Positions 1 to 64,000 of a DNA stretch of 64,000 bases are shown piece by piece. Each line of letters begins with the position of its first letter. Positions within the stretch are counted from its first letter, which is position 1. Below the pieces are notes generated by a model. The model had not been told where the DNA came from. It saw nothing but the letters and a program-made list of their open reading frames with translations, and ran no database searches. The position numbers and the translations under genes are program-made. The DNA comes from Eledone cirrhosa (taxonomy: Eukaryota): assembly GCA_964016885.1 (NCBI GenBank), contig OZ024740.1:248248001-248312000 (forward strand), written 5' to 3'.

Positions 1-818
1 ATGCTAAACACAGGTCAGATGTTGTTTATACCTGGCAGAAAAGAGGTAAGATATATCCATCCTTCTAAATTCAACCGTTATAAATACAAGGGTTGTTTAC
101 GCCCGCCAGACCAACCCCTTGGGAGATTCAAACCAAAGGTCAGATGATATATCTATCCTTCTAACTTCAACCCTTATAAATACAAGCGTCTTAACTATAT
201 ATGCTTTCCTGAGTACAGTGTAGATATGTGTATATTTATCAAAAATACCTTTGAATTAACTTTTTTGAAGGGCTATTTCAAGCATTCTTTTAAAAACGTT
301 CTTTTTACAGGGTTTTTCTTTTTGAAATGTCTGTTTTTTAAGGTATTTTGAGGGTGTGTTTATCTGAAACGTTCTGTTAAGTGTTTTTCTATTTTAAAAA
401 AAAAATTCTTTCTAAGTATTCGCTGCACATTCAATATCTACTGTGATTGTCGCATATAATACAGTTTCGGGTGTGTACGTGATTGCTGTGGGTGTATAAG
501 TGCTCGTATGTATCACGCCTGCGCGAAACATGGACATGGGTGAGGGCGCCTACAGGTTGAGAAGGCGGCGACAGGGCGCGAGCGGTTCAATCATACAACC
601 CCCTACCTCCTACAGTAGTAATTCCGATTTAAGAAACAACTTTGATTGACAGGTGGCGAATAAAAGGAACCAAATATAGGACGGCCATGAGTGGCCAAAA
701 ATACCGATGACGTGTACAATTCTTGACCACTCATAGAATGACAACAACAGGATCTAAGCTGCTGAGTGAGGGCCGCGGGTGTAACTGGATATTTGGAAAC
801 TCTGCTTCGTAGTATCGA

Positions 819-913
819 GACGTATCTGAGGACCTTGCGATTTCAGAGTCAGGTTCGATTATTGCATCGATCGTGCCTCGAGCTGGTCGTCAGAGAAACG
901 ATTGTAATATGTC
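819..913 (+). ncRNA. Type I hammerhead ribozyme, long stem II (family H1)
   Basis: GACGTAT-CTGAGGA-[62 nt]-GAAA-CGATTG-TA-ATATGTC. Stem I 7 bp, near-palindromic stem III. Element continues to (TA)n at ~1040. Confidence 0.8.
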
Positions 914-1036
914 TAATAAATGTTATTCGTCGCACCACTGATTCTCCGTTTCTTATGTGATATCATACTCTGTTATGTATGAGCATCGAGTGCTCAAAGG
1001 GCCTACCGCTTACGGACGCTTTAAGCATCCCACACC

Positions 1037-1095
<59 letters not shown>

Positions 1096-1121
1096 TGTGT
1101 GTGTTTGTATATATATGTCTG

Positions 1122-1191
<70 letters not shown>

Positions 1192-1226
1192 TTACAGTAA
1201 TCAAAGTTCAGTTTAAGTCATTTATT

Positions 1227-1273
1227 TGCTTACAATTGTTTCCTCCAAACCGAGGTTTGGATTCTTCGGAGCA
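1227..1273 (-). ncRNA. Type I hammerhead, C4 variant (family H2)
   Basis: Reverse complement of 4324-4370. Confidence 0.8.
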
Positions 1274-2820
1274 GTTATTTATAACATACTTGACCTCCTT
1301 TTCAACCCAAGAGACACATAAAACATATGTGCATATTGATCAACAGTGGGGTGACATTCATCAAATGAAATAGCATGGCAATTTACATATAAAGTGTTAC
1401 ATGATAAAAAATAAAGTGTTACATGATAAAATAAAAATAAAATAAAAGCAAGAGTGAAAATAAAGATAAACATGAAGCGTTGGCAGTCTATGAAGATAAA
1501 GCAAGAGGAAAGCTTAGAGTAGTCAGTGCATGAAGCAATTTCCCGTGTAGCATGCACGCTTGTCTTATCTATACATGATTAGAGTGCGTCAGAATGATAT
1601 TTGCAGGGTCATGCAGTTGAAGCAGGCAATTGATCTTATAATATATGCTGAATTATTAAGTTATTTATTCTCATACATCTGTATGATATACAGTCTCGGA
1701 TGCGGGGAAACATCAAAATATCAAAAACCTTCAACATACTAAAAACCTTATTGTATCGTAGGCAAGGTCGTACCACTGTCCTTGCTCACCACACCACTCA
1801 CATAATCCATGAGACGCAATATATATATAGAGAACATGCGTCTATCGTATAATTTGCATTGGTTCAGCATATAGTCAAGCTATAAACGGTATCCAGTCGG
1901 TTCTTAATTAATATATCATGCTGTCCAAATTCCGGAAGTGCCTGAATGATTAAGGGGAACTAATGCGTAAGGGGAGGTAACTAGCTAGTTATTTTAGTTA
2001 CATTACTATGCTAAACTACATTAATGGTGATTCAAATACGTGCCTATCATGTGAAGTTATAACTAATATCTAGAGTATGGTACCCATTTATAAGTTAGAG
2101 GGTTGTTCATTAAGAAGTACAAGGGTGTATATACTAGGATGATTGCCAACCAATAATTAAGGGGTGTCATATCTGAACGTTCTATAAGAGGAGTCGGACT
2201 CTCAAGTCACTGCTCAATGCAAATGTAATACAACAGTAGGACCTGGTATGGTCCCACTATTATATGTCACCCGTTAGGCTCCGGGTCATTGCTTGCCTGC
2301 ATTTCCAGTAAATCTTCGGTATGGTTCGGAGATCCGGTCTCTCATATAAACTAGTCTGGCCATCAGGTAATAGACAACCCCCGTCTCAAATATAAATCAA
2401 TTATGTATCACATCTCCAAGCTAGAGTGGAGTCTATTAATAGGTATTAAAGGAGTCCACATCAAGATGATTACGTGCATAATTCAATGAACTGATCGCCT
2501 ACAGTATATATTCACTTAACAAAACGATTATTTATCTAATCATCAATCTATCTCTTGGTGGTAATCCATGCACAGGACTATGCTATCGCAACCAGTACCG
2601 TGTCCCCAGTTTATACTAATCTTATATTTGTGCAATGCAGAATAAGTAGTTCACGGTCGGTGTATCGGTATTAGAGGTACAAGGGGGTATTCCCAGGGTA
2701 GGTGGCACTCAAACGCTGTCAGTATTATCTTTAGAGTATATAGATGGGTGTGGATGTGGGGTGTAAGGTGTGCTACTGGTGTTAATTGCTAGGGGTGGTG
2801 CCGGTTCCAGTCTGACATTA

Positions 2821-3303
2821 TTATATATAGGGTTTAAAGTTTTGGAACGAGTGTCGGAAGCGGTGTTGGCAATTTGCGAACACTTCTGATTTTTTATTAA
2901 GGAGATTACGTTTAGAGAAGATGATAGTATGGGTCTCTAGTAGACAGAGGTTACAAAATTTATCAGGTGGTTTGTACGATGTTGCACTACCTACCACTTC
3001 CCATTTAAGTGTATATATTTTATTTTTAGTTTTTAGATAGTGTATGTAGCTAGATAGTGAAGTGGAGTTGGCTAGACTGTGTTTTTTGAAAGAGTGGAGG
3101 TGCGAATTGTATCTAGTTTTGAAGCAGTTAGAAGTGGAGCCTATGTAGGTTTCAGAAGAGCTGTTAGTTGTGACTGTACATGAGTATATGATATCCTTGG
3201 TTAAGCATTTTTTATCTAAAGGGCAGGTTCTACTTGATCTACAGTTACAATTACTCTGGGTGCTAGTCTGCCGGTTACTATGCTGTGTAGAAGTTTGGAG
3301 GTT
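2821..3303 (-). pseudogene. PLE C-terminal GIY-YIG endonuclease fragment (Hydra-like)
   Basis: CNCRSSRTCPLDKKC...IIY...YIGSTSNCFKTRYNSHLHSF...CNLCLLE...LLNKKSE...CQH. The ORF's first codons run into the inverted arm. Confidence 0.85.
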
Positions 3304-4323
3304 AGCAATGACCCGGAGCCTACCGGGTGACATATAATAGTGGGACCATACCAGGTCCTACTGTTGTATTACATTTGCATTGAGCAGTGACTTGAGAGTC
3401 CGACTCCTCTTATAGAACGTTCAGATATGACACCCCTTAATTATTGGTTGGCAATCATCCTAGTATATACACCCTTGTACTTCTTAATGAACAACCCTCT
3501 AACTTATAAATGGGTACCATACTCTAGATATTAGTTATAACTTCACATGATAGGCACGTATTTGAATCACCATTAATGTAGTTTAGCATAGTAATGTAAC
3601 TAAAATAACTAGCTAGTTACCTCCCCTTACGCATTAGTTCCCCTTAATCATTCAGGCACTTCCGGAATTTGGACAGCATGATATATTAATTAAGAACCGA
3701 CTGGATACCGTTTATAGCTTGACTATATGCTGAACCACTGCGAATTATACGATAGACGCATGTTCTCTATATATATATTGCGTCTCATGGATTATGTGAG
3801 TGGTGGGGTGAGCAAGGACAGTGGTACGACCTTGCCTACGATACAATAAGGTTTTTAGTATGTTGAAGGTTTTTGATATTTTGATGTTTCCCCGCATCCG
3901 AGACTGTATATCATACAGATGTATGAGAATAAATAACTTAATAATTCAGCATATATTATAAGATCAATTGCCTGCTTCAACTGCATGACCCTGCAAATAT
4001 CATTCTGACGCACTCTAATTATGTATAGATAAGACAAGCGTGCATGCTACACGGGAAATTGCCTCATGCACTGACTACTCTAAGCTTTCCTCTTGCTTTA
4101 TCTTCATAGACTGCCAACGCTTCATGTTTATCTTTATTTTCACTCTTGCTTTTATTTTATTTTTATTTTATCATGTAACACTTTATTTTTTATCATGTAA
4201 CACTTTATATGTAAATTGCCATGCTATTTCATTTGATGAATGTCACCCCACTGTTGATCAATATGCGCATATGTTTTATGTGTCTCTTGGGTTGAAAAGG
4301 AGGTCAAGTATGTTATAAATAAC

Positions 4324-4370
4324 TGCTCCGAAGAATCCAAACCTCGGTTTGGAGGAAACAATTGTAAGCA
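4324..4370 (+). ncRNA. Type I hammerhead, C4 variant (family H2)
   Basis: TGCT-CCGAAGA-a-TCCAAACC tc GGTTTGGA-g-GAAA-CAATTG-TA-AGCA. Palindromic stem III ACAATTGT. Confidence 0.82.
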
Positions 4371-4576
4371 AATAAATGACTTAAACTGAACTTTGATTAC
4401 TGTAATCTCTATATAACTGCTCTGTATAACAACTGATGTTATTACATTGAGCTATTTATCTTACTGGTAATATGATAGTAATTAAAGACTATCTCTCACT
4501 ATTTAGGGTTTGCGTATATATAATATATTACCATCAAAGGTTTTATTGCATACATAACCATAAATAGTACTCTTAA

Positions 4577-4664
<88 letters not shown>

Positions 4665-4912
4665 TTGTATATATATATGTATATATATATATGTATGTCG
4701 GGTCACTCTTGAGTGCTACTGGTAACATGTAACTCAGTACAACCTGTCGCATGGTCGGGTCGTCGGTGACTAAACCGGCAACCCCACCAAGTTTACTTGG
4801 TGAGGAGGGAGGTTTTGGACACCCTGCAGGACCAAAAAAACAAAACCTGACAAAGGGTGGAAGAATTCAATGACCATCGAAAAATGTGTAAATATGAATA
4901 TATGTGTTTATG

Positions 4913-6928
4913 TGTAGCGAAATCTGTCCACGCCTTGAACCTTGGGTGACACCTAAAAGTCAAATTCTAGGTCACCATCCTTTTCGGTGTGGACAGGTTC
5001 ATGCGTGGGCGATCCCTCAAGGCAGAGAGTAAGAAAGCGACAGGTATATAAAGCCTATATTTTCCCACGTTTTACACACAGAGAGATCGGAGCCGTACTC
5101 TATAGACAAGGCTATGTAAATATTCACCGCTATCTATAGGCCGCTGTAGTCTACAAACAACAACAGACCATTACTCTCTCTCACTATGGTCTCAGACTAC
5201 ACCAGCCTCATGAACCAACAACAAAATAACATTGTCAACCTTCGAAACTCGTGGTAACTTGTTTATTGTTCTTTTTGACTGAAGTGAAGAAAACCTTTTT
5301 ATATATAAAGTAAATCAGCTATTTTTGTTATTTCATCTAACAACCACCACTTTTGATACCTGTGTTACATTGGTGACTACTACTAATACCCTGCGTTATA
5401 TTGGTGACCCCCGACATGATAAAAAAAAAAAAAGAAGTAGTATTTAAAAAAAAAACAACACTCAGCTTTCTGATCATGGCTTCCATTGCCAACATCAACA
5501 ACTTTCTCAACAGCAGCTTTCTCAGCAATATATAATTACCAAGCTTCTCATCTATATGGTACGATATGATAAAACTTCACTTTTTCAAATTATTCACCAA
5601 ACTTCCATTCTACGGAATATTTACAGTGACTTCGCTTCGATGTTTCGATTCATTTCCAAACACTTCACCACGTGCTTCGTAATCGCCAACAACAACAACA
5701 ACAACAGACAATACTACTAGCTTCCTAGCAAGAAAATGATCACATAAAGAAGAGAAAACTGAACTTTTTGTACAGAACAATTATATAAATATTTAAAAAA
5801 TCTTTTTTTTACAGGTTATATATGAACGTTCATTTTTATTTTATTATTTTTTTTACTGTATTATATGCCTGTATGAACATACACGTTTTGCATCAAACAC
5901 ATCATTTTCTTTATCACATACCAACACGTTTTTGTCTATGGTATGTTCTGGATTTGGTTGGGTTTCTGCGAGATCACTTTTCAACTGGTCGAGGTTCGGC
6001 AACAGCTATTAAACACATGAGAAACAACCCACGGGTACTATACGCCTGGACTCACTCAAGCACGCAACCTAAAATTGCACACACTCATATCATAGCATAA
6101 ACCTCGACTCACTGGAAAAGCATCTTACGTATGATGATACATCGAAAGAAATAGTCCTGTGTTATATCGTAATCTGATACCGCAACGCCGAACGTTCAGC
6201 CAGCCATACACAACAGTTCGAAATACATGATCACAACTTTGTATATTTACAGTTTCTTCTAAATGTTACACACACACATACATACACAGTTATACGATAT
6301 TTTTTTTTCTCTCTCTCCAAATTTCTCTGCACTCGAAATGCGGGCGCAGTACCCACATTTTGTGTGTTTTGGGACACGCTTCTAGGATCATATTTCGCTA
6401 CCCCTTTTGTAATCCATCGCTGCTCCTGCATCGATCTGGGTAGGGAACTAATGTAGCGAAATCTGTCCACGCCTTGAACCTTTGGTGACACCTAAAAGTC
6501 AAATTCTAAGTCACCATCCTTTTCGGTGTGGACAGGTTTATGCGTGGGCGATCCCTCGAGGCAGGGAGACAAAAAGTGACAGGTATATAAAGCCTATATT
6601 TTCCCACGTTTTACACACAGAGAGATCGAAGCCGTACTCTATAGATAAGCTATGCAAAGAAACACCGCTATCTACAGGCCGCTGTGGTCTACAGACCATT
6701 ACTCTCTCTCACTATGGTCTCAAACTACACCAGCCTCATGAACCAACAACAAAATAACATTGTCAACCTTCGCAACTCATAGTAACTTGTTTATTGTTCT
6801 TTTTGACTGAAGTGAAGTAAACCTTTTCATATATAAAGTAAATCAGCTATTTTTGTTATTTCATCTAACAACCACCACTTTTAACACCTTCGTTACATTG
6901 ATGACTACTACTAATACCCTTCGTTACA
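4913..6928 (+). mobile_element. Non-autonomous LTR retrotransposon (family A)
   Basis: LTRs 4913-5400 and 6452-6928 (TGTAGCG...CGTTATA/CGTTACA); TSD TATG; PBS TGGTGACCCCCGACATGAT (tRNA-Trp-like) at 5402; purine tract GGGTAGGGAA before the 3' LTR; no credible ORF inside. Confidence 0.9.
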
Positions 6929-7276
6929 TATGTGTATATGTATATGCATGTATACATATGTGTATATATGCGTGGGGACATAGAAATAGTCGGGCTAGAT
7001 ACCTGATTGCGCGGTTAAACCACTGGGAGTGAAGGACCCCTAGCCTTTGTCAAGGCATTCTTCCAGGAGAAGACAACTTAGGAAACTGGGATAACTCCGA
7101 CATAAAACCAGGGCTCAGTAGTTACCGATGAGGTTGATCTTTTCTTCTTTTCGGGTTATAGCTACTGTCGCCCAGAGAGTGGGATTGGCCCAGTGCACAG
7201 TCTTTCTTCATAGGCATTGTACGATAGCTTAATTGATAATTATTTATAATGTTATATTGTGCAATGGCCATACTCG

Positions 7277-7594
<318 letters not shown>

Positions 7595-7654
7595 CGTAAA
7601 ATAAGAAAATTAAAAAAAATTTTTTTTAAATTAACTTACTTACTAAAATTTTCA

Positions 7655-7734
7655 CTCCAACTAATTAGTTTCTGCAATGGGATAAAGACAGTTACGTAAT
7701 AAACTGTTGAGAATTTCATTGCGTCATCAGGGAG
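7655..7734 (-). ncRNA. Type I hammerhead (family H3)
   Basis: Reverse complement of 9178-9257. Confidence 0.85.
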
Positions 7735-8195
7735 GTCTATTCTCAGCTAAGTCGCCAGGCAATGCGCGGACACTGGGGATTCATATAAAAATAATAATAA
7801 TTCGGTAAATGGAACAGCTAACGGGGGCTGGATTCCATGCACTGAAAATCTCGCTGTCACTGGTCAAAAGATAGATTCTAAAGAATCAATCACGTGACAC
7901 TGAGGCTAGTCGGTAGGAGTGGGATGGTAAGATGACAGAAGCCTACTAACACACCAAAAAATTTAGTAGTGGTTTTGGCAGGTTTGCTCGACAAAGTGAT
8001 TTGGAGATAAATATAGAGAATTTAGTATATCTACTAACATATGCGTGCAGATGTACGCTAATGTCAGCAAATACACAGGTTATGTCATAGTACCTAGGTG
8101 GTTCAATGCAGGAGGATGCAGAACAATAATATAAAAGACTCAAAATAAGAAAATTTTAAAAAAATTAAAAAAAAATTAACTTACTAAAATTTTCA

Positions 8196-8275
8196 CTCCA
8201 ACTAATTAGTTTCTGCAATGGGATAAAGACAGTTACGTAATAAACTGTTGAGAATTTCATTGCGTCATCAGGGAG
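8196..8275 (-). ncRNA. Type I hammerhead (family H3)
   Basis: Same motif, second unit. Confidence 0.85.
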
Positions 8276-8735
8276 GTCTATTCTCAGCTAAGTCGCCAGG
8301 CAATGCGCGGACACTGGGGACTCATATAAAAATAATAATAATTCGGTAAATGGAACAGCTAGCGGGGGCTGGATTCCATGCACTGAAAATCTCGCTGTCA
8401 ATGGTCAAAAGATAGATTCTAAAGAATCAATCACGTGACACTGAGGCTAGTCGGTAGGAGTGGGATGGTAAGATGACAGAAGCCTACTAACACACCAAAA
8501 AATTTAGTAGTGGTTTTGGCAGGTTTGCTCGACAAAGTGATTTGGAGATAAATATAGAGAATTTAGTATATCTACTAACATATGCGTGCAGATGTACGCT
8601 AATGTCAGCAAATACACAGGTTATGTCATAGTACCTAGGTGGTTCAATGCAGGAGGATGCAGAACAATAATATAAAAGACGTAAAATAAGAAAATTTAAA
8701 AAAATTTTTAAAAAATTAACTTACTAAAATTTTCA

Positions 8736-8815
8736 CTCCAACTAATTAGTTTCTGCAATGGGATAAAGACAGTTACGTAATAAACTGTTGAGAATTTCAT
8801 TGCGTCACCAGGGAG
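8736..8815 (-). ncRNA. Hammerhead (H3) with core mutation CTGGTGA, probably inactive
   Basis: Plus strand reads tcaccag instead of tcatcag (A6G). Confidence 0.75.
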
Positions 8816-9177
8816 GTCTATTCTCAGCTAAGTCGCCAGGCAATGCGCGGACACTGGGGATTCATATAAAAATAATAATTCGGTAAATGGAACAGCTAGC
8901 GGGGGCTGGATTCCATGCACTGAAAATCTCGCTGTCAATGGTCAAAAGATAGATTCTAAAGAATCAATCACGTGACACTGAGGCTAGTCGGTAGGAGTGG
9001 GATGGTAAGATGACAGAAGCCTACTAACACACCAAACAATTTAGTAGTGGTTTTGGCAGGTTTGCTCGACAAAGTGATTTGGAGATAAATATAGCTGTTC
9101 CATTTACCGAATTATTATTATTTTTATATGAGTCCCCAGTGTCCGCGCATTGCCTGGCGACTTAGCTGAGAATAGAC

Positions 9178-9257
9178 CTCCCTGATGACGCAATGAAATT
9201 CTCAACAGTTTATTACGTAACTGTCTTTATCCCATTGCAGAAACTAATTAGTTGGAG
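9178..9257 (+). ncRNA. Type I hammerhead (family H3)
   Basis: CTCC-CTGATGA-c-GCAATG...ACAGTT/AACTGT...CATTGC-a-GAAA-CTAATTAG-TT-GGAG. Palindromic stem III ACTAATTAGT. Confidence 0.87.
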
Positions 9258-9721
9258 TGAAAATTTTAGTAAGTAAGTTAATTTTTTAAAATTCTTTTAA
9301 AATTTTCTTATTTTACGCCTTTTATATTATTGTTCTGCATCCTCCTGCATTGAACCACCTAGGTACTATGACATAACCTGTGTATTTGCTGACATTAGCG
9401 TACATCTGCACGCATATGTTAGTAGATATACTAAATTCTCTATATTTATCTCCAAATCACTTTGTCGAGCAAACCTGCCAAAACCGCTACTAAATTTTTT
9501 GGTGTGTTAGTAGGCTTCTGTCATCTTACCATCCCATTCCTACCGACTAGCCTCAGTGTCACGTGATTGATTCTTTAGAATCTATCTTTTGACCAGTGAC
9601 AGCGAGATTTTCAGTGCATGGAATCCAGCCCCCGCTAGCTGTTCCATTTACCGAATTATTATTATTTTTATATGAGTCCCCAGTGTTCGCGCATTGCCTG
9701 GCGACTTAGCTGAGAATAGAC

Positions 9722-9801
9722 CTCCCTGATGACGCAATGAAATTCTCAACAGTTTATTACGTAACTGTCTTTATCCCATTGCAGAAACTAATTAGTTGGA
9801 G
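9722..9801 (+). ncRNA. Type I hammerhead (family H3)
   Basis: Same motif 544 bp downstream. Confidence 0.87.
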
Positions 9802-9977
9802 TGAAAATTTTAGTAAGTAAGTTAATTTTTAAAAATTTTTTTAAAATTTTCTTATTTTACGTCTTTTATATTATTGTTCTGCATCCTCCTGCATTGAACC
9901 ACCTAGGTACTATGACATAACCTGTGTATTTGCTGACATTAGCGTACATCTGCACGCATATGTTAGTAGATATACTA

Positions 9978-10111
<134 letters not shown>

Positions 10112-10118
10112 ATATATT

Positions 10119-11380
10119 ACCCACTCTACTACCCAACTATCTTGCTCAGGGTCTACCTCTGTGTCTCTTGCCTGTTGGTTTTGCCCGTAAAATTTGTCCA
10201 GTGATTCTTTCTTGAGATTCTTTCTAACCACATGTCCCTAGTATCAGATCTGTAATCTCTCAATTCGGAGAAGTAGCGGCTCTACCTGGAGTGACTCTCT
10301 GATCTCCGAGATGCACACTTTATCGAGTAACGTTACTCCAAAGACCCTTCGGAGGGACCCCATTTCGGTCGCTTGTATTCGTGATCGTATTCGCAGTCAT
10401 TACCCAAGATTCATGACCATAGGTAAGGGTTGGCACGAATACCGAATTGAAGCTAACGAGTTTGGATTTTACGTCTACCCCCTTCTGATTACTGAATGCT
10501 GAAGCTGGTGCATTACTGCACCAGCTTCTGCAATTCTTGTACTTAATTCAGCTTCCTGCCTCCCATCACTTGTGAACACGGTACCGAGGTACTTGAACTT
10601 CTCTACCTGTTTAGTGGAACTATACATATAGAGTACACTGCACCGGCTTCCTTGAGAGGATGAGTGTCTCAGTTTTCGTAACACTGATTTTCATTCCAGC
10701 CAAGCAGCACTCGGCATCAAACTTATCAAGTGCAAGTCGGAGATCATCTTCTGTCGAGTTAAGTAACACCGTGTCGTCTGCAAATTCCAGCCGACTGATT
10801 TTACACCCGCCAATCGTGATAACACTTCCAGCCGGGCTGACACGTCAATCGTGTTCATGAATATAATGAACAGGAGAGGTGACAGTACGCACCATTGAAT
10901 GGTTTTGATTTAGCACCATTTATCCGAACACAATTACTCGGGCATTCATATAGAGATGTCAGGACAAGAAGCTGACCATCGATACCATACTTCTGCAGAA
11001 CCTTCCACAGCAGGTCCCGAGGAACGTGGTCATATGCCTTTTCAAGGTCGACAAAAGAAGAATATACTTCTTACCAATACTCCCAAGATTTCTCGAATAC
11101 CTGCCACAGTGTGAATATTTGGTCGGTTGTGCTGCCTCTGGGGTGAAAACCACACTGTTCGTCAGTTAGCTTGGACTTGACAATCTCCCTGCATCTTTTA
11201 GCCAGCCATTACGCGAGAGGCTTAACAAGGAGATCTCTCTGTAATTGGAACAACCTCTCGTCTTCCTTTCTGAAAATTGGGATTATCACTCCCGATTGCC
11301 ATTGCTTAGGTGCCCTTCCAGAGATCCAGACCACCCGGCACACACGAATCAGCCAGAGAATAACATCTTGGACCCGATTT
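10119..11380 (-). mobile_element. RTE-clade LINE, decayed 3' part
   Basis: RT fragments (KQVEKFKYLGTVFTSDGRQEAE...RI; FADD region ~10770). Homologous to 30235-32057. 3' end at (TA)n. Confidence 0.85.
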
Positions 11381-11552
11381 TATATATGTGTAGACCTATA
11401 TATTTATGTATGTATATATATCTTTATGTGTTCATCTGTGTAGGATTTAACATTTATAGACTTTACTCTAAACAATTTTTTTTATAAATATTTGTATTTT
11501 TATTATAATAGAATATATATATATGTGTGTGTTTGTGTGTGTGTCTGTGTGT

Positions 11553-11628
<76 letters not shown>

Positions 11629-12196
11629 ATGTAAGGTTGTGCATATGTGAGTGTATATACATATATATATACAATGTAATTTATAGAAATATTTTTACTT
11701 TTTTATATCTTTTATGTGTGTATATATAGATGCGTAGTTTTCTTGATGGAATTCTGTTAGAATAACGCCAAGTACCTTATTCACTCCATCTTTCTATCCA
11801 TCTCACGCATATGGATATGTAATATACAACAATTCAGGCTATAATATTGTAGTGACCTACATTCCGCGGGCTCACATACATTCTCTGTGCGTGATTTGGC
11901 TCAGTTCAGCCAATCAGCGCCAGTAGAAGAGGATGTATCCCTACGCGCCCCGAGGAAGAAATTCCCCGCGAAGATTTGAAGAATCTCTCTCTTGTACCGG
12001 GAACTTCGAGCCAACAACACGCATAATGTAACGGTGAGATTTTGCACCCCTAGCCTCGCCGGCTTAACGGCGCAATGGCACATTCCCTTTTGTAACCTCT
12101 TCTTATCTGTAACTTCAACCATATAAGTTAACAAACATTGTTTGTGCTACATCAAAAATAAACATACATTTCTTCTCTAATTTCTGCTGTTGAAAT

Positions 12197-14295
12197 TATA
12201 GCGAGATTACTGGTTGTATGAATGTAACAAAACGAGACAATGTTTGTGTATATAATATTTAATTAACGGTAGATAGAATACTTGACATGTCAAAGATAGA
12301 TGTTAGAATGAAACAAAGTTAGTAGTTACCGTTTTGATTGCCAGGCAAACGCGGCTGGCAGAGGGCGCCTGGCTAAGGCCAGGCGCCTGTTGGCCAAATT
12401 AATGGCAGAGCCAAATGAGAAGACTCTTGACCTGGTGCCGAAAAGGCAAAGAGAGAAAGGAAGCCTAAAGTTGTTAGTTTTATAGGGCTCTGACCGGAAG
12501 TTGCAGAAAGGGTTCCACTTCCCGTCTAGATCCTAATCAAAACAAGGGAGACAACCGCTACATAACCTTCCGCCAGAATTTTAGTGTATAAAAATCGAAA
12601 TGAAAATATGTAGCAAGTTGGCGAGAATGTTGTAACAGGCATGAAAATTACGACAAAAGAATGTTTGGAAAAATCAATGATAGATATCAAGGTAGCCAAC
12701 CGCTCTTGGCCAGAGAACGACTGGACATCCATCTATCCATCACCCAAAGATACAATGTAATAAAGTAAAAGTAATAGAAGAGCTCAAAGTTCAAAATATA
12801 GTTCACAGGTGTGCAATCACATGACAGCAGGAAAGAAAGTGTGTTCCAGAGAATGAATGCAGGTGGTTTCTGTTCTGTGGTATATCGTGAAATGTCCAAC
12901 CTCCGAATGGATTTTCTCACAGGAAGAGTGCTGCAAAAATGAATTCTCTGGCTTTGGTGAAGCTGTATTGATGTATTGCTGTTGCTGCTGCTGTTGTCTC
13001 GCTGAGTGAGCGTATTCGGTGTTTAAATTCACAGTAAAAAATTTTTTTTTAGAAAAAATGAGTTGCGCAAAGTGCTAGAAATAGTAGCCGAAGTTGATGG
13101 TCGATGTTGAGAATGCGTTGACCTGGAAGGGTCAAGAGGCCAGCGACCAGAGAAATAAGCATTCTTAATAAATGCGCGGTTATCAACTGTAAATTTACAT
13201 TGTAAATTTATAAACCGGCAAATAGAAGAATATAGCTTAAGGCTGAAGAATCCTTGGGGGAGAAATGCTATCTCTGGCGTGCGGCTGTCTGTGAGTAGAG
13301 ACATCTCAGTGAATCGAGAATTTATGCTGCCTACACGTGCCAATACAAGGTTGAAAAAAAATATTTCTAACGCGCGAGAAAATGATAGTGCAATTTTGAA
13401 AGTGACAATGATGAAAAAGAAAGGCTTCAATCAGCATAATTATAGGTGTGAACTTTGGAAAAAAACAAAAAACTAGAACGATGAAGAAAACGATGAACAA
13501 AAGGCAATGGTTCATCGAAAATAAATGTTCCTGTTGAAATGTTTTTTAAAGAATATCAAATTTCTTTTTTTTTTTTTGTGTTTTGAAAGAGTTCGTTGTA
13601 AGAAACGAGAAACATATATATATATCGTGAAATGTTTTTTTTTTGTTTTGAAAGTGTTCGTTGTAAGAAACGAGAAACATATATATATATATTGGTGAAA
13701 TGCGACAGTTAATTGATGCGTGAGAGAAAAAGTATGTCTGTGCGAATTCCACATGTGCGTGTGTGCGTGTCCTTGAGTATTTTCATAGTTTGTCGCTAAA
13801 TTTGCTGTGTATTCGTAATGTTACTCACAAAACCAGATGTGCTATTTTTTTCTTTTTTTTTGGGGGGGGGGGGGGGTGACCCTTATAGCGATGAACGGCT
13901 GCGTGTTCGTATCACGTCAGGGTTACCAATATAGCGAGATTACTGGTTGTATGAATGTAACAAAACGAGACAATGTTTGTGTATATAATATTTAATTAAC
14001 GGTAGATAGAATACTTGACATGTCAAAGATAGATGTTAGAATGAAACAAAGTTAGTAGTTACCGTTTTGATTGCCAGGCAAACGCGGCTGGCAGAGGGCG
14101 CCTGGCTAAGGCCAGGCGCCTGTTGGCCAAATTAATGGCAGAGCCAAATGAGAAGACTCTTGACCTGGTGCCGAAAAGGCAAAGAGAGAAAGGAAGCCTA
14201 AAGTTGTTAGTTTTATAGGGCTCTGACCGGAAGTTGCAGAAAGGGTTCCACTTCCCGTCTAGATCCTAATCAAAACAAGGGAGACAACCGCTACA
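12197..14295 (-). mobile_element. Non-autonomous LTR retrotransposon (family B), recent
   Basis: Two 366-bp LTRs (12197-12562, 13930-14295) that appear identical; TSD AAAT; PBS on minus strand at 13928 downward; purine tract GGCGGAAGG next to the other LTR. Confidence 0.93.
13897..13928 (-). promoter_or_regulatory. Extended tRNA-Trp primer-binding site (32 nt)
   Basis: Plus strand GGCTGCGTGTTCGTATCACGTCAGGGTTACCA matches the 3' 32 nt of metazoan tRNA-Trp as recalled (GGCTGCGTGTTCGAATCACGTCGGGGTCACCA) at 29/32, including CCA. Confidence 0.85.
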
Positions 14296-14749
14296 AAATC
14301 ATTATTATGTTACTCGTGTCTCAATAATATCTGTAATCCATGCTGCTGGAATTGGCGACCTGACGAAAGGAATATTGTAAATACAAAGATGGTAAATAGA
14401 TCGAGGGACCTTCCCTCACGTCTATGTCGACAAGACAATCCAACGAAGATACTATCATTTTACCACACTGGCAACTAACAACCTTCAATCATCTACCCCG
14501 TTAAAGTGGCGACGACTACTCATTCTATCCTGCTAAAATATATTGTTGAAACAAAAAATATATAAACATTGTCAGTCTAAAGAAACTTACATGTATACAC
14601 ATGCATATACGCGTCTACTGAGGACCAATTTCTGATGACAAGTTAGTTATATTAGTAATATTCTTGATATACAATGCCCTTAATTAGAAACACTTATTAG
14701 AAAGGAGTATTTAGGAAAAGTACAAAGAAGTTAGTACACATATAATAAT

Positions 14750-14937
14750 TGTTTCTACTTTTGGCACAAGGCCAGTAATTACCCAGTCATTACTGGTACT
14801 TTATTTTATCGACCCCGTAAGGATGAAAGGCAAAGTTAATCTCGACGGGATTTGAACTCAGACCGTAAAGGGACGTAACTATGCTGGAAAGCATGGAATC
14901 CGACCCTCTACCGATACTGCCAATCCACCGCCTTTAT
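14750..14937 (-). mobile_element. tRNA-derived SINE
   Basis: TSD ACATATAATAAT; A-box/B-box head on the minus strand. Copies at 22357-22425, 24678-24790, 25847-26029, 32965-33155. Confidence 0.85.
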
Positions 14938-14979
14938 ACATATAATAATATAAACAAATTATTGCTTACTAACAAATAT

Positions 14980-15468
14980 ATTTAATCCCCTAGCCTTTTC
15001 CGAAGCTAGGTATGTGACAGTCGTCATTATCTTAAAATTCATAGCGAAAGGCCTTAAAAATATTTAAAAATAAACATGCCGTATATTGTTAAATATACAA
15101 TAGGTACATTCATATGTATATCGCTATTTCAGAACACCAATGCAAATTTCTAATTGATGTTGGGCTGGCAACCGCTCTGTATGTTTTCAACAGCTCATAA
15201 ACATAATTCGATTTCTATAACAATCCGGCTTAGTTAGCTTCAGCAAAGCCGGAAGGATATGTAGCCTTGATAACCACTAAGAAGTGAGAAATGGTGGCAT
15301 CGTCGATTACTTCCCCCTGCCTTTGTTGAAGCTAGGTATGTGATGTCCGTCATTACTTTGAAATTTATAGTGAAAGGCCTTCACAATATTTAAAAATAAA
15401 CATACCGTATATTGTTAAATATACAATACGTACATTCATATGTATATCGCTATCTCGGAGCACCAATA
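14980..15468 (+). mobile_element. ~326-bp tandem non-coding element, 1.5 units (retrozyme-like family H4)
   Basis: GCTAGGTATG at 15005 and 15331. Ends ...GAGCACCAAT then (CA)n. Contains an HHR. Confidence 0.78.
15261..15310 (+). ncRNA. Type I hammerhead, U3-A8 variant (H4)
   Basis: GTAGCC-TTGATAA-c-CACT aaga AGTG-a-GAAA-TGGTGGCATCG-TC-GATTAC. Confidence 0.75.
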
Positions 15469-15478
15469 CACACACACG

Positions 15479-15634
<156 letters not shown>

Positions 15635-15739
15635 ACACACACACGCACACACGCACTCACACTCACACGCACACACATACACACACACGCACGCACACAC
15701 ACACATTTCGGTTATCTAAATCAAATGAATTAGCATAGT

Positions 15740-18296
15740 GTGTTTATTTATTTATTTGTATTTATTTACGATTTTCTAAATGACTAAGAATTTAAAAGTT
15801 ATTACTGTATCCAATCATCATAGAAATATCTAGTTTTCAATTGCTCTATGGCCCGGGAAAGGCGGATTGTTCACTTATTTACTTATTTCACTTATTTCAC
15901 ATATTTACTTATATAATAAAATGTTCTGATACGTCAATAAAGTCTAAAAGTGTGTTTGTATCAAGTTTATCAATGCCCTCGCAATACTTTAGCAAAGTAT
16001 TAGAATTAAGTGCTACCTAATAGCTTTCTTTAACAAGGCTAACGCTATAGTTTTAATGATGGTGCTTACGTACGGGCCTAATGTGTGTGTGTATAAGAGT
16101 ACAAATTTACTCTATATACAAAGCGTGCCATTGCTGAAGTACAGGAAGGGCGGCATTTGTACTTGTGACACGCGCTAAAGCTGTGAATAATGGATCTCTG
16201 CATGTCTTGTAGCTATCTAATCGGCTGATCCTATTAGAGCTATATGTGTGTGTATTCTGGTGGAAATGTTCTATGTCTACCTAGGGATGCTTTAACAATG
16301 GCATTAGTGTGCTCTAGGGTGTCTCTATCTTAGCGTGTATGTGGAATGGATATTAAAAACCAAGATCTACCCCTCTAGATCGTGAGAGGGTTTAAATGTG
16401 AGATATGTTTTATAGTTCCTGTATTTACACGAGGTAATAAGTTCACCCTTTTTTATTTAATAATTGATCCTTGGAAAACAGCATCTGGATCGTTTCCTCT
16501 GAGCAAAAATTGTATGGACGACGTCCTCCTGAGTAAGATTTGGCCTTGTAAAGTAGGCTCCATTTTAGATGATAGGGGATATCGTTGTCGTGAAGGTCAA
16601 AAATATGACCAGAAAGTGCTGTCACGTTTCGCCGGGCCGAGTTTCGAAATGAATGTTGATGTTGATAGTACCGTGTCTTGAATTCACAGACGGTTAGTCC
16701 AATGTAGGCTTTGTCGAATGTTCCGTCTTCACATTGCACTGGTAGACCACATTTTACTCCCGGCATCTATTGTTGAGAGGGCACAGTGATCTATCCGAAC
16801 AGTTGCACCCCGTAGTCTGCTCGCCACTAATATCATTGTTATTTCTGTTAGAGAGGAGTTTGGCATTGTTAGAGGAAGCGATATTTTGTGCTGTAAGAAA
16901 GTTTAACAGTGTTTCTGTTGATGATATTGTGGTACCAATGTTAAGGTGGGAGTGTTTGTCTAAAAGTCTGAGGAAGATCTTCCTTGGTGTGAAGACCTCG
17001 GCATTGTGAGAAGGATTAAACGACGTTATGTGGCGTGAGCGGCGGCGTCGCCTGCTGGATCCGCTAGTTACGCCTGGATAATAGGTAAGTTCCTCCTTGA
17101 AGCCGCTTTTTTTGAGGGCCTGGTTGTAGTGTGGCACGCATTCATTGAAGATTTTCTTATTTGAAGACAAGCGGAGGGAGATGTTTTTTAACCAAATTAT
17201 TAGTAATATTCCTTGGATGGTTGGAATAGCGGTGGATATAATGTAAGTTCTCATTCGGTTTCCTGTTGGGGTAGTACAAATTATTCTCCAAATTTAGTGT
17301 TACTTCCAAAAAGTTGGCACAGGTAAGCGACGTTTGTAGGGTGATTCTGAAATCTAAATCACGGAAGAATTTGGATGCGGTGTGTACGGACACGGTCCGT
17401 AATATTGGGGTTGTATCCTGTGAGAGTGACGAGTATATCACCTTTGTACAAACCTCCTCAGAACACAGTAAACTTTTCAATGAGCTTTTGAAGTATTAAC
17501 AGGCCTATGCGGTCCGTTTCCTTGGCCGAGGCGGTAGAACCCATACTAACGTCAAACGGTGAGTCTGAGGCTCTTTTTATCCAGGTAGAATTATCGAAGA
17601 GCAAAACGGTCTTCCTAGCGTGGAAGATGATTTCAATTTCTTGGTCGCTAATAGGTGTAATTGTTTTGGTATGTTCTATAGCAGCCAATAGATGTGGTTG
17701 GGCAATCGCGGCGTGGTAATTCGAGATGTCGAACTGGATAAATGTGGTATTCTCTTTATCATCGATACTCTTAAACCAGGAGATGACTTCCTGAGTATTA
17801 ATCCATAGGCTAAGCCTCGCATGTTGCTTTAATTTGAGTATAATACGATCCAGGGTCCTTTTCCTTATCTTCCCCATGTCCGACTTCGTCGGGTTTATAA
17901 GCCTGATAGTTGGTTTCCGATCGAAGTCGGATTTCAGGTCCTTGAGGGTGAAATAGGGTGTGCGAGGGTCGATAGGTTCAGTTCGATCGGAGGTGCTGAG
18001 TTTGGAGGTGGTGTTGCATCTCTCTATATTTATTTCGTTGATCATCGAAGGGTTGAATTTTCTATATGTAGAGGTCAGGCTGTTCCTAATTAGTGAGTGA
18101 TAACTGCCCGGTTGACGAAATACAAGTTTCTAGTTTTATCTGAATTCACAAGGATGTCATTGGTGCTTTTGTACTCCAATATCTTATTAGGGAGTTGTTG
18201 GAATCGGTTTTTTCTAGGCTTGAATTTTACTCCCTTGACCAGGTTGAATAGATCGATCTCAAATGTGGTTATCAAGAGCACATATTCCTTCGCCTT

Positions 18297-18298
<2 letters not shown>
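15740..18298 (-). mobile_element. Hydra-like PLE, frameshifted RT plus C-terminal GIY-YIG
   Basis: LVNSDKTRNLY; PYFTLKD..RLINPTKSDMGKI; FIQFDISNYH; FDVSMGS; GCNCSDRSLCPLNNRC; YIGLTVCEFKTRYYQH (ORFs 17458-18045, 17157-17480, 16754-17254, 16443-16766). Confidence 0.9.
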
Positions 18299-18361
<63 letters not shown>

Positions 18362-18364
<3 letters not shown>

Positions 18365-19320
18365 GGAAAAATTTGAACAGGAACAAAACAGAGAGGCAGT
18401 ACAACGAATGTTTATTAATTTCACGCTCTGGAGAGTGGGGTGGTGGTGGGGAACTACGTTTCGGGCATAAGCCCTTCCTCGGGTGAGAAGTGGGTGGGAA
18501 CAGAGTTCAAAGGGTGTGTAGGGGAGTGGTGGAGAGACATATAGCGAAAGGAAACGGTGCGAATGAAATTAAAAATAAAAATAAAAATAAAGCATGATCA
18601 AAATAAAAGGAATGAAAAAAAATATAAAAGCATGATCAAAATAAACTGAAATTAAAAGGGGGTAAAACAGGTGGTGGAAGGGTTTGGGGTGTGTAGGGGT
18701 GGTGGCGGGTGGAGTGGGGAGAGGGAGACGGGGTGTCCGAGCGGGGAGGGCTGAAGGTGGTGTGTGTGTGTAGGTGTACGTGTGTGTGTGTGTATGTGAA
18801 AGCAAGGGTTGGGGGAAGAACGGGGTTGCATGTTCAGGAAGAGGTGTGTGTGTGTGTGGGGGGGGGGGGTCGGAGTGTCTGTGCGTGTGTGGATAGAGGG
18901 GTGGGGGGAGAGGAATCAGGCGGCTGAGGGTGTAAATATGTGGTGGAAAGCACGTGTGTGTGGAGTTTAAGCGTGTTGTGGGTGTAGGTGGCGTGTGGGA
19001 GAAAAAAATTATTTTGGGTGTGTGTGTGGGTGAGTTATATAGGTGATTCCGTAAGAGGATGGTTGAAATGTTGGTAAATTCCTATGATGTTAGTAGATTC
19101 CGCGGTGGTCAAGTTCCACATACGAGTATTCCATGAAGAGATGGTCGGAAGAGGAGAGATGTGGGGTGCGCGCGCAACAGGAAGTGGTCAAGGCGGTGGG
19201 AGTGCTGTGTGTCTGTTTGTGCTGGAAGGTGGTCAGAGGGCATAGCAGCAGTCGGGTGGAATGGTAAAGGGGCGAAGATGGGTAGGTGTGAAAGTTGGAG
19301 TGAGGAGGGTGTGTGTGTGC
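18362..19320 (-). mobile_element. 3' UTR/pLTR of Neptune-like PLE
   Basis: Homologous to 61850-62766. Ends at (TA)n. Confidence 0.85.
18452..18486 (-). ncRNA. Minimal hammerhead, C4 variant
   Basis: Minus strand AC-CCGAGGA-a-GGGC ttat GCCC-GAAA-CG-TA-GT. Palindrome ACGT; stem I short. Confidence 0.62.
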
Positions 19321-19444
19321 TATTTCCTAATATCTGTTTCTTTTTGACCTTTGATTTTTTTTCCATTTTGGGTGTTTACTTTTCCCTGTACGAAGGAACA
19401 TTAATTGCTGTTTATATATTTTTTTTTATTTTAAACGTTTCACT

Positions 19445-19522
19445 ATGAATACGCCACATTTTCCCGCCTTTACCGGAAACCCTAAGCTGTGGTTCGCCCA
19501 GCTACAGGCGTATTTTACAAAC
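19445..19522 (+). pseudogene. Gypsy-type gag N-terminal fragment
   Basis: PAFTGNPKLWFAQLQAYF resembles the PxF..P.LWF.Q.E..F motif at the start of Gypsy gag. Confidence 0.55.
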
Positions 19523-19659
19523 AGAGATGGTAATGCAACGGAAAGAGATCTCACCGAACTTAAGTTAATAGATATCAGGGACTTGTTTCTCCTCTTCCTC
19601 TCTTTCCGTTGCATTACCATCTCTGTTTGTTTATAGGAAAATCTGCTTCGTAGAATCGA

Positions 19660-19754
19660 GACGTATCCGAGGACCGCGCGATTTCAGAGTCAGGTTTGAT
19701 CACCATATCGATCGTGCCTCGAGCTGGTCGCCCGAGAAACAATTGTAATATGTC
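19660..19754 (+). ncRNA. Type I hammerhead, long stem II, C4 variant (H1)
   Basis: GACGTAT-CCGAGGA-[62 nt]-GAAA-CAATTG-TA-ATATGTC. Element ends at (TA)n ~19878. Confidence 0.8.
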
Positions 19755-20557
19755 CAATAAATTCCTTTCGTCGCAACACTGATTCTCCTTTTTCTGTGAT
19801 ATCATACTCTGCTCTACTAGGGCATCGAGTGCTTATACGGCCTACCACATACGGACGCTTTATGCATCCAACACCAATTATATATATATATATGTATATG
19901 TGTGTATATGTGTATGTGTATTTGTAATATATATATATGTATGTGTGCGTGTGTGTATATATATAGGTTTCTTGGTGAGGAGGGTGACTTTGGACATCCT
20001 GCAGGACTAAAAACAAAACTTGTCAAATGGCAAAGGAGCTCTTAAGAGTCCATGGCCATCCAAAATCACCGGGAGAGATGACCCCTTAGCCTTTGTCAAG
20101 GCAGAATTCTAGGAGAAGGAAAACTCTGATATAGCACCTGCAACCCTGATGGTATCCAATGATGTTGACTTGTTCTTCTTTTTGGTAAATATCATCTTGG
20201 TTAAGAGAGTGGGACTGGCTTTGTGCAGTGCCTTTGATCACTATAAAAGCTTCACGACACAGGCATTGCTTTATATCTGGAGATCGCTCTGCACTTGTCG
20301 TCACATGGTACCATGGGCCCAGCACTATTTGTCAATAATTGTCACAGGTGTAGTGTTTGTACCAGAGTTTTCAAGTCGCTGGCTGAACTAAAAAGTCACA
20401 CTCGTTCAGCGCATCGGTAGGGGTTCTCCTACATGGATATAAAGTAGTGGCCGTACTCGAAAACGAGTTGGCAGCCACCATGTATATATATATATATATG
20501 TATGTATATGTATATATGTATATAAGTATGTGTATATGTATGTGGTTTGTATGTAAA

Positions 20558-20614
<57 letters not shown>

Positions 20615-20794
20615 TTTGAGTATATGCTGGTTGTTTACCGACACCTCAGTATGCAGATTGGAGCACTCGACAAAGTACGCAGGTTGGTTTGTTTACTCCA
20701 GGTGAACACACCCAGAAGCTGGACATATTGATGTATTGACAGAGTGAAACTCACTTCAACAACATGTGTACCTGTCTTTTCCACACTAATTCGG

Positions 20795-20849
20795 ACTGCC
20801 TGAAGAGGTCACAGCCAATAATGGCTGTCACTGAAATATATATAGCAGT
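20795..20849 (+). ncRNA. Type I hammerhead, canonical core (H5)
   Basis: ACTGC-CTGAAGA-gGTcACAGCCA ataa TGGCTGTcACt-GAAA-TATATA-TA-GCAGT. (TA)n 60 nt downstream; the same tail recurs at 22760-22818. Confidence 0.9.
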
Positions 20850-20905
20850 AAATCTATACTTTATAATAAACGAAGCCAAATTTTACATATTTGACGTACT
20901 TATTT

Positions 20906-20992
<87 letters not shown>

Positions 20993-20994
20993 AA

Positions 20995-21032
<38 letters not shown>

Positions 21033-21034
21033 AA

Positions 21035-21640
<606 letters not shown>

Positions 21641-21839
21641 CTATTAAAATTTGTATTATATTTATGTGCTGGGAGGAAAATGCTTCATAATAAGGGAGAA
21701 AAGTGTTTTCGCGTATGCATGTGTATGTACGTATATGGATGCGGGCATGTATATATTTAATTATTGTTGATTTCAATAACCTCGGTAATTTATTTACATT
21801 ATTCTTAACTCTGAAGCCGAGAATCACTCGGTTTCCTAA

Positions 21840-22117
21840 ATAGAAATTTAGTTTACGATTTCGTTTATACCATAAACGTGGTTTTGTCTTTGCGTGTAAT
21901 TATTCTCACAGCTCCACATAATGACGTATTATCTTCGTTTTTTCCGTTCATTGCCAGGGAACGTCTCCACGAACCACCTAAATAGAATATTTGTCTACGA
22001 CTTCATTTATACCATAAACGTGGTTTTGTCTTTGCGTGTAATTGTTCTCCTTGATCCACATAACGACGTATTATCTTCGTTTTTTCCGTTCTTTGCCAGG
22101 GAACATCTCCACGAACC
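21840..22117. repeat. ~140-bp tandem duplication
   Basis: TTTATACCATAAACGTGGTTTTGTCTTTGCGTGTAATT...CTCCACGAACCA occurs twice. Confidence 0.8.
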
Positions 22118-22420
22118 AAAGTATCGTCTTCCTGTCTTCCTTCAGTTGCAACGTTTTTCGAAATATTTACTTTTGCGTTCACAGATTGATTTTTTTAGTT
22201 GCAGAAGATCCCGTTAAGGGTGAAAGCAGCGATTCTTTGCTTTAACTTTAATCTGTTATTTTAATAAATATTTGCTCTACGGTTCTTATATATCTGATAT
22301 ATATTTATCCTTATCGAGCCCTCTTTGGATTTTAGTCTTCAAATTTATTATTATAACTTTGCCTTTCATCCTTACGGGGTCGATAAAATAAAGTACCAGC
22401 AATTAACCAGTGTATTACTG

Positions 22421-22476
<56 letters not shown>

Positions 22477-22811
22477 TATGAGTATTAAAGTGTGTGGGAG
22501 TGAGGGCTTATATGTGTGTGTGTGTAGACACCTGACCATAGCCATTGTTAGCTTAAGTGAACCTTAAAAATAAGGAGAGATACCCCCAGTTTGAACTTGT
22601 CTATAGAATTCTTTCTGCCTTTGTTACTATAAATATAGTTTTAAAGAATTTTTTTTTCTTTAAACCCATCAACCAATGACACCCACCCATCCCAATCACC
22701 ACCCTCTCCTACCACCAGAAAAGATATAAATACCACCATATTACTTGGACAGTCGGCTTCTATAGTTTATAATAAACGAAGCCAAATTTTACATATTTGA
22801 CTTACTTATTT

Positions 22812-22919
<108 letters not shown>

Positions 22920-23004
22920 TTGTGTGTGTGTATGTATATGTATGTATATGTTTCTGTATATGAATGTATATATATATATGTGAGTATATACGTGTGTATG
23001 GATG

Positions 23005-23069
<65 letters not shown>

Positions 23070-23070
<1 letters not shown>

Positions 23071-23665
23071 ATGAAATATATGGAGAATAGAAATGGCTGT
23101 GTAGTTGCTATTTAAGGTAGCTTAAAATGCAGTGGGAATACGAAGAAAGCAAGAACGGGGGGGGGGGGGTATTCCTCATCAGTTGTCTACTGGGCGTCTA
23201 AAATATTTCTACGCTTTAAAGACAAGATACCACTTCACCCCAGGGCGTCAATAACTGGATAAGTTATTGGGAAAACGAAGGAAGGGGTGAAGGAAAGCAA
23301 AGGGGAAGAAAATAGAAACAACAACCAAACAGCGAAAAAACCCCCACAAACCGAGCAATGTGCGAGCAACTATAGGTAGGAAATCCAAGACCACTCGATA
23401 ATAGAACTTAAGTTCGAGTAATCGAGAGAAAAGACACACCTCCGATCGCCGCAGTTGTAAGTGAGAAGAGAACTGCTAAACGGTCAGACGAGGGGGTGAA
23501 AGTGAGGGGAGAAAGGGAGAGGAAGAAAGTGGGGTAAGAGTAGATAGGGAGAATAGGAGGGGAAGAAAGAGGCGTGAGAGTAGAAAGTGGCGAACTTAAG
23601 TTCTACTATCGAGTGGTCTTGGATTTCCTACCTATAGTTGCTCGCACATTGCTCGGTTTGTGTTT
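23070..23665 (-). mobile_element. (TA)n-anchored pLTR-like element with internal inversion
   Basis: Related to 26260-26800 and 56740-57370. About 23345-23417 is inverted at 23591-23662. Confidence 0.55.
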
Positions 23666-24449
23666 TTGAAAAATGGCATGACCATCTTCCCGTTCCGCGG
23701 TGGAAAACCCCTCGTCTGAGATGCTACTTGCACCGACTCTTTCTGCAGCCGCAACCTGGTGCAGTCTGCGACTAACCCAGGTTCTGCTGCACGTCGGGCT
23801 GAGGAGGCCAAACTCCTCAAATACCGGTCGCTCTCCGATAGGTTTCTGGTGTCCTCGGCCCTACGGCTACCTCCCTACTCACCACCATAGGCGCTGAGCT
23901 GGCCAACCGCAGGTGTGAACCCCGCGAGTTAGAGTGGCTTTTCCAGCGCGTATCTCTTACCGTCCTCTGGGGAAACGCCTTCTACATCCTGTCCGCCTGG
24001 TCTCTGTGTGTGTCGCGTAACATTCCATATTTAAGTATGTGCACTGCCTAGTTTGCGGAGAGTCTGGAGAGCTAGTACACCTTGACATATGCTTGATAAA
24101 AAATACTTGTTGACCTGTGTATTTATTATGTAACTGACACGTGTTTCGTTAATATACAAGTGAGCGCATCTAATCCGACATATGTTTTCGGAGAATTCGA
24201 ATTCCAATAGTCTGCATCCACAGTTTTACATATCAGCTTGTCGAAGTCTAACGATGTTTTTATTCACGCAGGGAAATGTTTATATATAGAAAGAGAAGGT
24301 GTGTCGCTAAGGAGAAACGTAGATTGTATAAAGTCATAAAAGTTTGAAATATTAACAACTATACTGAGAGACGTAGATATGTAGTCTTATAGAGGAAATC
24401 TTAAGCAGTTATAACTCTATCATTAGCATTGATAGTAATATCATCATTA

Positions 24450-24677
24450 TTATTATTTTCTCCCCATGAGGCGGGGCTAATATAGTTAACAGAAGACTTA
24501 TCAATGGGAACATTAAGATGAGAAAATGATTTACTACTGCCTGATTAAAATGCCTGATGAAGAATACAGTAGTAGTGGCCTGAAACTGAGTAATGGCCTA
24601 CCAATTACCCTTTATTCAACAAATCAACAGCCAATTCTGTTAACTATGTTAGCCCCGCCTCAAGGGGAGAAAAAAAT
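24450..24677. mobile_element. Short pLTR relic with inverted ends and degenerate HHR (24550-24598)
   Basis: ~45-bp inverted ends. CTGATGA-AG...CT-GAAA-CTGAG-TA; stem I poorly paired. Confidence 0.5.
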
Positions 24678-24948
24678 TGTTTCTACTTTTGGCACAAGGC
24701 CAGCAATTACCCTAGTGCATTAATGGTACTTTATTTTATTGACCCCGTAAGAATGAAAGACAAAGTTAACTTCGGCGGGATTTGAACCATAACTCTATAA
24801 CATATGAAAAGCGATTCATATGTTGACACAGTCCTCCATTTCAAGCTACACCGATTCAAATAACGTAAACCTATTACTACAATCATCTCTATAGCATCTC
24901 TTTTCTCTCTCCCTCCCTCTCTCTCTCTATGTATATATTTACTATTAT

Positions 24949-26220
24949 TACTATATATATATAAAGTTGTAGTTCCTGTCTGTTTGTTCACGTACTCCTC
25001 CTATGGTTATGGGGGTCTATCTCCAAAACTATAGGAGGAGTTCGTGAACAAACAGACAGGAACTACAACTTTTGGAGATAGACCCCCATAACCATATATA
25101 TTCTGAAACTACATTGTCAAGGGTACTTGGATAAGTATATTTCATTTTAATCAAAGGGTTCCCCGGGGGCACAAGCCCCCGCTGAATTTTCCCTTCGATT
25201 GATATGAAATTTAAACCATAGGTAAATGACAAGATATGACTATTCACAAAATTCCAGTAAATTTCAATAATATTAAGACACCCTAATGGGGTTAAACCCC
25301 CTATAATGAAAATGTTGGCCAATAAATGGAACAAGATGTGTTGTAACAAGATTGCATGAGAACTTGATTGAAGCAACCATTATCTTCGGGGCTTACAAAG
25401 TTCAAGCTCTTCTCATTCCGAGGATTCCACTTATACCAAGTGATAGCGAGTTGTCTTTTACATTTAAGAGGCTGCAGTTCCCAGTGAGGCCATGCTTTGC
25501 CATGAACATCAATAAGATTCAAGGTCAAACTTTCAAAACTATTGGTATAGATCTGACAAACCCATGTTTCAGTCATAGCATGTTTTATGTGGTTGTTTCA
25601 AGGACTAGAACTTCAAAAAATCTCTACATTTTAGCCAATCAAGGAATGCTGTTTAACCCTGAAGTTCTTCATTAGGACAAAGTATGAAATATATTTTCAT
25701 GTATTTATTATATTAAAAAATAAATAATTAAACTTTGAATTTCTAATTTGAAAATAATGCTTTACACAAAAATGAAATAATCAAGTTTTGAATTGATATT
25801 TTGAAAATAATTATTTACAAGAAACAAAATAAGAATAAGATTTAATTGTTTCTACTTTTGGCACAAGGCCACCAATTACTCAGTGTATTACTGGTACTTT
25901 ATTTTATCGACCCTGTAAGGATGAAAGGCAAAGTTAACTTCGGCGGGATTTGAACTCAGACCTTAAAGGGCCGTAACTCTTTGTTGCAAAGCATGGCGTC
26001 TGACCCTCTACCGATACTGCCAATCCACCTAAGATTTAATAATGTATAATTTGATATATCACCAAAAATAATGTTTTCCAATTTTTCATGCATTACATTT
26101 TACATTGAGTAATATTGAAATCAGTTTTTCTCCATAAATTATATCACTGATTTAAAATCAATCATCATTTTCTTACAAAACAAATGTGTGAAAAGCAGCA
26201 AGGCGCGGGTAATTCGGCTA

Positions 26221-26221
<1 letters not shown>
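24949..26221 (+). mobile_element. Non-autonomous Helitron with Pif1-helicase C-terminal fragment
   Basis: 25352-25675: IPRIPLIPSD..FKRLQFPVRPCFAMNINKIQGQT..FSHSMFYVVVSR. 3' GC-rich motif plus CTAG|T at 26218-26222. Confidence 0.82.
25847..26029 (-). mobile_element. tRNA-derived SINE inserted in the Helitron
   Basis: TSD TAAGATTTAAT. Confidence 0.87.
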
Positions 26222-26262
<41 letters not shown>

Positions 26263-26889
26263 AAAGTTTGTCCTTCATCAGGGATCTTCCAACTATCATA
26301 GGCATTTAATCGCTTTAAAGACCATATACCTCCGGTTGGTGCGAGCAACGGCTAAAAAAAGTCGTTGGGACACGTAAATAAAGGGGACGCGAGGGTAAAC
26401 AAACAAAATGGTGAAGTAACAGAAAGTGAGGAAGAAGGAGACAAGTCCCAGATTTCTATGAATTTAAGTTCGGTGAAATCGTGAACGAGAGAATAAAGAC
26501 CATCAAACCTGGTTGAAATGTGAGCAAGGAAGGAATTTCACCCAGGTCTAACGGGAGGAAGAAGGGGTCTGGTCTGCGAATTCGGTAAACATAAGTTCTG
26601 TGAAATCGTAGACGAGAGAGAAAAAATTCCGACCAGCTTGGCCGAGAATGTGAGAGAAAAGAATTACTCACAGGTCAAACGGGAAGAAAGAGGAGGAGGA
26701 GAGGTAGTGACAGAGAATGAGTGAGTGAAGGGTGAGGAAGAGGCTAACAGAGAAAGAGACTGCTAGAAAGGGTAAAGATACATAGAACGAAAAAGACGGT
26801 GTAGCAGCAGAGGAAAAAATATGTGTAAATATGATAATAAGGGCGCTTCTACTATGACCACGCCTACGACCATGTCGACTACCACCACT

Positions 26890-26890
<1 letters not shown>

Positions 26891-26952
<62 letters not shown>

Positions 26953-26962
26953 AATAATAATA
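26891..26962. repeat. (AAC)n(AAT)n microsatellite
   Basis: Direct read. Confidence 0.95.
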
Positions 26963-27269
26963 AAAGTGATGTTGATGATTACTGAAGATTTTTTATAAAA
27001 ACCCTAGAAAATGCTATTTTCATCATTTCTAAAAATAGCAAAACAATTGATGCTTTGGATAGGGTCAAATAGAAGTCGTTAGACATGCTCAACCAACCGT
27101 GACGCCTAAACCAATCAGCTTTAGTAATCTAGTGAAACTACACACCGATTGGTCGAAATACAGTTTGCAAAATTTAGCATTCTATAGCCCCTTTTTACTG
27201 TATATAAGGCACATATTTAGCCATCTCATTACAGTTGAAAATTGCAAACTTGGCTGTCACCACTGAATA

Positions 27270-27308
27270 TGAACCTGAAGATTGCGAAAGCATGAAAGTA
27301 CTTGTTCA
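27270..27308 (+). ncRNA. Type I minimal hammerhead (H6)
   Basis: TGAAC-CTGAAGA-t-TGC gaaa GCA-t-GAAA-GTAC-TT-GTTCA. Palindrome AGTACT. Identical at 39623-39661. Confidence 0.88.
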
Positions 27309-27447
27309 ATTAACATTTAATATTCTACCATACTATTTCATTATAATATTATTATAATTTTAAAGGATTGTAAATAAAACGAGTAAATCAGACAAAGTTG
27401 GAATTCCTTTTATTAATATAATCTTCTATACACAATCATACACACCC

Positions 27448-27528
<81 letters not shown>

Positions 27529-27713
27529 GTAGGAGGTGAGTTTTATTGTAGTACAATAAAGCAATGCAGATATCGGATAAGAAGCACTCTACAGTTTGTA
27601 ATATATAAGATGAAAATATACTCTGATGAAAACACAAATATTATTGCATGATGATGTTTGTTTTTGAAATGCGCATAATAAAATACATGGAACTCCTTTA
27701 ACCATCTTTTGAT

Positions 27714-27746
<33 letters not shown>

Positions 27747-27748
<2 letters not shown>

Positions 27749-28890
27749 AACGCGGGTAAAATTCCCGAGATCCATGGACGAGTTCTCTCCAGCGGTCTCT
27801 GTCCCTCATCATCGCTGCCATGTCCTGCGTCTCCAACAGACCAGTGTCTGTCCTTAGGGCATCAACATACGTTAACCTTGGTCTTCCTCTTCTAGTGTGT
27901 CCATGTAGGGGTTCCCACAGGAGCACTGAGTGCAATGTCAACTCTGGATGTCGGTGAGCATGTCCAGCTAACCTCAGTCTCCTCTGTGTCACTTTTGAGC
28001 TGACTTTTGGGATGCTCCCATACAGCTCTGAGTTTTTCATCCTCAGTGTATACTGATTAATGTTCAGAGCCATCCTCAGCATTCTCGTGTAGCACCCATC
28101 CACCATCTGAGTGAGTTTCTTGGTCAGTGTCCAAGTCTCAGACCCATACAGCAGTACAGACTCCACTACAGCAATGAAGAGGCGGATTTTCAGGTCTTTA
28201 CGAAGGTCCGACTTCCACACCGATCTCAAGCTGTGGCACGCCGCCCAGGCTTTGCTCTTCCTCTCAACCACATCATCTTCCGTATTCCCAATCTTTGCTC
28301 CCAAATACAGGAAGCCCTCAACCAATTCTAGCGGCTTCCCGCCTACATTAGTGATCCCCTCTGGCCTCTCAACATTCTCTACCAGATATTTTGTTTTAGT
28401 CTCATTCATTCTCAGCCCCACACTCATCGACACAGTCTCAACCTCCCGTATCAAATCCTCTGCCTCCTTCACTGCATTTGTCACCAAAACTATGTCGTCG
28501 GAAAATTCAGCATCCGATACCTTTTTCGCTTTAACTTTCCTGCTCTGAGCCGGTGCTACAGTAAAGCCAGAGTCCTGGTGTTTCTCCAGTGCAAGGCGCA
28601 TACAATAGTCCACTACGATGATAAAAAGGTAGGGAGCCAATGTATCTCCCTGTAGCACTCCAGCCAGTATCTCAAAGAACTCTGTCATCCCATCAGGTGT
28701 AATGACTTGGGCTTTGGTGTTGGTGTAGAGCAGTGATATCAGGTCCACTATCTTCTTGGGGATTCCATAAGGCTGTAAGATCTTCATCAGGCAGTAACGG
28801 TCCACAGAATCAAAGGCCTTCCTAAAGTCAATGAAAACCATGGCCGCAGGAAGGCACTTTGCTCTAGCTCCCTCTAATATCCTCCTCAAC
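27747..28890 (-). mobile_element. RTE-type LINE 3' part, RT ORF still open (381 aa), 5'-truncated
   Basis: FIDFRKAFDSV; GVLQGDTLAPYLF; FSDD; LLYGSETW; RGRPRLTYVD. Stop codon abuts (TA)n. A 75-bp 3' copy lies at 55616-55690. Confidence 0.92.
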
Positions 28891-30200
28891 ACTGGAGAAA
28901 ATGGGTCTAATTTTCAGGTTGGGTCCTTCCTTGTGGGTTTTGATCAGATGGTAGAAGTCGGGCAGCCTGCTGTTTCTCGTTATGTAATTGTACCGGAATC
29001 TCTTCGGAAGCCTTCGTCTGGCGCAGATGTTGGTCCGGGCGATGAGGATCCGGTTCTCTATCAGCGTGGGTGTAATTCCAGTGACTTCCGAGTAGAGACT
29101 GTCGTCGTTGAGATGTTGGTGAGCTAGGTAGTTGTAGGCCTCTCTGGTGATATCACAAAACACTTTTCCCTTGTCCGATGGGAGGTATACAAGGTTCTTA
29201 GATCTGAGGTTGTTTAGGGTATTGAGTTGTGGTCTGGAGAGGTCGTGGTGAGTATGTGTGTGTTTTTGTAGGATGTTAGTAATGGTAAGTTTTAACCGTG
29301 AGAGTTTAATCTCGAGATCACGATTGAAGGGTGGAAGGTGTAGTAAGTTGCCGAGATGGTAGGAGGGGAATTTTGAGTTCATTGGGAGGTCTCTGAAGTG
29401 TCGCTGAAAGACAATCACTTGAGCTTGTAGGCGGCTCTGTAGAAATTGGCCTCAATGTCGAGTATAAGTCTGTCGTCAAGTTGCTGCGTCAGGATGAACC
29501 TGAGACGGAGGAGTTGCATTTCATCGTCGGAAAGAGACCCGGTTAGATCTGTGACGAGGTGTAGGTTGTCATAAGTCTGCAGGTCAAGGAGGGTGGTGTT
29601 CATAGAGTAGGTGGGGTTAGTGTTGTCGTGTTTGTGGCGTTCAACATGTTGAACCCCGACTCCATTAGTGTTAGAGGTGATCTGGTAGGGAGGAGTGTTG
29701 TCATCAGGTTTAGCGCTATTCCTAGCTTTTGTCTGTTTTTTAAAGGTCCAGTAGAATTTAAGTTTGAGACGTTCTTTCTCAAATTGGACCCGGGCATGGT
29801 AGCACTGCTCGATAGTGGCTGTAGTAGCATGGAGCAGGATATCGGGTGTTATTCTAAGTAAAAGCATCTGTTCTGAGATTGTCCGTGTGTAGGTCGAGTT
29901 GGCGGTGTAAATTTCGTCTGAATTTTTTTATGCAGGTCTGGTGTATATGTTTGAGGAATCCTGAAGAATTGAGGCCTCAAGGGAGGCGGATATTTCTGAT
30001 GGTGTTGTGGATTACATCATTCTTCAGACATTGTTTAAGAAAATTAATTTGGCAGCCAATCGCTGCTCGTTTATCCGATAATCTACAAAGTCACTTCATG
30101 TTGCAAACTGGTCCTGGCTCAGGTGTAAGGATAACAAAGAGTTGTAGTTTGCTTGAAGCATTGTGGAATAAGAAATACAAAATTAATTTATATCGAAGCT
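28891..30200 (-). mobile_element. Penelope/Poseidon-like PLE, N-terminal half
   Basis: YLPSDKG; NSRLPDFYHLIKTHK..KIRPI. Paralogous to 49060-50260. Confidence 0.85.
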
Positions 30201-30234
30201 ATTTTCTAGCTGACACTTGTGTGCCGGGTGGCCT

Positions 30235-32126
30235 GGATCTCTGGAAAGGCACCTAAACAATGGCAATTGGGAGTGATAATCCCAATTTTCAAAGGGGGAG
30301 ACATGATTACAAAGGGATCTCCTTGTTAAGCCTCCCCGGTAAAGTCTATGCTAAGTGTCTGGCAGAAAGATGTAAGGAGATTGTCGAGTCCAAGCTAGCT
30401 GACGAACAGTGTGGTTTTCACCCCAGAGGCAGCACAACCGACCAAATATTCACACTGTGGCAGGTATTCGAGAAATCTTGGGAGTATTGCCAAGAGGTGT
30501 ATTCTTCTTTTGTCGACCTTGAGAAGGCATATGACCACGTTCCTCGGGACCTGCTGTGGAAGACAGTGCAGGAGTGTGGGATTGATGGTCAGCTTCTTGC
30601 TGCCCTGATGTCTTTATACGAATGCCTGTTTAGAAGAGGTTATTTAGTAGATGTTTGTGTTGAGAATGTGTGTATTTGTGTATTGTATCACAGAAATCAC
30701 AATTGAAGATGTTAAAAGCAATGTTGTGGAAAATAGCATCTTACGACTTTATAATTGTTTATATATAATTTATTTACAGATTACAGAGGTTAGAAGAATG
30801 TCTCTTGAGAGGATAGTTAATGTTATCAATAAAAAGGTTATAAAGGTTTAAATGGCTTGCCATAATCAAGTGAATAGACAAATTAAGAGTTTAAGGAGGT
30901 ACGGCTGAGGCGTTAGCCAGACCCGTAGTGATATTTGTTGCTACATATTGTCTATGCTTGAGGAACGAAAGCAAGAGATGTTTACCTTCACGGTGTCAAG
31001 CTGCAAGAGAGAAAGAGAGAGAATGTTTCGAATCGCCGCGGGAATCCCCACCCCCTCTGGGCGGAAGTCGAGATACATTCTCCTACGCTGGTAACGATTG
31101 GCTGAACTGAGCCAAACAACGTACGGAGAATGTATCCATGAGCCCTCGGAATGTAGGTCACTACACCTGTGTATTTCTATTCGGATAAATGGTGTTAAAT
31201 TGAAACCATTCAATGTGGGTGTCAGACTCTGCCAAGGGTGTGTACTGTCACCTCTCTTGTTCATTATTTTCATAAACAGCCGGGTTGGAAGTGGTATCAC
31301 GACTGCCGGGTGTGAAATCAGTCGACATGGTGTTACTTAACTCAACAGAAAGTGATCTCCGACTTGCACTTGATAGGTTTGATGCTGATTACTGCATGTC
31401 CTTTCAAGGAAGCCTGCGCAGTATATGCTACATGTGAATGGAGTTCCACTGAAGCAGGTAAAGAAGTTCAAGTATCTCAGGGTGATGTTCACGAGTGATA
31501 GAAGGCAGGAGGGCGAATTAAGTGCAAAAATTGCAAAAGCTGGTACAGTAAAGCACCAGCTTCAACATTCAATAATCATATGAAGTGGAGTAGGCGTAAA
31601 GGCCAAACTCGCCGTCTTCGATTCGGTTTTCGTGCCAACCCTTACCAATGGTTATGAATCTTGGATAATGACCAAAAGAATATGATCGCGAATACAAGCG
31701 GCCGAAATGGGATTTCTCCGAAGGGTCTTTGGAGTAACGTTACTCGATAACGTACATAGCTCAGAGATCAGAAAGTCATTCCATGTAGAGCCGCTACTTC
31801 TCCGAATTGAAAGATCACAGCTCTGATATTATGAGCATGTGGTTAGAATGTCTCAGGAAAGAATCGCTGGACACCTTTTACAGGCAAAACCAACAGGTAG
31901 GAGACCCAGAGGTAGACCCCGAGCAAGATGGTTGCATAACATCCCTGAGCTTGGTTAGTCACGCTTAGGGATCCAGCCGGATCAGTTGGATACGGTTGCT
32001 TCTGACAGAACCCGCTGGAGGGAGTGGTTGAGGACTCTGCCCCCACGACCCTCTCAGGAAGAAGAAGAAGAAGAAGAAGAAGAAGAAGAAGAAGAAGAAG
32101 AAGAAGAAGAAGAAGAAGAAGAAGAA
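30235..32126 (+). mobile_element. RTE-clade LINE, decayed, with (GAA)n tail
   Basis: YKGISLLSLPGKVY; EQCGF; FVDLEKAYD; QGCVLSPLLF. (GAA)n at 32058-32126. Confidence 0.9.
30629..31165 (-). mobile_element. Solo LTR (family C) inserted in RTE
   Basis: TSD CCTG. Minus-strand ends TGTAGTGACC...TTCTAAA. Confidence 0.85.
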
Positions 32127-32327
32127 TTTCAGAGCAAATTCTTCCACTGGGGTGTTGTTACCTTCAAAAACTTCATCCTAGTCGTAAGATGTGAACACAA
32201 TAAATTGAGTTCAGATGCATCACTGATTTTTCGTTTTATATTATACCAAACTCTGCTCTGTAGAGTGCTCAACCGGCATACCGCATATGGAAGCATCTTA
32301 GCTACCATCACACACACACACACACAC

Positions 32328-32386
<59 letters not shown>

Positions 32387-32660
32387 CATATATATATATT
32401 GTAATTTGAACTCTTTGCTCTGTTTATTATCATTCGATTTTTTAATTGTTTGCAACTTGTCTTTGCTTTCTACTTGAAAGCCCTGGTCGAGTGCTTCTTG
32501 GGTAATTTTGAGAAAATGTACCACTGTGGTCTTTGAAGTAGTAGGTGACTGATACCTTCAGATCACTGTTACATGACACTGAGAGTGAAGATTACTACTG
32601 TAATGGCTATCTCAAATCAAGAGAAGCTGGCACCAACCTGTTCCGAAAAGGCTAATTTTT

Positions 32661-32791
32661 CTCGCCGGTGAAGCTACTTTTAGCTGAATTACGTAATGCT
32701 TATTAGCATTACCTAATTTTCTATGAACGCCAGCTCCATATGGATTCTTGCCAGCAGATGAAGTAGTGGAAACTAATTAATTAGTCCGGAG
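32661..32791 (+). ncRNA. Hammerhead with ~98-nt stem II, degenerate core
   Basis: CTCG-CCGGTGA-a-GCTACTT...AAGTAGT-g-GAAA-CTAATTAATTAG-TC-CGGAG. Confidence 0.68.
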
Positions 32792-32964
32792 GGAAGAAAT
32801 AATCTAATATTCTACCCAGACAAAATCGTTCTTCTCACTATTTAACTTATTTGGGTTGATATCTTAAAGATACTAGCTTAATTAAAACATCGAGTGAGTG
32901 GGAAAACGATCGAAGAGATTTCGATCGTACCCGATGACTTCGTTTCAGTATTATATATATATAC

Positions 32965-33155
32965 AAAGGGCGGTGGATTGGCAGTATCGGTAGAGGGTCG
33001 GACGCCATGCTTTCCAGCATAGTTACGTCCCTTTACGGTCTGAGTTCAAATCCCGCCGAGGATGTCTTTGCCTTTCATCCTTATGGGGTCGACAAAATAA
33101 AGTACCAGTAATGCACTGGGTAATTGCTGGCCTTGTGCCTAAAGTAGAAACAATT
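32965..33155 (+). mobile_element. tRNA-derived SINE, full length
   Basis: A-box-like TGGCAGTATCGG and B-box GAGTTCAAATCC. Ends in (TA)n. Confidence 0.87.
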
Positions 33156-33297
33156 ATATATATATACATAGCGGATCTGCTAAGGTGAAACAATTGTTCT
33201 CGGTATGGTGAACAAACTGTTGTGTAACCACTTCTACCTAACTCGTCCCATGGACTGAGTGCTCTACCACTACGGATATTACCTTCCAGTGTTCTAC

Positions 33298-33385
<88 letters not shown>

Positions 33386-33409
33386 GTATATATGTATATA
33401 TATATATAT

Positions 33410-33729
33410 ATTGGTAAACGGAATAGAAAATGCTGACAAATTGTTCACAGTTGAAAAATGGTTTAATTAGGAATAAAAGAGTATTAGTGATTGTATGGGT
33501 TGTGGTTTTAAGTTTTTAAGTTTTTACCGGTTGCGCATTTCTAAATGCTTTTCAAAAACAATTTTGAGATAGAGTGTCCGTGCTGTTTGCTCAGCAAACA
33601 GTAAAAACTTAAAAATTTAAAACCACAACTGAATACTAACCCATACAATCACTAATACTCTTTTATTCCTAATTAAACCATTTTTCAACTGTGAACAATT
33701 TGTCAGCATTTTCTATTCTGTTTACCAAT
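33410..33729. repeat. Inverted-repeat element between TA tracts
   Basis: 33410-33527 is inverted at 33601-33729. Confidence 0.85.
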
Positions 33730-33767
33730 ATATAATAACTTGTGTGTTACACCTCTATTCTTTTAAC

Positions 33768-33800
<33 letters not shown>

Positions 33801-33829
33801 GTATATATATATATATATATGTGTATATA

Positions 33830-33951
<122 letters not shown>

Positions 33952-34324
33952 TATATATATGTATATATATATATACATATATATATATATGTATATATGT
34001 ATATATGTATATATGTACTAAGAATAATGAGTTCTAAACTCAAGCAGTCCTTTACAATGAAATAGCTCAAAGAAAGAAGTATTTCTCAGCCGTGTAATAC
34101 AAGTTAATATAAATTAATATATATGATAAAACACAAATACCAACATATCCGTGTTTGTATTGTAAATGACTAAGTTAGCTAGATTGAAAAATACTAATTA
34201 TAATAATACAGTTTGCCTGTCTCGATTTAAAATAATAAATCAATCAAAACAAACGATATTGGCAAATGGCCGTGGTACTTGTACAAATTTAAATTTCAAA
34301 ATCAAACCTGTTCCGTAGATAAGT

Positions 34325-34396
34325 TTAAACTTCAAAATCCAAATAAGTTTCGAGATGAAAAAGTGAAAGAATACCCCGTTCAGCTCTCCTCAGTAA
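34325..34396 (-). ncRNA. Type I hammerhead candidate inside inverted-end element 34095-34460
   Basis: TTA-CTGAGGA-GAGcTGAA...TTCAtCTC-GAAA-CTT..AAG-TT-TAA. Confidence 0.6.
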
Positions 34397-34510
34397 TACA
34401 AACACTTATATGTTGGTATTTGTGTTTTATCATATATATTAATTTATATTAACTTGTATATATATATGTATATATATATATATATATACATATATATATG
34501 TATATATGTA

Positions 34511-34544
<34 letters not shown>

Positions 34545-34550
<6 letters not shown>

Positions 34551-34974
34551 TGTATATATAATGTATTTTGCAATACACTTTATGCTTAATTAAAAGCATT
34601 TTGAAGACCGTATGCTATTGTTTTAGAGTAGTGACAAACTCACTTACTTTAATCTCAGCAAACAGGAGGAGATAAAGCCGACAAGGCCTTGTTTCGCATT
34701 TTTTAATGTTTATCAAGGCTAACTACTCCCTCCTGTCTACTGAGATCACTGATGTTATATTCTTATAGAATTCTAGTAAATAATCAGGAACTGATTATAC
34801 AGAGCGGTTGCCGGTCAGGCAGAAATTAAAAATTAGAATTGGAGCTCTGAAATAGCAATATATATATGAATGTATATATAATGTATTTTGCAATACACTT
34901 TATGCTTAATTGTTTTAGAGTAGTGACAAACTCACTTACTTTAATCTCAGCAAACAGGGGAGATAAAGCTGACA
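34545..34974 (-). mobile_element. H4 retrozyme-like element, 320-bp unit plus partial unit
   Basis: GAATGTATAT at 34548 and 34868. The partial unit stops at the HHR cleavage triplet. (TA)n on both sides. Confidence 0.85.
34676..34720 (-). ncRNA. Type I hammerhead, U3-A8 variant (H4)
   Basis: AGCC-TTGATAA-a-CATT aaaa AATG-c-GAAA-CAAGGCCTTG-TC-GGCT. Perfect 12-nt palindrome. Stem I extends over 34652-34746. Confidence 0.87.
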
Positions 34975-35166
34975 TATATATATATATATAATATTAAGGA
35001 TACTATTTATAGTTATGTATATTTTAAACCATAAACAGGGAAGGTCAGTAATTTATTACTATCTTATTACCAGTAAGATAAATAGCTCAATGTAATAACA
35101 TCAGTTGTTCTACAGAGCAGTTATATAGAATTCACAAGAATCAAAGCTATGTTTAAAGCATTTATT

Positions 35167-35213
35167 CACTTACAATTGTTTCATCCAAGCCTAGGCTTGA
35201 AATCTTCGGAGCA
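35167..35213 (-). ncRNA. Type I hammerhead, C4 variant (H2)
   Basis: TGCT-CCGAAGA-t-TTCAAGCC ta GGCTTGGA-t-GAAA-CAATTG-TA-AGTG. Compensatory AAGCC/GGCTT versus AAACC/GGTTT. Confidence 0.82.
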
Positions 35214-35844
35214 TTTTTCAATGTTTGTACATATAATTGACCTCCTATCCAACGCAAGAGACATACAGATACATATATATATATTGATGTACAGTGGAGT
35301 GACATATATTATACTATACTATGTTTGTACAGCAATTCAAAATCAAAATCAAAATTAAAATTAGAATTAAAATACATTCGGCAGATAACACAGATAATGC
35401 AAGAGGATAGTTTGATAGTCAGATCTAGTAGGTAGTGTATGCGTTAGTTACACATGGAGCATGCAAGTGTGTCTCATTTATATACGATTATTGTGTGGCA
35501 AGGTGTTACATGTAATGCAACCACTTTAAGCGAGTAAGCAAGAGTATTATGGTGGTTGTAGTGGTAGGGTATTTTTTGTATAGATCAAAAAAGAATGTGT
35601 GCAGAAAAAGAGAAAGAAAAAGAGAAAGAAAGTTATAGTTTTCGCATCCACCACCATTTTCACATTCAGAAAAACGAAGAAATAGTTTTTACATCCATCA
35701 CATAAGCTACGATAATTCCGTATTGAATGTTTGATGCATTAAATTATTGTAGCGTATTGAGGCTCAGTGTTATTTAATCCATATTTATAGAATAGGTTCT
35801 TTCTGCTGCGAGAATTTACAGTTATATGTACAAACATTGAAAAT

Positions 35845-35891
35845 TGCTCCGAAGACTCCAAACCTATGTTTGGATGAAACAATTGTAAGTG
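35845..35891 (+). ncRNA. Type I hammerhead, C4 variant (H2)
   Basis: TGCT-CCGAAGA-c-TCCAAAC ctat GTTTGGA-t-GAAA-CAATTG-TA-AGTG. Confidence 0.82.
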
Positions 35892-35921
35892 AATAAATGC
35901 TTTGAACATAGCTTTGATTCT

Positions 35922-36035
<114 letters not shown>

Positions 36036-36051
36036 ATATGTGTATATATAT

Positions 36052-36193
<142 letters not shown>

Positions 36194-36210
36194 TTATATA
36201 TATAGTTGTG

Positions 36211-36269
<59 letters not shown>

Positions 36270-36273
<4 letters not shown>

Positions 36274-39200
36274 ACTGCCAGAGACTTCAAATTCACTCGT
36301 TTACCCGGGACAAAACGCTCACTCCCTACAAACAACAACAGCCGACACCAAAGCACATATTCCAAAATAACACCACCACAACCTCCAATAACTTCACCAA
36401 ATGCTAAAACACAGAATCCCCAAATCTGCCGCTATTCCCAACAAGACAGATTATGTCTGCAGCGTGATTGTCCTTTTACCCATTTCCGGGGATCCGACAC
36501 ATAAATAAAAATAAAATAAAAACCCTAACCATTACACCAATACCCACAATTACAGTCACTTACAGTTCCCTAAACAGGAAATCTCCTCCTCCTTTTTAAC
36601 CAAAATGAATCTTGCAAAAGAACTACAAATACAAAAACATTCTAGCCATCACCAAACACTACGCTCCACTACCACCCCACTGCACACACTCCAATTGCTG
36701 ACATTAACAAACAAACCTCCAAAACAACTAAAATCAACCACCACTGTAGCCTCAACATTTTTGCTTAATGCTCAAGACATCAGCCCTTCCACCAATACTA
36801 AAAAAAGGAAGATAAAATTTCTTGAGGATTAGGCTGATGACCATCCTAACCACATCCCTTTCTTCATCCTCACCGAAACCCATCTCAATCCCCTCCACTT
36901 GCAAGTCGAGGTGAAAGTTAAGAATTTCAAAGCTATCCGTGCTGATCGTGCTGGCAGAAGAAAGGGTGGGACTGCCATTTTTGTACAGGATTTTTTTCAA
37001 CAGAGGCAAATAACTTATTTTCCAATGGATACTGTGAAGCAATCACTGTGTACAGTAAAACCAACAACTTAATAGTCTTTGGGCTCCATAGGCCACCCCA
37101 AACGTCTCTACCGTGCTTCAAGGAATGCCTCAACAGCATAAAGTGTTTCATCCCAACATTGTCACCCTCGCAGCATGTGAGACTTCAACCTCCCCGGTGT
37201 TGACTGGTCCACAAACAGCTAGATACCAGGTCTTTTCACCTCAACCCCTGACATTCTTGTCAGTAGAATCGCTTCTTGACTTCATTGATGAGTTTTTCCT
37301 GTCCCAACTTGTGCTCGAACCAACAAGGTGCCACAAAAACATCTTGGACCTAATGTTCAGTGACCACACTGACACTATCCACAATATTGTAGTGGAAAAA
37401 ACTCTACTCTCAGACCATGACATGGTTCTCTGTGATCTGAGATTCCACCGTCCAAAAAGCAAACCCAATGATATCTCTCCAGCCTATCCATTTGACACTG
37501 TGGATCTTCATAATGCAAACTGGGAAGCGATCAATCATGATCTTGCATATGTCGATTGTTGTTTCACACACACTCACACACCCACTAACATAAAAAAGTC
37601 CTGGTAGTCATTTGTAGACATTGTAACAAATATATGTGCAAACATCTGTAAACAAATCTAAGTGTAGAATCTCTAGAAATAGAAAAAACACTTAGAAAAA
37701 TTAACAAAAGAATTCAACTGAAACACTGCCAGCAGCAACACACTCATTTGACTTACATCACTAGAATCGAAAAAACACAACCTCCAAAACAGCATAATGT
37801 CCATCATCAACAACGAAAGAGCAGCTGAAGAGAAATGGGCCATTGAGAAAATCAAACTCAATCCCAAAGTGTTCTTTTCATTTGCGAAAAAACACAAAGT
37901 CCCTGGCTCCACTGTTGGCCCTCTAATTGATGAAAATGGCACTCTCCAAGATAGTGATAAAGACATCAGTGAGATACTGCAGAAACAATACTGCACTGTT
38001 TTCAGCAATCCTGATATGGCCGATTTGGGCTGTATCAGTGATGTTAATCCCCAACACACTATATCAGACATAAAGAAACTAAACACAATTCAGCAGTAGG
38101 CCCCGATAGGTTCCCTGCTCGTGTCCTGAAGATGTGTCGACACCAACTTGCATATTCTCTTGCTAATATGTGGAGGAACTCACTGGATGCTGGTTATATT
38201 ACCAGAAAACTTAATATCCCAGTCGGTTGTCCCAGTTTTCAAAAAGGTAAACAAGTCCCTTTACCGCCCGATCTCACCTTTCTCTCATACCATTAAGGTA
38301 TTTGAAAGGGTGGTGAGATCACGAATAACTCACTTTCTTGAAAGCAACAATCTGCTGAATTCCAACCAACATGGGTTCCGTAATGGAACGGATTGCCTAA
38401 CGCAGCTACTACATCACTTTGATGACATTTTGAGAGCTTTGGGGGAGGGCTTCAACATTGATGTCATCTACCTTGATTTCAGCAAGGCCTTTGACAGGGT
38501 TGATCACAACATTCTACTGAGAAAACTATCCAACATTGGTGTCTCTGGAAAGTTGCTGCAGTGGATTAAGTGTTTCCTGTCAAACAGAGCCCAACATGTT
38601 GTCGAAGGAGTACAATCCAGCCCAGCCAAAGTCAGTAGTGGTGTCCCACAAGGCACTGTGTTGGGTCCACTTCTTTTCATTATCTATATTAATGACATTT
38701 CTGATATCATCAAGCACAGCAGCATAAACATCTTCGCAGATGATTCCAAGCTCCAGAAGGTCACCAATGGCATGGGTGACTGGATATGCCTCTAGTCAGA
38801 TCTACTGGCTGTTAACCAATGGGCGGAAAAGAACAATATGCTACTGAACGAGGATAAATTTGAGTTAATCCACTTTCGAAAAGAAGAGGCCCGGAAACTC
38901 CCATACTACCTTCCTTCAGGTGAAACTCTTGTGGCATCCAAGAACATCAGAGACTTGGGAGTAATTGTAGACAACAACATAAGCTGGGCCATCATATAAA
39001 CAGCAAAGTTGACATGGCCCGCAAAATGTGTTCCCGGATTCTCAGAACCTTCCAGTCAAGAGATTTCCACACTGCTATCCTTCTCTTCTCCACTTTCGCA
39101 CGACCACACCTTGAATACTGTTGTCGACTGTGGTCTCCCCACATGAAACAAAGTATCATGAAAATTGAAGCTCCTCAAAGGTCAACCACTAAAAAGATAG

Positions 39201-39562
39201 ATGGCATGTCAGGCCTTGACTATTGGGGTCGACTAGAAAAACTCAAAATTTATTCTCTCCAATGCTGCCGTGATCGCTACATTATCTGCATGACGTGGAA
39301 AATATTCCATCAGCTTTGCCTAAATGATGTTGGCATCATATTTAAGGTACACCCAAGGCTTGGGCCCCGTGCTATCTTCCCACAACAAAAATCACACACG
39401 CATCTCATAGCAACAATATGGCACAATTATTTCACCTCAATTAGCCCGCTTTCTTTAACATTACACCAAAACACATTACAACAGATACGATCCCAAAAAG
39501 TTCAAGAAGTCTTTGGGCAAATTCCTTCAAGAAATTCCGGATAAACCTCCTACACCTGGATA
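36270..39562 (+). mobile_element. CR1-group LINE, decayed APE endonuclease plus RT
   Basis: QLVLEPTR..NILDL..LSDH; QHGFR; YLDFSKAFD; SGVPQGTVLGPLLF; FADDSK; RPHLEYC..WSPH. Confidence 0.9.
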
Positions 39563-39622
39563 TAAGTTTTCAATTTTCAACTGTCAGTTGAAAATTGCAA
39601 ACTTGACTGACACCACTGAATA

Positions 39623-39661
39623 TGAACCTGAAGATTGCGAAAGCATGAAAGTACTTGTTCA
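39623..39661 (+). ncRNA. Type I minimal hammerhead (H6)
   Basis: Same as 27270-27308. Host element 39564-39780 starts with a ~20-bp foldback and ends in (TA)n. Confidence 0.88.
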
Positions 39662-39928
39662 ATTAACACTTAACATTTAATATTCTACCATACTATTTCA
39701 TTATAATATCATTATAATTTTAAAGGATTGTAAATAAAACGAGTAAATCAGACATAGTTGGAATTCCTTTTATTAATATATATATATATATATATAGTTT
39801 TGTATAATGGTAGCTATGGTGCTTCCATAGGCGGTATGCCTAAATTAGCACTCAATATTCAGCAGAGTAGAGTATAGATATTATAAAGAAAACGAAAAAT
39901 CAGTGATGCATCTGGACTTATTTTATTG

Positions 39929-40018
39929 CGTGTTACAAATGTTTCGCCGGCAGGTAGCTCGAGACATGGTCCTTGTATGGATCTGGCGATTCTACTTCTG
40001 CGAGTCCTTTCAGACACG
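39929..40018 (-). ncRNA. Degenerate H1 hammerhead
   Basis: CGTGT-CTGAAAGGA...GAAA-CATTTG-TA-ACACG. Stem I shows compensatory change versus CGTAT/ATATG. Confidence 0.55.
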
Positions 40019-40646
40019 GGTTTTCGTCTGGAGCAAATTTTATCACTGGGGTGTTATCATAAAAAAAACACCCTAAAAAACCCCTACTTCCACTTTTGTC
40101 AGGCCATTGGCTGTTTTTACTCCACGTCATCACAAATTCTGGTCAGTATTTACTGCCACACGTTTCATCAACCATTTTCTGTCCGACACATTTCGATGGA
40201 GTCATGCTGGGTTCAGTACTTCACACGTCTGCTCACACTTCAGAGTAAGCACCCACACATACTAAAATACACACATAAACACACACACACAGACACATAC
40301 CTATCTATGCATACACATACGTACGCCTACATGCGCAGACACACACACCCCACATACATACATAAAAGTATATATACACACACCCTCTCTCCCTCACTTC
40401 CACGGACCTAGTCACACCCACTTGTTGATCCATATCGCCACAAGCCTTTTGACGGCTGCTTACTTCGCGCCCTGTATCAGTTGGGATAAGCATAGCATAC
40501 TCACACATACACATATATACATATATACACACAACCGTAAATTAAAAGTTAAAAATACATTATGCAATAAAAAAAACAATATACCATAAAATAACGGTAA
40601 ATTATCGTAACATAAAAAAATATACAATGTAATATAATATACAATA

Positions 40647-40715
<69 letters not shown>

Positions 40716-41672
40716 TACATATACGGATATATATAAAGGATATGTGATAAAGTAATACAAGAATAATAGTAATAATAAAAAGCATATATATTCCATATAT
40801 AATCATCCGCACACATTCCTATGAGATGCACATAAACACATACATGTATGCACAAATACACATACACACATATAGAGGCTCACATATGCATGCACCCGCA
40901 CGCACACATATATCCATATATATATATACACACACATATATATACACACACACTTACCCCCCCCCCCCACACACACACCTACTCATACGTGGCTATACGT
41001 ACATACTCACACATACATAGACATATATATATATCCCACCTAAAACCGGGGGTTATTTCCCTTGCGGGAATTAACACGTGATAACTATAGATGCGATTAG
41101 CAGCCATATGGAGCAGCAACATAGAATTTATCACTCCGATCCTAGGCAGAACGAAATACCTGTTGATAAACTGAATCCTCCGTTCGATCACCAATACCAT
41201 GAGCTTGCCATTCACGTAAGTCTAATATTTGATTTCGGATTCAAAGAAACACTTTAAATAATTGTTCGTTTGATTTGTCCAGGTGTACTTTTCTCAACCT
41301 GATTAGTTCTATCGTTATTTTGGTATATATTGTGTGTTAGTTTCGCCTACCACAATGTTCGATTTGTCAAGCTATTTAAACGTATGTTATTACTCTGAGG
41401 TCCTATCTTATCGAGTGCTTTGCTAACTCATCATTTCATATAAGTAGGCCGAATTTACTTGAAAACCGCCAGAGGTTCGATTTTACTGATTTCCAATTAT
41501 ATATATATTGTTATACTTTGGGAGGGTCATGTTGCCAATAAGAAACACACGCACCAGTTGCTTTCACTTCAATTTATTATATATTTATAAATTTACAAAT
41601 TTACAAATCTACAAACTTATAAATTTCTGGTTGGTTGGTTGGTTCCACAACCAGATAGTTGTTTATATATAT

Positions 41673-41717
41673 AGTCATAGTCCTTTCGTCACACACTCTG
41701 TGACCTCTTCAGTGACT
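41673..41717 (-). ncRNA. Type I hammerhead, canonical core (H7)
   Basis: AGTCA-CTGAAGA-g-GTCACA gagtg TGTGAC-GAAA-GGAC-TA-TGACT, running directly into a TA tract. Confidence 0.85.
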
Positions 41718-41823
41718 GGGGATGCCTTTCTTCGTTTCTGTGCCTTTCCTTTCTTCTATCCTACGCCATTTTGTTTCTGTGTGTGTGTTGTGTGCTCAGT
41801 TTGCGCATGCGCCACATCCACAT

Positions 41824-41885
<62 letters not shown>

Positions 41886-42312
41886 TATACATATACACAC
41901 ATACACCCACATTCCGCCGCATATGTATATACATGCACATGTCTGCACATACACGCGCGTATAAGCTCATGCACACACGTACCCATGCCCATACACACAC
42001 CCCGACACCCACCCACGTATATATATATACATACACATCTACACGCACACACCTACATATACCCACGCACAGGTCCACACATAAAAAAACACACGAATAT
42101 AAACACAATATGATAATAAAGTAAAATAAATAAATAAATAAATTTACAATATTTTAGGGTACATTAAAATCTGCATGTAACTGCATAAATAGGTACAAGA
42201 AAAGAAGGGGTAAAAAATATATATATGCCGGCTGCGCACTCTATGCTCCTTCGGAGCAGAGTATGATAATATGGAAAATGAAGAATCAGTGATGCATCGG
42301 AACTCATTTATT

Positions 42313-42403
42313 ACTATTACAGTTGTCTCCGGCGAACAGCTCGAGGTGCGATCTGTTGGTGGATCGGACCTGACTCTGGGTTCGCAAGTTCCCCAGATAC
42401 GTC
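42313..42403 (-). ncRNA. Degenerate H1 hammerhead
   Basis: GACGTAT-CTGGGGA...GAGA-CAACTG-TA. Two core substitutions. Confidence 0.55.
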
Positions 42404-43605
42404 TGTTGGTTTCAAAGCAGGATCTCTTTCTAAAGTGTTCCGATCTTCCGAGTCTATATCGTCTGTCACACAAATATGTGTGTGTGTATGTATATAAATA
42501 TGTATATGTGTGTGTGTAGGTAGGTAGCTGTATGTATGTACACATGTGTGTGTCTGTGTATATACACGCATATATGCATGTGTGGGTATGTGCCTCTCTG
42601 TGTGCCTCTCTTTGTGTGACTGTGTTCGTCTGTGTATATATTGATAAGTGTATATGAACGTGTAGGTACATACGCGAACGCAGGCTCTATCTGTATGTGT
42701 CTTCCCGTGTGTGTGTGTGAGTTTGTACGGGAGTGTGTGTAGGTACACATAGCAATAATTTTGAGAGTGGGACGAATATGAATGACAGCTCACGACTAGA
42801 TGGTCAGTGGGCAGATTTCAGTGGCCAGAACTGTGATGACGTCACAAACCAGTGACCAACCCAAAGGACGCGCAAACAGGATGAAGACAGACGATATAGA
42901 CTCAGAAGATCGGAAGACTTTAGAAAGAGAACCTGCTTTGAAACCAACAGACGAATGATATATAAATAATGCTTTTTCTAATAATAGTAAATAATTTACA
43001 TATAATTGAAGCTCTAGTGTGAATTTATCACACATCCTGGTTAGGAGTTATCTCCCTTTCATCTTAAATTATTTGTTTACTTCCTATCTCGTAAAACATT
43101 TTATAATTATGGCTGTCGATGTATTGATTCCAAATTTGTTAACAGATGGTATGATGGGACCTCTTCTGGATGATATCCATTGTAGTTTCCTTTTGGTAAA
43201 ATTACTAGTATTTGTTTCACACTTGATGTAATCGTTCCTAGTGACATATTTTGAAATTTGTCTATATGTTTTGAAGGATCTGATCGTACTAGCTCTTAAT
43301 ACCACCTGTGTCTATTGATTGATATTATGTACGTTTATTGATTGAATTTTGACCTCTTCCTTCGAAACCATTGTCAACTAATAAACACTTCTTCGTGCAT
43401 TTCGGTTGAATTTCTTTAATTATAACTTTGATATTTACATTCTGCCTATATATTTAATACTTGGCTTAAGCTTTGTTTTGCCCCCTCTAAACACTTGTTT
43501 TGTATGCTATATTCATTGAGCACACCGCCCTCCTTGCTACTGGCATTTAATTTTTACGAACTAATCTTTACACTCTTTTCTTGGATTGGACTGTATTCTT
43601 ACCTA

Positions 43606-43704
<99 letters not shown>

Positions 43705-43947
43705 GAATATTTTAGTATCGTGAGAGAGTAGAGGTTTAAAGGGATAAGCGATACATATAGTTAGTTGCCAATAGCTCTGCATTTGTGCTCAATACTTGTG
43801 CCTACAGGGTTAAATATGGGAGGCGTTAATATTTAGTGGGCGAGAATATAAGCGGAGCGGTTACAAATGAAGGATTACAAAGGAGAATACATACTGTTAG
43901 AACATGTTTATACAAAAGCACCTACGTACGTTTCGCCCGAAAAGGCT

Positions 43948-44281
43948 TATAGCGTGAAGTACTGGGTTGTATGAATGTAACAAGGAATACATTGTTTGTG
44001 TAGATAATATTTAATTAACAATGGTAGATAGTATAGTTGAGATGTCAAAGCAATAGATGATAGAATGAAGCAAAGTTAGTAGTTACCGTTTTGATTGCCA
44101 GGCAAACGCGGCTGGCAGAAGACGCCTGGCGAAAGCCAGGCGCCGGAAGGGCAATGAGAGGCAGAGAGCCGAAAGCTATTCGTTTTATAGGGCTCTGACC
44201 GGAAGTTACAGAAAGGGTTCTACTTCCCGTCTAGATGTTAATCTATTGGTGTTGTGAGTCACAAGGGAGACAACCGCTACA
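43948..44281 (-). mobile_element. Solo LTR (family B relative)
   Basis: TATAGCG...CGCTACA, TSD GGCT, homologous to 12197-12562. Confidence 0.92.
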
Positions 44282-44679
44282 GGCTTCTCAAGGGCATACA
44301 AATCTAGAGAGTGTTCAGTATAGAACCCAGTAGGGGTTTTAAGAAGATAATCACATCGAAGTTCATTCTTGTTTCAAACAGACATGGTTGTTATTATCAC
44401 AGAGCAAGGGGAATAACTCTGACCGGTGGGGAGTAAATCTTAGATCCGGCTGGACTAGGCAGCAGTAAAGTGGCACCCATAAAACAATAGTGGAAAACAA
44501 CCATCATGTGAACGGATAATAAGCCATTTAGGGACATTTATTCAAATACCGATCAGAGTTACGCCCCTTGCTCTGTGACAATAACAACCATGTCTGTTTG
44601 AATCAAGAATGAACTTCGATGTGATTATCTTCTTAAAACCCCTTCTCGGTTCTATACTGAACACTCTCTAGATTTGTAT

Positions 44680-44720
44680 GCCCTTGAGAAGCCTTTTTCG
44701 GGCGAAACGTACGTAGGTGC
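44680..44720 (+). ncRNA. Type I hammerhead, U3-A8 variant (H8)
   Basis: GCCC-TTGAGAA-GCCT ttttc GGGC-GAAA-CGTACG-TA-GGtGC. Palindrome ACGTACGT. Confidence 0.8.
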
Positions 44721-44782
44721 TTTTGTATAAACATGTTCTAACAGTATGTATTCTCCTTTGTAATCCTTTCATTTATATATAT

Positions 44783-44829
<47 letters not shown>

Positions 44830-44979
44830 CAAGGGCATATTTAATTTGTTGGTAATTCAACAAATATATTTATAACATATTCGAAGCACTCGACAACTTT
44901 TCTGAAGTATAATATCAATGATATTAATAAATGGAAACTATATTTATAAAACCATATTCATTCTTTTATATATATTTGG

Positions 44980-46895
44980 ATAGACTATCCAAACGGAACT
45001 GGAACCATTAAGGTCTGATTCCTGGCAACCAGACTTCTACACAATATAGTAACCGGCAAGCAAACATCCAGAATAAATGTAACTGTAGAATTAATAGAAC
45101 TTGCCCCTTAGGTAATAATTGCTTAACCAAAGACATCATCTACTCATGCACTGTCAACGCAAACAGCTCTTCTAAAACATATATTGGCTCTACTTCGAAC
45201 TGCTTCAAGACGAAATACAACTCGTACCTCCACTCTTTCAAAAAACACAATCTAGCCAACTCCACTTCTTTATCTAGCTACGTACACTCTCTGAAAACTA
45301 GGAATAGACCATTTACACTTAAATGGGAAGTAGTAGGTAGGGCCACATCGTATAAACCACCGAATAGATTGCGTAATCTCTGTCTTCTAGAGACTCGTAC
45401 TATAATATTTTCGAAACTAGACCTCCTAAATAGAAAGTCAGAGATATTTTTCTCATGCCAGCACCACTACCGACACTCGTTCCATAACTTTAAACCTAGC
45501 TGCTAGTATATAACAATGTCAGATTTGAAATCATCACCACCATTAACACTTCACATCTAGGACTTATCAGCCCCCACAGCAACACACTCTTAGATCAGCT
45601 CTTTCCTCTACGCAACTATTTATCTCTAACCTTATACACTACAGTAACTGCTAGAATTAAGCATAAAGTTACCACCTTTTGATATAACTACTATAGCTTA
45701 AGAGTATTATATACAGTAATGGATATATAATATGTAGAGACATTTGATGTAATATGTAATAATAAATTATATATACATTTATAATTAAATATTCAAATTA
45801 ATAGCATGTAGGGATTTAATTTTAACACAATATAATAATAATAAAGTATATATACATTCATAATAAAATATATAAAGTAATAGCATTGTATATAAGGGAT
45901 TAACTTTTAACACAATAATGTATATATTACAAAATGATATAACTACTTGGTCATGTAAACAGCTATACAATTTTTCCATAACATATATCTTGTCCAGTAG
46001 ATAACAATCTAAAGAGACCTTTAATGTATTATAGGAAAATACACTGTATTTAAAATTAGGTATAAATATATAGCATTGTGTAATAGAGATTCACTTGTAT
46101 CACATTATAATGTGTATTAGAGCAAAGAATTTAAATAATAGAATTTATTAGCTAGTTACCTTCCCTTACGCATTAACTCCCCTTAATCTTGGATCACATA
46201 CTCACTTCCGGAAATTAGACCGTTGGAAAAACTACCTGTTGAACAACACTAATTCAAGAATAAGAATAAAATAAGACTAATTTACAATCCATTGCTTTAA
46301 CTAACTTAAAACATTCAATATAAACATTAACTAAAATATAATTCAACATTTGTAATGGAAAAGATTGCAGTAACTTTGTTTTTCTCAACACACACAAATT
46401 CGAACACTATCAACTTATTACATCCGCCATAGATTTTAATACATTAACACATTTGCTTACCATATAGTATTTATTTATCTATATATGCATAATACCTTTG
46501 CTTATTTCCTTCTCATATATATGACTAACGCATGTGCACTTTCTACTCGCTTGCATATGTACTGCTAATGTACTATTCCTCTCTCAATGCTTCTTTCTCA
46601 ATGACTCTTTAATTATTAGACTATTCTCTTGTATTATCTGTTGCATGTATTCCACTCTGTGCTTTTAATTGGAATTATTGTTTGATATATGTCGCATCCA
46701 GTACACCCTATAAATACGAAACTGTTGCTCACAACATCAATATATACGTATCTATATGATTGTTCAGTTGAATTAGGAGGTTAATTATATGTACACACAT
46801 TGATAATGGTCCGATGACTCCAAACTAAAGTTTGGAAGAAACGATTGTCAACAATTAAATGATTTGAACACAACTTTGATAATTGTCTACTTTTA
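44980..46895 (+). mobile_element. Hydra-like PLE 3' part (EN relic ~45075-45506, long 3' UTR)
   Basis: tgtaactgtaga...tgccccttaggt (CNCR..CPL); YIGSTSNCFK. Paralog of 2821-3303. Ends at (TA)n. Confidence 0.85.
46806..46854 (+). ncRNA. Type I hammerhead, C4 variant (H2)
   Basis: CCGATGA-c-TCCAAACT aa AGTTTGGA-a-GAAA-CGATTG-TC. Stem I imperfect. Confidence 0.72.
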
Positions 46896-47021
46896 TATAT
46901 ATATATATATGTATGTATATATGTGTATGTGTGTGTGAATGTATATATTTATATATGTATATACACCTACATTTGTGTATATGTTTTTAGACGTGTGTAT
47001 GAGTGTTTGTGTGTATGTATG

Positions 47022-47118
<97 letters not shown>

Positions 47119-47272
47119 GAGGAAGTTGTAGTTTACTTAAAGCATTGCGTAATGAGGTATAAACGTTTGGAGTTGGAAGGCCAAGACAATGTAGGTATGG
47201 ATATAGAATATAAATGCAAATGCAAAAGATATTGTTGACAATTAGTCTTTTACCTTAAATTTATTTAAATAT

Positions 47273-47307
47273 CCTTAATTTTCGAGATAATATCTCTTCT
47301 TCGGAGG
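47273..47307 (-). ncRNA. Minimal hammerhead, C4 variant, in pLTR
   Basis: CCT-CCGAAGA-a-GAGAT att ATCTC-GAAA-AT-TA-AGG. Palindrome AATT. Confidence 0.72.
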
Positions 47308-48109
47308 GAGTTAAAGGGGTTAATCCAGTGTTCTAATTAGCTTGCCAAGTCATGCTGACAGGAAATGGTATAGAGATTCCATTCTACCTCTAATGTCAAA
47401 GAGTGAAGGTTAGGTGGATAAAGAGTTGTCTCCCTTTAAAAGGGGTTTTGTACATGTATGTTTAAGTATGTGGGAGAATACGTGAAGGCGTAAATATGCG
47501 TGTGTGTGTGTGTGAGTGTGAGAGGATATGTCTATATGTAAATGTGGGAGCTAGATGCTCTATCATGTTAAAACTAGTCTTTGTGTGTGTATGTGTGTGT
47601 GAGAGAGAGAATAAGTAGAGGTGTAAGCGTGTGTGTGTGTGTGTGTGTGCGTGTGCGTGTGTGTGTGTGAGGGGGGGGGGTGTAAGTGTGGGGCTAGGTG
47701 CTCTATCATGTTAAAAAATGGGTGTTGAGTTCAAGTCTATTATTGATTGGTGGTTGTGTTTTGTCTATAATTAGTGCTTCCTTAATTCTAAGATTGCTGA
47801 GGTTTCTTTCCTTAACTTCTATCCTAACTGTTATATTTTTGTCGGTGTTTTTGCATTTCACTAGGTGTTTCTTAAATGAGGAAGCGTTAGTATTCTTATA
47901 TGGAGTGGTCTGGTGGTGCTACCTACGTAGAAATTGCTGCATTTGTCGCACTCTAATCTGTATACGACGTAAGCCTGGTGGCATAGGTCTGTGTCGTCGA
48001 TGGGGCAGTTGGTTAGCCTGCAGCGGCTGTCATGTCTGGTGGAATGTCTTTTGGTTAGCTGTCCGCGTAGGGAAGGTCCTGAGTGGGCTAATTGGATATC
48101 TAGTCCCTC

Positions 48110-49237
48110 TCATCTGATAGCTCTGCGGATGGCTGTTGTTGTTTCGTCGCTGAAGTGTGGGAGCTTCAGGAAGCAGGTGTTAGGGCCTCGGGTGTGGTGT
48201 CCTCTGTTGTTTCTGGCACAGTTCGCGGTGGACGTCGGGTATCCGTTCAGTTTAAGTACTTCCAGGAAATGTGTGGCGTATGTGTCTCGGTCTCTAGCAT
48301 CGATGCATTTGTTCCGGATACGTGTTAGTTCGTTCCTTATGTATCCGAACTTAGCGCTGGCTGGGAGGGCCGATCTGAAATGTACGAACAGGACTCTGCT
48401 GGCGGCTTTTTTATAGAAGCAGGTGTGGATGTTGCCTTCCTCTGTTACCCTGAGTTGGAAGTCCAGTAGGGATAGGGATCCGCTGTCATCGGGGTGTTCG
48501 ATGCTGAACTTTATACTGGCGTCCATGCTGGAGAATGTTGTGTATATTTTATCCGCTTCCTCACGGGATGATGTAAGGATGAGTATGTCATCTACATATC
48601 GGGTGAAGAAGGTATAGGAATGGCAGGTGTTGAGGGCTCGGCATTCTAGCTGGTTCATATAGTTGATGGCCAGCAGGCCCGATAGGCTGGATCCCATGGG
48701 TAATCCTGTTGTCTGTCTGTATGTGTGGTGGTGGAAGGTGAAGTACGTGTTGTCTACTGTGAAGGACAAAAGCTGGTGTATGTCCGTCGGATGGAGGCCG
48801 TAGCAGTGGATGTCCTCTGCGACCACGCAGTCCGTAAATAAATCGACAGCTGGATGAGCGGAGACTGTAGTGTAGAGGGAGACAACGTCGAGGCTAAAAG
48901 CGTATCTATTTAATTTAAGTTGTTCTGGCTGGAGTTGGTGTAGTTTACGTATGACCTCATCGGAGCTACTGACATGCCCGGGAAAGGTGAAGAGTAGAGG
49001 CTTGAGGACCTGGGAGAGGAGCCAGGAGATTTTGTATAGGGGTCCTTCTATGCTAGAGACGATGGGTCTTATTTGTGACTTAGTACTATTCTTGTGGGTC
49101 TTGATGAGGTGATAGAAAGTGGGCAGTCTGCTATTTCTAGTGGTGTAGTTGAACTTAAATTTATTTGCGAGTTGTCTTCTCCTACAGATGTCGAACCAGA
49201 TGGAGTTGGCCTGTTTTTCGATCTGGGCTGCAGTCAT
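48110..49237 (-). pseudogene. PLE reverse transcriptase core
   Basis: FYHLIKTHK; IRPIVS; SLDVVSLYT; GLPMGSSLSGLLA; RYVDD; SLLDF. Confidence 0.92.
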
Positions 49238-50321
49238 GTCCGGGATCTCTGTATATAGTTCGTTGTCGCTTAGGTGTTCAAAGGCTAGGTTGTTGTATGT
49301 GGCTTGAGAGATGACACAAAACTATTTACCTTTGTCGGATGGTAAGTATATGAGTTCCCTATTCCACGGGTTCTTCAGGGCGAGTTGTTGTGTCCTGGAG
49401 AGGTTTGGGGCTATCTTCTTCTGTTTCCGTAAGATGTTAAATACGGAATGTTTTAGCCTCGAGAGTTGTTCTTCCAGCTCGCGGTTGGCAGGCGGTGTAC
49501 AGAGTGGGCGGTCCAGTTGGTATATCGGGAATCTGGCTGTGTTAGATTCCGTGGTGTTGTTGCCGAGGGTCGATATTCATTTTAGTTGGTAGGCAGCCCG
49601 ACAGAAATTCGTTTCTATGTCGAGCCATGATTTGTCGTCCAGTCTCTGTTTCAATATGAACTTGGGACCTAGGCTGAGGAGGTCTAGTTCATCTTGGGAG
49701 AGGGATCCTGTCAAGTCTGTGACGAGGTGTTTTGCGTCAGGTGTGTTGTTGGTCGGGGCGCCGCTAGGTTCGATGTTGGTACCGTCTTGTTCGCCTCTGT
49801 TGGTGCTTAGAGTTGGGTTGTTGTTAAGACGGGTTGTTGTTAAGACGGTCAGCCGTGCTGAGTTTGAGAAATTTTTGCGTTAGGCGTATTTTCTCGTAGT
49901 CTCGGCGATGGTGGTATGACCTGTCTATAGCGGCGGAAATTACTCTGGGCAGAGGTTCTAGGATTTCAGCGAGTTGTGGTACAAGGCTGGAAATAGTCCG
50001 TATGTGTTGTTGTAGCGTGCTGTGTCGGTGTTGTATAAGTTTTCTTAGGCAGAATTTTTGTATGTAGCTAAGTGATCATTTGAGGCCTGGTGATTTGAAG
50101 CATGTTGGTAGGTGCAAGTTTTTGATAGTTTTGGGGATGATGTTATTCAGGCATCGTTTGAGGAAGTTTATTTGGCAGCCGGCTTTGGCGCGCTTTTCAG
50201 ATAGCTGGAAGAGTTTCTTTACAGTTGTAAACTGGGCCTGGCTCAGGCGTAAGGAAAGGCGGAAGCATTGCGTAATGAGGTATAAACGTTTGGAGTTGGA
50301 AGGCCAAGAGAATGCAGGTAT

Positions 50322-50384
<63 letters not shown>

Positions 50385-50567
50385 ATTAAAAAAATAATGA
50401 ATAAAACAATGAAACAGTTCCTTATATTAAACAAAAAAAGTTCATTATTTAACGATCGTTTCTAGGACATATATGTGTTAGAATTGGCATGCATATTCAA
50501 CAGATCTATGTACAAAATTATACAAAATTATACAAACTATCAAATTTAATATACATACCAACACATA

Positions 50568-51664
50568 TAAAAATTGATAAAAATGCGACCTTCTATAACG
50601 AAGCTCTAGATAGAAGTGGCCACAAAAATAGATTAGAATATATACCTTCTACTAAAAATACTATAAACATACAACCTAATATTACCAACAAACACCAAAT
50701 GAAAAGTACACACCTAAATGCCACCCACACTATACCCCAAAATAGCAACAACTCCTCTAATATAAAGTATAGTAACTCTCAAAAAACTACTCATCATACA
50801 ACTCTAATAAATGTTAATAATAAAACTCCTAATAAACAAGATAAAACACCTAAATCAATAAATCTAACTAAAAATGTGCGTGGTGAGGTCATTAACATTA
50901 ATCCTCCTAGTAAACATCACGATACAACCTATAAAAATAATAAACAACATAGAAACCGTAATAGACGAGTTACTTGGTATAATGCTCCATTTAATTTACA
51001 AATTAAGGATAATATTGCTAAAAAATTTTTTTATATCCTAGAGAAAAACTTCCCGCCAAACCACAAATACCATCAAATCTTAAATAGGTCAACAGTTAAA
51101 TTCTCATACTCAACAACCAAAAACATAAAACAAAATATAGGTGCATATAATGCATATAAATGTAAAAATACCATAAGTATACCACCAATACATCAAACTA
51201 ACCATAATATCTCCTCAAATACAGAATTAACGAAAGGTTGTAACTGTAGAAACAAAGCAAACTGCCCATTAAAAGGAAATTGTCTTGTTAACAACATAGT
51301 TTATAAATGTAATGTTAAAACTAAAGATTCTATTTGCTCATATATAGGAGCTACTTCTAACAATTTTAAGGTAAGGTTTAATACCCACAAACATAGTTTT
51401 AAAAATGCCGCACTGGCTAATACAACATCTCTAGCAGAAAAAATTAATAGTTATAGAAATAAGAATATAGAATATGATATGACCTGGAGTGTGCTCAAAA
51501 GAGCCACCCCTTATCAAAATAATAGAAATGAATGTAGATTATGTTCCCAAGAACTATTTGAAATAATGAAATCTAAGGATATCCTATTAAATAAGCGACA
51601 GGAATTAATTATATCGTGTAATCATAAACTGAGAAAAACATTTAAATATTATAAACCTAATTAA
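50568..51664 (+). pseudogene. PLE RT-thumb/linker and GIY-YIG endonuclease
   Basis: FYNEALDRSG; RRVTWYNAPFN; NRSTVKFSYS; GCNCRNKANCPLKGNCL; YIGATSNNFKVRFNTH; CRLC; LLNKRQE..CNH. Confidence 0.9.
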
Positions 51665-52520
51665 TAATATATATTTTAGAAATTAATATATAATTTAATT
51701 TAAATGTTAGTTAACCTATAAATTTAATTTAATTAAAATTCTACTACAGATGAGATTATAAAATATTGTGTAATCATAAATTGTGAAAAACTTTTAAATA
51801 TTATTAACATAATTAATATATACTTTGTAAATTAATTTATAGATTAATTTTGGATTATTTAACCTTTTATTAAAATTCCTTTACAGATGAAATATAACAA
51901 AATATCGTGTAATCAATGACAGAAAAATATTTTTTAATATTATAAACCTAATTAATGTACAATTTAGAAATTTATTTATAAATTAATTTTAATTTAGTTA
52001 ACCTATAATTTTAATTTAATTAGCTTAAAATTAAAATTCTAATACAGATGGATTGAAGAATATCATGTAATCATAAACTGAGATAAATTTAAAAATATAT
52101 ACCTAATTTATATATTCTTTACAATTAAATATATATATATATATATATATTAATTTTAATTTTTGTTAACATATAATTATATTCTACTATAGATAAAATA
52201 CAAAATCTGCTTTAATTATTATAAACCTAATTAACATATACTATAGAAATTAATATATAATTTTTAATTTAGTTAACCTATAATTTATATTCTACTACCA
52301 ATGAAATACTTGATTTTGTTTTCCCTATTACTAAATTCATTTCCTAATATTGATACCATAATGTTAATATTTTTAATTTAGTTATGCTATAATTAATACT
52401 CTACTACTGTTTAACTTCAAAATTCCGCTTCAAATATTATAAACCTAAGTAGTATACACCTTAGAAATCAATATATTAACTATTTTTAATTTAGTTAACC
52501 TATAATTAATAGTCTACTTA
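51610..52520 (+). repeat. Degenerate tandem repeats of the ORF end and start of the UTR
   Basis: ATATCGTGTAATCATAAA...TATTATAAACCTAATTAAT...TTAACCTATAA recurs about 6 times at ~140-220 bp spacing. Confidence 0.75.
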
Positions 52521-52565
52521 TATTAAAATGCATAATTTTGCCTTCTTTCTTACATTTCCTAATAC

Positions 52566-52689
52566 TGAAACTACTATGTAAACACATATTATGATCTAAA
52601 TGCAGATTAATATTCTATGTTCCTTGAAACTACTATGTAAACACATATTATGATCTAAATGCAGATTAATATTCTATGTTCCTTGAAAC
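52566..52689. repeat. 59-bp perfect tandem duplication
   Basis: TGAAACTACTATGTAAACACAT...CTATGTTCCT x2. Confidence 0.9.
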
Positions 52690-52858
52690 CTATATTTACT
52701 ATTTCCCACTAATAATTTTAATCCCCCCCCCTATAATTATTTGTATTTGTAAGCGTGGATGTATGTATGTGTATGTATGTAGGTATGTATGTTTGGGTGT
52801 TTGTATGTGAGTATAAAAATACATATGTGCGCATGTAAATAAGCGTGTATGATTGTTG

Positions 52859-52889
<31 letters not shown>

Positions 52890-53063
52890 ATATATGTATA
52901 TATATATGTGTGTATATATATGTGTGTATATATATGTCTATATGTATATGTGTGTTTGTATATATGTATGTGTGCGTGCGTATGTGAGTGTATATATATT
53001 TGTAGAGATGTGTGTATGTATATGTATATATATATATGTGTGCATAATTGTCTGACTGTGTGT

Positions 53064-53199
<136 letters not shown>

Positions 53200-53252
53200 G
53201 TGTATGTATATGTGTGTGTGTGTGTATATATATATTTATGTGTATGTATATA

Positions 53253-53293
<41 letters not shown>

Positions 53294-53675
53294 GTGTGTA
53301 TATATATCTCTTTATTTATGTATGTCTGAGTTGTGTGAGCGTGTGGTTGTATGTGTATATACATACATGGATGTGTGTATGTGTGTATATATACGTATAT
53401 GTATGTGTGTGTGTGTATATATATGTGTGTGTGTATGTGTATATATATATATATATATATCTGTGTATATGTGTGTGTGTATATATGTGTGTGTATGTGT
53501 ATATGTATATGGGAATGTATGTGTATATGTGTATGTACACATGTGTGTGTATATATATATGTGTTGTGAATATATGTATATATATATATATATGTGTGTA
53601 TGTATATGTGTCTATGTATTTATATATGTATATGTATGTGTCTCTATATATATGTGTATGTATATGTATGTATAT

Positions 53676-53720
<45 letters not shown>

Positions 53721-54331
53721 TATGTATATCGATGTGTATTTTATATTTTACTTGTTTTATATATATTTTTTTTAATATATTTCTTTTTATTTCTAAATTT
53801 ATAGATACATTTTATAAATGGGCAGTTGTTTGACACCCGTAAATACTGACCCCTTACCTACTTTCTGCATCTGGATGTAAATATATGTGGCAGTGCTTAT
53901 ATTATGTGTGCGCCTTAATGTCCATATGTTTATAATAATAATATATACATATGTGTGTGGGTGTGTGTGTGTGTGTATGTTCGTGGTTATGTGTATGTTT
54001 ATGTGTATATGCGCGTGTGTGTGTGAATGTATGTATATGTGTGTGTATATATGAATGTGTATATATGTTTATATACGTATGTGTATTTTATCTGTAGATT
54101 ATAAACATACAGAGACATTAGCCCTGAATTTTTGTATTTACATACATTTTTTCGACATGAGTATGCATGTGAACATATATTTTTATGCATCTGTGAACGA
54201 AGTTACTTACATATATACACACACCTAACTGTATTTTCTTGATATATTTTTGTGTATTTCATTGGTCAATTTGAACTCTGTTCCCAAACAGACCTGTAAT
54301 TTTGAATTGTTGTTATTATCAATAAATATAT

Positions 54332-54484
54332 TTCATTATTTCTGAAGACGGCATACGTATGTGTTGGTATGTATATTAAATTTGATAGTTTGTATAATTT
54401 TGTATAATTTTGTACATAGATCTGTTGAATATGCATGCCAATTCTAACACATATATGTCCTAGAAACGATCGTTAAATAATGAA
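54332..54484 (+). ncRNA. Type I hammerhead with 114-nt stem II (H9)
   Basis: TTCATTATTT-CTGAAGA-[114-nt rod]-GAAA-CGATCG-TT-AAATAATGAA. 10-bp stem I, palindrome ACGATCGT. Confidence 0.85.
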
Positions 54485-54837
54485 CTTTTTTTGTTTAATA
54501 TAAGGAACTGTTTCATTGTTTTATTCATTATTTTTTTAATATTTTATCTTGACTCTGTATTCCGTATATCTTTCACCGAAAGTGATTTTGAATGCATCTC
54601 TTCTTTCCATGATATCCGGATTACATTGAGTTCTTCATACGGATTGGACACTACCGTAAACTCTTGGTAGATTTATCTACATATATATATATATATATTT
54701 AGAAACACACAGATACATGCGGACACACACATATATACATGAATGCATCCGCACCCAACTGTGAGTTAAGGGTGCCAACTTCACCGATTCTTTCTCACGT
54801 CGTGTAGACGCGTTCTTGAGACTAGTAAAATGAGGTA

Positions 54838-54925
54838 TCCTCTTGATAAGTCGGCAGACCTCGCAAGGACTCTATATCTTTGATATATTGTTTTTGTTTA
54901 TGCCACGAAACTACGTAGTCGAGGA
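54838..54925 (+). ncRNA. Type I hammerhead, U3-A8, long stem II (H10)
   Basis: TCCTC-TTGATAA-GTcGGCA...TGCCAC-GAAA-CTACGTAG-TC-GAGGA. Confidence 0.87.
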
Positions 54926-55428
54926 ATTTAGGGGCAGTTTAGGTATGATACATTTTATTACTAATTATATCTAAATGTTTCTTCTCTCTTCATAATGTAT
55001 TTTTAACTCTGATACTGGTTCAGTCTGGTTCAAACTGAATTGGTCTGTCCCAGTCATTCATTGAGCAACATCGGTGAAGTTGGCACCCTTAACTCACAGT
55101 TGGGTGCGGATGCATTCATGTATATATGTGTGTGTCCGCATGTATCTGTGTGTTTCTAAATATATTAATAACTCCCTCTGGTCGAGCAATCTTTGAAGTG
55201 TGGGGACAACTGGAAAGCTTCCATTACTCATACTTCTCGCCTTCTTCACTACCTCTTCTACGGCCTCGATATGAATACCCCCTCCGCCTCCGTGGTATTT
55301 TGTTCGTGGTTATAAGAGGCTTAGCTCTGTTTCTCGACCGTTATATCGCGTGACTATCTCCCCCTCCGCCTTTTGGGATTCTTTCTCACGTCGTGTAGAC
55401 GCGTTCTTGAGACTAGTAAAATGAGGTA

Positions 55429-55516
55429 TCCTCTTGATAAGTCGGCAGACCTCGCAAGGACTCTATATCTTTGATATATTGTTTTTGTTTATGCCACGAA
55501 ACTACGTAGTCGAGGA
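55429..55516 (+). ncRNA. Type I hammerhead, U3-A8, long stem II (H10)
   Basis: Identical to 54838-54925. Confidence 0.87.
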
Positions 55517-55711
55517 ATTTAGGGGCAGTTTAGGTATGATACATTTTATTACTAATTATATCTAAATGTTTCTTCTCTCTTCATAATGTATATATATATA
55601 TATATATATATATATCTAGGCGGGTAAAATTCCCGAGATCCATAGACGAGTTCTCTCCAGCGGTCTCTGTCCCTCATTATCGCTGCCATGTATATATTTT
55701 TTGTATATATA

Positions 55712-55784
<73 letters not shown>

Positions 55785-56131
55785 TATTTTGTGTCTGTAT
55801 TTTTATGTAATTGCATACCTCGTGTATTTGTTTATTTATTTTTCCTCCCTCCCCTCTCTTATCGTTGTCAACGTGCATCCCCTGTCAATTTTTTCATTCT
55901 TTATTTTTTTATTTTTGACTTTGAATATTTTTTGTTCATATTCTTTTATTTATTTATTCATTTTACTTCATGTATATGTATGTATTTGTCCATGCCGGTT
56001 GATACATATACGTTTATGTGACATCTTATGTGTACGTAATTTTTAAGTATATGCGCGTGGTCGAGTGTGTGTATGTTTGTTTATTTATTTATTTTATATA
56101 TATGTGTGTGTGTATATATATATATATATTT

Positions 56132-56241
<110 letters not shown>

Positions 56242-56267
56242 ATATACATATATATATATATATATAA

Positions 56268-56556
56268 TTGGAAATTTAGTAAAATCGAATCTCTGGCGGT
56301 TTGCAAGCAAATTCGGCCTACTTATATGAAATGATGAGTTAGCAAAGCACTCGATAAGGTAGGTCCTTAGAGTAATAACATACGTTTAAAATCGAACATT
56401 GTGGTAGGCAAAATCTAACACACAATAATATACCAAAGTAACGATAGAACTAACAGGTTGAGAAAAATACACCTTGACAAATCAAACGATCAATCGTTTA
56501 AAGTGTTTCTTTGAATCCGAAATCAAATATCAGACTTACGTGACTGGCAAGCTCGT

Positions 56557-56560
<4 letters not shown>
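56268..56560 (-). mobile_element. (TA)n-anchored non-coding repeat
   Basis: Inverted homolog of ~41195-41498. Confidence 0.75.
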
Positions 56561-56599
<39 letters not shown>

Positions 56600-56737
56600 C
56601 TGCTTTCAGTCGTCAGAATGAATAAAACATGGTGTTTTTATTAAATGTGGATTTGAAAACAAAAATCTAAGAAATATGAAAGTGAAGCTGAGGAAACAAC
56701 GAGCGAAGAAGAAAAAAGGGATATATATATATATATA

Positions 56738-57370
56738 TGTAATAAAATATGGAGAAAAATACTGCAGGTAGCGCATGGATAACATGTAATAAAATGAGTC
56801 CCTCATCAGTGATTTGCCGACGATCATAGATATTTCATTGCATTAAAAATCATATACCTCACGTCGGTGCAATAATAACTAAAATAAGTTATTAGGACAA
56901 TTAAAACGCGTAAAGCGAGTGAGACAGGAGAACAACAAAGAGTATACCTAACCGTAGGGGAATGAAACAAGCTTCATAATTATTCTGTTTAGCATAAGCT
57001 AGGTGAATATATGAGCGCTTTAGAAAAAAGACCTGACACGAACGAGGGCCATGTGAGAAGAGAGAAAAATATAGCTTTCGTCGTGTACAGGATGAAGCGA
57101 AGAGAGGAGAAACAGTGAGTGAGTGAAAGTGTGAGGAAGAGCTAACTGACATGACAGAGGGGGCGAAAGAAAGTAGGAGAAACAGAGAGAATGGGGGAAC
57201 AGTAAGAGAGAGAGAGAAAAACACAGAATCGCAGTTTGGGTAAATATATGTAATAAAATATGGAGAAAAATACTGCAGGTAGCGCATGGATAACATGTAA
57301 TAAAATGAGTCCCTCATCAGTGATTTGCCGACGATCATAGATATTTCATTGCATTAAAAATCATATACCT
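56738..57370 (-). mobile_element. pLTR-like element with ~120-bp direct terminal repeats between TA tracts
   Basis: 56738-56859 is repeated at 57249-57370. Confidence 0.75.
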
Positions 57371-57392
57371 ATATATATATATATATATATAT

Positions 57393-57610
57393 CGTTCCAT
57401 CTTGGTGAGGTATTCATAGGGACAAGGCACGACGGTCAAGCGGTAGTAGATGACAGACGCTATGAAAGTGTTTGCCATCTCCGCTCGACCTTTCAAGGAT
57501 AGTTTGCACTCTGCCCACTTCTGGGTGAGCGCAAATACCTTGGCCGTGACCTCGTTCCAGTTTTTCTCCACCTAGAAGTCTGGACCGAACCAGACCCCGA
57601 GCAATTGCTG
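57393..57610 (-). pseudogene. L1/Tx1-like RT C-terminal fragment
   Basis: KW..KLSLKGRA...N..IAS.I.Y motif. Confidence 0.65.
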
Positions 57611-58544
57611 GACGGAAGGACCGGTGAAATTGCTCGGGGGCTGGTTCGGTCCAGGGCCTGTAACCTTATAAGTATCCAACTAAATTCCTTCATGCTCTCC
57701 ACCACTGCAGTCCCACATGTTTACTGCTCTGTAACTATTGCTTTCATTGTACCATAGCACAACAAATAGATGTTCGGTTTGTCGAATACCTTTTTACTTA
57801 ACCCTATCGTCTTGGCTTTCGTGGGTTGAACTTTTACTCTCAGGCACCCAATTAAGTTAAACCCCTGGTAATCTACGACGAATTTCTTTTATAAGCACAA
57901 AATGTAGACACCATCCCCAGGCTTAGGTATTCTGTACGTCTCTGTACTGTTTCAGAAAGGAGGGATAAACATGGCAAGCTATGTTTAGAATCCCGAGCAA
58001 CGGGCCATTCATCTAGTACTGTACTATACTATATATTTTCAACAGTAATACTCGAATTCCTTTTACAAGCTACCAGGCAAGCAAGTTCGTTTATCGTATT
58101 CTGCTTGTAATGTCTATAAATTCACTTATTTTTCTTTGCCGCCCAAAGACATAGATAGACATCTAGACTTACTCAGTATTTATACTTACTTATCTATCTC
58201 ACATTCCCACCCCCACACCATCATAGACTTATTGACCAATCAAACCACAACATACCTTCATCCATCACCCGCGCAACAAATGTTACTAGTAGTTATAATT
58301 ATCTTTCTAAAACCATTCTCCTCTTGAGAAATCTGTCTATTGTTGTCTATGGATGAGCTGAAGATGATGAACAACTTGGGATGAATATGAACCCACACGT
58401 TTCCAGGCGACTATGCGAATCCTTAATTCAAATACAGAAAACATACACCCACCCCCTACTCCGCAAAAGCCCACCCTCCCCTATTGACGTCAAACCCTCA
58501 AATTCCGAATAGGCACCATCAATGTGAGCATAATGAAAGGAAGA

Positions 58545-60175
58545 ACATCCGCTTACTCACCCCAATCTGGGTTGCCAGACGAATTTAAGGGTAGGTTTTA
58601 TGAGTCCCGAATGCACACTACTACTCTAACAAATGACAATGACTTTCTACTTGTTGCAGGGGACTTTAACAGACATGTTGGGAAACATAGTGATGGTTTC
58701 TACAGTGTCCATGTAGGCTATGGGTTTGACGTAAAAAATGAAGAAGGTTACAGGCTTCTAGAATTCTCCGACACCAATGACTTGTCGATATGTAACACAA
58801 ACTTCAAAAAATCCGAAAACCACCTGATCACCCATAGATCCGGGGAGCCTACTAACCAGATAGATTTTATCCTTACCAAAGGACGAGATAGATGGATGGT
58901 TCTAAACACGAGAGCCTTCCCGGGAGAGGAATGTACCTCCCAACACAGCCTAGTAGTCAGCTACCTCACTGTCAGAGCTAGATGAACTTTGAAACAAAAG
59001 GCAACCTGCAGAAGAAAGATCTGGAAGCTGAAAGACCCCTCAGCCAGTAACAAATTTAGAGATATTTTACTTGACGCTTACGATGGTAAAGAACAGATAG
59101 AGGCATTCAATGTAGAAGACTACTGGGAGTTCCTAAAAAATAACCTACTAAAGGTGACAGACGAAATCTGTGGTTGGGACAAGACTACAGGGAGAAGGGA
59201 GTGACTTGGTGGTGGAACAATAAGGTAGATGAAACAATTAAGGCCAAGAGAGATGCATGGAAATAATGGAAGAACGGGGCAAGAAGGGTACATTACATAG
59301 AGACCAGGAGGGAAGCTAGGCGACAAGTATACTTTAGAAGGGAAGCGGAGGATAACAATTTCAAACATGTTTTGCAACGTGAGGACCAGAAACAGGATTG
59401 CGAGGCAGTGTGTAGAGAAAATTGTGATGTCATCGGTGAGAAGTGCGTCCGGGATGATAAAGGTGCACTTGCCATCACAGATGCTGAGAATAAAGATGTG
59501 TGGAAGAGCCATTATGAAAAATTACTGAATGAAGAGAATGCATGGGAGAAAGAGACCCTACAAAAGCACTATTGAGGCTCTCTCTCTTCCTTGTGAGACA
59601 GTTACAGGAAAAGTACCGAGCTAAAAATAAGCCCCTCTACCTAGCATTTGTTGATCTGGAGAAAGCTTTCGACAGAGTGCCCCGTGACATAATTTGGTGA
59701 GTTCTTAGAAAAGTAGGAGTAGATGAATGGCTTGTGAAGGCTGTACAAGCCATGTATTGAGGAGCAGTCAGCAAAGTTAGGATTAACAATGACTATAGCG
59801 AGGAATTTAGTGTACAAGTTGGCGTCCACCAGGGCTCTGTCCTTATCCCACTCCTGTTTATTATCGTTTTGCAGGCTATAAGAGAGGAATTTAAGACTGG
59901 CTGCCCATGGAAACTTCTGTACGCGGATGATCCATGGAAACTTCTGTACGCTCATAGTTGAATCCATAGTGGAAGTAGAGAAGAAATTCCAAACATGGAA
60001 GCGGAGACAAGAAAGAAGAGGTCTTAAAGTCAACCTGACAAAGACTAAGGTCCTAGTAAGTAGAAGAAAAAACATAACCCAGATCCCCTCGGGAAAATGG
60101 CCGTGTTTAGTATGTAGGAAAGGCATTAGTAGAAACTCCATCGTCTTCCCCAAATGCAAACTGTGGGTACACAAT
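58545..60175 (+). mobile_element. RTE-clade LINE, decayed APE plus RT
   Basis: AYSPQSG; VAGDFNRHVG; NQIDFIL; SQHSLVV; FVDLEKAFDRVP; GVHQGSVLIPLLF; YADD. Confidence 0.9.
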
Positions 60176-60467
60176 TTTACGTCTTGATGTGGTAGCTAAG
60201 TATATGTTATGTTTATACCATTATTTATTTGTATAGGTAAGTATATATTACCTGTATGTTTTGTGAAGGTACGTATACTTTCTCGTACGTATACTTGATT
60301 GTATATGTTATGGCGTATATATTATATATTCTGGTACATATGCTTTCCATTTATCGTTTTACTCACTCGATTAACTCACTCGATATGCAAATTAGGCTGC
60401 TCAGCCGTTAATATGCATAAGGAAAGTAAATACTTTCAGACGTTCAATCATCTGGCAGGAAGGTATA

Positions 60468-60508
60468 CGGGGCTGACGATAGCTAATAAGCTTGAAACTA
60501 GTACATCG
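60468..60508 (+). ncRNA. Type I minimal hammerhead (H11)
   Basis: CGGGG-CTGACGA-t-AGCT aata AGCT-t-GAAA-CTAG-TA-CATCG. Palindrome ACTAGT. Confidence 0.78.
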
Positions 60509-60799
60509 TTCCTTTGCCAGTGTTGAACTAAAGGGCAACGATGGTTGCTAAACACTGTACGGCTTAATTCGGGATGTTTGTTTACAAACAAACCGAGCAT
60601 TATAATAAATGTTCAGTAAATCCATACGTACATATATATATGTGTGCATGTATGTATATATATACATACTACTGTACGTCTGTATACATATATGTATGTA
60701 CGTATACATACTTATATTTAAGTAACAGCCGTACTAAGAGGGAGAAATGAAATTTCGTTTCATTTTCTCCATATATACGCTCTGTTCCCCCCCCCCGGT

Positions 60800-62763
60800 T
60801 CCTTTCCCTGTTCTAGGCCCCGCTGCAACACCTGTCCCCACATCACCAACACTACCACCTTCCAGGGTCCCAACGGCCACTCTCTCTCGGTCCGGCATGC
60901 CTTCCGCTGCACCTCCTCCAACCTAGTCTACGGACTTCGCTTATGTCGGACAGACGGGACGTCGCCTGGCGGACCGAGTCACGGAGCACCTCCGGGATAT
61001 TCGTCTCGGGGGCAGTTCCCCCATCGCCCGCCACTTTGGTGGCCCTGACATTCCGCACGCCATCTCACAGTCTGTGGCCTACTCCAGTGCCACGGAACCC
61101 CCGCCAATCGCCTTACGGTCGAACAACGAACTATCTTCATCTTACAGACCCACACTCCCCCCGGCCTGAACTCCCCACCCTTATTCCTTTAGCCTTCGAC
61201 CGCCCCCTCCCCCCCACACTTATCCCCAACTAACACCACTAACACACCCCTCCTTTTCACCGCCCACCCCACAACTAACAATATTAACACCTCCACTCCA
61301 CCCCTCATCTGACCACCCATCCCCAACTAACATACTAACATCCCTTCCCTCCCCTCTTCTCCTCCTCCCCCCTCCTTATCACACGCACACACCCACCGGC
61401 ACATATATACATGCGCTCACACTAAACACACACCCTACTACCACCACTAACCCTCACCCCCACACCTCTCACCCCCACACCTCCATCCCACCACCCCGCA
61501 ACTAACCTCACTAACACCCCCTAACCCCAAGCACATGAACACACGCACCCACTTACACCACCCACCCCACACGCAACTAACATCACTAACACCCCCAACC
61601 CCACGCACACGTACCCACACACCCTCGTACACCACCAACTCTACACACCCTACCACCACTAACCCCCACTCACACCTGCATTCAACCCCTCCCCACCTCC
61701 CGTATACTAACACCCACTAACACCTCTTCATCAAACTACACACACACCAGTACACTACACTCCCTCCATAGAACCACACACACCCTTCTCTCCCCGCTCC
61801 ACCCACACCCTCGCTCCACACTCACTCATCCCACTAACACCCCTACTAATACACACACACACATCCTCCTCACTCCAACTTTCACACCTACCCATCCTCG
61901 CCCCTTTACCATTCCACCGACTGCTGCTATGCCCTCTGACCACCTCCCAGCACAAACAGACCACAGCACTCCCACTGCTGACCACTTCATGTTGCGCGCG
62001 TACCCCACATCTCTCCTCTTCCGACCATCGCTTCATGGAATACCCACACGCAGAAATTGACCAGCCACCAATCCACTAAACATCTTCGGAATTTACCAAC
62101 TTTTCAACCATCCTCTTACGTAATCACCTATATAACTCACCCACACACACACCCCAAAAAAATTTTTTTCTCCACACGCCACCTACACCCACAACACGCT
62201 TAAACCCCACACACACGTGCTTTCCACCACATATCTACACCCTCAGCCTCCTGATTCCTCTCCCCCCACCCCTCTATCCACACACGCACAGACACTCCGA
62301 CCCCCCCCCCCCACACACACCTCTTCCTGAACATGCAACCCCGTTCTTCCCCCAACCCTTACTTTCACATACACACACACACACACACACACGCGCACAC
62401 CTACACACACACACACCACCTTCAGCCCTCCCCGCTCGGACACACCGTCTCCCTCTCCCCACTCCACCCGCCACCACCCCTACACAGCCCACACCCTTCC
62501 ACCACCTGTTTAACCCCCTTTTAATTTCAGTTTATTTTGATCATGCCTTTATTTTTAAATTTATCTTTATTTTTTATTTTTTCATTCGCACCGTTTCCTT
62601 TCGCTATATGTCCCTCCACCACTCCTCTACACACCCTTTGAACTCTGTTCCCACACACTTCCCACCTCCACCAACACCCCACCAACACCCCACTCTCCAG
62701 AGCGTGAAATTAATAAACATTTGTTGTACTGCCTCTCTGTTTTGTCCCTGTTCAAATTTTTCC

Positions 62764-62766
<3 letters not shown>
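60800..62766 (+). mobile_element. Neptune-like PLE 3' part: Cys linker, GIY-YIG relic, long C-rich 3' UTR
   Basis: PCSRPRCNTCPHI; FRCTSSNLVY; YVGQTGRRLADRVTEHLRDI (frames not in the ORF track). Ends at (TA)n. Confidence 0.85.
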
Positions 62767-62819
<53 letters not shown>

Positions 62820-62965
62820 TATATTCGTGTCCAGATATTTTTGCATACACAATAACAAAATATAAACAAACGTATTTATTTCACGAGGCTCGATAAGGAT
62901 AAATATATATCAAATATATAAGAACCCTAGAGCAAATCCCGAGCCACGCCGGGCGATTCTGCTAG

Positions 62966-63718
62966 TACTATATATTTTCAACAGTAATACTGTACTATAT
63001 ATTTTCAACGGTAATACTATACAATATATTTTCAACAGTAATACTATACTATATGTTTTCAACAATAATATTATACTATATATTTTCAACAGTAATACTA
63101 TACTATACATTTTAAACAGTACTACTATACTATACTATATATTTTCAACAGTAATACCGTACTATATATTTTCAACAGTAATACTGTACTGTACTATACT
63201 TTTTGAACAGTAATGCTATACTATATATTTTCAACAGTAATACTGTACTGTACTATATGTTTTCAAAAGTAATACTATACTATATATTTTCAAGATTAAT
63301 ACTATACTATACTATATATTTTCAACAGTAAAACTACACTATATATTTTCAACAGTGATACTATACCATACTATATATTTTCAACAGTAATACTATACTA
63401 TACTATATATTTTCAACAGTAATACTGCACTATATATTTTCAACAGTGATACTATACCATACTATATATTTACAACTGTAATACTATACTATACTATATA
63501 TTTTCAACAGTAATACTGTACTATACTATATATTTTCAACAGTAATACTGTACTATATATTTTCAACAGTAATACTATACTATATATTTTCAACAGTAAT
63601 ACTGCACTATATATTTAAAACAGTAATACTATACTATATAAATTCAACAGCAATACTATACTATATATTTTCAACAGTAATACTGTACTATACTATATAT
63701 TTTCAACAGTAATACTAT
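62966..63718. repeat. Minisatellite, ~27-32-bp unit (TACTA)1-2 TACTATATATTTTCAACAGTAA
   Basis: About 25 units. A single unit occurs at ~58017-58052. Confidence 0.93.
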
Positions 63719-63812
63719 TCTACGCAGACGGCTTATCGACTGTTTATTCAAGCGAAGCTAGGGTACGTCAGCTATTATATATATCTGGATGGTAGCCGGA
63801 CGGGTCAGCTAG

Positions 63813-63892
<80 letters not shown>

Positions 63893-63895
<3 letters not shown>

Positions 63896-64000
63896 TGTTA
63901 TACTTTGGGAGGGTCATGTTGCCAATAAGAAACACACGCACCAGTTGCTTTCACTTCAATTTATTATAATAAATTTATAAATTTAGGAATTTATAAATTT
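63893..64000. repeat. Interspersed repeat abutting (TA)n
   Basis: Near-identical to 41506-41620. Confidence 0.8.

What the first reader, a model, noticed from the sequence alone, without database searches (positions are those of the whole stretch)
13897..13928. PBS extended through the tRNA-Trp T-arm with a mismatch exactly at position 58
Seen: next to the LTR lie 32 nt matching the tRNA-Trp 3' end including CCA, versus the usual ~18. Counting from A76 (13928), position 58 is 13910, which reads T where the tRNA has A (GTTCGTAT versus GTTCGAAT). Established: plus-strand copying of the primer normally stops at m1A58, and RTs misincorporate opposite m1A. Inference: this is a fossil of RT read-through of m1A58 fixed in a recently mobile element (LTRs look identical). 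It may now give extended primer pairing or a tRNA-fragment target. The tRNA sequence is from memory, and the two other mismatches would be G-U or A-C in the duplex.
Basis: partly seen in the sequence, partly recalled or inferred. Interest (0 to 1): 0.72.

Follow-up and report, generated by a model that had tools for sequence, protein, structure and literature searches.

The report
Retrotransposon inheriting an over-copied primer tRNA
About 500 copies of a jumping gene carry a 32-letter match to the tRNA that primes their copying instead of the usual 18, with one wrong letter where tRNAs normally bear a methyl mark, likely the inherited trace of a single old copying overrun that the element survived.

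Summary
Observation confirmed. [quoted passage not shown] It matches host tRNA-Trp positions 45-76 at 29 of 32, with T at 58. Of 495 family matches, 487 have T58, 8 C and none A; 83 of 85 gene-like tRNA-Trp copies have A58. Other CCA-tailed over-copies in this genome are non-A at 58 in 11 of 41. New here: the extension is followed by a second LTR end and a relic PBS, intact in older copies, so the over-extended strand likely re-primed on the LTR end and duplicated the junction. The fossil is old. Positions 67/72 revert repeatedly to tRNA letters while T58 stays, so copying now likely stops at 59. The extension is about four times less variable than the interior, hinting at selection. Against: two damaged host gene copies carry T58, and m1A58 was not measured. 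Read-through with changes at 58 is published for defective HIV-1 proviruses; an amplified family is the variant. The scan noted this family before elsewhere in this genome, and a tRNA-Pro case in another genome.

The parts
12193..12196 (.). Target-site duplication AAAT (left copy)
12197..12562 (-). 3' LTR, 366 bp
   Evidence: identical to the 5' LTR
12566..12574 (-). Purine-rich stretch 3 nt before the 3' LTR, probable polypurine tract
   Evidence: sequence; function inferred from position
12820..12957 (-). Remnant of coding sequence: 80% over 50 aa to the end of the second ORF of the coding relative L191
   Evidence: tblastn E 4e-22
13873..13881 (-). Relic of the original PBS (8 of 9 match the PBS start; 12 nt intact in older copies L095, L123, L134, L152)
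13882..13896 (-). Second copy of the LTR (U5) end plus spacer; 8 nt identical to 13930-13937
   Evidence: (shuffle p 0.007)
13897..13910 (-). PBS extension, complement of tRNA-Trp 45-58; 13910 is the position-58 mismatch
13911..13928 (-). Canonical 18-nt PBS, complement of tRNA-Trp 59-76, with family changes at 67 (13919) and 72 (13924)
13930..14295 (-). 5' LTR, 366 bp
14296..14299 (.). Target-site duplication AAAT (right copy)

Best explanation
This is the primer-binding site of a non-coding LTR retrotransposon family whose founder likely arose when reverse transcriptase copied the tRNA-Trp primer past the presumed m1A58 to about position 45, likely inserted a wrong base opposite position 58, and likely restarted on the LTR end, leaving the 32-nt site followed by a second LTR end and a relic of the old site. 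Shown: the anatomy (LTR end, PBS of 32 nt, second LTR end, relic PBS), T58 in 487 of 495 matches, A58 in host genes, an excess of changes at 58 in other over-copies, and repeated return of positions 67/72 to tRNA letters. Inferred: that host A58 is methylated; that the T came from misincorporation; that the jump was to the U5 end of the minus strand; that present-day plus-strand copying stops at 59, so positions 45-58 are inherited from the element's RNA; and that the extension is kept because it adds pairing to the tRNA's T arm and variable loop, where position 58 costs nothing because m1A cannot pair.
For: Family: 495 matches, 8 non-T at 58, all C; 100 of the first 100 listed copies chosen only by the 18-nt PBS keep the extension. 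Host genes: 83 of 85 A58. Independent signal: 41 CCA-tailed copies reaching position 44 or further have A 30, T 6, C 3, G 2 at 58; Fisher p 2e-9 against other positions and 7e-5 against gene copies. Their 5' ends cluster at 35-41 (30 of 41) and 27-29 (7 of 41), none past 27, as copies of a mature, modified tRNA would. A fold-back copy has T58 in both arms (L108). Duplication: older family members keep 12 nt of intact second PBS after the second LTR end; the coding relative L191 has an ordinary 18-nt PBS and its LTR end, spacer and PBS start are identical over 22 nt to the relic junction of L123. The same restart on the own LTR end is seen in L098, L099, L107, L179 (shuffle p 0 of 300 each) and L239. 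Reversion: 18 of the first 100 listed have tRNA-type C72, 10 of them with G67 too, only 1 has G67 alone; 17 keep T58, 1 has C. On a tree of 78 copies without the PBS, C72 needs 19 changes for 25 rows. In the double-PBS copy L151 the LTR-side site is tRNA-type and the inner one family-type. Conservation: diversity 0.014 in 45-58 against 0.059 in the interior; 2 of 77 interior windows are as low.
Against: m1A58 in this species was not measured; it rests on its known conservation (PMC13191261). Two of 85 gene-like copies have T58, so A58>T also arises in DNA. Most over-copies (30 of 41) and family B (28 of 28) read A58, so read-through need not leave a mark, and one founding event cannot be proved to be a misincorporation. 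The in-vitro signature for m1A followed by A is low in C (PMC4787781), whereas 3 of 11 changes here are C. Only 7 of the 43 loci scored show a clear restart on their own LTR end (p at most 0.013); family B shows none. Reversion at 67/72 could also come from recombination with other tRNA-Trp-primed elements; the oldest cluster may hold G67/C72 as the ancestral state. The tree is FastTree only, with four long rows, on a sample that I enriched for C72 copies.
Confidence: 0.78

Rival explanations
1. Read-through was faithful (A58) and T58 is an ordinary point mutation in an early master copy, kept because nothing pairs with m1A58 anyway.
For: 30 of 41 over-copies read A58; masters did fix other PBS changes at 67 and 72; A58>T occurs in 2 of 85 gene copies.
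Against: T58 is shared by members whose LTRs are only 66-73% identical to the window's, so the mutation would have to be very early; no A58 member among 495; it is the only fixed change in 14 positions and a transversion; T is the commonest wrong letter at 58 in other over-copies (6 of 11).
Confidence: 0.14
2. The extension was copied correctly from a variant host tRNA-Trp that has U at 58.
For: Two gene-like copies have T58: L169 and one in L252.
Against: L169 has A57 and a D-stem change; the L252 copy has A49 and two anticodon-loop changes; the family has G57 and G49. 0 of 85 gene-like copies match 45-58 fully. C58 and G58 over-copies have no gene template. Only 22 stretches were read for genes, so others may exist.
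Confidence: 0.04
3. The extension works now as a long primer over-extension site: RT reads through position 58 often, and T58 is rewritten in each cycle.
For: The extension is unusually uniform; 4 of 8 C58 copies also have C72 against 17 of 96 T58 copies (p 0.05); in family C positions 47 and 58 vary among six copies in ways that match host gene variants at 47.
Against: About 89 of 495 copies (18%, extrapolated from the first 100) returned to C72, yet none has A58, the commonest read-through outcome; upper 95% bound about 3%. C58 at 1.6% is within the family's background (3.7% non-majority letters in the interior).
Confidence: 0.04

Closest known systems
Delayed second-strand transfer with tRNA-Lys3 inserts in HIV-1 proviruses (PMC12657518; passages and section 11 read)
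   Same: RT runs past m1A58, tRNA sequence is integrated next to the PBS, inserts of 7-54 nt, and 5 of 44 carry a change the authors call U58A.
   Different: There all are defective proviruses and the jump goes downstream, deleting sequence. Here the jump likely went back to the LTR end, duplicating the junction, and the product was amplified to about 500 germline copies.
Primer over-extension sequence of lentiviruses and spumaviruses (PMC13191261, section 10 read; PMC8599865, passages)
   Same: Sequence just after the PBS that is complementary to the primer beyond position 58.
   Different: That sequence serves stops at positions 54-55; here complementarity runs 14 nt to position 45, and the base counts argue against present use for read-through products in this family.
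CsRn1 clade of Ty3/Gypsy LTR retrotransposons (PMC2582038, passages)
   Same: tRNA-Trp PBS, 4-bp target duplication, CHCC motif in the Gag of coding relatives.
   Different: This family has lost gag and pol and has a 32-nt PBS with a duplicated junction.
In-vitro RT signature of m1A (PMC4787781, passages)
   Same: Arrest one base before m1A plus misincorporation on read-through.
   Different: Here the record is in genomic DNA, made by an endogenous RT; C changes are more common than the paper's m1A-A cluster suggests.

Membership tests
LTR retrotransposon, non-autonomous | Two direct LTRs, target-site duplication, PBS and polypurine tract, no complete gag-pol | tested here: met
   366-bp identical LTRs, AAAT duplication; only ORF of 120 aa or more in the element (13029-13430) has no Pfam match
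CsRn1 clade of Ty3/Gypsy | PBS for tRNA-Trp | tested here: met
CsRn1 clade of Ty3/Gypsy | 4-bp target-site duplication | tested here: met
   window; L014, L147, L149, L155, L159
CsRn1 clade of Ty3/Gypsy | Gag with CX2HX9CX3C (CHCC) motif | tested here: inconclusive
   The element has no gag. The motif is in L191 (LTR 77-80% and 3' interior 71% identical to the element) and in family B's L186; not found in 6 of the 8 ORFs scanned
CsRn1 clade of Ty3/Gypsy | Pol order PR-RT-RH-IN | tested here: inconclusive
   Met in families B and C (L186, L189); L191 holds only gag and protease; no full-length partner with this family's LTR was found
CsRn1 clade of Ty3/Gypsy | RT groups with CsRn1 in a phylogeny | not tested
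   no reference RT set was fetched
Read-through (delayed second-strand transfer) product | tRNA sequence contiguous with the PBS, including non-encoded CCA, beyond position 58 | tested here: met
   0 of 85 gene-like copies are followed by CC; the element has CCA and positions 45-58
Read-through (delayed second-strand transfer) product | Junction where the over-extended strand rejoins the element's own sequence | tested here: met
   second LTR end and relic PBS
m1A58 misincorporation mark | Primer tRNA is methylated at A58 in this species | not testable with these tools
   no tRNA sequencing or mass spectrometry data were examined
m1A58 misincorporation mark | Excess of mixed substitutions at position 58 in independent RT copies but not in genes | tested here: met
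   11 of 41 against 2 of 85
Primer over-extension sequence (functional) | Read-through products transfer onto it, so tRNA letters beyond 58 are re-copied | tested here: not met
   0 of 495 with A58 despite C72 in 18 of 100

The most novel reading that the evidence does not exclude
A reverse-transcription error that is a dead end in HIV founded a successful retrotransposon family: the captured T-arm complement became a selected second grip on the primer tRNA that lets the canonical PBS carry mismatches (67, 72) and fold into a hairpin whose loop only the full tRNA can open, escaping 18-22-nt tRNA fragments; and the many over-copies in such genomes are a readable in-vivo map of tRNA modification sites (58, 37, 26).
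Probability: 0.2. Interest if true: 0.8.

Novelty: new variant of a known kind. Interest (0 to 1): 0.52.

Why it matters
Read-through of m1A58 is described as blocking strand transfer and integration (PMC8599865) and has been seen only in defective HIV-1 proviruses in the papers read here. This family shows a route by which the product survives (restart on the LTR end) and spreads, and at least two coding families in the same genome also amplified with long PBSs. It gives a natural assay of how far the primer is copied in vivo: marked positions inside the 18 nt revert, the one just outside does not. It also suggests that genome assemblies hold a record of tRNA modifications for species with no tRNA sequencing.

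Tried and rejected
ARAGORN finds no tRNA gene in the window and Rfam gives no match at gathering score in 12000-14500: the segment is not a tRNA gene or known RNA. A tRNA-derived SINE or lone retropseudogene was rejected because the segment sits in PBS position and orientation in a two-LTR element. A single old clade as the only source of tRNA-type 67/72 copies was rejected (10 changes for 12 rows, at least 8 forced by well-supported branches). The near match of 13893-13895 to tRNA 42-44 is better explained as part of the second LTR end. A search for a full-length coding partner with this family's LTR found none among 15 fetched of 40 matches. C58 as a sign of renewed read-through is not established (p 0.05, confounded by older copies). 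The place look-up of earlier findings returned nothing. Modification status and expression were not examined with sequencing reads. Literature: eight searches listed no paper on an amplified retrotransposon family with such a site; only titles and abstract starts were seen for papers not named above, most subscription journals are not covered, and no supplements were read.

Full report
The observation. Window 13897-13928 reads on the + strand as tRNA positions 45-76 with CCA; counting back from 76, position 58 is 13910 and is T. It lies one base from a 366-bp LTR (13930-14295) that is identical to a second LTR (12197-12562); the element is on the - strand and is flanked by AAAT on both sides. 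The window holds no tRNA gene. Host tRNA-Trp(CCA) genes were found by pattern and ARAGORN. The segment matches the common form at 29 of 32 (58, 67, 72 differ) and one A67 gene at 30 of 32.

What the element is. It is 2.1 kb with no gag or pol. A relative, L191, has LTRs 77-80% identical, a 3' interior 71% identical, gag (DUF7041) and protease ORFs and a CHCC motif. tRNA-Trp priming, a 4-bp duplication and CHCC Gag are the marks of the CsRn1 clade of Ty3/Gypsy elements (PMC2582038, passages). I file it as a non-autonomous derivative of that kind; an RT tree was not made and no full-length partner with this LTR was found in 15 fetched of 40 matches.

Position 58 in the family and in genes. A family-specific pattern gave 495 matches; the same pattern barring T at 58 gave 8, all C. 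Choosing copies by the 18-nt PBS alone gave 400 matches, and all of the first 100 listed keep the extension, with 10 substitutions in 1400 letters at 45-58 (counted by eye). In 22 stretches that cover the two gene clusters and five single sites, 83 of 85 gene-like copies have A58 and none is followed by CC. Two have T58: L169 (A57, D-stem change) and one in L252 (A49, two anticodon-loop changes).

Independent evidence for a mark at 58. A pattern with up to 2 mismatches found 89 places; 41 loci are CCA-tailed copies reaching at least position 44 (the two arms of L108 count once, L249 and L056 were left out for lacking CC, and gene-like rows were left out). At 58 they have A 30, T 6, C 3, G 2, against 22 of 1189 non-gene letters at the other 29 positions and none at A44, A59, A62, A73 (p 2e-9). 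Their 5' ends fall at 35-41 in 30 and at 27-29 in 7, none beyond 27. Positions 37 and 26 are common RT-blocking modification sites (recalled), though fold-back of the anticodon stem explains the second cluster as well. Five of the 41 belong to one family, so the count is not fully independent. All lie against sequence that looks like an LTR end. By contrast, a survey of exact 18-nt sites found 369; about 67 of the first 100 listed do not run through the T arm (counted by eye): the textbook stop is the rule here.

How the product was rescued. After the extension the element carries 15 nt that copy its LTR end and spacer (13882-13896), then a worn PBS start (13873-13881). In older members (L095, L123, L134, L152) that second PBS is intact for 12 nt, and the junction of L123 is identical over 22 nt to the LTR end, spacer and PBS start of L191, which has an ordinary 18-nt site. 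The simplest reading, inferred, is that the over-extended plus strand could not pair at the PBS, restarted on the LTR-end sequence of the minus strand and copied the junction again. Clear restarts on the own LTR end are seen in L098, L099, L107, L179, L103, L134 and the window (7 of 43 loci scored) and in L239; most loci and family B show none.

Old fossil, normal stop today. Members with LTRs only 66-73% identical to the window's share the extension, most with T58, whereas 25 of 42 typical copies have no mismatch between their LTR parts: the family is young in its insertions and old in this feature. Among the first 100, 81 have A67/T72, 10 G67/C72, 8 A67/C72 and 1 G67/T72. On a FastTree of 78 copies built without the PBS, C72 needs 19 changes for 25 rows and G67 11 for 15 (sample enriched for such copies, four long rows). 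So the letters inside the 18 nt likely return to the primer's again and again, yet 17 of these 18 keep T58 and none of 495 has A. Copying likely stops at 59 and 45-58 are inherited from the element's RNA. Recombination with other elements is a rival source of the reversions, and G67/C72 may be ancestral in the oldest cluster.

Is it used? In 30 copies not chosen for the extension, diversity is 0.014 at 45-58, 0.059 in the interior and 0.11 in the LTR; 2 of 77 interior windows are as low, although the extension holds two CpGs. Computed pairing to unmodified tRNA is -27.7 kcal/mol for the window's 18 nt (-36.3 for a perfect site) and -24.8 more for 45-57. Selection for extra primer pairing is therefore plausible but untested. 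The region is predicted to fold into a hairpin (z -2.6). 3' tRNA fragments of 17-19 and 22 nt repress LTR elements through the PBS (10.64898/2026.01.22.698655, passages); whether that matters here is unknown.

Comparison with what is known. The stop one base before m1A58 and the failure of over-extended strands are established for retroviruses (PMC8599865, passages; PMC13191261, passages and section 10). Integrated read-through products with 7-54-nt tRNA inserts, 5 of 44 changed at 58, are reported for defective HIV-1 proviruses (PMC12657518, passages and section 11). m1A causes arrest and misincorporation in vitro, with low C when followed by A (PMC4787781, passages); T fits, three C changes fit less well. 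Eight searches listed nothing on an amplified family with such a site; this rests on titles and abstract starts, and supplements were not read. Two earlier unchecked notes of this scan say much the same: one on this family elsewhere in the genome, one on a tRNA-Pro case with a second partial PBS in another genome. I saw them after stating my reading; they are not independent support.

Verdict. Real, and a new variant of a known process. Read-through origin: about 0.95. T58 as a misincorporation rather than a later mutation or a variant template: about 0.8. A selected role for the extension: perhaps even odds. Interest 0.52.

Noticed in passing
window 43948-44281 (-): Solo LTR of an older subfamily of the same element, 73% identical, with 4-bp duplication AGCC.
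   Followed up: yes
L099, L104, L106, L114, L180, L056 (family C): Coding Gypsy family whose PBS runs 39-40 nt to tRNA position 37/38; position 58 is A in four and T in two, position 47 C, T or A as in host gene variants, hinting that its extension is still re-copied from tRNA.
   Followed up: partly
L033, L186 and relatives (family B): Coding family with a 32-nt PBS also ending at position 45 but with A58 in 28 of 28 matches; L051 ends at 45 too, so 44/45 may be a preferred stop.
   Followed up: partly
L117, L128 (family D; 12 of the first 100 rows): Unrelated family with only four extra tRNA-like letters (55-58, T at 58), then a second LTR end and a relic PBS: same anatomy, shorter overrun; the four-letter match could be chance.
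   Followed up: partly
L108 and L096: L108 is a palindrome centred on the tRNA anticodon loop with T58 in both arms; L096 has changes at both 37 and 58 and folds back onto its own LTR.
   Followed up: partly
L149, L151: Fresh tandem duplications of the whole extended PBS through the 8-nt repeat of the LTR end.
   Followed up: partly
window 13866-13929 (-): PBS, extension, second LTR end and relic fold into one predicted hairpin (-18.5 kcal/mol, z -2.6) with the complement of tRNA 45-52 in the loop; covariation not tested.
   Followed up: partly
L034: Family B leader joined at the PBS to the LTR of another family (that of L101), a possible recombinant.
   Followed up: no
G000:C4 277.40-277.45 Mb and 353.39-353.49 Mb: Two dense clusters of tRNA-Trp genes, many decayed; 30 of 85 gene-like copies are unchanged apart from positions 47, 57, 67.
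   Followed up: partly
window 1187-4410: 1115-nt inverted arms, 99% complementary, 994 nt apart; the one ORF tested has no Pfam match.
   Followed up: no
window 7585-9935: Two head-to-head arrays of a roughly 540-nt unit, 97-99% alike.
   Followed up: no
window 27747-28910, 38130-38792, 48110-49318, 58488-58982: Fragments with RVT_1 or endonuclease domains, probably LINE pieces.
   Followed up: no
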